DNA of 63,855 nucleotides, filler included, from Hyphochytrium catenoides (lineage: Eukaryota > Protista > Hyphochytriomycota): the NCBI GenBank assembly GCA_900088475.1. It is 8 parts of 8 records of this genome, joined end to end, with 100 filler letters (N's around TTAATTAATTAA, not from the genome) between each part and the next. Parts side by side here need not be neighbours in the genome. Positions count along the whole stretch, not along the records: positions 7,436 to 30,147 come from FLMG01001886.1; 7 more parts are not named here. The stretch is one strand, 5' to 3'. This document shows, one piece after another, positions 1 to 63,855 of the stretch (position 1 is its first letter; each line of letters begins with the position of its first letter). The notes beneath the pieces were generated by a model. That model saw only the letters and a list, made by a program, of their open reading frames with translations, did not search any database and had not been told where the DNA came from. Position numbers and translations under genes: made by a program.

Positions 1-2463
1 TTATTGTTTCATAGAAGAACAATGAACTACTTTTTTTCGTAGATGATTACCCGCGGGCGGCTGACGCAGAAGAGGTGGTGTCCGACGAGTACAACAATAA
101 CAATGGAAGTGGCAGGAACAATAAAAAGAAGAATGGCAAGAGAAGGGAGGAGAAGCCGGAGTACAAGACAATAGTGATGGTTTATTATGTAGCTGATGAG
201 GACTAGTGTCGCATCATCCAAGTTCAATTATTATATAGTGGCTCAGATCCCCTATTGTGATGCATCATTTCAAACAACAAACACCTTCATCATGTGACAA
301 TGCGGCCGCCACTACCCTCTAGAAGAGCTAGTACTTCGTTGTTCAGGATGCGGATGAGGATGGTGAGCGGGCAGTGGTGCTGATGACGGTGGTGAGTGAT
401 GGTGGTTGGACCAGAGGGGTGTCGCTGCTGCTGAGGGTGGTGGTTAAGGGTTCTATAGATGGCAAGCCATAATCTTCATTAGTTTAAATAGATGAGTAAG
501 TTGAGATCAGTAAAAAATATCCTGTATCTATGGTCGGGGATAGGAGGGGCATCAGAACAAGGAGACAAGGCCGGTGGTACAGCAACATCATCAAAACAGT
601 GAAAGTCTTCCGGCGATCCCTTTGTTCTTCTTCTTCTAATCTGTCTCCCCAACGTGGCACGAAAACGTCGTGGAACAGATATAAGCACGAGCAACGAAGA
701 TAGTAGTAATGTTGGCAGCACCAGCAGGGAAAGTGGAGGAATGAGGAGAGCTGCTACTGCGGGTAAAGGAAAGAAGAACTTTACGTGGCATGGGTCGAGA
801 AAATCTCGTTGGGGTGCTGATGGGAGGTGGGGAGCTTATTATTGTTAACCAATTTTGTGGTTGTGACTGTTGCGGTCATTCTCCCGTTTCGGGTTTCTCT
901 CTTTTGCTTCCACCTTCTTCTTACAAATGAGTTGATCGCTCCACCGCACANNNNNNNNNNNNNNNNNNNNNNNNNNNNNNNNNNNNNNNNNNNNNNNNNN
1001 NNNNNNNNNNNNTGTGGTGCTAGGCCTTGTGTATATCCTGGACTTTGTGCAGCAGCTTGTGAAGCTTCAATGTGATCGCTGTTCATAGGATGCTCTTCGG
1101 CATCATTGGTCTCGATTGGTGGTGGCTTTATCTCTTCAAACAAGTTTTCTTTTGGCATCCATGAAGCCAACCCGTTCCAGATTTTGTAGCGCATTCCTCT
1201 TGTTGAGCAGCTGGAACCTTCTCTTGCTTGCCTGGTCGATTATGATGATGATAGTGTCGTTGGCCCTTCATCTTGTCCCCCTTCTCTTCTTGTTGGAGGA
1301 GGTCAACAATGATTCTTCCTTTACTGAGATGATAATAGTTGATAAAAAGACCAACCAGGACTGTACTTCTTATTTTGTCTCTTCTTGTTCTCCTTCTCCT
1401 TCTTCTTCTTCTTCTGAGTGGTAGAAGATCAATTGTCATGTACCAAATTATTTTTAATTTTTTATAAAATATTTCTTTATTAGCAACATTGTCCACACTT
1501 TATTAATAATAAGCTGATAATAGTAGCAGAAGAGGAGGGCTTGCTGCTGGTGGATCAAACAGTAGGAGTGTATCTGACTTTCACTAGAGGAACAGATCAA
1601 TGCCTAGCGCCGTACAGCACTTTCCTTGACCTGTTCTGTACATTTTACTGCGATGCAAAGTACTTCAAGTCCAATGTAATGATGTCCAGCCAGTGCTGCA
1701 CTTGTACGAGTACTCTCACCGAGTAACGTCTTCAATTCCGAAGTTTTGTTATCGAATTATTTCTAATATTTACAGGCACAAGTGATGACCGCTGACTAAT
1801 GTACTGTACGACCTCTTGTTTGTGTCCTACTACTGCCACTCCCACACCACGGTACTGTACTGTAAGATGAGGTTGATGTGGTTAGCCGTTCATATTCCTG
1901 ATCTCGCTAGGCCATGTTACATGAAAGGCCAGGCCCTCCCTTTACTTGTACTGTAGCTTCTCTCTCCTGCTGCCCCTCCTCCCTCTCTCCCTTCAAAGTT
2001 GCATCAACTCTGTCCTGACTCCCTCCTCCCCTCCTCCCTCCTCCTCTCCCCTCCCGCAGCTGCTCCTCCCCTCTTCTCTTCGTTTTCTTTTTACTACCGG
2101 CGGCCGCTGCTGCTCATCCCCCTGGCCCACCATCACCGCCGCCGCCGTCCGCCAGCCGATGATGAGGTTCTTGTCCTCCACTGACACCTTCGTCTTCTAC
2201 CAATTCTTCAAGCCCCCACAGAAGCTTCACTCCTCGACCGGCGGTCTCACGCGTGCTTGGAGCAACTGTTGTCTGCTCGAACCTCCTCCGTCTGACGACC
2301 CGGCCTAACGTCTGACTAGGTTGGGTTAGTACGGAGTCAGGGCAAGATTGCATCAGAGGCCTCGACTACTTTCTCCCACCAGCCCTACTACCGACCCTGT
2401 AGTCGGGGGCCAAGGGAATGTCGCCATTGTTGACCATCATTTGGTGACCTGCTGCAGCGTTAC

Positions 2464-5400
2464 ATGGAGGAAATAGACACGTCATCTGGACACCCTGGGG
2501 CTCAATGGGTGTGGTCGCCCGAGAGCGAGGAACAGGAGGGAGAAGTCCCACAGGAGATCCTTGTGGACGAGGAGCAGCAGCCGGAGGGCAGTTGGTATGG
2601 TGGAGTTTCCAACAATCCGCTCCGTGGTCCCAGCTTGGTAGCCTCTCTTCGCCGCTCCTACAGCGCCACTGAAACCTCAGCACTTATCCGGGCCGGGGTG
2701 GGGTTCAGCGGCACTTATAATGCCGCAGATCGATTAGTCCCAAGCTCTCAGACTGGGGCCCGCGGGCTAGTGGAGGTGAAGAGCCTAATGTCCTTTCAAG
2801 ATCTAGTGGATTCTAAAGGGTCTCCTCCGAGGCCAGCACACCCTGCGCCACGGGTAAGTTCCGTTACCTCACTTGCAGACAGCACGCTGGGCCTCGAGCG
2901 GCAGCATCTGTCGAAGGATTCAATCCAAGCAAGACCAGTTCGCCGCTGGCTTTACCGTGCTGTGGGTAATCTGGCAGCGGGAGTGGTGGCGTTCCTCCTG
3001 ACGGTCTCTATTAGCGTCTCAGGGGGGTCGATTGTCTTTGGGCACCAGCCAGAGCTGAAGGGCCACATGGCGTCAGCAGTGAGCCTGAACATCTTCGGGA
3101 CAATCTTTCTTAACATATTCCTCGCTCAAACCAGCACGGCGCCCTGGGTACTTGGCGCAGTAGATATCTTCATGTGAGTTAGCTACTTTACCAGGAAGGG
3201 CCCAGGCGAGGAGCGGTGTGACTAACTTCGCTAGTTTCTGCGCTTTGCTGAAACAGTTTTCCTGTCTTGGCGGAGATGATGGGAGCTTTGATTCGGGCGG
3301 TGGACGAAGAGAGAAAGCTGTTGCCCACTGCTATTTTGAGCATCTGCCTCACCGTTGCTGTTCTGGGGTTAGCTCTCCTGGCGCTTGGCAAATCTCGCTA
3401 TTCTTCTTTCTCGAACTACTTGCCATATCCAGGTGCAGAGACCGGTTCACAGCTACTAGCTTTCTATGCTTTGTCGAGAAAGGCTTTCTCTCTTTAGCTT
3501 GAGCCTTACGTGCTTGTCCCTTATTGCAGTCATTGCGGGTTTCCTCTCCGGAATTGGGGCGCTGCTGGTGTCTCACGGCTTGAGGATGTCCTCAAATCGT
3601 CGGTCTCCTTTATTCGCCATCGACAACCTTTCTCATCTCGCGATTGGCATTGGCTTGGGTCTGACACTTCACTTCGGAGCCAAACGGGTGCCTATGTCTC
3701 TTCTCTTCCCCGTAAGTTGTACACAGAACTTGCTCCTCGGTTCGATTGTTTTCATAGTCCCTCTGGGAATAACCCCCCCAGCGCTCTGTCAATGCTTTTC
3801 TGGCTAAGTTCATGTTCTTGGGGTGAGATTATTACTGCTCTACTTCTCTTTGCAATCTTTGAATTAGGTACAGAGGTGGGGCCGACTTGACTTTTGGACT
3901 CTGTCAGGCTCTTCTCCTTTTGTCCCTGATGGCCTTTCACGGCCTGCGTTGCGCCCTGGGCTACTCGATCGGAGCCATGCAAGAGACAATGTGGCTCTTT
4001 GATTGGCCCGAAGAGATGATGGATAGCACGCGCCTATGGCACCCTTGGGTACATCTTGACCTGGGAGAGATACAGGTCCTGAGCTGCAGATATGCTGCCG
4101 CACGTCTTGTCCTTCGCTCCTCTTGCGCCACTGATATCTGCTTATTGACCCTGTCTCTCTGGAAACCTCCTAACTATTTGTCGTATCGAACATTGTAGTG
4201 GTCTGTCCTCTTCTGGCAGACATACGGCTATACAGCCTCGGTAGTCGTGCTGGGAGCTCTCAAGAACACTGTCTTCGTCGGTGCACTTGCTACTCTATTC
4301 AAACGCGACATAGATCCGAATAGGGAGTTGGTGGCCATAGGACTTGGTAATCTGCTGAGCGGTAAGATGTACACAAGTGGTATTGAAAAAGAGGCGCTGA
4401 ACTCTCTCTTTTTTAACGCCTGTTTCTGTGTTTGGTGGCGGCTGCGCAGCGGCTTGCGGCGGAACTGGGGGCTGCCATTACCTTTCGGCCATGGGGCTCA
4501 TGGCAAGAATGGGGGCCGGTACGACAATGAGCGCTAAACGCTAAACCCTTTAGACGCTAAGCCAATGGTTCACGAACGGAAGTCTGATCTGCCCGTCACA
4601 GATACCTGGGCGCCGGCCATGATATGCGCTGGGCTGAACCTGTGTCTTTGGGTCCTGGGTTTACGGCTGCTGCTTTTCATACCGCGTTTCGTGTTTGGAG
4701 GACTGCTGTTGAGTATCGGACTGCACTTTCTGCAGGACTATCTAGTACAGCCCGCGCGCCTTTTCCCTCGCAGTGATCTCACAGTTGTCCTTGTCATCGT
4801 AGTCTCCTTCATGCTCGTTGGTAAGGTTGAGTGTGTAGTTACTACCTCCTGTTCCGCGTTATAGCGTATTGCGTACTTTCCTCTTTGTTGGGCGGACCCT
4901 CACGCTTGGACTGTAGTGACCGTGACCACACCTCAGCCTCAGGTGCTCAGGCTTACTCTTGCGACGGTAATCCTCTCCCTCCTCGCCTTTGCCATAGGAA
5001 TGCTACAGAGCGTTGGGCTCGGAATTCTATTTTCGCTGGTGCAGCTGGTGCTGCGCGTGCAGTATATCGGCTGCATCAGGTACGAGTCAACGCTGCTGAA
5101 CCACAGAAGCAATGTTGATAGGGACAAAAGCCAGGAGGTCAGAAGTTCTTTTCCTTTTCTATTCTCACGCCCCTTTGTTCGTGCTGCTTTGCATTGTACT
5201 TCTTTAACATTACGCTAGCAGCGTAGAGCCTCCCATACAATGCTAGCAGTGGGTGACAGGGTATATGGAGATAGGCGCCTCAGAAGTACTTCTTACTATT
5301 GAGTACGTGTTGCTCTGACAGCTAATATCCCCTCTTCATGGATCAACAGCGGGTACTAGAGCGATTTGGCGAGCAAGTACTGATCCTACGTCTTCACGGC

Positions 5401-6811
5401 TACTTCTTCTTCGCCTTAGCGTTCTCTTTGATTGATAAGGTGAAGACTAGACTAGAAGCTACGCAGCTCCGGAAGCTTCTCGTTTTGGTGATCGACTTTG
5501 CGCTTGTGCCCGCCTTCGACTCCACAGCGATGGCTAACCTCTCCAAGCTGGTGGCTTTAGCAGATTCTCACCGCTTCTGCGTAATATTTAGCTCTCTTTC
5601 TCCACCTCTAGAAAAGAGCTGGCGGCGTCATCCGGTGTCCAAGCACCAGAGAATTCAGTACAAGAGCAACTTGGATGAAGCGTTGGAGGTGGCCGAAGAG
5701 TTGATTCTGCACCGACATGCGCACACAATGGCACGAGGAAAAGTAGGTCCTGGCCCTTCTTTCAAAGCAGCCGTGTCGGAAAGGGCTACTGCGCTCGTTT
5801 CACAGCTTCAATCACACGTAAGTGCTCGAGAACTTCTGAACAAATTTTCAGCCTTCGTTACAATCTCTGGCCGGCTTATAGCTTTCTATCTAATTATGCT
5901 CCAATCATCGTCGCTCTGGTTCGCCTTTCTCCATCTACCTTGGGTCGCGAAACTCTTGTCGCTCCACCATAAATGGCGGTGGAAGGATGCGGTCCTGACT
6001 TTTATTGGGTCTAACCTGTCTAGGTGGGTGGTTCACCATCAGTGGTGGAGCTCTGGAATCTCTATTTAGATGAAGTGTTTGGAAAAGAGGAACGAAGTAG
6101 AGCCGTGCTCCTCCCTCTGGCAGTTCATCTTAATGCTTTCAGCCTCCAGGCGAAGCAAGCTCTCTTCAATGAGGTTTGTTAGTTGATGCCATCCTGTGGC
6201 TACGCTTCCTAGTTGAGTTATCCCTCTAAGTTTTTGAAACGGTGCTTTGACAGGGAGACGTATCGGACCGCATCTACTTTGTCTGCTCTGGATTCGTCGA
6301 CATCATGAGTTACATGGTCCAGCGTGGGGACCGGGGATTTACAAAGACGGACAATCCTGTGAACTCTGGAGCGGTGGACAAGCAGGACAGAAGTGTATTC
6401 CGGGTGCGGAAGGCTGGTCCAGGCTCCATAATAGGTGCTGAGGGGATTTTTCACTCCAAGCATCACCGAGTGCACTGCGCTATTGCTACCACTCATTGCA
6501 CTGCCTTGCAGCTCAGGTGCGCACTACCAGATATAAGCTCGACGAAAGCAGACAGCGACACGGTCTTCTGTCTAGATTCTACTGTCATTCGGGATTGTTA
6601 ACTATGGAGGTGTTAGCTATGTCTAAAAAATGTCTCCTTTCTCCTTAGGGTAGAGATCTTGCAAGAACTCGAGCGCGACGCTCCACAGATCTCTCTACAA
6701 CTTTACCGCTTGCTCTTCAGGAAGCTGACAAAGCGATACTTTCAAACACAGCAAAACCTCGCCCAACTAAACACCGTGTTCAACAGCAGGGCGGACTTTG
6801 AGCCGCTGTAG
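2464..6811 (+). CDS. SulP/SLC26-family anion transporter with STAS and C-terminal cyclic-nucleotide-binding-like domain (multi-exon)
   Basis: ATG at 2464. Exon 1 ends at 3173 (GTGAGT donor, GACTAAC branch, acceptor 3256). Splicing yields SulP motifs YLPYP|VIAGFLSGIG, DIDPNRELVAIGLGNLLS and FIPRFVFGGLLLSIG, then STAS 'ILRLHGYFFFA...VIDFALVPAFDSTA' (about 5380-5530) and cNMP-like 'RVRKAGPGSIIGAEG' (about 6400-6445). Last exon 6649-6811 ends in TAG. Confidence 0.9.
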
Positions 6812-7335
6812 CCCTACCTTGTCTCTAACCAGGACCCTCTCGCACCATTGCCCAGTAACATTAGCACTGTCCAGTGGTTTCCGGTATACTTCAGCGAAAT
6901 GTGGCTGGAGACAGCGGGATGCTAAGGCCTGTGAGACCAGACTAAGCAAGCTATCACAAGCAAGCTACCATAGTCCAAAAGATGCCATTTGGCATCATTG
7001 CCTCCAAGCACTTGAAGGTCAGGAACCAAGTGCCAGCCTGGTTGACATCGTATGCAGGAAAAACCTTCTCTTTTGAAGGTGTTGAGCTGACATGAAGACT
7101 GCTGCTTGTTTCTTAGTGTTATTATCTAAACATGATGCTGTTTGGAAGCTATATGAGGCCACTTTGTAGTTGGCCCGGTGAAGGTCATCATGAGGATGCT
7201 GAGGGACCGGCTACTGCTGCACCACCCGTCGCAGGTGGACGGACAGCCTGATTTTTTTCTTGGTGGTAACGGTTCCAGGCCGCCTCCGTATTAGGATCGT
7301 AGCTCCCTGAATTTTCTGAAAGAGCGAAAGGAACA

Positions 7336-7435
7336 NNNNNNNNNNNNNNNNNNNNNNNNNNNNNNNNNNNNNNNNNNNNTTAATTAATTAANNNNNNNNN
7401 NNNNNNNNNNNNNNNNNNNNNNNNNNNNNNNNNNN
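7336..7435. other. Assembly gap with artificial spacer (44 N + TTAATTAATTAA + 44 N); same cassette at 30148-30247, 43284-43383, 45184-45283, 49249-49348, 60552-60651, 62390-62489
   Basis: Seven identical 100-bp cassettes. The palindromic 12-mer puts stop codons in all six frames. Confidence 0.95.
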
Positions 7436-7790
7436 CTCTCTCTTTCTCTCTTTCCTTCTTTCTTTCTTCCCAGTCTAGTCCACTGTTTCACTTCTGACCT
7501 TTCTCCCTCTTCATGTACCTATCTGTACGTGCTTGAGAGTCTTGCTATTTTTCCCCTTCCCCTCCGAGCGCCCGGAGAAGCTCTCTGTCCTCTTCTACGT
7601 CCATTGGTGGAGGTGTTCTGAGAACCTCTATTCTTTCTCTCTCTTTTTCTCTCTTTCTCTCTCCTCTGTCTCTCTTCTTCTCTTGTTCTGACTAGAGTCG
7701 AGTTCTTAGATTTCTCGGAGCCCTTCTTCCTTACCTCGGCGTATCCTTCCTTTCTTAGAGATCTCTCCCATCTCCTTCATCTCACTTCAG

Positions 7791-8023
7791 GCAGAGAGCG
7801 AGGCTCGTCGGAGTCTATCCTGACCATGGAGCAGCAGTTTCCTTCTTCGTCATGGATGAAGGTTGACGATATCCGGCCTCCGCTCCCAGGAGAGACTCCG
7901 TCGCCCGTAGAGCTTCAGTATTCTCTTGCCGCCGCACGTTCTAGCTGCTGCAGTATAGAGTTTAGTCTGTCGAGATGCGAGGAGCAGGAAGATGAACATG
8001 AAGATGAGGAACTCACACACTAA
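7791..8023 (+). CDS. Possible 3'-terminal exon of an unknown gene truncated by the upstream gap
   Basis: A CT-rich tract and 'cacttcag' acceptor precede an open frame (..SSESILTMEQQFPSSSW...EDEELTH*). No recognisable domain. Confidence 0.3.
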
Positions 8024-8860
8024 GACAGAAGGAAAGCAGGAGCTTTCTGCCCTTTCAACACAGACACACACTCTTTCTCTCTTTCTTCCCTTGATCTCCT
8101 CCTCTACTTCTATGCTATCGGTTTATGTAAGGGCTGCGGTGTATCTGCCTCGTTTGCTCTCTCTCTCTTTTTGTTGCCTATACTTTTCTCTCTCTTCTAA
8201 AGATCAATACGCTTCGTATAGTAGAGCAGTAAGAACACCGCTTAAAGCTTGATCTTCCATAGTACGTGACCAAGAGAGAGAGCGAGAGGGAGGCAGAGAG
8301 AGAGAGAAAAAGACAGCGAGATACGCACAGTTAGGGAGAGACTGAGAAAGAAAGAGAGAGAAAAAGTGGGACAAGAACGGTTCCTCTTCGGAGAAGCAAG
8401 GAGCAACATGAGCCAAAAGAGATATGGAGTCAGACCAGGAAGGGAGTGTTCCACAGGCAAAGAAGCACCTACAGAGCTGCAGGAGTAAAGGAGACTGCAT
8501 AGTAGAGCAGAGAGAGGCCTTGCTTGGGAGATAAGGACAGAAAGAGAGGAGAGACTCGAGCTTCTCGCAACTTGACGGACAAATCATGATCTCTCTTTTA
8601 GCTCTAGACACTAAGATAAATAAAATTAAGGCCTCTCGCCTCCAGCAGACGTGCCGCAGGGCGATAGACAGTCAAACAAACAGACAAAAAACGTTACTCG
8701 ACCACCCAGTGCGCCGCGACCTCTCCACCGCCGCCTGCTCGTCGGTTTTTATTTTCCTCGCTTTCTCTCGCTCTCTCTCTTCGCGCGCACACACCTCTCT
8801 CTGCCTCATTTCCCCAGCCGCCAGGGTAGTTTGTAGAGAGAGAAGATGTCAAGATGATGT

Positions 8861-11800
8861 CTACGACTCGTAGACAACCATGCTTCCCGCCGCCCTCCTG
8901 CGAGGAAAGAGAGTCTCTTTATAATATCCCATCGCCAGCAGCCAACTCCAAGTCACCACGGCCCACCAGAGGCTGCATAGAGATGAAACTACAGCCCACA
9001 TCGCTTCCACCACCGGAACTACGAGGTACTCTGTCAATACCGCTGATACCTCGGAGAGAGAGTGACGGAACCTCGAGGAAGGAACGAGCGTGAAGAGAGA
9101 GCGGTGCCATGAATAATAGAGGTAGGGGAGAGAATCCGCGAGTAGAAGGCCCCCTAGTGTAGGATAGAAGGCTGCAAAGTTGGAGGAGACGACGCCGTCT
9201 ACGATCTGCACAGACGAGAGAGGGGAGAGAGAGAGAGAGAGAGAGAGAGANNNNNNNNNNNNNNNNNNNNNNGAGAGAGAGAGAGAGAGCGAGAGTAAGA
9301 GCGAGAGCGAGAGAGGGAGAGAGAAGGGGGGGAGGGGTGCGAGAGAGAGAGCTCTTAGTTAAAATTATATCAAAATAAGAGACGCCAAAGGAGAAGACAG
9401 ATGAGAGTATGACAGGCAGACAGTGGGACGGAGAGAGACACAGGTAAACCGAACGAGGTAAAGATACAGGGAGACAGAGAAGCGAGAGAAATAGGCCGAG
9501 ACAGAGCATGGAAAGCGAAGGGAATAGCCCGTACCAAGTTCCCGTCCATGGTATATAGGTTCACAAGCGGGACTGTCTCTTTCTCTGCGATCACACTCCT
9601 GACCTTGGCTCTAACAGTGCTTTGGTGCTGAAAAACAATTAAGAGTCAATTCACAGATCTAGTTATCTCCCCAGGAAGTCCACCTCATCCCATTTATCCC
9701 TTCTCTCTCTCATTTGCCTAACTGAGCACATGTTACCTGAGAAGAGAAAAAGAGTACAGAGTCTCCGATTTTCAGCTCTTTGGCAGCAACAGCAACCGCA
9801 TCTTCCTTTCCTTTCCATGGATGAGCGCCAGCAGAGCGAACAAGAGACCGATAGAGTAGATGCTGAGGTGTGACCCGTAGAATAGATACGTCCCGGCAGC
9901 TTCTGGTCTCTCCTAGCGACAAAGGACAAGCCTCTGCAACCTCCAATTCAAGTCTGGATAGAGACAAGAAAACGCGAGCACAAGAGGAAGACAGGAAGAG
10001 AGAGAGTGAGGGCCCGAGGCGAAAGGAAGGAAGAGGGAACAAGGGCAGCCAACAAAGCGGAAGAAAAGGTAGAAGTGAATCGCTCCTATGGTCTTTACCG
10101 AAGAAGAGTCTTAACACTTCGGCTGCTATTGTGCACTTGCTTATGATAGACCTGCGTCCAACTCACTTGACCTGTTATCAACGACCATCGAACGGCGAGG
10201 AGAGACCAAAGAAGAGAGAGAATACACAGGGAGGAAGAGTAGCCCGGAATAGGGTAAGTGAACAAAGAATGGCGCAGGGAAGAACAAGCGTTAGGAGTTA
10301 GAATAGCTGATCAGCTGTATCAGTAAGAGGTAGAGCCAAGACAAGCTCAACTTTAGGCCAGGCGGGTGAGACAAGAGAGAGAGAGAGAGAGTCCAAGACA
10401 AGTTTGAGTAACTAAAACTCCATACAAACGGGGAGGAATGCAGGCAAAGAGAGACCAAGTGAGAATGATGGGAGCCTATCTACCGCGAGAGGGAGGAGAG
10501 AGAGACAAACAGAGAGAGTGGGGGGAACTGGAGCGATTTCCTACCGGAGGCGGAGGACGAGAGGATATACTCGCCCACTGCAACATCTACTATCTTCTTT
10601 CTTTCGCCGCCCAGTGCTATTACATGGGAGTCATGCGCAAAGCATTCGGCTAATAAGAGGCACGGGTTAGATGCAGTGCCTTTTGGACTACATCCTACGA
10701 AAGGATAGGCTATAAAGAGTGCAACCTGAACTAATAAAGGTCTTTGTCTTTTCATCTCCTTCTCTCTTTCTTGTTCCTCCCTCTCTCACTGTTTCTCTCT
10801 CGCTCTTTCTCTCTTGATCAACAAGGAGCCCCAAGCTTCATTACCATTTTGGTACTGGCTGGAGAGGGTCTGATTCCTATTCTGACAGTAGGTTCCGTAA
10901 TAGAAGGGTTGGCAGTTGCAACCAGTCCCTAGTGTGTCACACTCTCCATTCCCTGAGCACTCGGTACCGTTCACCATACAGAGACCTGGCCAAGAGGGGA
11001 AGGACGAAGAGAAGCAAGATAAGAGAAGTGATCTTCTTTGGCATATGGCTTCGAAGAGTCAACCAAGAATAAGACGGCAAGAAACTCAAAGAGTTGTGAA
11101 GAGTTCACGTCGGACATGATCCGAGTGTCAGTCCTTAGAGGGAATGAGAAGAAGAGATGCGAGAGAGAGACAGGGAGGGAGCCTTACTTGTCTTTTTGTA
11201 CTCAAAGACCCTTGAGCTTCGCAGTCCTCCTGCGGACGTTCCTCCGACAACGATCAGGGAGGGAAGAGACGTCAGGTTCGACGCATAGTAACGCGTTGTT
11301 GAGGGGCACTCTCCACAACCGTCACGGGGATAGAGATCGATGTACTTGCCTATGACACACGTGAGACGGAACAAGCCAGTGAGGACGCAGGTAAGGACAG
11401 AGACGAAAGAGACACGACGCCTATCTTAACCACTGGGTGCGTACTCTGAAACAATCTAAGGAGGATAGAGACAATGTGGAAGCGGCAAGTATTAAAGCGG
11501 AAGTGCTGAAAAGATGAGGACGAGGTCGTAAAGAAGATAGCGTCCGGCCTTGACGAAGTGAAAGAGGCTGTCTCTTACTGAGTTCTTCTGGAGGAGAGAC
11601 GGTAGATTTGTCTTTCATATGAACCAGCCTGCCACTCACCTCCCCTGAACAATGAGGTTGGACATATTTTAGCACGGTAAGTGTAGGGCCAGGACCCCGA
11701 GAAAAGGCAGCAAGACATACTCCGGCCTTTGCCAGTCCAACTTTCTCGCGCTTTCACTTCCCCTCTCTCTCCTTCCTCCCTCTCTCTCCTTCCTCCCTGT

Positions 11801-14531
11801 CTCTCTTTCGTTCTCTTGCTTTTCTCTATCTATCTCCTTCAGCTTTATCTCTTTTTCTCTCTCTCTCTCGCCCGCGCTCTTTCTCCCTCTTCTCCGTTCT
11901 CGATCTCTCTTTCTCATTGGCCGTCTCGGTAACTTCCAATCTAAGTCTGTCTCGCTCTCTCTCCCTCTCGCTTTCGTCTCCCCTGCGGGTGCCATTTTAA
12001 TGTCAAAAGTCCTCCCCCTCTGCTCGAGTTCGCTTGCCAAGGTTACTTACTTGGTCCGCCGTAGCACCCCGGAGCGCAGACGTAAGGTGTAAAATTGATG
12101 GGTTTCTGGATGACAAGCGCCTTCATCCCATACTTTCCAAGACATTTCTGCGCAGCTGACGGGGCGTTCTCTGCCATACACCAGTCAGGCTTATGTGTAT
12201 CTGTATCAAGGCGCGTCCAGTCGACTGAGAATGTGGAAGTGCGACAGAGGCGGAAAGACAAAGAGGGATAGCGTAAGAGAAAAGGTCAGTTATGGTCAGC
12301 GAGAGACAAAATTTTCTAAGCAGTTACCTCCATTTGTACTGGTCCAGACGTCGGCATAGCCAAGGATATGGTTAAATCCAGCCTCTGTACAGAAAAAGAA
12401 TGAGAGCAATCAGCTACTCTTGTCTCCTACTCTATCCCTTGCGGTCCTCTACTTCAGCTCTCTCATTCTCCCAGCATCATTCTTCTTGTTATCCGTCTCT
12501 TTCTTGTTCTACCTCCTCCAGCGGACAACTTCCGCCATTTGTAGAGACTTACGCTTTCTAGCTCCGCCCATGAGCCACATCCTGGGTTCTTGAGCATCAT
12601 ACACCGTCAAAGTGTCCCATACAACCAGTGAACCCCACGCGCGCGGAAACCATTCCGCAGTCTTCCTCAACCTGAACCATTTATCTGGATGGAACCAATG
12701 CAGCAAGCAGCTCATGAGTATCAACGGCCACCACGGAGACAAGAAGGAGGATTAGACCTCTAGGAGAAGAGGTGTCATCCTCCAGCCTTTTTCCAGCCAA
12801 CGTTGCCTCCCCATCAACAATTTCCTGGTGTCCTCTGTAGCTACTACTGACCTAACTCACATACGGCGACCTGCTTTCTACATCCTCCTTTTTCTCTCTA
12901 GTATCCAAATTATCTGGCAGACGAACTGAGGGTCTCGCCCTATCCCTTCGGAGCTCAAGATCTGGCCTTACCGTCGGTCGAACGCAAGAACCAAACGTCG
13001 CTCACAGTCATTCCCTGGTCGTCTCCCTTACTCTTCCAGTTAGTGGTGTAGCCGCCCATCACAAAAAGCCTCTCCCAGCTCCGTCCATCTTTGTTCACGG
13101 TCTGGGAGGTGCAGAGAGCGCCAGCCCGCGGTGACCAAAGAGCGTCAGGATGTCTCCTCCAGACTATAGTAAGAGCAAGCATGAGCGACAGAGGAGTAAG
13201 ATACATTGTTAGCAGGCAAGAGGTGCGGTGTAGGAGCCGGGCAAAGAGAAGAGCAGAGAGAGAGGACCAGCGGTGGACGAAACCATAAGCATTCTCACCT
13301 TTGAGGTCTTTGGTCGACCACACATCCTTCAGAGAAGGAGAACCTCCAAGCACGTAAAGCTCTCCTTTAAATACCACTGCGCAGTGCCAAGCGCGAGGCG
13401 GAAAGGGCGCCAGCGGAGCTTGGGTCCACAAAGCTGAATAGGAAAGAAAGACATGTGAGGCTCGAGCGTGCGGCGTCAGATTGACTTCACGAGGTAATGG
13501 GCAAGAGTAGTTGGCCGTTAGACAAAAACGAACAAAGCGCAGCAGTCAGAGGAACCGGGATTGCCTTCTAAACCAAGGTGAGGGAGACTAAGAACATGAA
13601 GCTAGGTGGGCCGAAACGTATCCACTTGGAGCCGTGAGAGCATGACAAGCTTGTGAACAAAATAGAGCACAAAGTTGTACGAGTGTGAAAGTGGAGAGGG
13701 GTGAGAGAGAGAAAAAGGAGAGAGGAAACAGTGAGAGAGAGAGAATGGGAGCACAATGGAAGAGCAAGAGACTGAGACAGCGAGAGAAAGGGAGAGAGAG
13801 TGGGGACAGAGAAAGAGAACCAAAGCGGGTGAAGGAGAGAGAAAAAGACAAACGTGATGAGAAACGAATGACCGTTTACCTCCATTAGAAGAGATCCAGA
13901 CTTCGTTAGAAGCATCTGGTGTGAAGCCTCCTATCAGGACCATGTAACCCTCATCAGGCACCTTCTGGAGCCGATCGTCGTTGATTTCAAGAGGACTGTT
14001 GATTTTAGGCTTGAACACAGTGAGACTGTGACCCGACCGCGGGCCCCAGGCACTCGAACTGTTCACTAGCTGCCAGTCCGCACCATCGACAGACTTCCAG
14101 ATGTCGTTGCTGAAGAGGTAAAGTGTGGGAAGACAAATTGAGAGAGAAAAGAAAGGTTGCAGTGGCTGCAAAGGAGAGTCGAAGACCACAAGGACCGCAA
14201 GGAATGGAGTGAAAGGAGACAAGACGGACAAACACGAGAGAGAAAGGACAGGCACGCGCAGAACAAGACGGCCGTGGCACGTAGAAGAGCAAACTAAAGA
14301 AATGGAAAAAGTCTGTTCCCCGGTCAGCTGCCCAACGGCACGCCCGCGTCAACTCACATGCGATTCCGGGGGATCAGGAACATATCCTGATATTCGTCCG
14401 TGCGTCCGCCTGCAATCCAAGCTGCGCCTTGATAATACACAGCCCCAAAGTCTAAGATAGCAGGCGACAGTTACGATGAAAGAACGCAGGGCTTCCGTTA
14501 GCAGAAGACTTCCATTGATGGAAACCGACAG

Positions 14532-14584
<53 letters not shown>

Positions 14585-15325
14585 CAAAAAAGAAAAGAAG
14601 TAACCGTGCAAAGTCACAAGTAAGAAGCTAGGTGTCTGTGCGACCACTGATAACGGGTGATGTATGGTACGTGGAAGATAGCGAGACGCGAGAAAAGAAA
14701 GATAGGTAAAGAAGAGAGAAATAGAAAGAGCAAACGAAAACGACAAGAGGATAAGAGAGAGATACAGGATATGATAGAGAGAGAGACAGACAGAGAGATA
14801 TGAGAGAGAGAGACACAGAGACAGAGTTGAAGAAAGGACAGAGCGAGAGGAAAGAGCAAGAGAAAAAGAGCGAGAGGAAAAGAGAGAGATGATAGAGGAC
14901 AATAACTCTAAAGCCCTCACCATCTCTGGCCGAGTACTTGGGTTGGGCAGATGGGTCTGTCAGGTCTGACCACGTGTCATCAAACTCCCACGCCGTTTTC
15001 TCTCCACCATAGCGATAGGAGCCCAGACACACGGTTTGAGCGGCAAACAGAAAGCCTGGACCAGGATACACAAAGAAAGACAAGGAACCATGCGGGAGAG
15101 AGACAAGGAGAGAGAGAAAGGGTGCGTTAGAAAGCCAACCAGACCACATGTAGGACGAGCAGAAAGCTTTCTGAGGACCGAGGAGGACAGAGGAGGAAGA
15201 GAAAAGGTATGAGGAAAGCCAGAAAGAAAAACGAAATCCTTCGCTTAGCTCAGTGCGCTCGACTTACGCGGCAGACCCAGCAGCCACACGGCACAGAGAG
15301 ATAGAGAAGACGCTGTTGAGCACAT
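8861..15325 (-). CDS. Secreted/membrane Kelch-repeat + EGF-like + Hint (Hedgehog/Hog-type) + C-terminal hydrophobic anchor protein (multi-exon)
   Basis: Probable ATG at 15325 with hydrophobic leader (MCSTASSLSLCAVWLLGLP|RFLFAAQTVCLG). About five Kelch-type repeats (W.PR..H...GG...DVW.S.DG..W) lie in exons at 15056-12050. EGF exon 10985-10845 (CSGNGECDTLGTGCNCQPFYYGTYC). Hint exons 10649-10545, 10171-10099, 9953-9737, 9627-9535 and 9205-8861 are all GT-AG and phase-compatible. Stop TAG at 8863-8861. Exon path between 11350 and 12050 is ambiguous. Confidence 0.85.
9179..10644 (-). other. Hint autoprocessing domain (about 170 aa after splicing)
   Basis: Spliced: CFAHDSHVIALGGERKKIVDVAVGEYILSSSASGQVSWTQVYHKQVH...LRVTPQHLLY...AVAAKELKIGDSVLF...VNLYTMDGNLIVDGVVSSN. 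Cys1 at 10644-10642, TxxH at 9871-9860, terminal Asn at 9181-9179. Confidence 0.88.
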
Positions 15326-15759
15326 CTCTATAGTCTCCGGTAATAAGACGGCGCAAGAAGATGGAGAGATGGAGAGGACGAAGAGCGGGACCAAGGAGTG
15401 CGAAGGCGCGCGACGGAGAGAACTATAGAGAGACAAGTGCTCGGTAATGGAAAGGCCTGAGGAGCTGTAGGAGGTGTCCAATAGGTCTTTCTATACGACA
15501 GCTCCTGGCGAAGTGACAGCCCGGCCTTCGGAATACTGATGCAGCGTTGAAGTCACCAAGGAAAGGAGAGATAGAGCGCTCGCAGCGAAGGACAAAGAAA
15601 CATAGACAAGAGGGTGACAGGAGGAAGACCAAGAAGAGACAAAGAGAGAAAGTGACAGACAAACGGGGAGAGAGAGAGACAGAGAAAGGGACAGTGAGAG
15701 AGAGAGACAGAGAAGGGGACCGTGAGAAAGAGAGAGAGGGGGTACAGTTAGAGGTGGAA

Positions 15760-15814
15760 AGAAGTGAGGACACCGCTGTGTGAACTGCAGAGCCCGCCTT
15801 CTTCCCTATTTATA
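15760..15814 (-). promoter_or_regulatory. Candidate core promoter of the Kelch-Hint gene (TATA box plus Inr-like element)
   Basis: Minus strand TATAAATAGGG starts at about 15814, followed about 45 nt later by CTCACTTC. Motif match only. Confidence 0.3.
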
Positions 15815-16154
15815 AAAGACAGAAGGCAAGAGTCAAATGCAGTGTCTCCAGTGCTGTTGCAGGACTGTTGAGCACAGTTCCTGGGGCGAAGGAAACCACG
15901 AGACAGAGGGGTCAGCCCCAGGTCCTGAGCATGCTCTTACACATAACAGCAGTGAACCAGATTTTCGCAAGGATAGAGACGGGGAAAGTGGTGATTAGAC
16001 CGAGCGAGAGGAGGGAGAGAGAGAGAGTGAACACTGGAAGCTTTTAGCGGATGGCTCTGTTGTGGAGTGAGGTGAAAGGAAACTTCCCACTTCACCTTTG
16101 ACATAGGGAAAGCCGCTCGACACACTGTGGAAACGCGTTTGGTCCTTTGAAAGC

Positions 16155-16194
16155 ACTCTCTCTCTGTGTCTCTCTGTGTCTCTCTCTGTCTCTG

Positions 16195-16236
<42 letters not shown>

Positions 16237-16282
16237 TCTTTCTCCTCTCTCCCTCTCTCTCTCTCTCTTTCTCTCTCTTTCC

Positions 16283-16339
<57 letters not shown>

Positions 16340-16340
16340 T
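16155..16340. repeat. (CT)n microsatellite; similar (GA)n/(CT)n tracts at about 14537-14580, 24060-24210, 30250-30315, 34235-34425, 57960-58025, 63225-63300
   Basis: Directly visible dinucleotide runs. Confidence 0.95.
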
Positions 16341-16595
16341 CTCACATCATCGGCCCACATTCAGGCCTCTCAAATCTACTCTGTTGACCCTCCTCCTCCT
16401 CCTTTCTTCTCTTTCCCTCCATGCCCTTTCGAGGTCTGAACCTCTCTGCCACATTCCCGACAAAACGCACTCTATCCTCAATAAAGGTGATTCATATATC
16501 AAATAGCTGACTGTATACTGCCCAGTAAGAGCCTATACTGTACCCCACTGAGAACCTCTATGACTCATACGACTACAACGCACGTAGCCCAACCT

Positions 16596-16886
16596 TGTTG
16601 ATATTTGATAACCATACATTCTTGATCAGAAACTGTAGACACCACCCAGATTACGTTGACGGGCTTTATTATAGAGAATCATCATGAGCGTTATTAGGGT
16701 GGATGATGTGGGATTCATCCTGTATTTGTAATGTAGCCACATAAAATCTGTAATGATGATGGCTAGGAAAATCGTGTACAAGGATAAAAAGAGAGAGTGA
16801 ATAATCATCATCGTCCATCTCTCTTCTCATCAATCTTCGACCTTCAGCCAAAGTGCACTCGATGTGCCCAAGACATCTTATCATCA
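16596..16886. mobile_element. Candidate solo LTR (about 291 bp)
   Basis: Starts TGTTGATA and ends TATCATCA (7/8 inverted termini, TG...CA). Flanks acct/gcct are only a 3/4 target-site match. Confidence 0.35.
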
Positions 16887-17657
16887 GCCTACTAAGATCC
16901 TTCGCCTTCCCTGGTCTGCGCCAACTTATATCCTTTATCCTTCATAGCTAGACGGCATTGTTGACGACCATGCTGTTGAGACTGACAAGAGCTTGGAAGA
17001 ATAATATCCTGTCTTCTCGAGGAGTAGACGTCCTCCTACGTTCGACACATTCGAGCGCGTTAAAGGTCCTAGCTAGGAGTCCTTACATTATCTAGAGCTT
17101 TCTTGGTACACTCTCATTTCTTTTCTTGTTGAACGAACGCCATACACATGTGTATTAATTTTCTAGGCGTGTCAAGATATGTCGAGCCTGATAACAAGTT
17201 GAGAAGAAAAGAACGATGAGAAACTGAACGAGAAAACGTTGAACGAAGTGTGCCGTCCTATCGTTAATAAGCAGCCCAGTCCCAAGGGTATTTGTACAGT
17301 GATCTAGAGGCACTCAGGTAGTGCTCTTAGTCCAAATCCGCTCAAATAGAGTACAGCGATAAATACAATGAATACAAAGCATAGCTGAGTAGCTAAAAGA
17401 AAGTAGCGCTCAGCTCCGGATAGAAAAGGTAGTGGAACCGCTGACGCCATAATCCAGAGGTCTCGCGAAGGCTCCAACGCTGCCCTGGATCCAAAGCAGC
17501 TTCGAAGAAAATGCCAACCAAGGATTTTCTTCGAAACTCAGGCTCCCGTTGGGTACGTTTAGAGACTGCTACGGAACACAACGAGCATCCCTTGAGAGCC
17601 TGATGTATAAGGTAGAGAGATACTCTAGTGCGCCCTGAGATGAGAGGCACAAAACTC

Positions 17658-18563
17658 TCAGTGCGCTTGTGCAAGTTGGGGCACTTGCGGGCTTCTCGCG
17701 AAAAGTTTTAAGGGCATCCGCCTTGCTCCGTCGTATGGACCGACCCTACCTGCCTGGACATCGATGGACGTTGATTCCCCACCCACAGGACGACCCGATA
17801 ACCCCAACCGTCTAAGCATTCTACTAATTATACTGCCTCTTCGCGAGGCAGACTTTTCACTTATGGCACTGCTCCTTACTAACGATGAAAAGTTTGAGTC
17901 GCGCAGATCTACTTGGGGGTGTGTCGAGGTTTCCAGAACTGAAGTCTTCGTAGGGGAACCAGTAGAAAGAGAGGGTCGTTGCTGTGTCATCCTGCCTCTT
18001 TCTGGCAGAGATGGACCGCTAGATGTGAGCAAAAACCCGCGTATTCTAGCGTACAACTCCAAAGCAACCACCTCATTACATCCCTGAACGGCTTGAAGAT
18101 AGTAAGGCTCTTTCCAAGCATTTCTTCTCCATGATCGAAGAGCCTCTATCCAGCTGTCCCTAACCTTTCTCGTTGATGCGCTGAAGATAAGTGTCTTCTT
18201 TCCCATGCTTATCTCTGAACCTTCTTCAGTTTTCCTAGCCTTGTGACTAGATGAGAATGAGCCTCCGTGAGAAGAGGCGAAACTGCTGTCTGTCGTCTCG
18301 ACCTCACTTCCTAAGGTCTTCTCTTGCACTCCCAAGCTTAATGGCTCCTTTGTACGCAACCCATTTGGGTGTACCACTATCACCAGTCGATGAGCATCTC
18401 GCTTTGGTCGCATAACCTGCACACTTCGGCCGGTAAAGCACACCTCTTCCTCCAGGTGTCCAGAAGACGGATGGAAGAGAGAGAGCTTGCCATCAGCTAG
18501 CCTTACAAGCACCACCTCTACGATTCTTGGAGCACAATGCTGCAGAAGATAACCCTCAGCCAT
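17658..18563 (-). CDS. PH-like domain protein, 301 aa, single exon
   Basis: N-terminal 'EGYLLQH' strand and 'LIFSASTRKVRDSWIEALRSW' PH C-terminal helix with the conserved Trp, followed by an S/R-rich disordered tail. Confidence 0.7.
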   Translation of the reverse strand: MAEGYLLQHCAPRIVEVVLVRLADGKLSLFHPSSGHLEEEVCFTGRSVQVMRPKRDAHRLVIVVHPNGLRTKEPLSLGVQEKTLGSEVETTDSSFASSHGGSFSSSHKARKTEEGSEISMGKKTLIFSASTRKVRDSWIEALRSWRRNAWKEPYYLQAVQGCNEVVALELYARIRGFLLTSSGPSLPERGRMTQQRPSLSTGSPTKTSVLETSTHPQVDLRDSNFSSLVRSSAISEKSASRRGSIISRMLRRLGLSGRPVGGESTSIDVQAGRVGPYDGARRMPLKLFARSPQVPQLAQAH

Positions 18564-20819
18564 CTTTCGAGAGCGCGATCCAGGGCAGCAGCAGTAGAAA
18601 GCGTCAAATCGTCTGTGCGCTATCAGGAGCTAATTGGCGATAAGGGATCACTCCTCGCTGCTGCAGTCATTGTTGACGACGTCAACCGGCCTTAAGCTAA
18701 AGCTGACTCAAGTTGCAGAAACAGCACGATGAGACTAGAGGCGCTATAGAAAGTCAAACGAAGGCTGGGACGTCGCTCGAGACCAGGACACAGCCGTCTC
18801 CTCATTTGAGACCCCCGCACACAAATCACGGGGAGAAGCGCGAGACAGTGCCTGCCCTAACTCTTATTGGAAAGGTAAAATACCAATTGAGAGACAGCGT
18901 TGTGGTGAAAGGCTCATGAAGCTCAACATCCCGTGCTCATGAGCTGATGAGTATGCACCTGTCGACAAAGAAAATAGAAGAGTCAAAAAGAGTGCAGGTC
19001 ACCCGCGCATCAACCTTCGATGAAACTCCATTCAGGAGATAAGAGGACAGACCCGAGAGAGATAGCAATAGACACGGAGGACCAGGACAATAACATGGAG
19101 CTAATAAGAGACAGAGTCGGAATGGAAGAGACAGAGCGTGGTGTGACCCAGAAAACCCGCGAAACATAGAGAAGGCCAAAAGGGGAAACAGCGAAAGGGT
19201 CCCGAACACGGCAGTCAGACAGAGAGACAGATTAACAAGGGGATAGAGACACAGAGATAGAGACAGCCATGGAAGGGGCAAAGATAAAAGTGACAGGTGT
19301 GACACCCAGCTGCTTGAGCGAGAAAGAGTAACGTATCTCCTAACTATAAACCCAGGCTATGAGTGACCGAGAGGTCAAGTAAATTGCAGGGCGTTGGGCA
19401 GGCTGGGAGGGAGAGAGAAAGACAGTAATGGTAGACAGGGGAGATTTCTACCCCACAAAATTACAGACACAAGTGGCTGAATCTCTAACCCTGACCGCTA
19501 ACCCTGGCCGGTTGACTTCTAGGGTAGGACATAATATTCGGTAAACAGGCCACAGACAAGGGCTCAAGCGGATTATTCTCAGGTCCTACGGAAAGTTTAT
19601 TCAAAGGATGGCTTTGACCAGTTGAACTATTTTCGGGTAAGCTGTTCTAAAGGCTCATGTCTCTTTCTGTTATAAACCTCGCGTTTATTACCTTTTTTAT
19701 TATACATTTGGCCAAATTGCGCGTCACTCTGTCTCCAACAGTAAAGAGTGGGCCCACTTTGAAGTTTAGGCTCCAACAGTAGAACCGCCAACAAGCAGTG
19801 GAGCTTGCGAGGGAGGAAAGGTGAATGAAGGTAAAAAGGCGGTGAAATTTCAGGTAATGGCGAGTCCAGTATTCTGGGAGGTGAAGAGATATGCCACTGT
19901 GACATCTGGGCCCTGCAACAGGTCAAGAAGTTCTGTAGTTTCAGAGAGGTCCTAGAAGGAAGTTCTAAGTACAGGAGTAGAGGGAGAACTTATCCCGTAG
20001 GCTCGATGCCCCCTCTTTGAGGCAAAGGCGGTTGTTAGAATTCGTAGTAAGAAGTTAGAATCGGTTCACTGTTAAACTGAAGGACAGGGTTTTCGAGAAC
20101 ACGTGTGTAGTCCTCGAAGGCAAATGAAGCGCAAAATCTGCTGGTGCGGTTTAATCACGACTATGATATTGAAACCTTTCACGTCTACGAAAGCTATAGT
20201 AGTAATAGAAGTAGTATGTGAGATATGCTGCTGGAGTGGATACGATTCCTTCTTGAAAGATTCGTAAAGATTACAGGTCAGCAAGAATCAGGAATCTCTT
20301 TTATCTTCGGTTCTTAGCGTCGTCCGTTACGCCGAATCTTCATCCCCATCCTCAGGATCTGCATTGTCATCATCAGGTCGATCAATGGCAGCGACCATTA
20401 GAAGATTAGGAGGAGGGTAAAGCAATAAGCAAGGTACCAGTCTTTCATAGATGAGGATGTCCTCAGAGGCAGAAAGGTTGACGGAGAAGCTACCTACCAC
20501 TCACCGAGCATAAATGTAACGGCCTATTAACACCCTTTCTACGTCGTCGTTTCGTCCGTTCTCTTTTCATCAATACCTTCATCATTGTTGCGCAGACAAG
20601 AGAGAAAAGTGGCAGAAATCAAAGCAAGAAGAGCAAACAGGAATTCATCCGGCCACGAAGCCGCTGTTGTGGGGCCACAGAGTAAGTTTGAGACGGCGGC
20701 AAGCTGAAGGAAGCCGTTAGCGCTGCTGCTCTGACCGCTTCCGCGAGCCCATGTCGTCGTAGACGATACGGAGAGCGCACTCGGCGCAGGCGGGGTGGAA
20801 AGAGGCTTTCTTCGGCCCA

Positions 20820-21690
20820 AGCCCAAGAGTGCTGACACGTATTTATAGAGGAGAGCGCCAAAGAACTAAGAAAGAGAGATCGAGAGATAGAGGTAGCAGC
20901 AGGAAGGACACCCAAACCGCCAACAAGAAGCTTATTGAAGAGAGAAAGCTTGACCCCGTACATTGAATCAATATAAATACAGAGTCAACAAAAGTGCAGA
21001 GAATCCTACCTCAAAGGGCAGCTAGAAAAACCCCTTTCCCCTGAAGTCAAAGTCAGGCTGCTATTCACCGCCGTTTAAAGCGGGGCCAAGTGTGGAGAAG
21101 ATATTATATCTTGACCACACCTAGACCAGCCCTAAAAACATGCCTAGTAGCCGTACGTCGTACCATTCCTCCTCGACTTGATCGAGAAGGAAGTCATTGG
21201 AAAAAGCGAGTAAGGTAGGGACACAAAGGAAGATGTTGTGGAAGCAGGGGAGCCGATAGGGACTCCACCAAGTAGCTCACTACTCCACAAAAAAGAGGTA
21301 GGCCCCTAAATCCACCGGTAACATGCTCCACAGACGAAGGACGGGAGCCACCGCAACGTGAAATGAGCAAGGGTCAAAGAGAGACTAAGCGGGGTGGACA
21401 GACCGTTGGCCAACAAAATTAGGAGCCTGGAGAACAGAGAGAGGGAGGCCCCTCAAGGTAATATCGTTGACAAGGAGGTACCAAGAATGAAAGAAGAAAC
21501 CACGAACCGTCTTCGCAGCTTAAGAACTTGTAGATGGGAACTATGCTGTTCCAAGAGACCGGCTGCTGAGTGCATGACGCGTTTATTAGAGACAAGGGGT
21601 CGATAATGTTGCTGTTGGAAGAAAGGCAAGACCGGGCTTTTCAATAGTGTCCCCAAACTCCTTGTTGCAAGAGCATATTCGGCACTAGGT
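20820..21690 (-). pseudogene. Degenerate non-LTR retrotransposon reverse-transcriptase relic (CRE-like)
   Basis: Ordered motif remnants across frames: SWYLLVNDITLRG (about 21485-21450, cf. WYLDD), LLGGVPIGSP (about 21275-21247), GGLGVLPAATSISRSLFLSS (about 20921-20862). Multiple stops and frameshifts. Confidence 0.45.
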
Positions 21691-22399
21691 TAATTAGTTC
21701 TTCCGCAAATTTTGATTGATCTTCTCCTCTGATCCTTTTTGGGTGTGACATGGCACTGCATGCAAGGTCAGATGAATCACGACGACTGCTCTATTACGGA
21801 CATTTATCGTTTGCTACAGTTAGTACATAAAAGCAGGAAGCTACTGGACGGAAAAGCCTAATAGCAAAGGCACCAATAACTACCACTATCTGCCGCTAGT
21901 GGTCGTTCTGGCAGCAGCATGGGCTGCATCATCTATTATGTTAAAAAGGAAACGCGCTAGTTAGAACACCATATAGCGCGCACAGACTGATTGTATTGTA
22001 GGGACGCGCAAGCATTCCTGAGACTGTCGAGTGCAGAGAAGAGTCAATTAGAAGTAAGGCAACATCTAATCGACTCTTCTAGTCAGACATTTTCTATTCA
22101 CTGTGAATCCTTCTTATTCTTCTGCTAGTATAAAATACCTTCTATCTCTCCTCATCTTCTTCTTCTCAGTCTCAGCACGTAAAGCTGTTTGCTTGATCGG
22201 AAGAGCTTCAGCGTGCTCTGGAGTAAATATGAATACACGCGATGGATATAGTGGACGCTTCTTGATGGCTCTCTGAAGGATGCCGGTGATACCGCTTTAG
22301 CTTAAAAGACATCATGATGCAATGGTCCACTCTAATCGTTCGTCATCGCTTTCTACTGCCTATATTATGATCACATCGCAGATTTCTTCTCTCGTTGAA

Positions 22400-23463
22400 T
22401 TATTATTGCTTCCTCCCTTCTTTCTTCGCCGACAGTTAGCGGTCCCTTCCCGTCGCAGTGAGAGCCTGGTTTAAGTCCTCTGTTCGTCTTCTCTTCCACG
22501 TGTGCTCTGATGAGATTGCCACAGCAGCGTTCACTCCTCCTATTCTAAACAATAAAAACGAGGACGTTCGTTGTCCAATCATGCTGGAAGAAGGTAGACC
22601 TACTCAGATGATCAAGGATAGGAAAGGCAGTGGCGGTTTTCGAGCCATTAGCGCTTTACGTATTGCTCGGTTGCCAACAACCTGGTGACAGCCCAACAAC
22701 TCCTGCCATCGTGACCAAGCTGTATCTTTTTGGCAAGAGCTTTTGACCAAGCTGTATCGTGGTTAATGCTTCACATAATTTAGTCCAAAGTAGAGCCACC
22801 AAGAAACTAATTGAGGACGTCACCACCATCAATGTCAGTGGAGTGCCAGCAGGCGAAAGTCAATCTTTGCGTCGAATTTCTCCAATCATCGGCTTAGCAA
22901 TGTCATATCCTCTTACTTTGCTGATCAAACGAGGTGAGCTGCCTCCGGTTCTGAAGAAGTATCATCCGCTGCTATTTATTTTATAAAACTCTTTCTCAAG
23001 ACTAAGAACTAATCCACAGGGATCCTTTGCAGAGACGAATGGTAGTAATGGAAGAAGGTAGGAGCAAGGATAGGCGGTAATAACGTCCCTGTCTGCTTTG
23101 TAAAGTTGATATAGCTGATCCGCTCCGACATGACGACATGACCGAAGACCGCAAGCTCCTCCTCCATCCTCCATTCTCCACGGCTCCTCCTTATTAGCTC
23201 CAGCTCCTGGCCCTGCTCAAGCATTTGACCTCATAGTTCAGGATCAGAGGAGAGTTGACAAGGGGTGACCTACTTGCCATCTGCCTCTTCTTCGCCCTAC
23301 TCTGCCATTCATCCTGCTGGTGGACTGACTCAAAGAAAAGTTGACTTTGAAAAATCGATACGTTCAACACTGCTACTATATCGTAGCAGTCTCTCCTACA
23401 AAAGGGACGTTGTAGGAGACTTAAAACAACAGACTTTGAACAGAAGGCGGGAGGATCGATCAA
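22400..23463 (-). pseudogene. Decayed coding-like sequence of unknown family
   Basis: Overlapping short minus-strand ORFs with protein-like composition, broken by TAG/TAA. No family recognised. Confidence 0.2.
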
Positions 23464-24581
23464 ACAAAGAGAGTCATCATCGGAGGCAGAGAGGAGAAGA
23501 GAGCCTTGTGAAGAGACGGAGGAGTATGAAGGCAGACAGATCAGCTCAGCAAGCGGCAGGAAGACAGAAGAATCAGTTCAAATGAAAGAGAAAGATCCAA
23601 AGAACTTCCAAGGGCCTTGAGGGCCAATTGGCTGATAGGCCTATTAAAGTCGCAATCTCTGCTGTTTGACTACGGTACAGGCGCTAATAGCTCAGGTCTT
23701 TATACTTGTTGGTATTTCTTTGAGTAAACCGCTAAATAAAAGCTCGTGTAGCGCTTTCTATTGTCGCTTATATAGGTGGCCCAACATTTAAATCCTTCTC
23801 CATGAAACGCCCCAAGAGAAGGACAAAAGGAAAGCGAGGCCTGGGGGTCGTCTGAGGTGATTGATATTCCTTACCCACCCATCCTCAGTAATTGAGCAAT
23901 TAGGACGATAGATCATATACGCCTGAAAGGCAAACCCACGCCTCACTTGACCGTAGACCACCCACCCGCCTATCAAGGGGAAGGGTTTGGAGATCAGTTT
24001 TTGGAGATCGTTTCGCTTCCGTTGAAGGCACTGAGAAGTCGCTGAAGAAAGGAGCAAAAGAGAGACAGAGACAGAGAGAGAGAGACAAGGAGAGATAAAG
24101 AAGCAAGAGAGAGAGAGACAGAGAGAGAGGGAGAGAGAGACAAAGAGAGATAAAGAAGGAAGAGAGAGAGAGAGAGAGAGACAGAGAGAGAGGGGGAGAG
24201 AGAGAGAGAGAGTTAGAGCAAGGAAGGGGAACGCAAGAGGAGAAAAGAGAGATGGAGAGAGAAGGCGAAAAGAGATCGAAGGGTAGGGAGATGAAAACAA
24301 GAGGGAAGATAGTTGGGAGCACAGCCAGCCACAACAGCAAGAAAGAGCACTGTGAGAGGGAGTCGAGCGGGAAAGAGGTTATCCTCTAGTTCTTTCTCCG
24401 CTTAAGTTAAAGTGTGTCTTCACATTGCCGCTCATCATCATTTCTCGAGAAGTGTCCTAGCACACAGAACGAGCCCGATTAAGTCGCTCTGCTTCGAGCT
24501 CTTTCTGAGAGCTGCAGAATACACTGTACACCTCGTCGTTGGTATAGGGAGAGAAGAAGAGGTGAAGGGACAATAGGAGCG

Positions 24582-27500
24582 ATGAAGCAATATTTCCTTC
24601 TCTCTTTCCTTCTGCTTCTCGGCTCCGTGGCCGCAGAATGCCCCAATGGCTGTAGCGGGCACGGTAGCTGCGGTGCCAGAGACATGTGCACCTGTTATCT
24701 CTCCTTCATGGGAAATGACTGCTCAGAGCTGATGTGTCCTTTCGGTAGAGCTCACGTGGATATCCCTCTGGGAGATCTTAACATGGATGGAGAGCTCACC
24801 ACGGAGGCAACAGTGACCAACCAGATGTATCCTGCAGGCACTGCAGAGCTCTATCCCGACGCAGCGGATGATGAAGGACATTTCTATTCTGAATGCTCGT
24901 CTGCCGGTCTATGTGATAGGACAACCGGACATTGCAACTGCTTCCCCGGCTTTGACGGCAATGCGTGCCATAGAACAACCTGCCCAGGTAACGGGCCTAG
25001 TGGTCCCTGCAGTGGGCACGGTACCTGCCATTCTATCAGAGAAATGGGCCAGTACTTCGCATCATCCAACACCCTCTTTGGCGTTGCAGAGATGCCCTAC
25101 CCTCTAGACTATAACTTGTGGGATGCCAATGCTACGTTCGGCTGTGTATGTGATCCTGGATACTCTGGAGCGGGCTGTGAGGAGCAGCAGTGTCAATATG
25201 GCATCGATCCGATGTACCTCAATGACGGGACACCGACTTTTGACCGCTTCCAGCTCTTCCTTGACAACACAGCCAACCAGACCACGGGCTCCACCGCTGT
25301 GCTTGCAGGCTCATTCAAGCTGCGGGTCTTTGATCTCTGGGGTGACAGCTATCTCACCAACAAAATCGAATTTCAGAACGTCTTCTCTACGCAGTTCACA
25401 GCTGACGAGCTCGCAGCGAAGATCCAGGCTGAACTCATAGCACTTCCTGGCTCTTACTTTGACTCTGTCGAGGTCCTTATTCCAGGCACCTCCGACACTA
25501 GTGTAAAGGATATCCCTAAGTATACAAGTGTAGGAGCAGAGGGCTTCCAGATTGCTATTGTCTACAAAGACATCCCAGGCAGACACCGCCTTCCAGAGCT
25601 TGCTGACATCGTTTACACGGCCAGAAATGACGGATATAACCTTGTAGTTGGCGCTCCTTATGGTCGCGGCGAACTCACTGATTCGTTCACCACCAAAGCA
25701 GCCACGACTTTCGCAGCGGTTCCCATCGCAGCTGACGGCGAGTTCACTTTGAATTCTGCTCTCCCCGCGTCGGATCCTGCAGTCGTCGCTGCAACCAACG
25801 GTGGCGCACAGGATACCACGTCAATTTATCGCTGGCTGAAGAGTGGACCTTCACATTTCCTAGGCCACATCGATTCCTCGAACCCTACAAGCCTCAAACT
25901 AGCTTATGACACCGCGAACAGCGGTATGAAAATTGGAAGTGAGCTCTACACTAGCAATAGCCATCCTTTTGATATCGTACCCAGCGCGGCTTTGGTCAAG
26001 GACTGGGTGGTAGGAGATAATACCTTCACAGTCGCTGGGGACTTCAGAGACAGATTCCGGAAGGGCACCCAGTTCGTCTTCCACAACACGCTGTACACAG
26101 TTACCAAGGATGCTGGTGTCACAGAGACAGGTAGCAGCAGGAAGGAGCCATCGTCTATCGTGACCAACAGGAATACTCAGGATATTCCAATCATTGTACC
26201 ATTAGCAGTGGTTTGTGATGGCATCTCTGCCACTGTTTATCCTCAGACTCCCGTGAAGAATCTGAGGCGACATGACAGGATCGAGATTGAGGATGATCCT
26301 GCCGCTCCTCTGGTCGTCTATGAGGTGTCCTCAGTCTCTGCTAATGGACACATCATCAAGGTCAAGTTGATCAGCACTGATGGTTCGGCAGTCTGCACTT
26401 CATTTGGAGCAGTCGCTCTAAAAGGGGGAGAAGTACTGGGTCCCGTGGCAGGCATTACTGGCTCCTTGAATGGGACAATTACTCTTGCTGAGCCGTATAA
26501 GGCTACGGCTACACCTGGAGACATTATTTTCCTTGATGGAGCAGACCTGGGACCCTTCGGGACATTCTCCCAAGGTATTACTATCAGCACAGTGGAGATC
26601 GAGGAGCTAGAAGAAGGCAACACCTATTTCGTCATCTACGGGAACACTTGCATTGGTACGGCCACGGAAACAGCGACAAAACAGACCTATTGCATGACTG
26701 GAGTTGCAGACGTTAGTGGAGCACTGCTCTTGGAAGGTGATAAGATGCTTTCGGCGGGTGGAGGTCTGGAGTTGACATTGACATCAGCTACACCCAATAC
26801 CTTCTTTACCAACGGGGTCGATCCTGATGCAGTGACCACAGCAGTGCCTACTTATTCAGCGGCCCTGTGCAGGAGTGGTGGCTATAGCGGCAAGATCATC
26901 TGTACCGTCACGCCGGGTGTGGCAGCACCAGAAACTCTGAAGACCAACTACTATGCAGCATACGGTGCCTTTGTTACCGACCAAGTGGATAACTTCTACA
27001 CCCTGACAGGTTATGACTATGCTGGTCCTCAGTACCTTTACATCGCAGGGGCAGTCGATGAGAAGATTACGGATGTCACCGTCAGAAGCGCAGCCTGGAC
27101 TTTCATTGGCAGTCCACCGGGAGCTCTGGCTTTGGACGCTGACTATCAAATTGGACCGACTAATAAGAGAGCTATGCATGGTCCAACAGGAGGAGGAACG
27201 TCCACCTCTGTACTCACCGGTGGTAGTGGCACTGTACTCTCCTCCTTGGATTATATGTACCATTACCGATACACTCACGCCAAGACAGTTGATACGACGA
27301 AGACTTATCTGCTCTACACTCACTTCCAATACTGGCTGGTCTCTCTCTCGACGGTGGTAACAGTGGACATTCCCTTCACAGGAAGCATTCTGAGCGGAGC
27401 AGATCCATCGATTCATCTCAAGCCTATAACGGACGACACTGCTTTAATCCGGCACGATGGTACTCACACCATGCTTAACTTCCGAACGGCCAGAGGGGCC

Positions 27501-28349
27501 GCCTCTAAAAGTGAACCATTTGTCATCTACATGGTAGAGCCCAAGCAGAGCAGCACTGTGGCTTATAAAGCTGTGGCCGGAGTCACTGCTGCTTACGCTG
27601 GCAAGAACACTTTCACCTTGTCTACCGACACAGGCGAAATTGCCGTAGGAGATGTTCTCTACTTTCAAGGACAGCATTTCCATGTTGTCAAGGTTGCTGC
27701 CGGAGTTATTACTACTGCAGAGACCATTGACGGTATGGTCGATCCAACGCTTACTAGCCATTTGACCCGCTTCCCAGCCGCTCCTCCTCTTGCCCCTATC
27801 TTCCGCGTGAAGGGAGAGAGAGTACCAATCTCCGTTGGTACAAATATCAGGAGCTGCGAAGTCGTAGAGGCGATCGTGGGAACTAGCCTTGTAAAGGTCC
27901 AAGATTGTAAGGAGGGGGCTTCTGCTCTGACAGTGAAGGCAGGCTTCTCTTTCATTCTCTTCCGCACGCGCTACCGGGTTGTGAGTGTTGCTACTCCAGG
28001 CGCACCTGGCACTTTTGAAGTCACTGTGGACAAGCCCTTCTATGGCATTCCTCTCTATGGCAAGCCTGACGATCTTGCTAAACTCAATCATTACACGGAG
28101 GGAGCCGATGCTCTACATCCCTTGACGATGTATAGCCAAGATATCACATCCACGACATCGATAGGCGCAGATAAGGTCAGAATGTACTTTTATGACGAGG
28201 AAAAGAACTCCCTGCCCAAGGAAACTGTGTACACCTTTGCGGCAGAGTGCTCTAACAGAGGCATCTGTGACCATGCTACTGGGCAGTGCGACTGCTTCCA
28301 GGGCTACACAGGAGGTGTCTGCGCTACTCAGAACACTCTGGGCAGATAA
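24582..28349 (+). CDS. Tubular mastigoneme (flagellar hair) protein, Ocm/Sig/Mas family, 1255 aa, intronless
   Basis: Signal peptide, then AECPNGCSGHGSCGARDMCTCY...CPFGRAHVDIPLGDLNMDG, EGHFYSECSSAGLCDRTTGHCNCFPGFDG and LWDANATFGCVCDPGYSG...GIDPMY. C-terminal ECSNRGICDHATGQCDCFQGYTGGVCATQNTL. This is the family layout. Confidence 0.9.
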   Translation: MKQYFLLSFLLLLGSVAAECPNGCSGHGSCGARDMCTCYLSFMGNDCSELMCPFGRAHVDIPLGDLNMDGELTTEATVTNQMYPAGTAELYPDAADDEGHFYSECSSAGLCDRTTGHCNCFPGFDGNACHRTTCPGNGPSGPCSGHGTCHSIREMGQYFASSNTLFGVAEMPYPLDYNLWDANATFGCVCDPGYSGAGCEEQQCQYGIDPMYLNDGTPTFDRFQLFLDNTANQTTGSTAVLAGSFKLRVFDLWGDSYLTNKIEFQNVFSTQFTADELAAKIQAELIALPGSYFDSVEVLIPGTSDTSVKDIPKYTSVGAEGFQIAIVYKDIPGRHRLPELADIVYTARNDGYNLVVGAPYGRGELTDSFTTKAATTFAAVPIAADGEFTLNSALPASDPAVVAATNGGAQDTTSIYRWLKSGPSHFLGHIDSSNPTSLKLAYDTANSGMKIGSELYTSNSHPFDIVPSAALVKDWVVGDNTFTVAGDFRDRFRKGTQFVFHNTLYTVTKDAGVTETGSSRKEPSSIVTNRNTQDIPIIVPLAVVCDGISATVYPQTPVKNLRRHDRIEIEDDPAAPLVVYEVSSVSANGHIIKVKLISTDGSAVCTSFGAVALKGGEVLGPVAGITGSLNGTITLAEPYKATATPGDIIFLDGADLGPFGTFSQGITISTVEIEELEEGNTYFVIYGNTCIGTATETATKQTYCMTGVADVSGALLLEGDKMLSAGGGLELTLTSATPNTFFTNGVDPDAVTTAVPTYSAALCRSGGYSGKIICTVTPGVAAPETLKTNYYAAYGAFVTDQVDNFYTLTGYDYAGPQYLYIAGAVDEKITDVTVRSAAWTFIGSPPGALALDADYQIGPTNKRAMHGPTGGGTSTSVLTGGSGTVLSSLDYMYHYRYTHAKTVDTTKTYLLYTHFQYWLVSLSTVVTVDIPFTGSILSGADPSIHLKPITDDTALIRHDGTHTMLNFRTARGAASKSEPFVIYMVEPKQSSTVAYKAVAGVTAAYAGKNTFTLSTDTGEIAVGDVLYFQGQHFHVVKVAAGVITTAETIDGMVDPTLTSHLTRFPAAPPLAPIFRVKGERVPISVGTNIRSCEVVEAIVGTSLVKVQDCKEGASALTVKAGFSFILFRTRYRVVSVATPGAPGTFEVTVDKPFYGIPLYGKPDDLAKLNHYTEGADALHPLTMYSQDITSTTSIGADKVRMYFYDEEKNSLPKETVYTFAAECSNRGICDHATGQCDCFQGYTGGVCATQNTLGR

Positions 28350-29212
28350 GCAGAACAATCGGAGAGCTATTGAGGACGTCCCTTTCTTTCGCCTTTCTCG
28401 CTTTCTTCGTCGCTCTTCTGGTCGCACATGGCGGCCCTGAAGTGTGGAGAAAAGGGAGAGAACCGTAACTCTTTGCTCTCATGATCATCTCTCTTGCCCA
28501 TGGTGGCTTCCTTTTATTATTTTGTGAACTCTGTCCCTGGCGTTGAAGCCGGTCTTAGCTGTAGGCAAAGGAAGAGGGCGAACATGATGTTATCTCTCTT
28601 GCTTCGATAATAAACTGTGGTCCCTGTTGGGTCGACGATGATAAAGATAATTGACCCTTGAACACCTATCCTCTCTCCAGATCTCCTCATAATTATCTCA
28701 CTGCTCTACTTTTGCTGGTCACTCTATCTTCTTATAAATGTAGGCAATGGCTCAATAATTGTGCCTTCTTTTCCTCTTTCATGCGTCCTAATCCATCCTC
28801 AGTCATCGTTCATTAAGCTCTTGCTTTGTCTCCTCCTGACTATGAGTAGAGAGACGTCGCCCACACTACTCAGTGCTCTGAACTGCCACGAATGACCGTA
28901 AAAGCATTGCTCTGAATGGCACGAATGACAGTAAAAGTAGGACCAACAGCTTCTCGTGCCACAGTCGTTTCCGTGTATCGCCTCTTTTATTATTCTGTGC
29001 CTGACTCTTGCGAAGTGTCATACGGGAAAGAGAACGAGCACGGTATGTGAGTACTTAGCGAGAGAGAAAAACGGGGAAAGCGAGAGTATTGAGATGAATA
29101 AATAGACAAACAGATAGATAGAACAACAGGGAGAGAGAGAGAGAGAGAGAGAGAGAGCAAAGGTAGGAAATGATCTCCCATTCAGTTTTGACAGTGCATA
29201 TATATTTCGTTA

Positions 29213-29836
29213 TCATCTCATCCAGCTAGCAACAAGCATATAAACAGAGGTCGCGTGTGGGGATAGCTGTAGATAAAGATAGTTCAAAAAGAAGCCCAAC
29301 AAGCCCAAGAAGATGAGCCAAACAAGCTGGTGCTTTCTCTCTCCTTCTATCGCTCCAACGCTCTTGTGCTTGTCGAACTCGCCTACAACTTCGCCGGAGG
29401 TTATCTCTTCCTCATCGATGTCTACGCTCTTTCTTCTGCCTTCTAATGGGCAGAGTTGGACGCGGGACATAGTGCGAGACAATGCCTCCTCGAAGGTTGT
29501 GACCCGAGTTTCCTAGAGGTGGAAGTTGATTAAGAACCAGGGGAGAGAACCGAGAAAAGAAGAAGAAAGCGAGACAACGTGGGTCGTAGAGGAAACGGAG
29601 GAAATACGGATGAGATGCACTGCGCTCAGGTCAACATAGGCTTTTCTCGCCTCCCCCTTTTCAGTTCCTCAGCTCTTCTTCCCTCTCTGGCTGCATCGTC
29701 TTACCTCATAGAGTCTCAGAAAATCCACATATGACGCTCTAAAGAAGTCATAGAGTATCTCCATGAGATCTACTAGCAACTTTCCTAGGTAACCGCGCAG
29801 GAATGCTGAGAAGATGGCTGGAATGTGGTCCACCCA
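29213..29836 (-). CDS. Last two exons of a tail-anchored membrane protein (5' part lost in the gap at 30148)
   Basis: Exon 29836-29705 (WVDHIPAIFSAFLRGYLGK...RLYE, AG/GT bounded, phase 0) splices in frame to 29512-29213, which ends in a TM helix (LVWLIFLGLLGFFLNYLYL). Confidence 0.65.
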
Positions 29837-30262
29837 CTGGGTATCGGAGGTGCACCGCAGGAAGAGAGAAAGGACGTGAGAGAGAGGAAACAGCAGGTGT
29901 ATGGAAAGACAACGTAGGATGGAGATAATTGGCTATGTTGCTGGAATGCCACCGGAGCATCGGGAGAATGAGAAGGCAGAGAAGGGGTTGAAATATGGAA
30001 AGATCGTCTCTCTATATATCTTAGGAAGGACAGAGAGGGAGCACGAAGATAGAGGAAGAAGTGGAAGAGAAAGAGAAAGTAGGACAAAGAGAGACACATA
30101 CACACTGTGTGTGTGCGTTTCTGTGTGTGTGAGAGAGAGAGAGAGAGNNNNNNNNNNNNNNNNNNNNNNNNNNNNNNNNNNNNNNNNNNNNTTAATTAAT
30201 TAANNNNNNNNNNNNNNNNNNNNNNNNNNNNNNNNNNNNNNNNNNNNTCATCTCTCTCTCTC

Positions 30263-30297
<35 letters not shown>

Positions 30298-30514
30298 GTC
30301 TCTACTCTCTCTCTCCTCCTTGCGCGGCTGGTCCATTGACCTTCACTTGATTTTTAGCCTTTGATGGAAAAGCTTCAAAAAGCGTCAAATAGCCAGATCT
30401 GCAGAAAGCTTCAAAAGATTGGCTGGGATCGTCATCCAGTCCATACGATGAGCATGTCATTCTGGCTCATTGCCCAGCTTGCTGATAGACTTTATTGAAG
30501 AAAGTATCTACGCC

Positions 30515-32158
30515 ATGGCATTGCGACGTAAACTCCTCCCATCGGCAATTGCTGCTGTTGCCCGAGCTTATAGCTCCTCGGGCGCTAAACTTCGTCTGCT
30601 GCCGATGAAGGGCAATAGTCGCCGGTTGTTATTACCGCCGCTTCCGCACAAGTGCCGATGGCAAAGCCTTCACTCTTCCAACGTCTGGACGGCTCCTCTC
30701 TGCTCCATACACCTTCTTCCCAGGTACAGAGGTGAAAGAGGCGGCGGAAGAGGAAGGTCGATGCGTCCGCATCCTCTCTTTCTGCCGCTTACGCTTGCTG
30801 CTTCTTCCCTTATTCTCTCTTCTAAGAAAGAAGCAAGCACTGAGGAGAAGATAGACCAGGGTGACGCCTCCACGTCCGCGGCCTGTGCAGCAGCTGTGGA
30901 GAAGGAACAGGACTGTGTCATCCTCTCCACCACACCTCCTGCTCCTCTTGCTGCCATCACCACTCCTCAACTAACATCAGCCATTCTCTCTTTTGAAGGC
31001 AGATACATCGTTCTCTCTCCTCTGGCAGCGTCTGGCGCATCTGGAAATCTCTTGGTAGGGCTTAACCCTAAGACACAGCAGAAAGTGGCGGTGAAACGAG
31101 TCTCTTCTGATCACCTTCTGAGTGCTATTGAGACAAGGAAGGAGGCGCTAGTCTTAAGAAAGATACAGGCCTTAGGCGGCCATCCAAACCTTGTCTCCCT
31201 GCTAGCAGAGCAGGAGGACGAGCAGTTTATCTATCTTATCATGGAACTAGCGCCAGGTGGAGAGCTGTACAAAGTGCTTTGTAGAAGAGGCATCTTCACT
31301 GAGCAACAGGCAGCGACGCTGGTGCGGAAGATTGCAGAGGTGCTTTACTTCTTGCATAGCAATAGGTAAGACCGGAGGCAAGAGAGAGAGAGAGAGACCT
31401 GCAAAAGAGAGAATGCGCCGCTGGCGGCTCTGTGGAGAGGGAAGTAGGAAAGAATGGTATGTGGATGCAGATGAAGAGACCGAGTGAAAGAACGATGGCT
31501 TCTGGGGCAAAGAGCTGGGACTTCTATAGCTTTGCTTACGACCCATATTGCTCTTTCCCTCCTCACCGTCTGTCTTCCCTTCTCTCTCTTCTGTTCTCCT
31601 CCATGGTCAATGCTTCATAGGATTGTACACGGCGACCTCAAGCCTGAGAACGTGATGGTCTCTTTCCAAAACGCAGAGGAAATGACTGTCAAACTGGTAG
31701 ATTTTGGCTCTGCCCACCTTCTCGACGAACCTCCCCAGCTCACCTGCGACTGGGTTGACGGCGTTGGTCTTGAAAGAGAGAACGCAGAGAGATGCGGACC
31801 CTCTTTTACGCTTGCCTACTCTGCTCCTGAGCTTCTCATAGGCCAGCAAGTCACTCCTGCAGTGGATATGTGGGCTTTGGGCTGTCTTTTATATGTGGTC
31901 CTGAGTGGAACTCATCCCTTTGATCCCTCAGGCAGAGCTTGTGACGACGAGATAGAGCAGAATATCCTATGTGGGAAAGTAAGCTTGGAAGGAGAGAAGT
32001 GGGACAGAGTGTCAGAGGACGGGAAGAAGTTAATTCTCTCTCTTCTCAACTTCGATCCGGCCCTTAGGCCCTCTGCCCAGCAGGTCCTTGAGCATCCTTG
32101 GGTACGGCTGTTTGGATTGCCTTTTGCAGAGCAGCAAGAGGGTTTGACAATGGAATGA
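30515..32158 (+). CDS. CAMK-group Ser/Thr protein kinase with mitochondrial-presequence-like N-terminus (2 exons)
   Basis: ATG at 30515, intron 31366-31620. Motifs LAASGASG, VAVK, HPNLVSL, MELAPGGELY, HGDLKPEN, DFG, YSAPE, DMWALGC, RPSAQQVLEHPW. Confidence 0.9.
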
Positions 32159-32517
32159 CTCTCTCTCTCTCTCTCTCTCTCCCCCATCAGCCGACCCCGC
32201 CCCGCTTTCTCTCTCACCCCTCTCTCCTCTGTCTCTTTGTTTTCGAGACAAATCTTTCCCTGTTTCCTCCCTCTGAAGTGCTATTTATAAGGGGAGCGAG
32301 GGTCTTTTTGTTTGCCTCTTCGCCTCTATTGGTCTGAGGTAGTGGATGTTTCTTGAGTGTGGCATATTCTTTCCAGCTAGCTAAGCTCAATAATGCCTGT
32401 TTCCGTGGCAAGACTTCCTAAGGGTCTCTCTCCTCTTCTCCTTAACTGTCCCAGGGGCCTCACCTCCGTGTTCCTCTCACGCCCCCTCTCTCCTTCCCTC
32501 TGTCTTCTCAGATCTTC

Positions 32518-34995
32518 CTAGCCTGCAAAACTGTCTTTTAGCTCTTTAAACCTTTGCGCATATTCCTCGTGCTTTCGCTGGTTCCTGCAGAGTTTGCTTA
32601 GCGCAATAACGTGATCTGTTGGATTATCAAAAGAGACTGGCCAACACATGCTAAGAAGAGGGAACAAGTTAGGCGGTGGATCACACCTTGGCACGCCTTC
32701 TTCTCCTTTTAGATACATCCTCGCTAAATTGTAGCAGGAGGGAGCAAAGCTAAGGAAGAGAGAAGAGAAGAAGGTCAAATTATTGAGCGGCTAAGAGAGA
32801 GATGGAGGGTACTACGGTGGGAGAGGCAAAGGCGTCCTTGCTGGTGATTTGTTCAGGATATGACTGCAGACGGAGGATACGCTGGTTGGGAAGAGAGAAA
32901 GAGAGAGAGAAAAAGAAAGCAGAGCCTGGTGTCTTACCCTCCATGACAAGCTCTTTTGAAAAACTTTTCGGCCTGCGGTGGATCTGGGAACAGGTGTCGC
33001 TCTGTAGAGACAGAATTGGGTGATAGTTAGAACGAGGCAAAGGACAGAACTAGAGGATCAAGCAACAGAGAAGCTATAGGAGAGAGGAAGGGAGATAGCG
33101 GAAGAGGGATGAAGGTAGGTAATGGGAGAAGCCGTACGGCTAATGTAAAGACTGCCAAGGAGATGACAGCTCATCATCTCTCCGTCGTGACAAGCCTGAT
33201 TAAGATACTGCACAGCCTTCTCAGGGTCCTAAGATACCGAATCGCATCATCAGTTCTCAGCGAAACGTCTAAGAAGAGAAGAAGCGCGACTGGAGGGGGG
33301 GGGGCGCAGAAGCCTGCGAGTCAAAGAAAGGAAGAACAGAAGACACATGCATAACTCATAGAGAAAGATACGAGGGAGAGGGAGAACAACGAGAAGGAAA
33401 TAAAGGGGGTGAGAGGAGAGGATGGCGGTGTATGAACGAAAGAGAAAAAACTTGAGGGATACTGAGAGAATGAGGGAGACAGCGGACCAAGAGTGGGAAG
33501 AGAGTGAGAGATAGAGAGTGAGAATGAGAGGAGAAAGAGAGAGATCCGCCTTATGACACAAAATGCTAATTAGATCTTTCCACTGCAGAATCCTTCTCTG
33601 TCTGCTTCGCTCTACCTTCTTCAGTCCACCCTCGCCCATCAAGCTCAATAGCGCCGCCTGGTGGCAGCCCAGGTTGTGCCCATAGGTGCAAGATTTGACT
33701 AATATTCATTGACGAGGAGTGCTCTTCAGAAAAAATAAGTGAAAGGACAGAGGAACCTTCTGGGTCGGAAGAATACTAGAGGCCAAATCAAGGATGCGCC
33801 AGGAAGAAGGAAAAAAAAAAACAGGATGAGAGGAGAATAGAGCAGGAGAAAGGGGAGCTATAGTCCGTCCCAAGATAGGAAGAAGCGGCCGCGAATCAGA
33901 TGTTGGCATTGTAGAGAGATCTCTCCTTACCGAAGAGCTCTGCGCCTCTTTCTACATCCTTTTGTACGCCTTTCCCGGTCACTGGAAGAAGGTCAGACAA
34001 AGAACAAAGCAGAAGGGTTAGGGTGACTCTGGCAGAGAGTGAGTTTAGCCGAGGTTGCTACCAAGAAAGAGTGAGGGTCGGGGAAGTAGAGAGTGAGGAG
34101 AGGGGAGATGATGAGAAGAGTGACAAAAGATTGATCAAAGAAGAGACAGCACTTAGAGTCAAAGACTCTAACGACAGAATGGACGGTTCCCTTCATCGGG
34201 GTTGTTTGCGAAAGAGAATGAGGAAGAGAAGGAGCGAGAGAGAGAGAAAGAGAGTGAGAGAGAGAGTGAGAGAGAGTGAGAGAGAGAGAGAGAGAGAAAG
34301 AGACAGAGAGAGAGTGAGAGAGAGAGAGTGCGAGAGAGTGTGAGAGAGAGAGAAAGGAGAGAAATGAGAGAGAGAGAAACTGAGAGAAATGAGAGGAATG
34401 AAAGAGAGAGACAGAGAAAGAGAGAGTGCACATTTGTGATCTCACAAAGTCACTCTTCTTACTCAGTAAAATGCCCAGATTGTAGCAGGAAGGAGGATAG
34501 TCGTTGTTAGTGCAATTCTTCTCATAAATTCGCGCTGTAAGGACCATTTGGCCGGAGATGGAACGAGGGAGAAGAGAAGCAGAAAGTGGATCAGTATCGC
34601 AAGTGGACAAGAGACAGAGCGTCTCGAGCCTTTCAGAGCTTCATAGAGACACTGAAAGAGAAAGAAAGCAAGTAAGAGAGAGGGAGAGCCAGAGATATAT
34701 ACAGAAAGTGAGTGAAAGAAGAGGCACACCGCAAGAACCAGAGAGAGGCACGGAAGTGCTTACCCGCTTTTGAGAGGTTCCCATTGACCATAGCCTCCCA
34801 CTCTGCGTAGCTGTGGCAAGGATAGCCTGGGCCCACGCCGTCTGGACAGTCTACCTTGAACTGCTGCACTCTATTCTCAATGTCTTCCTTCATTTTCTTG
34901 CCCTCCTCGCTGCTCTCGTGCCAGAACACCATTCCATTCGTCTCGACGTGGTCTGGCATCGTCTCTTCTCGCCCTACTCCTGGTTGATTGGACAT
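32518..34995 (-). CDS. COA7: Sel1-like repeat protein, cytochrome c oxidase assembly factor 7-like (multi-exon)
   Basis: KEDIENRVQQFKVDC...PCHSYAEWEAMVNGNLSKA|ARIYEKNC...SCYNLGILL|.GKGVQKDVEKA...SCYNLARMYLKGEEGVPR. Cys-paired Sel1 repeats are colinear with COA7 as I recall it. Confidence 0.75.
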
Positions 34996-35982
34996 GATTC
35001 TGGCTGTCTCGGAGGACTGCTCTTGCTTCTCTTTGAACACCTCTGGCCGGGTTGACGGCCAAGTGGATATGTCTTTCTCTCTGCTTCTTGTATCCGCTTC
35101 TCTCCTGCTCTCTCTCTCTCCTGCTCTCTCTCTCTCTCTCTCTTCAACTCTCCCTCGTGGGTAGCTCTCGTGGCACTCTTCTCTCTCTTTCCTATCACTG
35201 TGACCTTTATGGAGAATCTGAAGCTTTGTCTGCCTGGATTCTGATGTCTGAGCTTCTGAACCTTCGTCCAGGAATCTTTAGAGTTCAGAATCGCAAAATA
35301 ATCACTAATATAACTAACAGCCTCAGTAACTCTTGATTACATTGGGCGGCGTATCTTCTGACTGTAATGGTTCTAATCACTGGCTGTTGTGGTATATACC
35401 GGCATATTAATGGGTGGTCTGCATTGATAAAATCTTCAATTGACATGGATCTCTAACAAATCTTCAGAATTCAGGAGTCTCAGAGCTCACCGTCCGACTC
35501 TGTCTGACTCACAGCCCAGCGGGCCCTTCGTGGTTGATCTCTCAATATCAGAAACCTTTGACAGGCAATAGAGTTACGTCCTGCAACCCCATGAAGCTTC
35601 AAGCTCTTTGTTCATTTTAAGAGAGAAGAGTCCTGATGGGAGACGTACGCTACCTTATGAAGCGAGCATTGCTAGGGGAAAGGCCAGTTTAGCCCTTCGA
35701 TGTGATGATGGGCTCGGTGATGGTCAGAGGTAGAAGGCTATTTATTACGTTTATTACGTTAGTGCCGCTCGGCTGGCATCTTATGGTTCCTTTAGCGCGC
35801 GGTCGGGTTTACGAGAGACTGAGAGAGATACCAGAGGGCTAATAACAAAGAGGGAATGAAAGGGCTTTAAGAGAAAGGCAAGGCACCTTAGCAACTCATA
35901 GGAAAGACAAGCTTGTTTGTGTGACCGTTGGCCCAGTGCCATGAGGTAGAAGAAACACCAGCTCTTCCTTTGTTCTTGAATA

Positions 35983-38900
35983 TTACATCGTCGCCACCAC
36001 CGGTCGCTGAGGAGGTGTCCTGGCAGGCTGAGTGTGGTCATTGCCCATAAGCCCAGCGCTAGCTCCTCCTTGCTGGCGACCTGACCAAATGCGGGAGACG
36101 TCGTTCTCCAATTGGCGAGCGCCTGTTGATGATAGTAGCTCTGCTTAGACAACGACTAGGACTGGCCCAAATTAATGGGATAAAGACGTATATGGGAAGT
36201 ACTGAAGAGCAAAACGGACTATGTGCAAGACAAAATGGCAGAAGAGTTAACCTTGAACGCAGGCGGGAGGAAACAGAGAGAGAAAGAGTGGAGGGAGAGG
36301 GTTTAGACTTACGTCGCGCTCTCATATTGTACCGCATGTACATCACAAGGAAGACAAAACCAGCCACAATCACTACTCCCGCAGTGATGAGCGCTATCAT
36401 AACAATAGAGGAAGTACTGCTCTTCCCGCTTGACTTCTCCTCCTCTGTCACTGCTCCATTCGTTGCCCCTCCTCCTCCGCCAGAAGTGCTGCCAGAAGCA
36501 GAGAAAGCCACAGCGCAGTCGGCGTCGGCGAAACCCTCTTGACACAAGCACTTCCCGTCCTTGCAGGTTCCCTTGTTGCAGGTCTCGTCTGTTACGCACG
36601 GGGCGCCGCCTTTCACTACGAAGCTAAGAGTTCCGTCACAGAGCGTGTTCTGCGTCACTGCGGAAGAGAGAGAGAGAGAGAGTGCCTATTAGTACGTGCG
36701 AGGTTGCTACTTCACGAGAGGGAGAGAGAGAAATAGACAAGGCTAATAAGGATCAAGGAAGGAGCACCAAGAAAAGAGAAGGACGTGAGCCTCCAGAAAT
36801 GTACTAAGAATATAGAGAATGGAAGGAATGAAGAGAGTGCTCATGAAAGGGATGAGAAAAGAGCAAAGATAGCTGAGCACATGACTCGCGGTTACCTGAA
36901 TTCTTGGGAGGATACTTCTGATTGCATGTGTTCCCTTGGTTATCGCACTCCATCTTCCCTCTCGGCCTGTCTATCCAAGTCATATTGAAGGCGGGGTTAT
37001 ACTGCTTCATGATCTGAAAGACAGAGGAGCAGGTGGCGAAGAATGTCTTCCCTTCCGTCTCAGGCTTCGACATGAAAGTACTGCACATATCCTTGGCAGA
37101 GGACCAGGTTGCCTCCTCATTCGGGATCACAACCTTGTTATACTCTTTCTTAAGATTCTGATAGGACACGGTGTTCGTGTTTCCACCCGGAGGACCAGTG
37201 ACGGTTGCATCGCCACCTAGGGAAGGCACGGATGGCAGCAGAGACACAGAGCTAGATTAGCCGCGTAGAAGCAGAAAACGAGAATCCTGCCCAACCGAGT
37301 AAGGAAGGGTGAGAGCATCAACGATAGGAGTGAAGTGCATAGGATCAGGTTGAAGGGAGAGTCACGGGAGCTTCATACCTTCAACGATGTTGAACAGCTT
37401 CTCAGGGTTCTGCAGGGCCTTTCCGTAAGAATAGGCGAACCCGCCCGAGAGCACACTCTTGTACTCTCCATACATAAAGGGCACGGAATCGAACATACGG
37501 TCAGGGTTGCCAGGCTTGACGCCATCGAACTCTCCCCAGATAAGCGCAATAGGAAAGCCCTCGAACTCCTTAAAAAGCGTAGTATACGGGTCTTCCTTTG
37601 GTTTGCCTTCCTGTGGCCAACGATAGACATTCATCATGTAGATGTCTATGGAGTTCTTCGTCACTCCTTGGTACATAGAGTCATCGCAGAGGAGCACACG
37701 TGCTCTCTGCGCTGCCCACTGGTCGACATCGAGGACGGCCTTATTAGAGGAAAAATCAATAGGCGCAGCGTCTGCCTCAGCATAGGCCAGCGGGATCATT
37801 CGCATCTGGAACTGTCCATAGGACATCCAGTTCTTCAAATCCTTGGTGAACTGAGGCACAGACAGTGCCAGGGCAAGGTAATATGGGAACAGGTTAGGCG
37901 TGGGAGCGGAAAGTTGAGAAGACGGCTTGTTAGTTGAGGTGACCTTAGTGAGGCAAAGAAGAGTAAAAACAACGGAAAGGTCGCCATAAAGCCCATTCAA
38001 GAGTCCTGAATATTAGAAGAGCACTATGGCGCTCAGAGCTAGGTAGTCTTGAAGACATAGAAACGAGATGAAAGAGTGCACGAGGCAGGACGGAGTGGTT
38101 TCATGACCATATGAAACCCAGAGCGTAAAACAGAGAAGGTGGAAGAGAGTCTATCGAGAGGGAACTACGTGGCTGTCTGAGAGGGCAATCAGAATAGCTA
38201 TGGTCTGGTCCAAGCAGTAGGGCACATGAGACTCCCTCTTCCTCACCTGCTTAACACAGATGCCCGGCCTTGGATCCTTAAACATGACCTCATTTCCCAC
38301 GACACCAGCCAGCAGATGGTCGTACTTTGAGAACTGAATCATCAGCTTTTCCGCATAGCGTAGGAGACAGGCTGGATAGCAATTTGTGGCATCCTTCCCT
38401 GCCATTGGGCCATAAGGATCTCCTCTATCGCGAAGCGAGCAGAACTGATCGTCTTCAAAGTACGGGTCAGAGCCGGGTGTCAGAGAGATCATCACGTATA
38501 TGCCCATTGCTTCCATGGCCTGCCGATAGAGACAGAGAGAATTAGCTCCATGGTGATGCCCATCCAATAGAGCAGGAAGAGATCGGCCTATAGCGGAAGA
38601 AGAGTGACCAAGAAAGAGATCAAACAACAGAAGAAGGGAGCACATCTCCGATTAAGAGGTCTAACCTAACAGAAGCACTACTATGGTCATCTATTGGGCC
38701 GGCCGAACTAACGGCAACGCGCAAAAACAAACTAAGAGGCTGAAACGTTGGAAGAATGGAAGACGAGGGCCTGCTCATCATGCCTGCATAAACTTAGCGT
38801 AGCTGGAATCTGCATTGAGATTGTACAGTCGGACGGCGTTGATGCCAAGCGGCTTGATGACGTTCTCGAAGGCTGCTCTACCATACTTGTCCCACTGAGC

Positions 38901-39419
38901 GTCGTTGACAGCATTTTCGTACGTTAGCTGCAGAAGAAAGGAGTCAGCAAGGCCAGAAGCGAAGACTGTTCTCCTGGTGGTTTTGGATTATATATGGACA
39001 GAGGCAAGGAGAGACAAACGCCACGAGAGAAAAAGACACAGAGTGAGAGAGAAAGTGAAAGAAAGAGAGGTCACGCGAAAGAGTCATCAATAGAATAGTG
39101 CAGAAAGTGATAATCATCAAAGAGGTTCACTTCCGGTCGCAAGCGTTGACACGCAAGCGGCAAGAGCAAGGATGGCAGTGCGTCTTACCCCTTTGACAAA
39201 GAATCTCTTCTTAGTTCTGGAGTTGTACAGCTTGTTACCCCGAACAATAATGGGGTCTAACGCATCCGACGTTGAGGCAAATATGCCGAGAAGAAGACCA
39301 GCCAAAGAGGCGAAGGCCAGCGACCTAAAAAGACCGACAGGCCATTTAGAGGAAGGCCTTAAAGTTAGCGCAATGGAAACAGAGGAAGACGGCGAAGGAG
39401 AGCTATGTGTGCAGGTCAT
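35983..39419 (-). CDS. GH72 beta-1,3-glucanosyltransferase with C-terminal EGF-like domain, TM helix and cytoplasmic tail (multi-exon)
   Basis: Signal/anchor, then LDPIIVRGNKLYNSRTKKRFFVKG|LTYE, GINAVRLYN, GIYVMISL, acid/base VVGNEV, IPLAYAEAD, MNVYRW, nucleophile WGEF and SGGFAYSY. EGF CNKGTCKDGKCLCQEGFADADC. TM IVMIALITAGVVIVAGFVFLVMY. Last exon ends TAA at 35985-35983. Confidence 0.9.
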
Positions 39420-42400
39420 CTTATCTCAAGATCCGACACAATGCCCGCTCCCTAGTACTGCACACTGCAACGACAAGTGCCTTCCTCTCTTTCCCGTCAT
39501 TTTTTACCTTCTGCTCCAAGGCGTCATTGGGAACAAGATGAAGCTGGCAAAGGTTTGCAGATTACCCTGCCCGTGCCGAGTTGGAGAGGGGAGAGTGAAG
39601 TTCGGGAGCTCAAGAAGTCCCGATCTCCCCTTCTCTCTCTGACCTGCGCCTGAGACAAATCTCCACTTCGAATCTCTAACTCTAGAAAATATACAACCTA
39701 AACTAGTTGGACCGGACTGCGACCTTGCTCCTCCCAGCAATGCCGAGCGACTGCTGCTGAAGATCTAATAACCTTGCAGACAAGGAGAACGGAGCTTACG
39801 ATGAACTTTTTGCACACTCCCTTGCGCACAAGACAGCAACATCTCAGAGAGGCGGAGCCCGAGAGAGAGACAGAGCACAAGGGAAAGAGAGAGAGAGAGA
39901 GAGACAGCTTTGGACCTGGCGTCGCGCTTCACGGCCCGACCTGTTGGTACCTTTGTGAAGACTAAGACGCAAGACAAAGAGACAGAGCGACGGAGAATAG
40001 ACAGAACATAAGGGATAGTATATATATATCAGAAGACAGAGTGAGGAAGAGGCACGGAAAGAAGGGGTGAACTGTGAAGGCATCTGCGTCCTATCCCCTG
40101 CGGCCCCACCTGCCTTTTCCACCTTCTTATCCGACCCACACCTCCTAAATTAACTCAAAGTAATTTTTGATATGTAAATGTTGGTTATTGACAGAGGTCG
40201 TCTATATGGCTGTTTTCTTTTCTTGTGACTTATAAGTCTTCTTTGTCAATTTCTCATTTTAATTGACAACCAGGTTTACAGGACATGTGAATTAGCCGAA
40301 ATTTTGTGTCCCACGTTGGGTTCCTCTGTGCCTGTTTGCAAATAGCTGGCAGTGTTCCGCAATAAATCAAGAATAAAGGCATTCCCAAGGCTATTGTATG
40401 GTGCCCTGTCAAGTCAAAGGCACCAGATGTGCCCACAGTCTGTCTTTTATAACCAACACACTAACAAGAACGCCCAAACCGCCAATGATAGTGAGAAACA
40501 CTGGCAAAATTTCACAACTCTTTGATTTCGAAAAGGCATATTTCCACCAGCTTCATAGACACAATAGACGCTTTCAAATCGTACAATGTTTCAAACCCTC
40601 AACTTCTATTTGATAGCGGTTAGCGGCAATTTCCGCGCTTTGTGATTGATGATGAATATTTGCGATCTTTGGGTTGGGATCTTCGTTTCTGTCTGGAGGA
40701 ATCGTCCCTTTGCGTGCACAGTGATCTGATCTTCTTCATCGACGACGGCAGATGTTTCTCGAGGCGTCAACATAGATCTTCGGAGCGCAACGTTAGCTGC
40801 CTTCTTTGCTTTCGGTAAGAGGCGGGCAACTCTTCAGCTGGAAACTGTATTATTTCTAATTGAATTGCTCAGTGGATGGTGGGGTGGTGGTCAGCGCTAC
40901 TCCGGAGTATTATTTTCCAGTTAACAATATTATGATGTGCGAAGGAAGCCGTTTCAAAGCTTTATAAGGAAGGTTGCTTTTTCTTCTATTCAGCATTTTC
41001 CTGCTGGAAGCAAGGAGAGAGATATAAGCATTCAGCTGCATTGTGGTACTATCGAGCATCGAACGCCCCACCCAGGTAGCGGCCTATAAATAATATTGAC
41101 ATACATAGGGGATCTAGGGGATCTTTCTTAGCGTAATATAAGAGGGAGGAGCGTGCTGCGATGTACTACTACCTAAGGTGGTTGTGGGGCACACTTACTG
41201 GGAAGAAGGCCATGCATCTGACGAGTGATAATCTCTCTGGTTCTTTGCTGAAAATGACCAAGAAGCGTATAAGGTAGTAATTCTTCGAACCAAGAAGTCT
41301 GATGATGATTGTCGTCATCTTTATTTCTGGACGCAAAGAATTAGCAAACCTATGTGGACTCTCACTCTTCTACTCTACGATAGTTTTATAGTCGTCTCAG
41401 TCTACTAACTATCAGCGGCCTTTTTGATTTCTCCCATGGTGCTGCTACCTTTTCTGCTTGTTGGGGGGTGTCCTGGAAAACATCAGGTGCCGCTTTGTCC
41501 GGCATGAGGATTAAACTCTTTGCAGTTACTACATATTACTCTAGTAGGAGCTAAGGTTGGTCAACACAATTGTCACTTCGTCTATCTTCCCTGCACAACA
41601 ACTGCGTCTCCTCATCGTAGCATGAAGGCTTCAGGGTGCAAAGAGCAAGCTATTGCTCTTCGTGCTTCTCTCCTTGCACGTTGAGTTGGACAAACTGAGC
41701 TTCACCCGTAAAGTGAGAGACAAGTTGGTAGAGATAATAAATGAGCGGTGCCACACGCATATATGGAAGGCATGCTAGGTGGGCCTAATGCTTACGCAAA
41801 ATTTGACGTGATGCATCTCACCAAGACTGTGTCAAGATCTTCTATATGCTTTATATATCACAGCCTAGGAGCTTCGCGTGGTAAAGAAGACCTGGGATAG
41901 GTAGGGTGTAAGAGAGCGTGCCAATAATGAAGGCTTAGCTGCGTCTTGCAAGGCATCGGGAAAATGAGCAGTGACTTGACGTTACACCTTAGTTCGTAAT
42001 AGAAAACGCCTCTTTTGCTCTGACCACCACACTAGCAGACAACCAGAAAAGAATTAAGGGCAGAAGGCCGTCTGCGTGGGGCCCTGCAGCACGGACACGC
42101 CTTGTTGAACGCCTTAATAATCCTACAAGTACAGCCAAAGCAAGGGTACCTTCAACCTAGCGCTTGGGCCTAGAGTGTCTAAAGGAAGGTGACCAACAAA
42201 GCGTCATACGAGCGAGAGGCAGAGAGCTTAGGTGAATCTCGGCCTTCTATCACATGACAAGCGCATCAGATTGTATTTGATTTCGCTGTCATGCTGCTGC
42301 TGATCCGCTGATCGGTATTCGTACGAGTACAAACATTTTGACGACGGCCGCTCAGTAGTGGACAGTCTCCACTTTGGGCCACTTCAATTGGTACGAGGAA

Positions 42401-42439
42401 GTGGAATGAAAATGAAGGAGAAAGAGCAGAATTTGTAAG

Positions 42440-42505
42440 CTGGTGATAGTCACTCCAGACCCCATGAGATGTAATCTGGTGATAACCACTCCAGACCCCA
42501 TGAGA
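42440..42505 (+). repeat. 36-bp tandem duplication, possibly within an LTR relic starting TGTAAG at 42434
   Basis: ctggtgata(gt/ac)cactccagaccccatgaga occurs twice. A purine-rich tract lies upstream and TATATAAG at about 42561. Confidence 0.5.
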
Positions 42506-43959
42506 AGTACAAGTAAGATGTGTAACCAGACTATAACCAAACACAACGCATACACACGTGTATATAAGACGCCTGTCTCGCTTTCTTTAGTTGTGATGCC
42601 GTCGGTAGATTCAATGTAGCTTGAGAACCCTATTCTTCCTTTTCCTATTCTTCTTTTCCCTCTTGTCCCGTTAATTCTTCTTTCTCTCGCTTCTTTGTCT
42701 TGTCCCGACAACTAACTCTCTGTCCTTCTCCTTCCATTCTTGAGACCCCTTTTCACCCTGTAGTTCTAGGAGAACTTGGATTATCTCTACAAGTACAACT
42801 CTTCTTCCAGTCTCTCCACCTGCTTTTCGCCTATCTATCTGCTTTGCTCCTTTCCCTTTCGTCGTGCGGCTTGATCGTAGATGATGTCGAACTGTCCCTC
42901 ATCTCTTGAGGTTGCCCGTTGTTCTGTTGCACTACTAGAGTTCTAAGTAGCAGACTCAAATCTGCCAGCTTTTCGGACCTACGACTATAATTTATTACCG
43001 AGGAAGTAGAACGGCCAGACTGGGCACCTCCATCGCCTCATCATCAACCCAGACTCCAGTACTGTTTTACAGTGCCAAAATTAAGGCGTTGTAGCCGTTA
43101 ACGCACAGCAAAACTACATGGGGTTACGAAGGTCTCTTATAGAATTTCTAAGGCAGATATTTGTAGTTGTAGTATCTTGTCGTTGGCGTACTACGCTAAT
43201 ACTGTTTTAGCGAGGTTTATCCTCCATGCCATGCACTTTGCAGCCTGCCAGTAGTCGACCACTAATAGTCGTAATAAGAGCAANNNNNNNNNNNNNNNNN
43301 NNNNNNNNNNNNNNNNNNNNNNNNNNNTTAATTAATTAANNNNNNNNNNNNNNNNNNNNNNNNNNNNNNNNNNNNNNNNNNNNTCTACCTCCCAGAACTC
43401 TTACATACGCTATTAGCAGCCAGAGAGGCTCTCCAGCCAACCCGAGCATTCCCTCTTCTGGTTATGGCCTTTAAAGATGCTCTCTCGCATCTTCCTATTG
43501 AACACGCTGACACAAGAGATTGGGAAATAGAGGGACAGGAGAAAGGTGAAGATAAAAGGCTAGCGCAGCAGAGAGAAAGCAGGAGACAGAGCCGTATCCT
43601 GCGCCAGCTGTTGAAGTCATTTATAAGCGCGACAGACTTGAAAAAGAATGACTAGATTAGAAGGATAATAGATTATTTTATGAGGAAAGGGGGCCGTGAT
43701 GTTCTTTCCTCTCACACTCTTCTCTCTCTCTCTTTCTCTCTTCTCCCTCTCTCTCTCTTTAATGAAAAAGCCCTCCGATTGCCATCTATGGGGGCGGTTG
43801 CAGTTGTAAACGCTGCTAAGCGCGTCGATAGAGCTATGGAAGTAGGAGCAGCAGGACTTAGGATGGAGGTGTTTGGAGAAATATAGCACAGAGAAGCATT
43901 CTCAAGGACAGAGAGGAACGCAGGAAGACGACAATCTCACAGCCTGGCACTCTCAAGGT

Positions 43960-45168
43960 CTATAACTTCCTTAGTGCTGAGGGCTTGACAGTGAGTGTTC
44001 GTCTAGAGAAAGTGGCCTTTGAGGGCCCGGTGGCAGAGGAGCCGCCAAGACTACCGCTCCTTGCATTGCCAGTCCTATTGCTGCTAAGATTGTTGGGCTT
44101 CCGTGACAAAGTCGAGACTTTGATTTTGGCCACCGTCACGCGGCCCTGCGAGGAAGTGCTGACACTCTTGCCTCCTCCAGTCCTTCTCCCGGCCGCTGCA
44201 GTGGATCTTGTGCTAGGAGCTACAGCCTTTTTAGTAGGAGACGATCCCAAAGGCTTCCTTCTGCTGTCAGTCAGCGGCATTCTGTTCATCTTCTCCTTCT
44301 TCGCCTGGTAGCTGCTCTTCATCTCCTGGAACTGCTGCATGTGTTTGTTGCCTGTCTTTTTTCCAGAAGCTGCACCCTTAGTGACGCGCTGAACCACTTT
44401 CGTCGTCCGGACTGCCGCAGGTTTGCCACTCGTCCTTGTCTTCTTCTGATCTAGCCAGCGGTTGATTACGTTATCTTGTCTTTGGGTCTTCTCTTGCACT
44501 CGGGCTTTCTTATCTTCTTTCTCTTTCTGTCTCTTCTCTAGTTCTGACAGTTTCTTCTTCCGCGGGGGCGCGACCTCTGGCAGCGCCGTAAGGAAAGTGC
44601 CGCTGCTGCTCTGGGTTGCAGGCTTCTTTTTTACTGTTGGCTTGGTATTCTTCAGAGCAGGGAGGGTGGACTTCTTTTCTCCTTTCTTACTCGCGGTGAC
44701 GGAGTAGACCACCCGAGAGGGAGCTGCCACAGTGGTGTCGAGCTTCTTCTTTTGAAATTTAACCGTGTCTCGCTCTTCTTTAGCGCTTTCTAGCATGGTG
44801 ATACGCTGCTCTAGGCTCACAAGTTTGGCAAGAGACCCAGTGATTGAGGGCGACGATTCTGCTGGGTCGGCGTGTACGCCTTTGGCTGGATCGAGAGAGG
44901 AAAGAGCAGCTTTGGCTGCGTCTTCAGGGTTTCTCTTCTCGTCTTTCTCTTTCTCTTGGTTGTCCGATACTTTGGCACCTAGAGGAAGCCTCTTGAAAGT
45001 GGAGAGCCTCTCTCTGTACTTGAGATTTCTCTCTTTCTGGTCTTCTCTCATTTTGATGTCCTCTTTGAGCTTTTTCAAGCTCCCAATGTGAGTTTGGACC
45101 ACATGGTCCAGCCGGTCTTCTTCCTCTTTCTCTTTGTCCTGCAACTGCTTGACAAACTCTTTGGAGAC
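43960..45168 (-). CDS. Terminal exon of a Lys-rich coiled-coil hypothetical protein (5' part lost in gap)
   Basis: ctgcag acceptor at 45170-45169 opens a frame of about 400 codons with coiled-coil segments (HIGSLKKLKEDIKMREDQK, LAKLVSLEQRITMLE) and a basic low-complexity tail. Confidence 0.75.
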   Translation of the reverse strand, partial: VSKEFVKQLQDKEKEEEDRLDHVVQTHIGSLKKLKEDIKMREDQKERNLKYRERLSTFKRLPLGAKVSDNQEKEKDEKRNPEDAAKAALSSLDPAKGVHADPAESSPSITGSLAKLVSLEQRITMLESAKEERDTVKFQKKKLDTTVAAPSRVVYSVTASKKGEKKSTLPALKNTKPTVKKKPATQSSSGTFLTALPEVAPPRKKKLSELEKRQKEKEDKKARVQEKTQRQDNVINRWLDQKKTRTSGKPAAVRTTKVVQRVTKGAASGKKTGNKHMQQFQEMKSSYQAKKEKMNRMPLTDSRRKPLGSSPTKKAVAPSTRSTAAAGRRTGGGKSVSTSSQGRVTVAKIKVSTLSRKPNNLSSNRTGNARSGSLGGSSATGPSKATFSRRTLTVKPSALRKL

Positions 45169-45283
45169 CTGCAGAGGCTTGCTNNNNNNNNNNNNNNNNN
45201 NNNNNNNNNNNNNNNNNNNNNNNNNNNTTAATTAATTAANNNNNNNNNNNNNNNNNNNNNNNNNNNNNNNNNNNNNNNNNNNN

Positions 45284-48200
45284 CCAGGGCATAAACGGCC
45301 TCAATGCCGCAAATTTAAGTTTGATCGTCAGGCTGCCAATGGCGGTACTACTGCACCTCCCGGCGCTCCTTCCTCTAATAAGCCCCCGAAAGCTAATATG
45401 AGCACTACTGGCCCGGTTGCCCTCTATACTGCTCTCCATATGTCCACCTCGCCATCTCCCCTCGTTCCATCCGCCCCCTCTCCTAGTATGGTTGTCTATC
45501 TTGACTCGGGCGCTACGCGCCACATGTGTCCCCATCGGACTTGGTTTTCTACTTTTACCCCGGACTCTCGTGTCGCATATATGGGCAATAACAGTGAAGC
45601 ACCCATCCTCGGCACTGGTACTCTCCCTCTCCTATGTGGTGGTGTTGCTCTTGATATCCAGGATGCCCTGTACGTGCCCTGCCTTTCGGCCACCCTACTC
45701 TCCGTTTCTCAGATGGTTGATACTTCTCCGGTCTACGTTGTCTTTGACTCTATTGAAGCCCGCATTTACGCCAAAGATACTAATCGCTTGCTGGCACAAG
45801 GACCAAAAACAAGTGACGGTCTATACTTCCTTCCTTGTTATCCTCGGCTACCTCCCTCCTCTTCCCCTCCCCCTATTGCCCACCTGGGCGCTGTTCCTTC
45901 TGCCTCTCCCTCTGTCTGGCACCAGCGCCTTGGTCACCTTTCAATGGGCGCTCTCCGCTCTTTTGTTTCTTCTTCATATGTGAAGGGCCTCACGGTTAGT
46001 GGGAGTTGGGACACTACCCTTGACTCTGTCTGTGAGGGTTGTGTATATGGCCGCTCTACTCGCCAACCTTTTCGTCGCCGGAGCGACTCTCCTCGCCCGA
46101 CGGTACCTCTGGCGCAGGTCTCTGGTGACCTCTGTGATGCTACTGTTCCTTCTCTTTCCGGCTATCGTCATTTCTTTCCTCTTGTGGATAGCTGTACTCG
46201 ATATGGCTGGGTTGTCTTTGTCAAGAATAAGGATCATGCCTTTCCTGCGTTCCAAACTTGGCATCGTGAGGCCACCTCCCTCACTGGTCAACGCCTCCTC
46301 CACTTCCATTCTGATGGAGGCGGTGAATTTGTTAACAACGCCTTCCGCCAATATTTTCGGAACCATGGCATCCAGTTTACCTTTACTAATCCCCGTTCGC
46401 CGCAAGAAAATGGCATTGCTGAACGCCGTAATCGTACTCTTCTCGAGACTGCCCTTAGCATGCTCCATGGCGCGGGTCTGCCCCCGTTTCTATGGGCCGA
46501 AGCAATCAATACTGCTTGCTACATTCGCAACCGTTGTCCTACGGCGGCCAATAAAGGCCGTACCCCTTATGAGCTTCTGCATGGCTCTATTCCTGATGTC
46601 AGCACCCTTCGTGCTTTTGGCTGTGCTGCCTATCGCCATATTCACAAATCACTCCGGAAAACTAAACTGGATCCTAAAGCTGAACTTTGTATTCTGCTGG
46701 GTTACTCTCAGGACCGTCGTGCCTATCGTCTCTGGCATCCGCTCAAGCACCGTATCTACGAGGACCGCGATGTCATCTTTAATGAGAACTACTTCCCTCT
46801 CCGGCACCCGTCTCCTTCTCCTCTGCAGCTTCCGCCGGTCGCTCCTCTTTCTCTACCATCATCCCCTGACCCTCCTTCGGGATTTTCTGCTCCCCCATCT
46901 CTCCCTCAAGGAGACCCTCCTGTGTCTTCTTCACCTTCCTCTCTTTTCCCTCGTTCTGTTACTTTCACTGAGGACTCATCTCCTCTTTCCAGCTCTTCCG
47001 CTCCTGCTGCAGTCGCTTCTACCGAGATTCCTTCCACCCCCAACCCTGCCCAGCTACCTTCTGTTGTAGACCCGGCTTCTCCTGCCCCTTCCGCAGCACC
47101 GTTTACATCTTCTCTAGACAACCCACCTCCTTCTCAGATTCCCCGTCTCCGCCGGAGCACTCGGCCCCGTTTCGTCAAGACACCAGCATTTCGCGTTGGT
47201 GACGTTGTCTATGCTGCCTCTCTTATTTCTTCCTCTCCTGATCTCGAGCACCCTCCCCCTCCGCTTTCTCGGGATGAAGCTCTTCGCCGCCCCGATGCTG
47301 ATCAGTGGGAGTCTGCTATGGCTAGTGAACTTGCCTCTCTTGCCGCTCATGGTACCTGGGAGCTTGTTCCTCCTCCACCTCACCGCCGTCCTATTGGCTG
47401 TAAATGGGTTTTTGATCTCAAGCTCAACGGTGATGGCTCTATTAACCGCTACAAGGCTCGCCTAGTCGCTAAAGGCTTTACTCAGAAAGAAGGTTTTGAC
47501 TACACGCAGACCTTCTCTCCTGTCATCTCTCACGAGTCCGTCCGCGTTTTCCTCTCCGTAGTTGCTTTTCTGGATCTTGAACTCAAGCACATGGATGTTA
47601 AGACTGCTTTTCTTAACGGCACCATTGACGAAGAAATCTACATGACCCTCCCTCCTGGTCTCTCTGATTCCCAAGGCCGCGTCTGTCGTCTACGGAAAAG
47701 TCTCTATGGTTTGAAGCAAGCCTCTCGTGCTTGGCATACGGTCATCCATTCTTTCCTCATTTCTCAAGGATTCACATCCTGCCACTCGGAACCGTGTATC
47801 TACGTCAAGCGTGTGGGCGATGACCTCCTCCTGATCGCTCTATACGTGGACGATCTTCTTTTAGCTGGCTCTTCTCCCGCGTCCCTTCTTTCCTTCCAAA
47901 CTCTTCTCTCTTCCCGCTTTGAGATGTCTGATCTCGGTGATGCTCACTATTTTTTGGGGATGACTATTTCTCGTGATCGCTCTTCTCGCTACATTTATCT
48001 TTCTCAACCTCTCTACACTGAGCGCATTCTCACACGTTTTGGCATGTCTACCTCTGCCCCAGTCTCAACACCCTTGGTACCCAACCATAATCTTCGCAAG
48101 CTTCCTGACATTGTCACTCCTGCCCATGACTTTCCTTACCGAGAAGTACTTGGTGCTCTGATGCATCTGATGGTTGTATCTCGTCCCGACTTGGCTGCCT

Positions 48201-48799
48201 CGGTGGGAGTCTGCAGTCGCTTCCAGTCTAATCCTGGCAACGACCATGTCTCGGCTACCAAGCGGATACTTCGCTATCTACGAGGCACTTCTAATCTTGG
48301 CATTCGTCTTGGTGGTTCCTCTCTAGATCTTACTGGCTACGTGGATGCTGATTGGGCTGGCGACAAAGATGATAGTGTCTCTACATATGGATATGTCTTC
48401 TATCTTGGCTCTGGTCCTGTTAGTTGGCGCAGTAAGAAACAAGACTGTGTTACTACTTCCACTTCTGAAGCTGAATACGTTGGTATCTCCGAAGGCTCCA
48501 AGACTCTGATCTGGCTTCGAGAACTTCTTTCAGATATGGGTTTTCCTACCTCTGGTCCCTCGATTCTCTACAATGACAATCAGTCAGCCCTTGAACTGAT
48601 CAATGGTGATGCACGGACTGCTCCTCGTTCACGACACATTCGAGTACGTTATGACTTCGCAAGAGAACGTGTCAAGCAAGGAGATCTCATCATCAACTAC
48701 CAACCTACCACAGAGATGATTGCAGATATCTTCACAAAAGGACTGCCTACGCAAACCTTTAATCGTCATCGCGATAAGCTGATGGTCCACATCCGATGA
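45284..48799 (+). CDS. Copia gag-pol polyprotein (partial, uninterrupted)
   Basis: In frame from the gap: zinc-knuckle end GHKRPQC, protease YLDSGATRHM, WHQRLGH...CEGC, integrase D/D/E (SGDL, HSDGGGEF, NGIAER), RT YVDD, RNase H DADW/EAEY/DNQ/ADIFTK. Confidence 0.95.
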   Translation, partial: PGHKRPQCRKFKFDRQAANGGTTAPPGAPSSNKPPKANMSTTGPVALYTALHMSTSPSPLVPSAPSPSMVVYLDSGATRHMCPHRTWFSTFTPDSRVAYMGNNSEAPILGTGTLPLLCGGVALDIQDALYVPCLSATLLSVSQMVDTSPVYVVFDSIEARIYAKDTNRLLAQGPKTSDGLYFLPCYPRLPPSSSPPPIAHLGAVPSASPSVWHQRLGHLSMGALRSFVSSSYVKGLTVSGSWDTTLDSVCEGCVYGRSTRQPFRRRSDSPRPTVPLAQVSGDLCDATVPSLSGYRHFFPLVDSCTRYGWVVFVKNKDHAFPAFQTWHREATSLTGQRLLHFHSDGGGEFVNNAFRQYFRNHGIQFTFTNPRSPQENGIAERRNRTLLETALSMLHGAGLPPFLWAEAINTACYIRNRCPTAANKGRTPYELLHGSIPDVSTLRAFGCAAYRHIHKSLRKTKLDPKAELCILLGYSQDRRAYRLWHPLKHRIYEDRDVIFNENYFPLRHPSPSPLQLPPVAPLSLPSSPDPPSGFSAPPSLPQGDPPVSSSPSSLFPRSVTFTEDSSPLSSSSAPAAVASTEIPSTPNPAQLPSVVDPASPAPSAAPFTSSLDNPPPSQIPRLRRSTRPRFVKTPAFRVGDVVYAASLISSSPDLEHPPPPLSRDEALRRPDADQWESAMASELASLAAHGTWELVPPPPHRRPIGCKWVFDLKLNGDGSINRYKARLVAKGFTQKEGFDYTQTFSPVISHESVRVFLSVVAFLDLELKHMDVKTAFLNGTIDEEIYMTLPPGLSDSQGRVCRLRKSLYGLKQASRAWHTVIHSFLISQGFTSCHSEPCIYVKRVGDDLLLIALYVDDLLLAGSSPASLLSFQTLLSSRFEMSDLGDAHYFLGMTISRDRSSRYIYLSQPLYTERILTRFGMSTSAPVSTPLVPNHNLRKLPDIVTPAHDFPYREVLGALMHLMVVSRPDLAASVGVCSRFQSNPGNDHVSATKRILRYLRGTSNLGIRLGGSSLDLTGYVDADWAGDKDDSVSTYGYVFYLGSGPVSWRSKKQDCVTTSTSEAEYVGISEGSKTLIWLRELLSDMGFPTSGPSILYNDNQSALELINGDARTAPRSRHIRVRYDFARERVKQGDLIINYQPTTEMIADIFTKGLPTQTFNRHRDKLMVHIR

Positions 48800-48992
48800 T
48801 CTTCATTATCTTCATCTGATCGCCGTGAATCTTCACTCGGCGAGTGGGAGTGTTGACGAACCCTGTCTCAGCCAGGCTTGTGCCTGCAACCGCTATGCTA
48901 TTTCTGGATTCCGCCTCCTGAAGTTCACACAACTACTGGAATTCTGTTCTATTCCTGGACTTGGTAGTTACAAGCAGTCTTGCACTCCAACA
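45284..48992 (+). mobile_element. Ty1/copia LTR retrotransposon (5' end lost in gap), with PPT and 3' LTR
   Basis: Domain order PR-IN-RT-RH. PPT GGCGAGTGGGAG lies directly before TGTTG at 48851. A candidate LTR end CAACA is at 48992, but the LTR may extend to the gap at 49248. Confidence 0.95.
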
Positions 48993-51636
48993 CTAAATGT
49001 ATGGCTTATCAAGACACAAGACTACCAGATCACCTTCCCCGCTACTGCTACTATCTTTAGTTTTTCTTCGCATTGCTGCTTCTTCTTTCTCAACTCCTAA
49101 CGTCGTCTTCTTCAGTGATCTCTTCTATCATCCTCCTCCTTTCTATATAGAGTAGAATCTCTTCGCCACTCTTTAGTAGGACAGCACTATCCTCATAATC
49201 ACTCAGTAGAGCATTTCCTCACCAAGACTCAACCGCCTTAGCCCGGATNNNNNNNNNNNNNNNNNNNNNNNNNNNNNNNNNNNNNNNNNNNNTTAATTAA
49301 TTAANNNNNNNNNNNNNNNNNNNNNNNNNNNNNNNNNNNNNNNNNNNNGGGAATGCCATTCAGTGCAGCAGCAGGAGCTTCGCACAGTCAGCAACCCGCT
49401 CCTTTCTTCTGGACATAATGGTCTCACACACGACTAATTAGTCTTGAACAGGATACTCTCAGGCAAAGTAGCCCTGTATATGTATTGAGTGTTGGCTTTC
49501 AGCCCAATAATTAAGAGGCGGAGAGTGTCCGGCTCTAGCCTTCAAAGCTAGGAGACAACAGTAACGGCCGCCCCAACTTCTGTAGGAGAGGGTCATACGT
49601 TATCTATGAACTGTCTTTGGCTTGATGATACTTGTCGAACCTGATAGACTATGTAGCAGTCGAGTCTCATTGCCTCTTCTTCTTGAGATGGAGGCAGAAG
49701 GATAAGCTTCAAACGGATGGTGAAGATAATAATGATAGGCCCGTTTTTCGTTCTCTACTTCGTCTCCTTAGCTCCACTTTTCTCTCTCTCTTTCCACTCG
49801 CCTAGACAATGATACTTCCTCTTCAGTTGCCCTTCCTTGGTATGCTAATAATGAGCCGTCAACACGCCGGTGATGAAGCAACGTAAATTATTCTTCGATG
49901 AGATAGCTCCACTAGTTCTTCTAAATAAGAGGTAGGAGCTACTTCTTTTGGATAGTGTTCTTGTCGCTTTTCTTTTCCTTGTTGATCTCTTTTCTGCGCT
50001 AGAAGCGAATGATGATGCTGGGTGGAGCACGTGTACCTTGATACCTGCCGACTGGAGCTCTCTACTGCTCTAACGTCCTATAATATAAATGTTAACGTGA
50101 AGATGAAAGCTGTTGTCCAGCACCTCCTTCTTTCGGGCCCTTCATTCATGTGCTACCTCCTCCTTTCTGATAGCAGCAGCGCGTCGTGCTCGCTGCTACT
50201 GTTAGATAGAGATAACAGGAGGACAAATAATAATGTTACTACACTACCTCGTCTTGTTATCATCATCTGTGGCATCATCTTTCTGTTGATGATGGCACAT
50301 GCCTTCTTCTTCTTCCAATCTTCTTCTCCTTCCAACCTCCTCCTTCTCGTTTTCCCCCCTTCTTATTCATTATTATCTATGATGATCAAGGATGTTGTGC
50401 CCAAACAAAGCTCCAAATAGGCAACTACCGCCCCTACTACTAGCTAGCTGAGAAGAAGCCGCCGGTGAACTGTTTTCATTGCCTTGCACCACGAAAACAT
50501 TCTTCCCTTAGCATCGCCCTTCCTTTTAGCTTCGCCCTTCCTTTGGTCTCAGCTGCGGTGTCCACCTTACTACTCCTCCTCCTCCAACAACTGCTGCCGC
50601 TGCACCGCTTTCTTCTTCTTCTTTATTATCTCCTCGTCGTCTTCTTCTTTCGTTCCCTGACGTCGTGATCACATAATAAGAATGACAATTATAAAAATTT
50701 ATAAAGAAGAGAAACAGCAGAAGAATAACCTCCTCCTCCTTCCTTCTTCTTGTTGATATGCTGCTGCTCTTTCCTGCCTCCTACTGCCTCCTCGTCGCTC
50801 GTCATCATGTTGCCATGCATGAGCTCTATCATCATCATCATCATCATCATCTTAGTAGTGAACAAACAAAAGAAGAACAAAAAATGGCTCGGGCAAACAA
50901 CAACGAAGGAGGAGACAGACCTAGTAGATGATGATGATCGACGAGGAGCCCCTCACTCTCTCTATGATGATGGTGTTGCTCTTTGGATGAGCAGCTCACA
51001 GGACGAGTTCCTTCTTCTTCTTCTCTTAGTGCCCGTTGTGCGATGATGCGGCGGCGGGCAGCACACCAAACTGTGCAGCACTTGTGAGAAGGGGATGCGG
51101 AGGATGCGGAGGACCATTATCTCAGATAGGGCTTATATTATTCTGTTATAGCGGCCTCGAAGTAGTGCACATTTGGAATACATGAACAGTGGACCCATTG
51201 TGGGCGGAATATGTCCAATCTCTCTCTCTCTCTCTCTGTCTCTCACCCTCTCTCCCTTCTTTTCACTTGAAACAACCCATTATGAGAAGGGCCGCGGAAC
51301 ACTCTCTCCCTCTCTGTCTCTCTCACATTAGGCCTGTTGCTCTTGTGGAGAGTCTACAAGGAAAACGCCTATGGGGCAACTCTGTCTCTTCTTGGTGAAT
51401 GATGATTGTTTGGCGCCTCTTCCTCCTATCATCTCTTCCTCCTCCATTGCCTACCTGGCTTCTCTCTCTGAACTAGGAGCCTTATACAGCCATCAGCAGC
51501 TGCACTGGCCCCGCACAAGGTTAGAGACCAGCATTCTTCATCGAGTCTCAAAGCCCAGCTCCAGAGAAAGAGTGGAGCTTCTCGAGACTGCAGACGCAAT
51601 AATCTCCGTTTGAAGTCTTCCTTCTTGGGATAAACC

Positions 51637-52792
51637 ATGGCTTGCTGTCTCCTCTGTTTCGATGATGCTCCGCATCCCGATGACCCTCGCCATGCCTTCA
51701 TGAACCGTTGGCAAGTGGGCATGATGGAAGCCCCTGGTAAGGATCCAGGTTGCTGTCTCGCTGGCTTCTGCTGCCCCATCTGCACCCATTATGTGCTAAG
51801 AAAGAAAGCTCTTCATGGCGACATGACCAAGTACAGGTGAGTCAAGATGGCTTGCTTGATGGCTTGCATGTGGCGTAAAAGTCCTACCCACGCTCTCACC
51901 CTCCAACCATCGTCGCACGCTCTGAGTCATCGTCCTTATAGTTCTTCTTTGCCTTGATATCCCCAACTTACCTTCTCTAGAGGTCTTCTGTTACCTTTCC
52001 TCGTTCTGTGTCTCGTCTGTCCTGCTGCTCTTGTGTCACTCAGCCAATCCTTCATCATGCGCCAAGTACTTNNNNNNNNNNNNNNNNNNNNNNNNNNNNN
52101 NNNNNNNNNNNCGGTTGCGGTGGAAAATGTGGAGAACAGAGCTGCCCTGAATGCTGTCTGTGCATGGAAGTGTCCTGCTGTAACTGCCTAGCAGTGAACG
52201 CGACACGCTTCTTAGTGATGGACGAGCGAAACATCATGAGTGACCCTTGCGATAATCGCTTGATTCGCTTCAATAACTGCCTGCAGCTCCTCTCATGCAT
52301 CTGCTCACTCTTGGCGATCTGCTTTGACTTCTTGAGGGACGCTGCGCAGATTCTGAACTGCATCGCGAATGTAGTCTATTGGACCCTTGTTGGCTGCATC
52401 TCAGGTGCTTACGCTCTCTATGTGTCCTCCAATGTTCATGCTTGCTACCACCGTCGGCTTCACAGGGAGCTTCCATCCTGTGAACACTTTCAGCAAAGCA
52501 AATATGTTACTTCGTCTCCGAGAATGTTCGTCTTGAAGAGGCACAGTCATTATGGCAAAATCGCCTTCCGGTTACTCTCTTGCAAGGAGCTTGAATGCAT
52601 TCAGTTCACTGACGCTAACGCTCTTCTCTTGCAATTCCGACTGCTATCCTCGTCTCCTCTCACACAGCGCAACTGAATGTGGAACTGAAGCACGACTCTA
52701 TGGCGGCGGCCTATCAGGTGCCCCCAGTCGCTATGGACTACAAGCCTGAGGGACAGGCGGGTCCACAAGCTGAGGTCATGAGCAGAGTATAA
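51637..52792 (+). CDS. PLAC8-family Cys-rich protein (at least 3 exons, one boundary in an N gap)
   Basis: WQVGMMEAPGKDPGCCLAGFCCPICTHYVLRKKAL; CGEQSCPECCLCMEVSCC...SDPCDNRLIRF. Last exon 52668-52792 reads (A)QLNVELK...MSRV*. Confidence 0.85.
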
Positions 52793-53081
52793 GAAGCGTC
52801 AGCTGCCTAGGAGAACGAAGTGTTGACTATTAGCTCCATCGTTGTCTCCGTCAAGTCGTACAGATAGTCACGGCTAGGAGGAAGTTGTGAGATGCCATGG
52901 TCATCATAGGAGAAGGCTGTGAAGATTACCGCGCCGACCTTAAACTGTACATGTTACTCTTCTCCTCTTTATCCGCTGCTATCTCACTACTTGGCATAGC
53001 CCATCCCTCATGTCTGATAAATCTTGACATAGCATCCTCTGCCCTCTAATGAGGTCTGGACACACCCGTGACCTCCTATAG

Positions 53082-56000
53082 CTAACTCTGGGACCCACTA
53101 GAGCCAAAGCTAGCCCTAAACTGGGGTAGAATAGACGACTGGAGGTCTCTTCTGCTCTTAGTGCCACTCGATGGATTGTTTCTCTTCTCCTTCTCCCGTC
53201 CTCGTTCTTTTTCTTTCCTTTTACCCTCGGAGTTAACTTGCAGGACTACTCCTCTGCCTGGCGTGTTTCGATCTACGGCTTCTGTCTTTCCTCTCACTTT
53301 CTTTAGGTTCATGCGGATATGCTGCATCTGCTTAAGCACACGTTTGGTGGCACTGGCCTGGAACGGAGAATGAAAGGTAAAGAATGGTCAGAAGAGGCAG
53401 CGCAGAGCCAGTGAGTAGCAATGCGGGAACAACAGCTTGGTGGTGGGCATGACGAAGCTGCTCAGCTGTCAAATGGACTCAAGAGCACTTTACCTGCCCA
53501 GGGAGTTCTAGCCCTGCCAGATTTCTATTCATCCTTCTCCTCTCCTCCAGTTTGTCAAACTCCTGAGCCACGCTTACTCGTAGCTCACGCCGTAGAGCTG
53601 AGATCTGGGCTGATCCTAGAGGGATACCGACAAGAATTAAGAGCCATCAACAATGAAGGCATGACAGGACCATGAGCCAAAAACCTGGCCCAAAGATGAC
53701 AGAGAGCTTTCTGGAATTAAAGAAGACCAGGAGAATTTGCTGAGGAAGAGTAGTAGACGACGGCTCAGGTCTCCTTTTTATATGGACCAAGCCATCCCAA
53801 CCTTTTACCCTGATCCTCACAGTCTACGAAATTTTTCAGCCTTATGTCTATATGGTGCGCCTCACTCGCTTTACCCTTCTTCCTTATGTCCTCCCGTACC
53901 TAATTGAGATACGACGGATCGGCACGCAGCTATAAAGTGCTGTCCAGCTTGTTGGTCAATGAGGGAGCTCATCATATATTCACTCACGGTCGACAGCAAG
54001 GCTCCGGCATCTTCGGCACGTAGCAGTTCCTAACGGTATGATTGAGAAGAGTAGAAGGATCAGGGGGAGCGGGGGAGATAAGGATCGGTTGAACGGAAAC
54101 AACGTTGTCCAGAGGCCCTGTAACGGTGGTTGGCTATGGTATTAAGCCAAGCCAAGAGATGCTGAAGAGGAGACAGGAGGGTGACAGGTAAGAAATGAAA
54201 CTCATCCACATCAGAAGCTTACCTTCTCCAACGAAAGGAATATTGTGAGTGCGACACCGATGATAACCCTGGACGCCGTTGGTCCCTCCGGGGCGCAAGC
54301 TATGAGCATATCCATAATCTCCAGAGCGATCGAGTAGGGCAGGCTTCCCACAAAGACCGTCATAAACCACTACAGGGAGACGAGGCCAGACATAAGAGAG
54401 ATGGATCGTGACATCCCGCGCAAGTAGCCAACGCAAAAAATAGATCGGAAGAGGGGTAAAGGGCTAGTTAAGGGCCCAATCCACGGGATGGAAGGGCAGA
54501 ACGGTCATTACCTTGGTACATAGTAGCGGCATTGACCCTCCTAGAGCTGATAGCACTAAAGTCAGTGAAGGGGATAAAAGATTGTATACTAGTGTTTCTG
54601 AGAAGGGGCACTAGGTAACAGTCAACGAATGTGCATCCTGACATTCTCTTCGGCCAAAAATAACGGCTACAGCCAGGTAGATCCAAAGAGACAGGAAGTA
54701 CATTAGAGAAGTATATGGAATGAGACTCTCTGGAGACCATTTGACCAATCAAGAGTGAAGGGATGCTCCCACCTCCCACTCGAGCAGCCAGTAATTTGTT
54801 GCTTCTATGGAGCAGGGTCTGAAGCACTGCACAGTCCACATACATCCCGATCATAGAGCTCTCGTGGTAAGAGGGTAAGAGTACTTCTAGCATCGCCGCA
54901 AGACTCCAAAAGGCCTCTTCTTCCTCCATGTAAGAAAGCAGGACTGACGCAATCGCATTCATGCCCTGATAACACGTGAGATATGTTAATAATGAGGCGT
55001 GATAACTAGAGAAGAATGTTAACTCTTAAGCACTCAACGGCAACGCCCTGGTGAATGGCGTGACGCTTGAGGCAAATAGAGCGAAGAGGTACCTGACAGT
55101 AGCCTATAGCGCGATTATGCACGGCGTAGGCACAAAGGACCCTTTTAAGCGAATCTGAAGCGTCGAAGTCGGCAATACGTCAGGAAGGGGTATAAGTCGC
55201 CACCGGTGAGAGAAGAGACATCAGATAAAATAGGCAATAGCGCTATCTAAGGCAGGACTAATCTATTCTCATTCTTTGGTATCTGACTCTTCCATCGAAG
55301 ATTGCTCGCCTCTCATGTTCTACGAGATGAAACGCAACAGCAAAAGTGAGCCTACCCCATTGAGTTTCTGGCAGTATATGTGTCCGGCCGATGTCATTGT
55401 CCACCTCCAACGCATAAGTCTGAGACACTTCTGCCCGGGCTTCCACGAGCTCTTGATAGGACGAGCGACTTCTCTCCTTTAAAGTTTTGGTCTTATTAGG
55501 GGACAGAGAAGGCAGTGATTGTCATAATTCTAGACAGAAACGGGGGGCGTACCACCAGTAACGATGGAAGGAATAAAGCAAAGTGTGAGATCACGGTCCG
55601 CAAAGAAGAGGTCCCAACGTCACTTTACAAGGATATTCAAGTCCCCTGGAGTACCTCCAAGGGGCTCTCGTACTCTCTCTCGTCACACCTGAGAGGAGAG
55701 CAGCAAGGGCCAAACCCACCGCCTATGCAAATGAGGGATCCCATAGAAGCCAAGAAGCAGAATTTCTCTAAACGACGAGTCCCCAAGATTAACGGAGCGG
55801 CCAGATGCCAGCGACTGTAGCTCGTCCCATGCTTCTATTTGGGAGAGAAAGGGCAGCACAACGAAACAGGCAGTATAGAGAGAACAAAGAGTCAGCAAAA
55901 AGCTCTCGTCTCGCAAAACTGAGCGCACTAACTACGAGACAGGGTCTACGGTAGAACAGACGTAAAATTGATGAAAAGCAGAGAGGATGACATTGAATGC

Positions 56001-57979
56001 TGACGTTGTCCAGATGCAAGCTTACTTCCTCCATCCACAGCTGGAGTATCGGGTGATAGGAAAAGGTTAAGGTTCTCCTGGCTTTGAGGACTGAGGGACA
56101 AAGCAGAGGTAGATATGCGCCGCAGAATCTTCCCCACGGCCCCAGCTGGCGTCACTCCATGGGGATCATGTAACACTGTGTCAAAGCACATATGATGTCA
56201 GAATGTAGCTTCTCAACATAACTGAACGGCTCGAACGCTCACGAGCACACTGTCTACGAACGACTATGCTCTTCTCTGATTCCGATCCGATCTGGGAGTC
56301 AGCGGGTGCTCACACTCAAAGGGTCTCTTCTGTGCAGCTCCCCTTATCCCTTCTTTTAGATTTCTCACCTTCCTCTGGGACATTCAGTCCAGGATAGCTT
56401 TCAAAAGCCGCATTTAGGAGTTTACTATCTCTTTTCTTGTCTTTCGCACTCCGCGCCTCCTCCGTTAGTGCTTTCTTGAAGTCCTTTGTCAGCTTCTCTA
56501 CTTCACTAGAATCTATCGACTGACATTGTCGCAATAAAGCTGGAGCAAAGCTACCAGGCAAAAGTTAAGGACACCAGAACCAAGACGAACCATTTAACGA
56601 AGCGAGTGCTAGGAGCTCTTGAAAGGGATACTGGAAAGCGAGACAAGAATGCCCAATCGCAACAATGAGAGACCGATGCGCTAAAAAGGAGCACTTCGTG
56701 CTGGAATGTGACAAACAGTAGGCCATAGGGTCTGCGGTGTTCTTACTCCTGCCACGTAGCCGCTTCTAAAAGCCCAGAAGCCAGCAAGTTTTCGACGGCA
56801 AGTAAAACCGACGCCTGGTCCTCACTCCTCAGTAGCTCCTCCCGCGAAAACACAAGTAATGCTATCAGAAGACCTAACGGTGGGTGAGAGGGAGATTAAG
56901 GATATATTACTTCGGAGAAGTTCTGATGTTGAGACAGCGTTGCATAAAAATGAGAAAACAAAGTGATACTTTACTACTTGTAGGGATAGGAAACGTGCAG
57001 CGCGAGTAACCCACCAACAACTAGCGTTGGCCATGCTATGAGCCCTGAAAATAGCATGTCAAGTAACCTTAAGCTGAGCCCCAGCGGCAAGCTGGGTATC
57101 ATAGCGTCATACATCCTCTGCAGACAGGTTAGGTGTCAACAAGCCGAAGCCATTATCGGAAATAGTGAAGTAGACGAGAGCTTTCGTTTGGCAGAGACCG
57201 CCTCAGACGTGAACAAGGGCTGAATAAAAGAATAGAAAGGTGAAACCAAGATATCAGCAGCACTTGAAAAGTAGAAGAGACAAACCTTAAGGAAGATCTG
57301 GTCGGAGGTCATGCCAATGTCTAGGAAGCACGGCATGAGTACAAAGAAAACGTGATGAAAGGCAATACGAAAAATGAAAGCCAGGCAAGGCATCACGGCC
57401 AAAGATAACTCATCGACATTGCAAAATGCAAGGCGGAAAATAGAGGAGGTACAACGCTACCTTTAAAATGACTGTACAGCTCTTCGTCTACAGAGGATAG
57501 TAGCACATCCGCTGCTCGGCACTGTGCCCGGAGGGACAGAAGTCGCATATCTTCGGACTTGGAAAAGTGCATCATCTACTTGCGGAGGTTAGAAGGGGAT
57601 AGAATCGGAGGCTGGGGGTGGGAGAAAGGGGAGGGAGAGGCAACAGCCCCAGGAGAGGGAAATAGCTTTGACTGGAGGGGCGAAAGGACTACAGAGAAGC
57701 TCCAATGGCCATCCCGCAATGCAGTGGGGGCGGAGCTATGGAGACACGGAGTTCATGAGAATAAGTGCATGTATATAACCGTGACATTCTCACATCATCA
57801 AGCACTAGCAGGGCCCAGACTGCTGCTTCCTCGTCCAAATAATATAACAAGATCTTTGCAATATGGTCAAGGAACTGCCAGAGAGAAGTCGGTTAGCAGT
57901 CGCCTCTAGCAACAAATGCCTTTACAGAGTACAAAATCTAAGAGAGAAATAAAGAAAAAAAAGAGAGACAGAGAGAGAC

Positions 57980-58010
<31 letters not shown>

Positions 58011-58844
58011 CAGAGAGAGAGAAAGGGAGCACCACTACACCATGAAAAGATAGTGCGAAAGGAGGATAAGAGACTTTGCTGGTCAAACCCAAAGGAGGCA
58101 TGAGGAAGGCGAGCTCTATTGTGAGTGAGAGCTTTTGTTCCTTCAATACGTACCGCGGCTGTTAGTTCTGGCCTAAGGATTGCGACTGCCCTCAGTACTG
58201 CTGAGACACCTGATGGGGCCAAACTTCTGCCTTGTTCTTCGCCGCTATCCTTGGGAAGAGGTCGTACATGCGTCGGTCGGAAGGAGAAACGGTCAGGATC
58301 TCAACTACTTTGGCAGTTCAGTAGCTATAACGCTAACCTCTGGCTCTTGTCCCTGGTTATCAGGCTTGTAAAGTGCGGAAGAGTAGGTATAGCTTGAGTC
58401 CAGTATCAGTTGCAGGCGCTGGTGGCATGGAGGTGTTAATAAACGTCGCGTGAGAACTTGACCGGAAATTACCTACCCAAGTCCTCAGCAATTCGGGCCA
58501 TGCCCAGACCCTATGTACCGATGGAGCTCCGCAGAAGCTGAAGTCACGAAGATGCGACTCAAAGTCCTTCGTTACTGATGTCTCTGCTGATGCCTCAAGC
58601 CATTGCTGCCTCATCTGATCCCACTCGACAAGTGCCCGATGGTCACAAGCATCATGGATGCTTAGCCTCCGAGCATGTGCCTGAGAATGAACAGCGCAGA
58701 AGTGAGATAGTGGTGGTACTGGTAGCGTCTAGCGGTTCGTGTTACCCGTCGGGTGTGAAGCTCCTGGCGTTGGTGCCTCTCTTCCATCATTGTCGAAGGG
58801 GCATATTTACACTTCGAAGGCTCCAAACTCCATGACCCTCGCAC
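53082..58844 (-). CDS. Rab-GAP protein with two TBC-like domains and a C-terminal WH2-like motif (multi-exon; 5' end uncertain, probably extends to 59400 or beyond)
   Basis: TBC-2: YGIPHLHRRWVWPLL (about 55745-55700), EVDNDIGRT (55407-55381), KRVLCAYAVHNRAIGYCQ|GMNAIASVLL...EEEAFW. TBC-1: CGAPSVHRVWAWPELL (about 58530-58486), AVLRAVAILRPEL, VDEELYSHF, LPLGLSLRLLDMLFSG. Last exon 53357-53082. Confidence 0.8.
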
Positions 58845-59602
58845 TATAACCTATGCTACACCACATCCAAGGGCAGTCTCCATAACGTGTTATCTCTCCA
58901 ACCCTCATGCCAAGGCCATCTTCCATCTGCAAGCACGGGAATGGGAAGCTTCAGGGCTGCGGTAGCAGCGGCAGACAAGCTCAATCTCTGTGTGGCAAGA
59001 TCTGGGACGAAGGCGCGCTCCGCCGATCAGATGATGAAGAGACAGAAAGATGCGAAGCTCATCGGGACCCCAGGACTTTCGCTTTTCTCTTATACTCAGT
59101 GCTTTCTATATAGAAAAACTTATAGAGTCTTGCAACTATAGTATAACACTTACTGTAACTCTCTATATCTACGAGTTCTACCCAAGGCTTACCCTGCAAT
59201 ATTCGTAAAATGTAGCCCCACCTCAGGATCAGTGTGGTGATTCCAGGGTTGATTATCAACCAATGGATCTCCAGGGGGAGGGCAGTGGCTCTTTTGAGAA
59301 GAAAAGGCGTTACACTTCCTTGTGTGGACACTCCCATCACATCATCCGCCTCCTCTCCTTCCTTACCGTCCACTCCTCCTCTTTCGCGCCACATCAAGAG
59401 AAAAGACAGCGTAAGAAACTGATGAGAGAGAGAAGGGATGAGCCAGGACGATAAACAATGGTGTGCGCCCCAATATGGTCCGAAGAGGAGGAGATGGAGA
59501 GAGATGTGGAACTGTAGCGTTGAGTTTTTGATAGACAGAGTGGATTGTTCTTGGGAGTCTTGTGTGGGTGTCGGTGTTAGAGAGAGAAAGAAAGAAGGAA
59601 AG

Positions 59603-59636
<34 letters not shown>

Positions 59637-60651
59637 NNNNNNNNNNNNNNNNNNNNNNNNNNNNNNNNNNNNNNNNNNNNNNGATATGCGAGGAGGCGGC
59701 AAGGAACAAGAGACGTGGAGAGAGACAAGGAAGAGGTGGTGTTGAAGCGAGGGAGTGGATGCGACGAGGAAGTAGAGCCGGCCATAGTATAGCTAAAGAA
59801 TGACTGTAGAAAGGAAGAAATAAGTTCGCCTCTCTAAGTAAGTTCAAGAGAATGGTCTTCTGAGGAACGACAGGGGTGACAGTCATGGCGATGGCGAATG
59901 ATTGGTGATAGCCAAGGAAATGTAAGAACTTTGGCCAAGCTTGTTAGGACTCTGTCAAGGCGCAGATCACCATCACAGATTTTTCCGCTTATGGCAGATC
60001 GGCGCCAGGGTTCTCCCAAAGGGTAAAGCTTGCAGTAGGGCCCGCCAGTCTAGGACTAAAGACTCTTCGCTACCTTAAGCATTCTCAAGTTGTTAAGGTT
60101 TCTCTCTGTGACATTCTCCTATTTGCTAAGTTGGACGACAAGTAAAGTTCATTGTAAGATAGACCGCCAGTCAAAGCTTCCGTCACTCGTACCCAGCTCT
60201 AAGTTACTTCAGCCAAACTTTACATCGCAAGCTCTTGAAAGGATCAGACAAGGGTTCGGACTTCCTATAGACTGTGCTAAGCATAGACCACAGAGATGAA
60301 GAAGGGTGTCACTGTCACCGATAGCACAAAGGGTAAGGGTCACAGCAGGAACGCTCGGTTCAAGTCGTCAACTCATATGCGTGTGGCTTTTGTCTCTTGC
60401 AGCACCCGCCGACTCCAATGACGGGTCTCAAGACGCCGCAGGAGTAGTAGATTCCACTGCTGAAGTCGTAGAAGTGCCACAAGGAGCCGCCTATCCTGAG
60501 ATAAGGAGCAAAGTGCCCAAGAATAAGGGTAAAACGACTGCTATCATGATGNNNNNNNNNNNNNNNNNNNNNNNNNNNNNNNNNNNNNNNNNNNNTTAAT
60601 TAATTAANNNNNNNNNNNNNNNNNNNNNNNNNNNNNNNNNNNNNNNNNNNN

Positions 60652-61405
60652 GGGCAGCTTCTCACCAGGAGCAACGGGCGTACTGACTGGATTACATACA
60701 ATCTTCCGTGCCGTAGCGCTTCAGGAGGTCTAGGATAAGGCTTCGTTACCGAAGCTAAATCTTCCGATTCCTTCGATCCCGAATAACCTCGAATTCCAGG
60801 AAGTATTGGAGCTCTCCTAAGTCCTTCACATCAAATCTGTCCTTTAGAAGTCCTTTAACTTGATCCGCACGATTGTTGCTTGGCGCGAAGATCAGCAGGG
60901 TCGTCTACGAAAGTCGACACAATGGTCGGCTTGCCATCCTTCCCGGACCTGTTGATGTCCATGATGCAGCGTTCACATAAGCTGGGTTCGAATTCGTTGT
61001 CGCGAAGATAACTGTCTAAGACTTTGTTCCATTGACGAGGACTCTGCTTAAACCAATAGATGCCGCGTTTCAACTTACAAACGAGATGCTCCTGTCCCGG
61101 TTGAGCGAATCCCGGAGGTTGGCGCATGTATATGGTTTCATCAAGGTCGCCACGGAGAAAGGCAGTACGAATATCCATATGATGGATCTCAAAATCATAC
61201 ATCGCAGCTAAAGAGAGGATACATCGGACGGATTCATAGCTGACAACTGGCGCAAATACCTCATTGTAATCGATCCTCTGCTTTTGATTGTAGCCTTGAG
61301 TCACAATTCGTGCCTTATAGCGATCAATGTTGCCATCACTTCCATATTCCACGTGATATACCCATTTGCACCCAATGATATTTGCGCCTGGAGGAGCATG
61401 TTGAG
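60652..61405 (-). pseudogene. Decayed Ty1/copia reverse transcriptase fragment
   Basis: IIGCKWVY, RYKARIV, HHMDIRTAFL, FKQSPRQW, FVDD. A frameshift at about 60898 is followed by FDVKDLGELQYFL, then in-frame TAG and TAA. Confidence 0.9.
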
Positions 61406-61474
61406 TGCTACAATGTTCGTTGTCAGTAGTACAGTAGTCACTCTCTATACACACCTAGCTCTCAGGGACATAGA

Positions 61475-62389
61475 CGTTACGGGTACACCTGTGTTATGGG
61501 AAAGAGGGATGTGAGAAGAATTTCCAGAAGAACACAGGAGCAGCACAGGAGAGAGAGATGATGAGGGAAGCTGGGCCCAGCAAAAGATCTCGAGTCCAGA
61601 CCAGGCTCTCAGAACTCAGTGATCATTCAGAGAAATCTCCATCACACATCAATATCTAGTCCCTTTGTTATCGTTCCATCTAGATTGTGCTCATACAGAA
61701 GCTTCAGGCATTGCCACCCATCTCTGTAAATTTCATCAGGTTATTATGTTAGGCCCACACTCGCAGTTGGTCGTGACTTTTGCTTCTCCTCTTCTCACTT
61801 GAGCTGCTAGAGTGACGATCCTGTCGCATACAATGACATCAAAGAAAGGCGGAGTTCATCCGCACAATATCGCTGTTCTACACAGCAAGGACCAGTATTC
61901 TATCTGGTCAAGCCGGGTTCGAAGTTACCTGGATGAGTTAGACCTCATCGTTCACATCGAGGATGAGAGTCAGACACTGCTGGCTGATGGCAAAGACCCG
62001 CTCACCAGTAAGGACTTCACAGAGACAAACAAGAAGAACTGGAAGAAGAATGATCGGAAGACGATCAACAACCTGGTTCCCCTAGTCTCTGATGAGCTCC
62101 TGTCGCTGCTGGAAGGGCAAGAATCAGCGTACGCGGGATGGCTCAAACTGCAGGAGCAGATGGATGGAAAAGAAGGGGACAACGTCCTCAGGCGTCTGCA
62201 GGAGATCACCAACTCCAGGTTTGATTCTGGAGACACCACCTCTCTGAGATCCCACTTGACCACCCTGAAACAGAGGACAGAGGCTCTAAAAGGACATCTT
62301 CCAAAGGAGAAAGAAGAAGGAGAACCAGCAGGACATTTATGACACAATCCTGATCTCTTCAATTCTCCAAAGCCTCCCTCCGTCCTTTG
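61475..62389 (+). mobile_element. 5' end of another copia element: putative LTR (about 61475/61492-61738), degenerate PBS and gag relic (61833-62389)
   Basis: The LTR-like block ends CA and is followed by GGTTAT...GGCCC (copia tRNA-iMet-type PBS with an insertion). gag YSIWSSRVRSYL...WKKNDRK...AYAGWLKL. A frameshift near 62330 precedes ILQSLPPSF. Confidence 0.75.
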
Positions 62390-62837
62390 NNNNNNNNNNN
62401 NNNNNNNNNNNNNNNNNNNNNNNNNNNNNNNNNTTAATTAATTAANNNNNNNNNNNNNNNNNNNNNNNNNNNNNNNNNNNNNNNNNNNNAGGGACAGGAG
62501 GAGACCAGAGAAACCGATGGGTCTCGTTCCCTAGGAGGAGGAGAGGTAGAAACACCGAGTAAAGGGGATTCGTTAGAAAGTCATAGAGAGAAGGAGAAAG
62601 AGATGAAGCAAGAGCATGAAAGACTATGGCGAGGACGACAGCGCAAAATGTTTTTGAGAGACAGAAGATTCTTTGGAAGGACAGAAGGCTGTACTTAAGG
62701 CAAAGAGAGAGATGTAGATCGACAACGAAGAGGAAAAGGGCGAGGGAGAGAGGAGTGAACAGCCAAGTGAAAGATGCTCAGACAGGAGAGAGAGAGAGAG
62801 CTATGCCAGCAGGAGCCTGACGGAGTGACTCAGTGCT

Positions 62838-63238
62838 TACTTTAAGAAGTGGCCTCGCGATGAGATGATGAGCCACTAGCTCTCCTGCTATGGCTGTCAC
62901 ACCCAGATAAAGAAAGTCGCCAAGGTAAGGCACTCTCCAGTACTCTCCCACCAGAGAAAGCAGGACGATGGATGGCGCGATGACGACGACAAACTTCTTG
63001 GCCGTTGTTGAAGACAACTGACGGCTGTCCAGGAGCGCAGCGACGCCGAGATGGAAGGAAGAGAGCGAGGTGAACATGATGTCCAGAGAGTGCAATAGTA
63101 GCGCAGAGGAGGAGGACTGCGGTCGTGTTAAGCCACGGCGGTGGCCGTCATTCGGAAGGACAGATCATCAATTCGCGTTGAGAGAACGAGGGAAGAAAAG
63201 GAGAGAGAAGCAAGAGTGAGCGAGCGAGCGAGACAGAC

Positions 63239-63306
<68 letters not shown>

Positions 63307-63628
63307 AGATTTAGTTGAAGGACGCAGCGCGAAGGCTAAAGGAATTCTACTCTAAGGCGGAGATGGCTGGAGGAACTGTAGATGTTAAAGGTCTTGCAAC
63401 ACACTAGAACTGGAGAAGAGCGAGGACGACTGCGAGAGAAAAGTAAAGAGAAGCGTAGTGGATCAGAAGCTTAAGAGACAGAGAAAGAGGGAGAGAGAGA
63501 GTGAGGAAAAGAGAGAGAGAGAGTGAGAGAGGGTGGACCTTCTATGCTACCTTGTCATGGAAGAAGCAGTGCAACAGTAAAGCATCAGCATTCATGCAAG
63601 CAAAGAAGAAGAATGAAGCAGCCCAAGA
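62838..63628 (-). CDS. Internal exons of an uncharacterised multi-pass membrane protein (partial)
   Basis: Exon about 63628-63551 (SWAASFFFFACMNADALLLHCFFHDK) splices to about 63116-62841 (SSSSALLLHSLDIMFTSLSSFHLG...HHLIARPLLK|gtaag). Several hydrophobic helices. Confidence 0.6.
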
Positions 63629-63855
63629 TCTAACTCTCACTGTCTGGTCAGGCCGAGTGATTCTAAAGACAGGAAAGAGAACGGGAGGGAGAGAGAGGGA
63701 GAGAGAGAGATAAAGGGGACAGAGAAAAAAGAGCTCAGACAATTGTAGCCTTAAGGCAACGCAGTTCGGTCCGAAGGCGTTTGATTAGACTGGCCGTGGG
63801 CTGCTGGCATGAGGGAGATGAAGAAGGAGACAGAGAGAGAGAGAGAGAGAGAGAG

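Follow-up and report, generated by a model that had tools for sequence, protein, structure and literature searches.

The minus strand of Hyphochytrium catenoides DNA between positions 15325 and 8861 of the window (the whole stretch of DNA analysed, 63,855 nucleotides) carries a real 16-exon gene, which adds a further example to a protist protein type already known and does not represent a new kind of system. Its product is probably a self-cleaving precursor. Judged from sequence, the reading that we prefer, with a probability of roughly two in three (0.68), is that one intron-rich gene specifies a type I membrane precursor of 780 residues, the Kelch-EGF ectodomain of which would be cut off by a Hint domain of the Hog type.

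Gene model and ectodomain modules

The predicted gene model consists of 16 exons spliced via 15 canonical GT-AG introns (12 of them in phase 1) into a single frame of 780 codons (2343 nt), the sole stop of which is the terminal one. In the predicted protein, a leader peptide precedes six to seven Kelch blades and one EGF module; behind these come a Hint/Hog domain, a hydrophobic anchor and, at the C-terminus, a short basic tail. The initial annotation had proposed a hidden Kelch-EGF-Hint-anchor gene at 8861-15325; as a model this gene was borne out, and these limits coincide exactly with its ATG (15325-15323, minus strand) and stop codon (8863-8861, minus strand). The features are as follows.

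15268..15325, minus strand: exon 1, ATG and hydrophobic leader (MCSTASSLSLCAVWLLGLP...), from the model; Kyte-Doolittle window above 1.4 over residues 1-31; donor GTAAGT
11188..15055, minus strand: exons 2-10, Kelch beta-propeller, residues ~27-456, 6-7 blades, assigned from Kelch relatives and weak single-exon Pfam matches
15055-14921, 14451-14358, 14109-13880, 13433-13299 and 13163-12972, minus strand: exons 2-6
12684-12553, 12384-12328, 12224-12051 and 11349-11188, minus strand: exons 7-10
10845..10985, minus strand: exon 11, EGF module (Pfam EGF_2), residues 457-503, then a short linker ending ...QYQN
10650..10844, minus strand: intron 11, EGF-to-Hint junction, the least certain splice of the model
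10545..10649, minus strand: exon 12, start of Hog/Hint, with Glu505 (10647-10645), then Cys506 (10644-10642) and motif A CFAHDSHVIALGGERKKIVDVAVGEYIL
10099..10171, minus strand: exon 13, His552 (10133-10131) at the Hedgehog D46 general-base position, from the alignment with 20 Hog domains
9737..9953, minus strand: exon 14, 16-residue insert, motif B LRVTPQHLLY (T591, H594) and AAKELKIGDSV block
9535..9627, minus strand: exon 15, beta strands to ...LYTMDGNL, first half of motif F/J
9206..9534, minus strand: intron 15, with an assembly gap (9251-9272) within a (GA)n microsatellite
8861..9205, minus strand: exon 16, second half of motif F/J, IVDGVVSSNFA, with Asn675 at 9181-9179
residues 680-726, minus strand: exon 16, weak ARR/SRR-like stretch
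9025-8921, minus strand: exon 16, hydrophobic anchor, residues 727-761
8863-8861, minus strand: exon 16, stop codon, preceded by the basic tail KETLFPRRRAAGSMVVYES

The leader peptide call rests on Kyte-Doolittle hydropathy (residues 1-31). Codon usage trained on an independent neighbouring ORF (1255 codons) favoured the model frame in 15 of the 16 exons.

The propeller was identified mainly through exon 4, which by itself matched 3191 proteins at E<=0.001 and 1046 at E<=1e-10 in a search of 1.84 billion representatives. All eleven exon-4 relatives that were checked proved to be Pfam Kelch proteins, and model residues ~30-365 could be aligned to Kelch relatives of exon 4 by local phmmer; Pfam Kelch matches by single exons were weak (E 7e-4 to 3e-3). 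Four phase-1 introns lie at an equivalent site in successive blades (SSNG/A, STNG/V, RSTD/D and KDLK/V, the slash marking the intron). The best 150 exon-4 relatives, ranked by summed repeats, were multi-repeat Kelch proteins, those checked having bacterial-type accessory domains, and among these 150 neither a Hint like that of the model nor an orthologue was found. Exon 11, bounded on both sides by phase-1 introns, matched Pfam EGF_2 with 23.2 bits (curated cutoff 22.1; E 8.6e-5), and its six EGF cysteines are at positions 459, 466, 472, 479, 481 and 490. The N-terminal exons tested matched only Kelch or EGF families in Pfam, or nothing, with no match to the Hedgehog signalling (Hedge) domain; a bona fide Hedgehog identity was rejected on this ground.

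A Hint domain of the Hog type

The Hint domain, which takes up residues 506 to ~679, is spread over five exons (12 to 16) and, as had been claimed, is present in no single ORF. Hog motif A, rendered as a degenerate DNA pattern from a published alignment, had one match in the window (10565-10644, minus strand), beginning at the Cys506 codon, and none in 100 shuffles; in metagenomes the same pattern matched essentially only Hint N-termini. Twenty Hog domains fished from metagenomes in this way were used to build a local Hog profile (HMM), and the ten fished ORFs that were checked all belonged to Pfam PF01079 (E 1e-21 to 1e-34). Spliced residues 506-780 scored 64.7 bits against this profile, with HMM positions 1-160 of 181 aligned to model residues 506-721, and when the first 27 residues (the motif A used for fishing) were left out the score was 37.5 bits, compared with 11.1 bits for the best of 2000 shuffles.

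Pfam was applied to single exons, and the spliced domain was scored by the local profile. Exon 12 alone matched Pfam Hint PF01079 (E 0.005-0.012) and Hom_end_hint (E 0.023-0.026) and no other families, its Cys falling on profile position 1 of Hom_end_hint. Exons 13-16 taken singly gave nothing in Pfam except one chance match to a transporter, NCBIfam gave no match with the five Hint exons, and phmmer against PDB with exons 12, 14 and 16 singly gave no match at E<=10. The best relatives were Hog domains and not inteins from the same scan, in agreement with the original assignment of the domain to the Hedgehog/Hog type; the gapless alignment to that type, put at 48 residues, shrank to a stretch of ~32-35 residues against real Hog domains. 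An intein was rejected as an identity, as the motif VVSSN-F lacks the penultimate His and has no Cys, Ser or Thr at the Hedgehog C143 column (the equivalent of the intein +1 nucleophile).

Low-complexity GA/TC repeats are abundant in the region and an assembly gap is present, and unrelated ORF fragments might thus mimic a spliced gene, or the sequence might be misjoined across the N's. We consider such an artefact extremely improbable: all 16 exons share one frame with canonical splice sites, and the pattern and profile scores given above effectively refute a chance origin. The gap itself (9251-9272) has (GA)n on both flanks and lies 46 nt upstream of the exon-16 acceptor; because it is inside intron 15, its true length cannot alter the reading frame. 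The exon 15/16 junction spanning it restores DGNL/IVDGVVSS seamlessly compared with the 20 Hog domains, which argues against a putative further exon concealed in the gap. At this junction and at 13/14, conserved Hog strands are restored only once the exons are spliced.

The junction between EGF and Hint

Intron 11 decides whether the Kelch-EGF and Hint parts belong to one protein. For the first Hint exon, three in-frame acceptors have similar scores: that of the model and two that would place the exon start at 10709 or 10694. The best-scoring acceptor of all (10725) is out of frame and would terminate the protein soon after the EGF module. The end of the ectodomain, which the initial annotation gave as QYQNAE, is consequently not fixed, since it hangs on one of several possible acceptors.

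An alternative that we regard as unlikely, yet as the most serious of those weighed, is that two products are made. One would be a secreted Kelch-EGF protein ending inside 'intron 11', either by read-through (...QYQNGNEAWGSLLIKRERAREKQ, with a stop at ~10786) or by an early stop via the acceptor at 10725; the other would be a separate or alternative Hog-only membrane protein starting from an in-frame ATG at 10755, MKRQRPLLVQVALFIAYPFVGCSPKGTASNPCLLLAE/CF..., the start of which resembles a leader peptide with a cargo of ~15 residues behind it. Consistent with this, the ORF at 10480-10755 opens with that ATG and continues with a basic and then a hydrophobic stretch, no stop interrupts the frame in the 135 nt upstream of Cys506, codon scores in intron 11 (by the same codon-usage scoring as above) are near zero and not clearly negative, the out-of-frame acceptor is the strongest, and 'Hog only' genes are known from nematodes (PMC2362128). 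However, the read-through stop and the ATG are only ~30 nt apart, too close for a promoter to fit between them, and composition alone would yield 'basic then hydrophobic' from a GA-rich segment with a pyrimidine-rich intron tail behind it. The donor and acceptor of intron 11 in the model are phase-matched, as in 12 of the 15 introns, and past the rival AGs there is a CTAAC branch-like motif, with the model acceptor 19 nt further downstream. Kelch and Hint are also naturally fused elsewhere, as described in portions of PMC9812998. These points favour the single precursor.

Predicted processing and relation to known Hog proteins

The conserved features proposed from the first inspection (Cys1, TxxH and the A..L.IGD block) are all present. 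In the alignment with the 20 Hog domains, Cys506, His552, T591/H594, G626-D627 and motif F/J fall on conserved columns: Cys506 on the invariant first column, T591-P-Q-H594 on the conserved T..H columns, and His552 on a His that 70% or more of the aligned sequences (the 20 Hog domains and the model) share. In Drosophila Hh, the D303H substitution keeps activity (PMC9163320). The presence of Cys1, TxxH and the A..L.IGD block makes self-cleavage N-terminal to Cys506 the most likely function predicted for the domain.

Other parts of the domain depart from Hedgehog. Asn675 occupies the motif J column of Hedgehog C143, a residue that forms a branched thioester and without which mammalian cells do not process Hedgehog (PMC12054796). 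With Asn at position 143, the branched-intermediate step of Hedgehog cannot occur, and the full Hedgehog mechanism cannot apply. Motif K is matched only weakly (...SLPYLYYSWHRSLF against ..AH.LLAPLR..Y, Arg699 coinciding with the conserved Arg), and motif L is not recognisable after the Hint fold in the alignment with the 20 Hog domains; the use of a sterol is doubtful because these two motifs are weak or absent. The 16-residue insert in exon 14 is specific to this protein and contains Cys572 and Cys582, a second insert is present, and the G.Y.P part of motif F has been lost.

These departures (Asn675, both inserts, the reduced motif F and the weak motifs K and L) would fit a gene that is as modelled but in which the Hint domain has no catalytic activity or works very slowly, serving as a mere stalk between ectodomain and anchor with no cleavage. 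We hold this to be improbable, since retention of all three of Cys1, TxxH and the general-base His is not expected without catalytic constraint, and since moss and red algal Hogs also have Ser, Thr or Asp in place of the motif J Cys (PMC2362128).

For the active precursor that we prefer, the following course can be proposed. In the secretory pathway, the Hint fold would drive an N-to-S acyl shift at Glu505-Cys506, helped by Thr591 and His594, converting the peptide bond to a thioester. The nucleophile then attacking the thioester would be water or, with activation by His552, a membrane sterol or another hydroxyl compound; the attack would sever the Kelch-EGF ectodomain from the membrane-bound Hint-anchor stub. 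Thereafter the ectodomain might be shed, or might stay attached to the membrane via a lipid ester on Glu505. Of the 'secreted' system originally put forward, the leader and ectodomain are kept, but the precursor is predicted to be a type I membrane protein (anchor 727-761) and not simply secreted. More speculatively, the anchored Hog could esterify the ectodomain via Glu505 to a membrane sterol or to another lipid or cell-wall acceptor; in that case the Kelch-Hog fusion shared with red algae could be a relic of the lineage, for instance a gene supplied by the red-algal endosymbiont of ochrophytes. We give this little credence, but if it is true, a recognition or adhesion propeller would be covalently lipidated outside animals in the manner of Hedgehog.

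The combination of domains had been thought unfamiliar. Portions of Cho et al. 2023 (PMC9812998) already describe Kelch-hint fused genes in Cyanidiales red algae, annotated as 'hedgehog proteins', with 11 copies in Cyanidioschyzon and 3 in Cyanidiococcus. As described there, the Cyanidioschyzon merolae proteins likewise combine an N-terminal Kelch (galactose-oxidase-like) part and a C-terminal Hint in one protein; the likeness is one of architecture only and presupposes that intron 11 is spliced as modelled. According to the same portions of that paper, the linker is long and Thr/Pro/Ala-rich in Cyanidiales, whereas here it is an EGF module plus ~15 residues, and the Cyanidiales family includes Kelch+trefoil variants and subtelomeric duplicate genes; a membrane anchor is predicted here, and these portions mention none.

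Beyond the Cyanidiales, non-metazoan Hogs are known from red algae, mosses, dinoflagellates, Cryptosporidium, cryptophytes, haptophytes, cercozoans and jakobids (Buerglin 2008, PMC2362128), and in protists they are joined to many different N-terminal cargos. Like the present protein, they have a leader peptide, then a lineage-specific cargo, then Hog, with motifs A, B and F/J, His and not Asp at Hint position 46, and a replaced motif J Cys; moss Hogs share the hydrophobic segment at the C-terminal end, and Porphyra rPy_Hog the Glu at -1. The protein differs from them by its Kelch propeller and EGF cargo, the two Hint inserts, Asn in motif J and a Hint spread over five exons. With the HhC part of Hedgehog (Hh/Shh) it has in common the Hint fold, Cys1 and TxxH at a similar size (~174 residues, compared with 168 in human SHH), and the thioester-mediated N-terminal cleavage and membrane-associated C-terminal region of HhC are predicted for it. 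In contrast to Hedgehog, it has no Hedge signalling domain, carries His for Asp46, Asn for Cys143 and Glu for Gly at -1, has weak or absent SRR motifs K and L, and would be held by a true transmembrane segment (predicted) instead of an amphipathic helix-loop-helix.

A similar layout is shown by the fetched PF01079 proteins of metagenomic and bacterial origin, in which a cargo precedes Hog and a hydrophobic anchor with a basic tail may follow at the C-terminus. They comprised L002 (beta-propeller, Hog and C-terminal anchor), L064 (PhoX and Hog), L061 (PT repeats and Hog) and the L071 family (Geminicoccaceae, 'MYXO-CTERM'), the anchor after Hog being found in both L002 and L071. The L002 propeller is WD40-like and not Kelch, and none of the four has an EGF module or resembled the model outside the Hint domain.

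Exon 16 had no match in a set of 5.8 billion proteins, and exon 14 peptides found no relative in metagenome contigs. The Hog region of L071, chosen as a protein query as its length admits candidates of 294-936 residues, retrieved only close L071 relatives without Kelch, the named ones being Geminicoccaceae bacteria. No Kelch-EGF-like ORF was present in 121 fetched loci, and synteny revealed no Kelch or Hint gene near L001, a homologue of the neighbouring gene. The best relatives of the neighbouring gene itself are in a brown alga and Phytophthora (34-36% identity over ~30% of its length), which backs the initial label 'stramenopile' only weakly, and no record matched either of the two neighbouring ORFs exactly. 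Because no orthologue of the whole architecture was found by these searches (exons 4, 14 and 16, the L071 Hog region and the 121 loci), its conservation is not established.

For genome annotation, the gene illustrates that an intron-split Hint escapes searches based on ORFs as well as profile searches with single exons. An origin before animal Hedgehog is assumed for Hog domains, and the literature cited here gives no known adduct or function for any non-animal Hog protein. This gene is a clear test case: its ectodomain of Kelch and EGF is recognisable, its core catalytic set (Cys1, His46 and TxxH) is complete, Asn occurs naturally at the C143 position, itself recognised only recently, and a true membrane anchor is predicted. 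If the protein cleaves itself, it would tell the ancestral steps of Hedgehog autoprocessing from the others, and reveal how protists shed or lipid-anchor their surface modules.

Structure of the spliced gene

No long ORF was found on either strand of 8861-15325, while the minus strand carried a chain of short open segments whose translations resembled Kelch blades, an EGF module and Hint pieces. With exon borders set at the GT and AG dinucleotides flanking each coding block, 16 exons were joined into one 2,343-nt frame with one terminal stop (780 residues), bearing out the hidden spliced gene proposed here by the initial annotation. All 15 introns of the model were GT-AG, with donors mostly GTAAGT, GTGAGT or GTAAGG and pyrimidine-rich YAG acceptors, and 12 of them were in phase 1. 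Four phase-1 introns fell at the equivalent point of consecutive Kelch blades (SSNG|A, STNG|V, RSTD|D and KDLK|V), a pattern that marks blade duplication within a genuine eukaryotic gene; their recurrence across the blades (15325-11188, minus strand) suggests that the propeller grew by exon duplication. In 15 of the 16 exons, codon usage trained on an independent 1,255-codon ORF (24582-28346) preferred the model frame to both alternatives, and most introns scored negative.

Features of the spliced protein (minus strand, 15325-8861)
Residues 1-26: hydrophobic, leader-like segment
Residues about 27-456: Kelch region, from exon 4 search matches and Pfam on those matches
Exon 11: EGF module, Pfam EGF_2 above the curated cutoff
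Exons 12-16 (10649-10545, 10171-10099, 9953-9737, 9627-9535 and 9205-8861): Hint part and C-terminus
Residues 727-761: strongly hydrophobic C-terminal segment, followed by KETLFPRRRAAG...

In a search of 1.84 billion representatives, exon 4 alone matched 3,191 proteins (E<=0.001); the matches examined by Pfam were all multi-Kelch proteins, to which residues about 30-365 of the spliced model could be aligned. Exon 11 has phase-1 introns on both sides (a symmetric 1-1 exon), as do exon-shuffled modules in animals. Residues 727-761 and the sequence that follows suggest that the protein is anchored in the membrane and ends in a cytoplasmic tail.

A run of N (9251-9272) lies within intron 15 (9534-9206) with (GA)n on either side, and was therefore taken as a collapsed intronic microsatellite; being intronic, a gap of unknown length is unable to shift the reading frame. 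The exon 15/16 junction restores the Hog motif DGNL|IVDGVVSS and is gapless against 20 Hog domains, so that a hidden exon within the gap appears unlikely. Introns and intergenic DNA often contain long (GA)n/(TC)n microsatellites (9226-9300, 14537-14577, 15995-16340 and elsewhere in the window), and the assembly gap sits in one of these.

Two other ORFs were observed in the window.
24582-28349 (+): intron-free ORF of 1,255 residues, also the source of the codon usage training; leader peptide, and teneurin-type EGF modules at either end
17658-18563 (-): ORF of 301 residues, weakly matching the PH domain (E 0.012)
The former matched Pfam EGF_Teneurin (8e-13) and EGF_2 (2e-11), with no family match for the approximately 1,000 residues between the modules; its best relatives, from Nemacystus decipiens (a brown alga) and Phytophthora species, covered the EGF part only, at just 34-36% identity over about 30% of its length, which fits a stramenopile origin without proving it. 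The exact sequence of the latter had no record in the collections searched.

The Hint domain and its catalytic residues

Exon 12 alone (34 residues) matched only Hint (E 0.005-0.012) and Hom_end_hint (E about 0.025) in Pfam, its Cys falling on profile position 1; the other Hint exons, taken singly, had no relevant Pfam match, and of the Hint exons tried against NCBIfam or PDB not one gave a match. A degenerate 80-nt DNA pattern for Hog motif A, drawn from a published alignment, was used to scan the window and metagenome contigs. In the window it matched once, beginning at the Cys506 codon (0 of 100 shuffles), and among the metagenome matches listed nearly all were N-termini of inteins, bacterial Hint or Hog proteins. 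Ten Hog-like ORFs from the fetched metagenome loci were assigned to Pfam PF01079 (E 1e-21 to 1e-34). Against a local profile of 20 Hog domains, residues 506-780 scored 64.7 bits over profile positions 1-160 of 181. A second profile, omitting the first 27 residues to avoid circularity from the motif A fishing, gave 37.5 bits for residues 533-780, compared with 11.1 for the best of 2,000 shuffles; exons 13-16 therefore hold an independent Hog signal, and the Hedgehog-type Hint domain initially proposed is upheld.

In a MAFFT alignment with Hog domains, Cys506 was placed at Cys1, T591 and H594 at TxxH, AAKELKIGDSV at the A...vGD block and DGNLIVDGVVSSNFA at motif F/J, so that the Cys1, TxxH and A..L..GD.V motifs initially noted lie on matching positions. 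His552 occupied the His column conserved in non-metazoan Hogs, which corresponds to the general base of Hedgehog (D46/D303); the D303H change there retains fold and activity (PMC9163320). The Hint part (506-679) has two inserts, one with two Cys (572 and 582), and is nearly equal in size to the human SHH Hint fold (168 residues). It differs from Hedgehog in that Asn675 occupies the position of C143, which forms a branched thioester and is needed for processing in mammalian cells (PMC12054796), and in its SRR motifs K and L, which are weak if present at all; in moss and red algal Hogs the C143 position is Ser, Thr or Asp (PMC2362128).

The junction between EGF and Hint exons

The weakest link in the model is intron 11, whose splicing joins exon 11 (EGF) to exon 12 (start of Hint). 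Its acceptor (exon start 10649) scored on par with the gene's other acceptors, and upstream AGs giving exon starts at 10709 and 10694, in frame and with similar scores, would insert 15-20 residues ahead of ...LLLAE|CF. Another AG, at 10725, also scored well, and being out of frame would terminate the protein right after the EGF module; a CTAAC branch-like motif, found too in introns 2 and 5, however lies 19 nt upstream of the model acceptor and downstream of all rival AGs. Alternatively, a Hog-only protein could start at the in-frame ATG at 10755, since the reading frame of exon 12 is open for 135 nt upstream (10650-10785, minus strand, inside intron 11) and a basic-then-hydrophobic, leader-like peptide follows this ATG; the open stretch may be an alternative first exon. 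That peptide may, however, simply reflect the GA-rich then pyrimidine-rich composition of the intron, and the 30 nt from the read-through stop to the ATG leave no room for a promoter. The EGF-to-Hint junction is moreover in phase 1, matching most of the gene, and Kelch and Hint fusions are known in nature. Overall, the fused Kelch-EGF-Hint model was given a probability of about 0.8, and a model both fused and catalytically competent was considered fairly probable.

Relatives and probable function

No orthologue of the model was found in the protein and metagenome-contig searches. The best 150 of the 3,191 exon 4 matches, dominated by multi-repeat Kelch proteins, included no Hint like the model's, no relative was returned for exon 16 (5.8-billion protein set) or exon 14 (metagenome contigs), and none of the 121 fetched loci had a Kelch part resembling the model's. 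The loci fetched with the motif A pattern included the following.

Metagenome loci with Hog domains
L071:410-2014 (+), with protein relatives P0176-P0250: PF01079 family, some members named as Geminicoccaceae bacteria; C-termini with a hydrophobic segment and basic tail, several annotated 'MYXO-CTERM' or 'desert hedgehog protein'
L002:161-2416 (+): WD40-like beta-propeller, Hog and C-terminal anchor, Asn-rich
L064:38-2749 (-): PhoX alkaline phosphatase and Hog
L061:2-3370 (+): PT repeats and Hog
L098 (12.2-kb contig JAAUYH010057290.1): three Hog genes, each following a linker rich in Ser, Thr, Pro and Ala
L083: two Hog genes, following acidic stretches rich in Asp and Lys

The L071 Hog region retrieved its own family only, and its Geminicoccaceae members indicate that Hog-type Hint domains occur in bacteria. 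Hog proteins, consisting of a leader, lineage-specific cargo and the Hog domain, were reported in 2008 from red algae, mosses, alveolates, cryptophytes, haptophytes, cercozoans and jakobids (PMC2362128). Hint-domain genes are further known from Ectocarpus and from a pennate diatom. According to PMC9812998, fused Kelch-hint genes are present in 11 copies in Cyanidioschyzon (annotated as hedgehog proteins) and three in Cyanidiococcus, their domains being linked by a Thr/Pro/Ala-rich linker; Kelch joined to Hint is thus no new combination. The L098 linkers resemble those of this Cyanidiales Kelch/trefoil/hint family, although no Kelch was seen upstream in L098. A hydrophobic C-terminus after Hog is shared with moss Hogs and two fetched proteins, one of which (L002) has beta-propeller cargo as well. 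Given these Hog proteins, Kelch-hint fusions and hydrophobic ends, the present gene belongs to a known class and is set apart by an EGF spacer, a pair of inserts, the Asn at position 143 and a Hint domain divided among five exons.

The gene and domains of the initial annotation were confirmed and its interpretation supported in part, and the novelty of the gene is modest. Judged from its sequence, the protein most likely functions by self-cleavage at Glu505|Cys506, which would leave a Hog stub in the membrane and either free the Kelch-EGF ectodomain or anchor it by a lipid.
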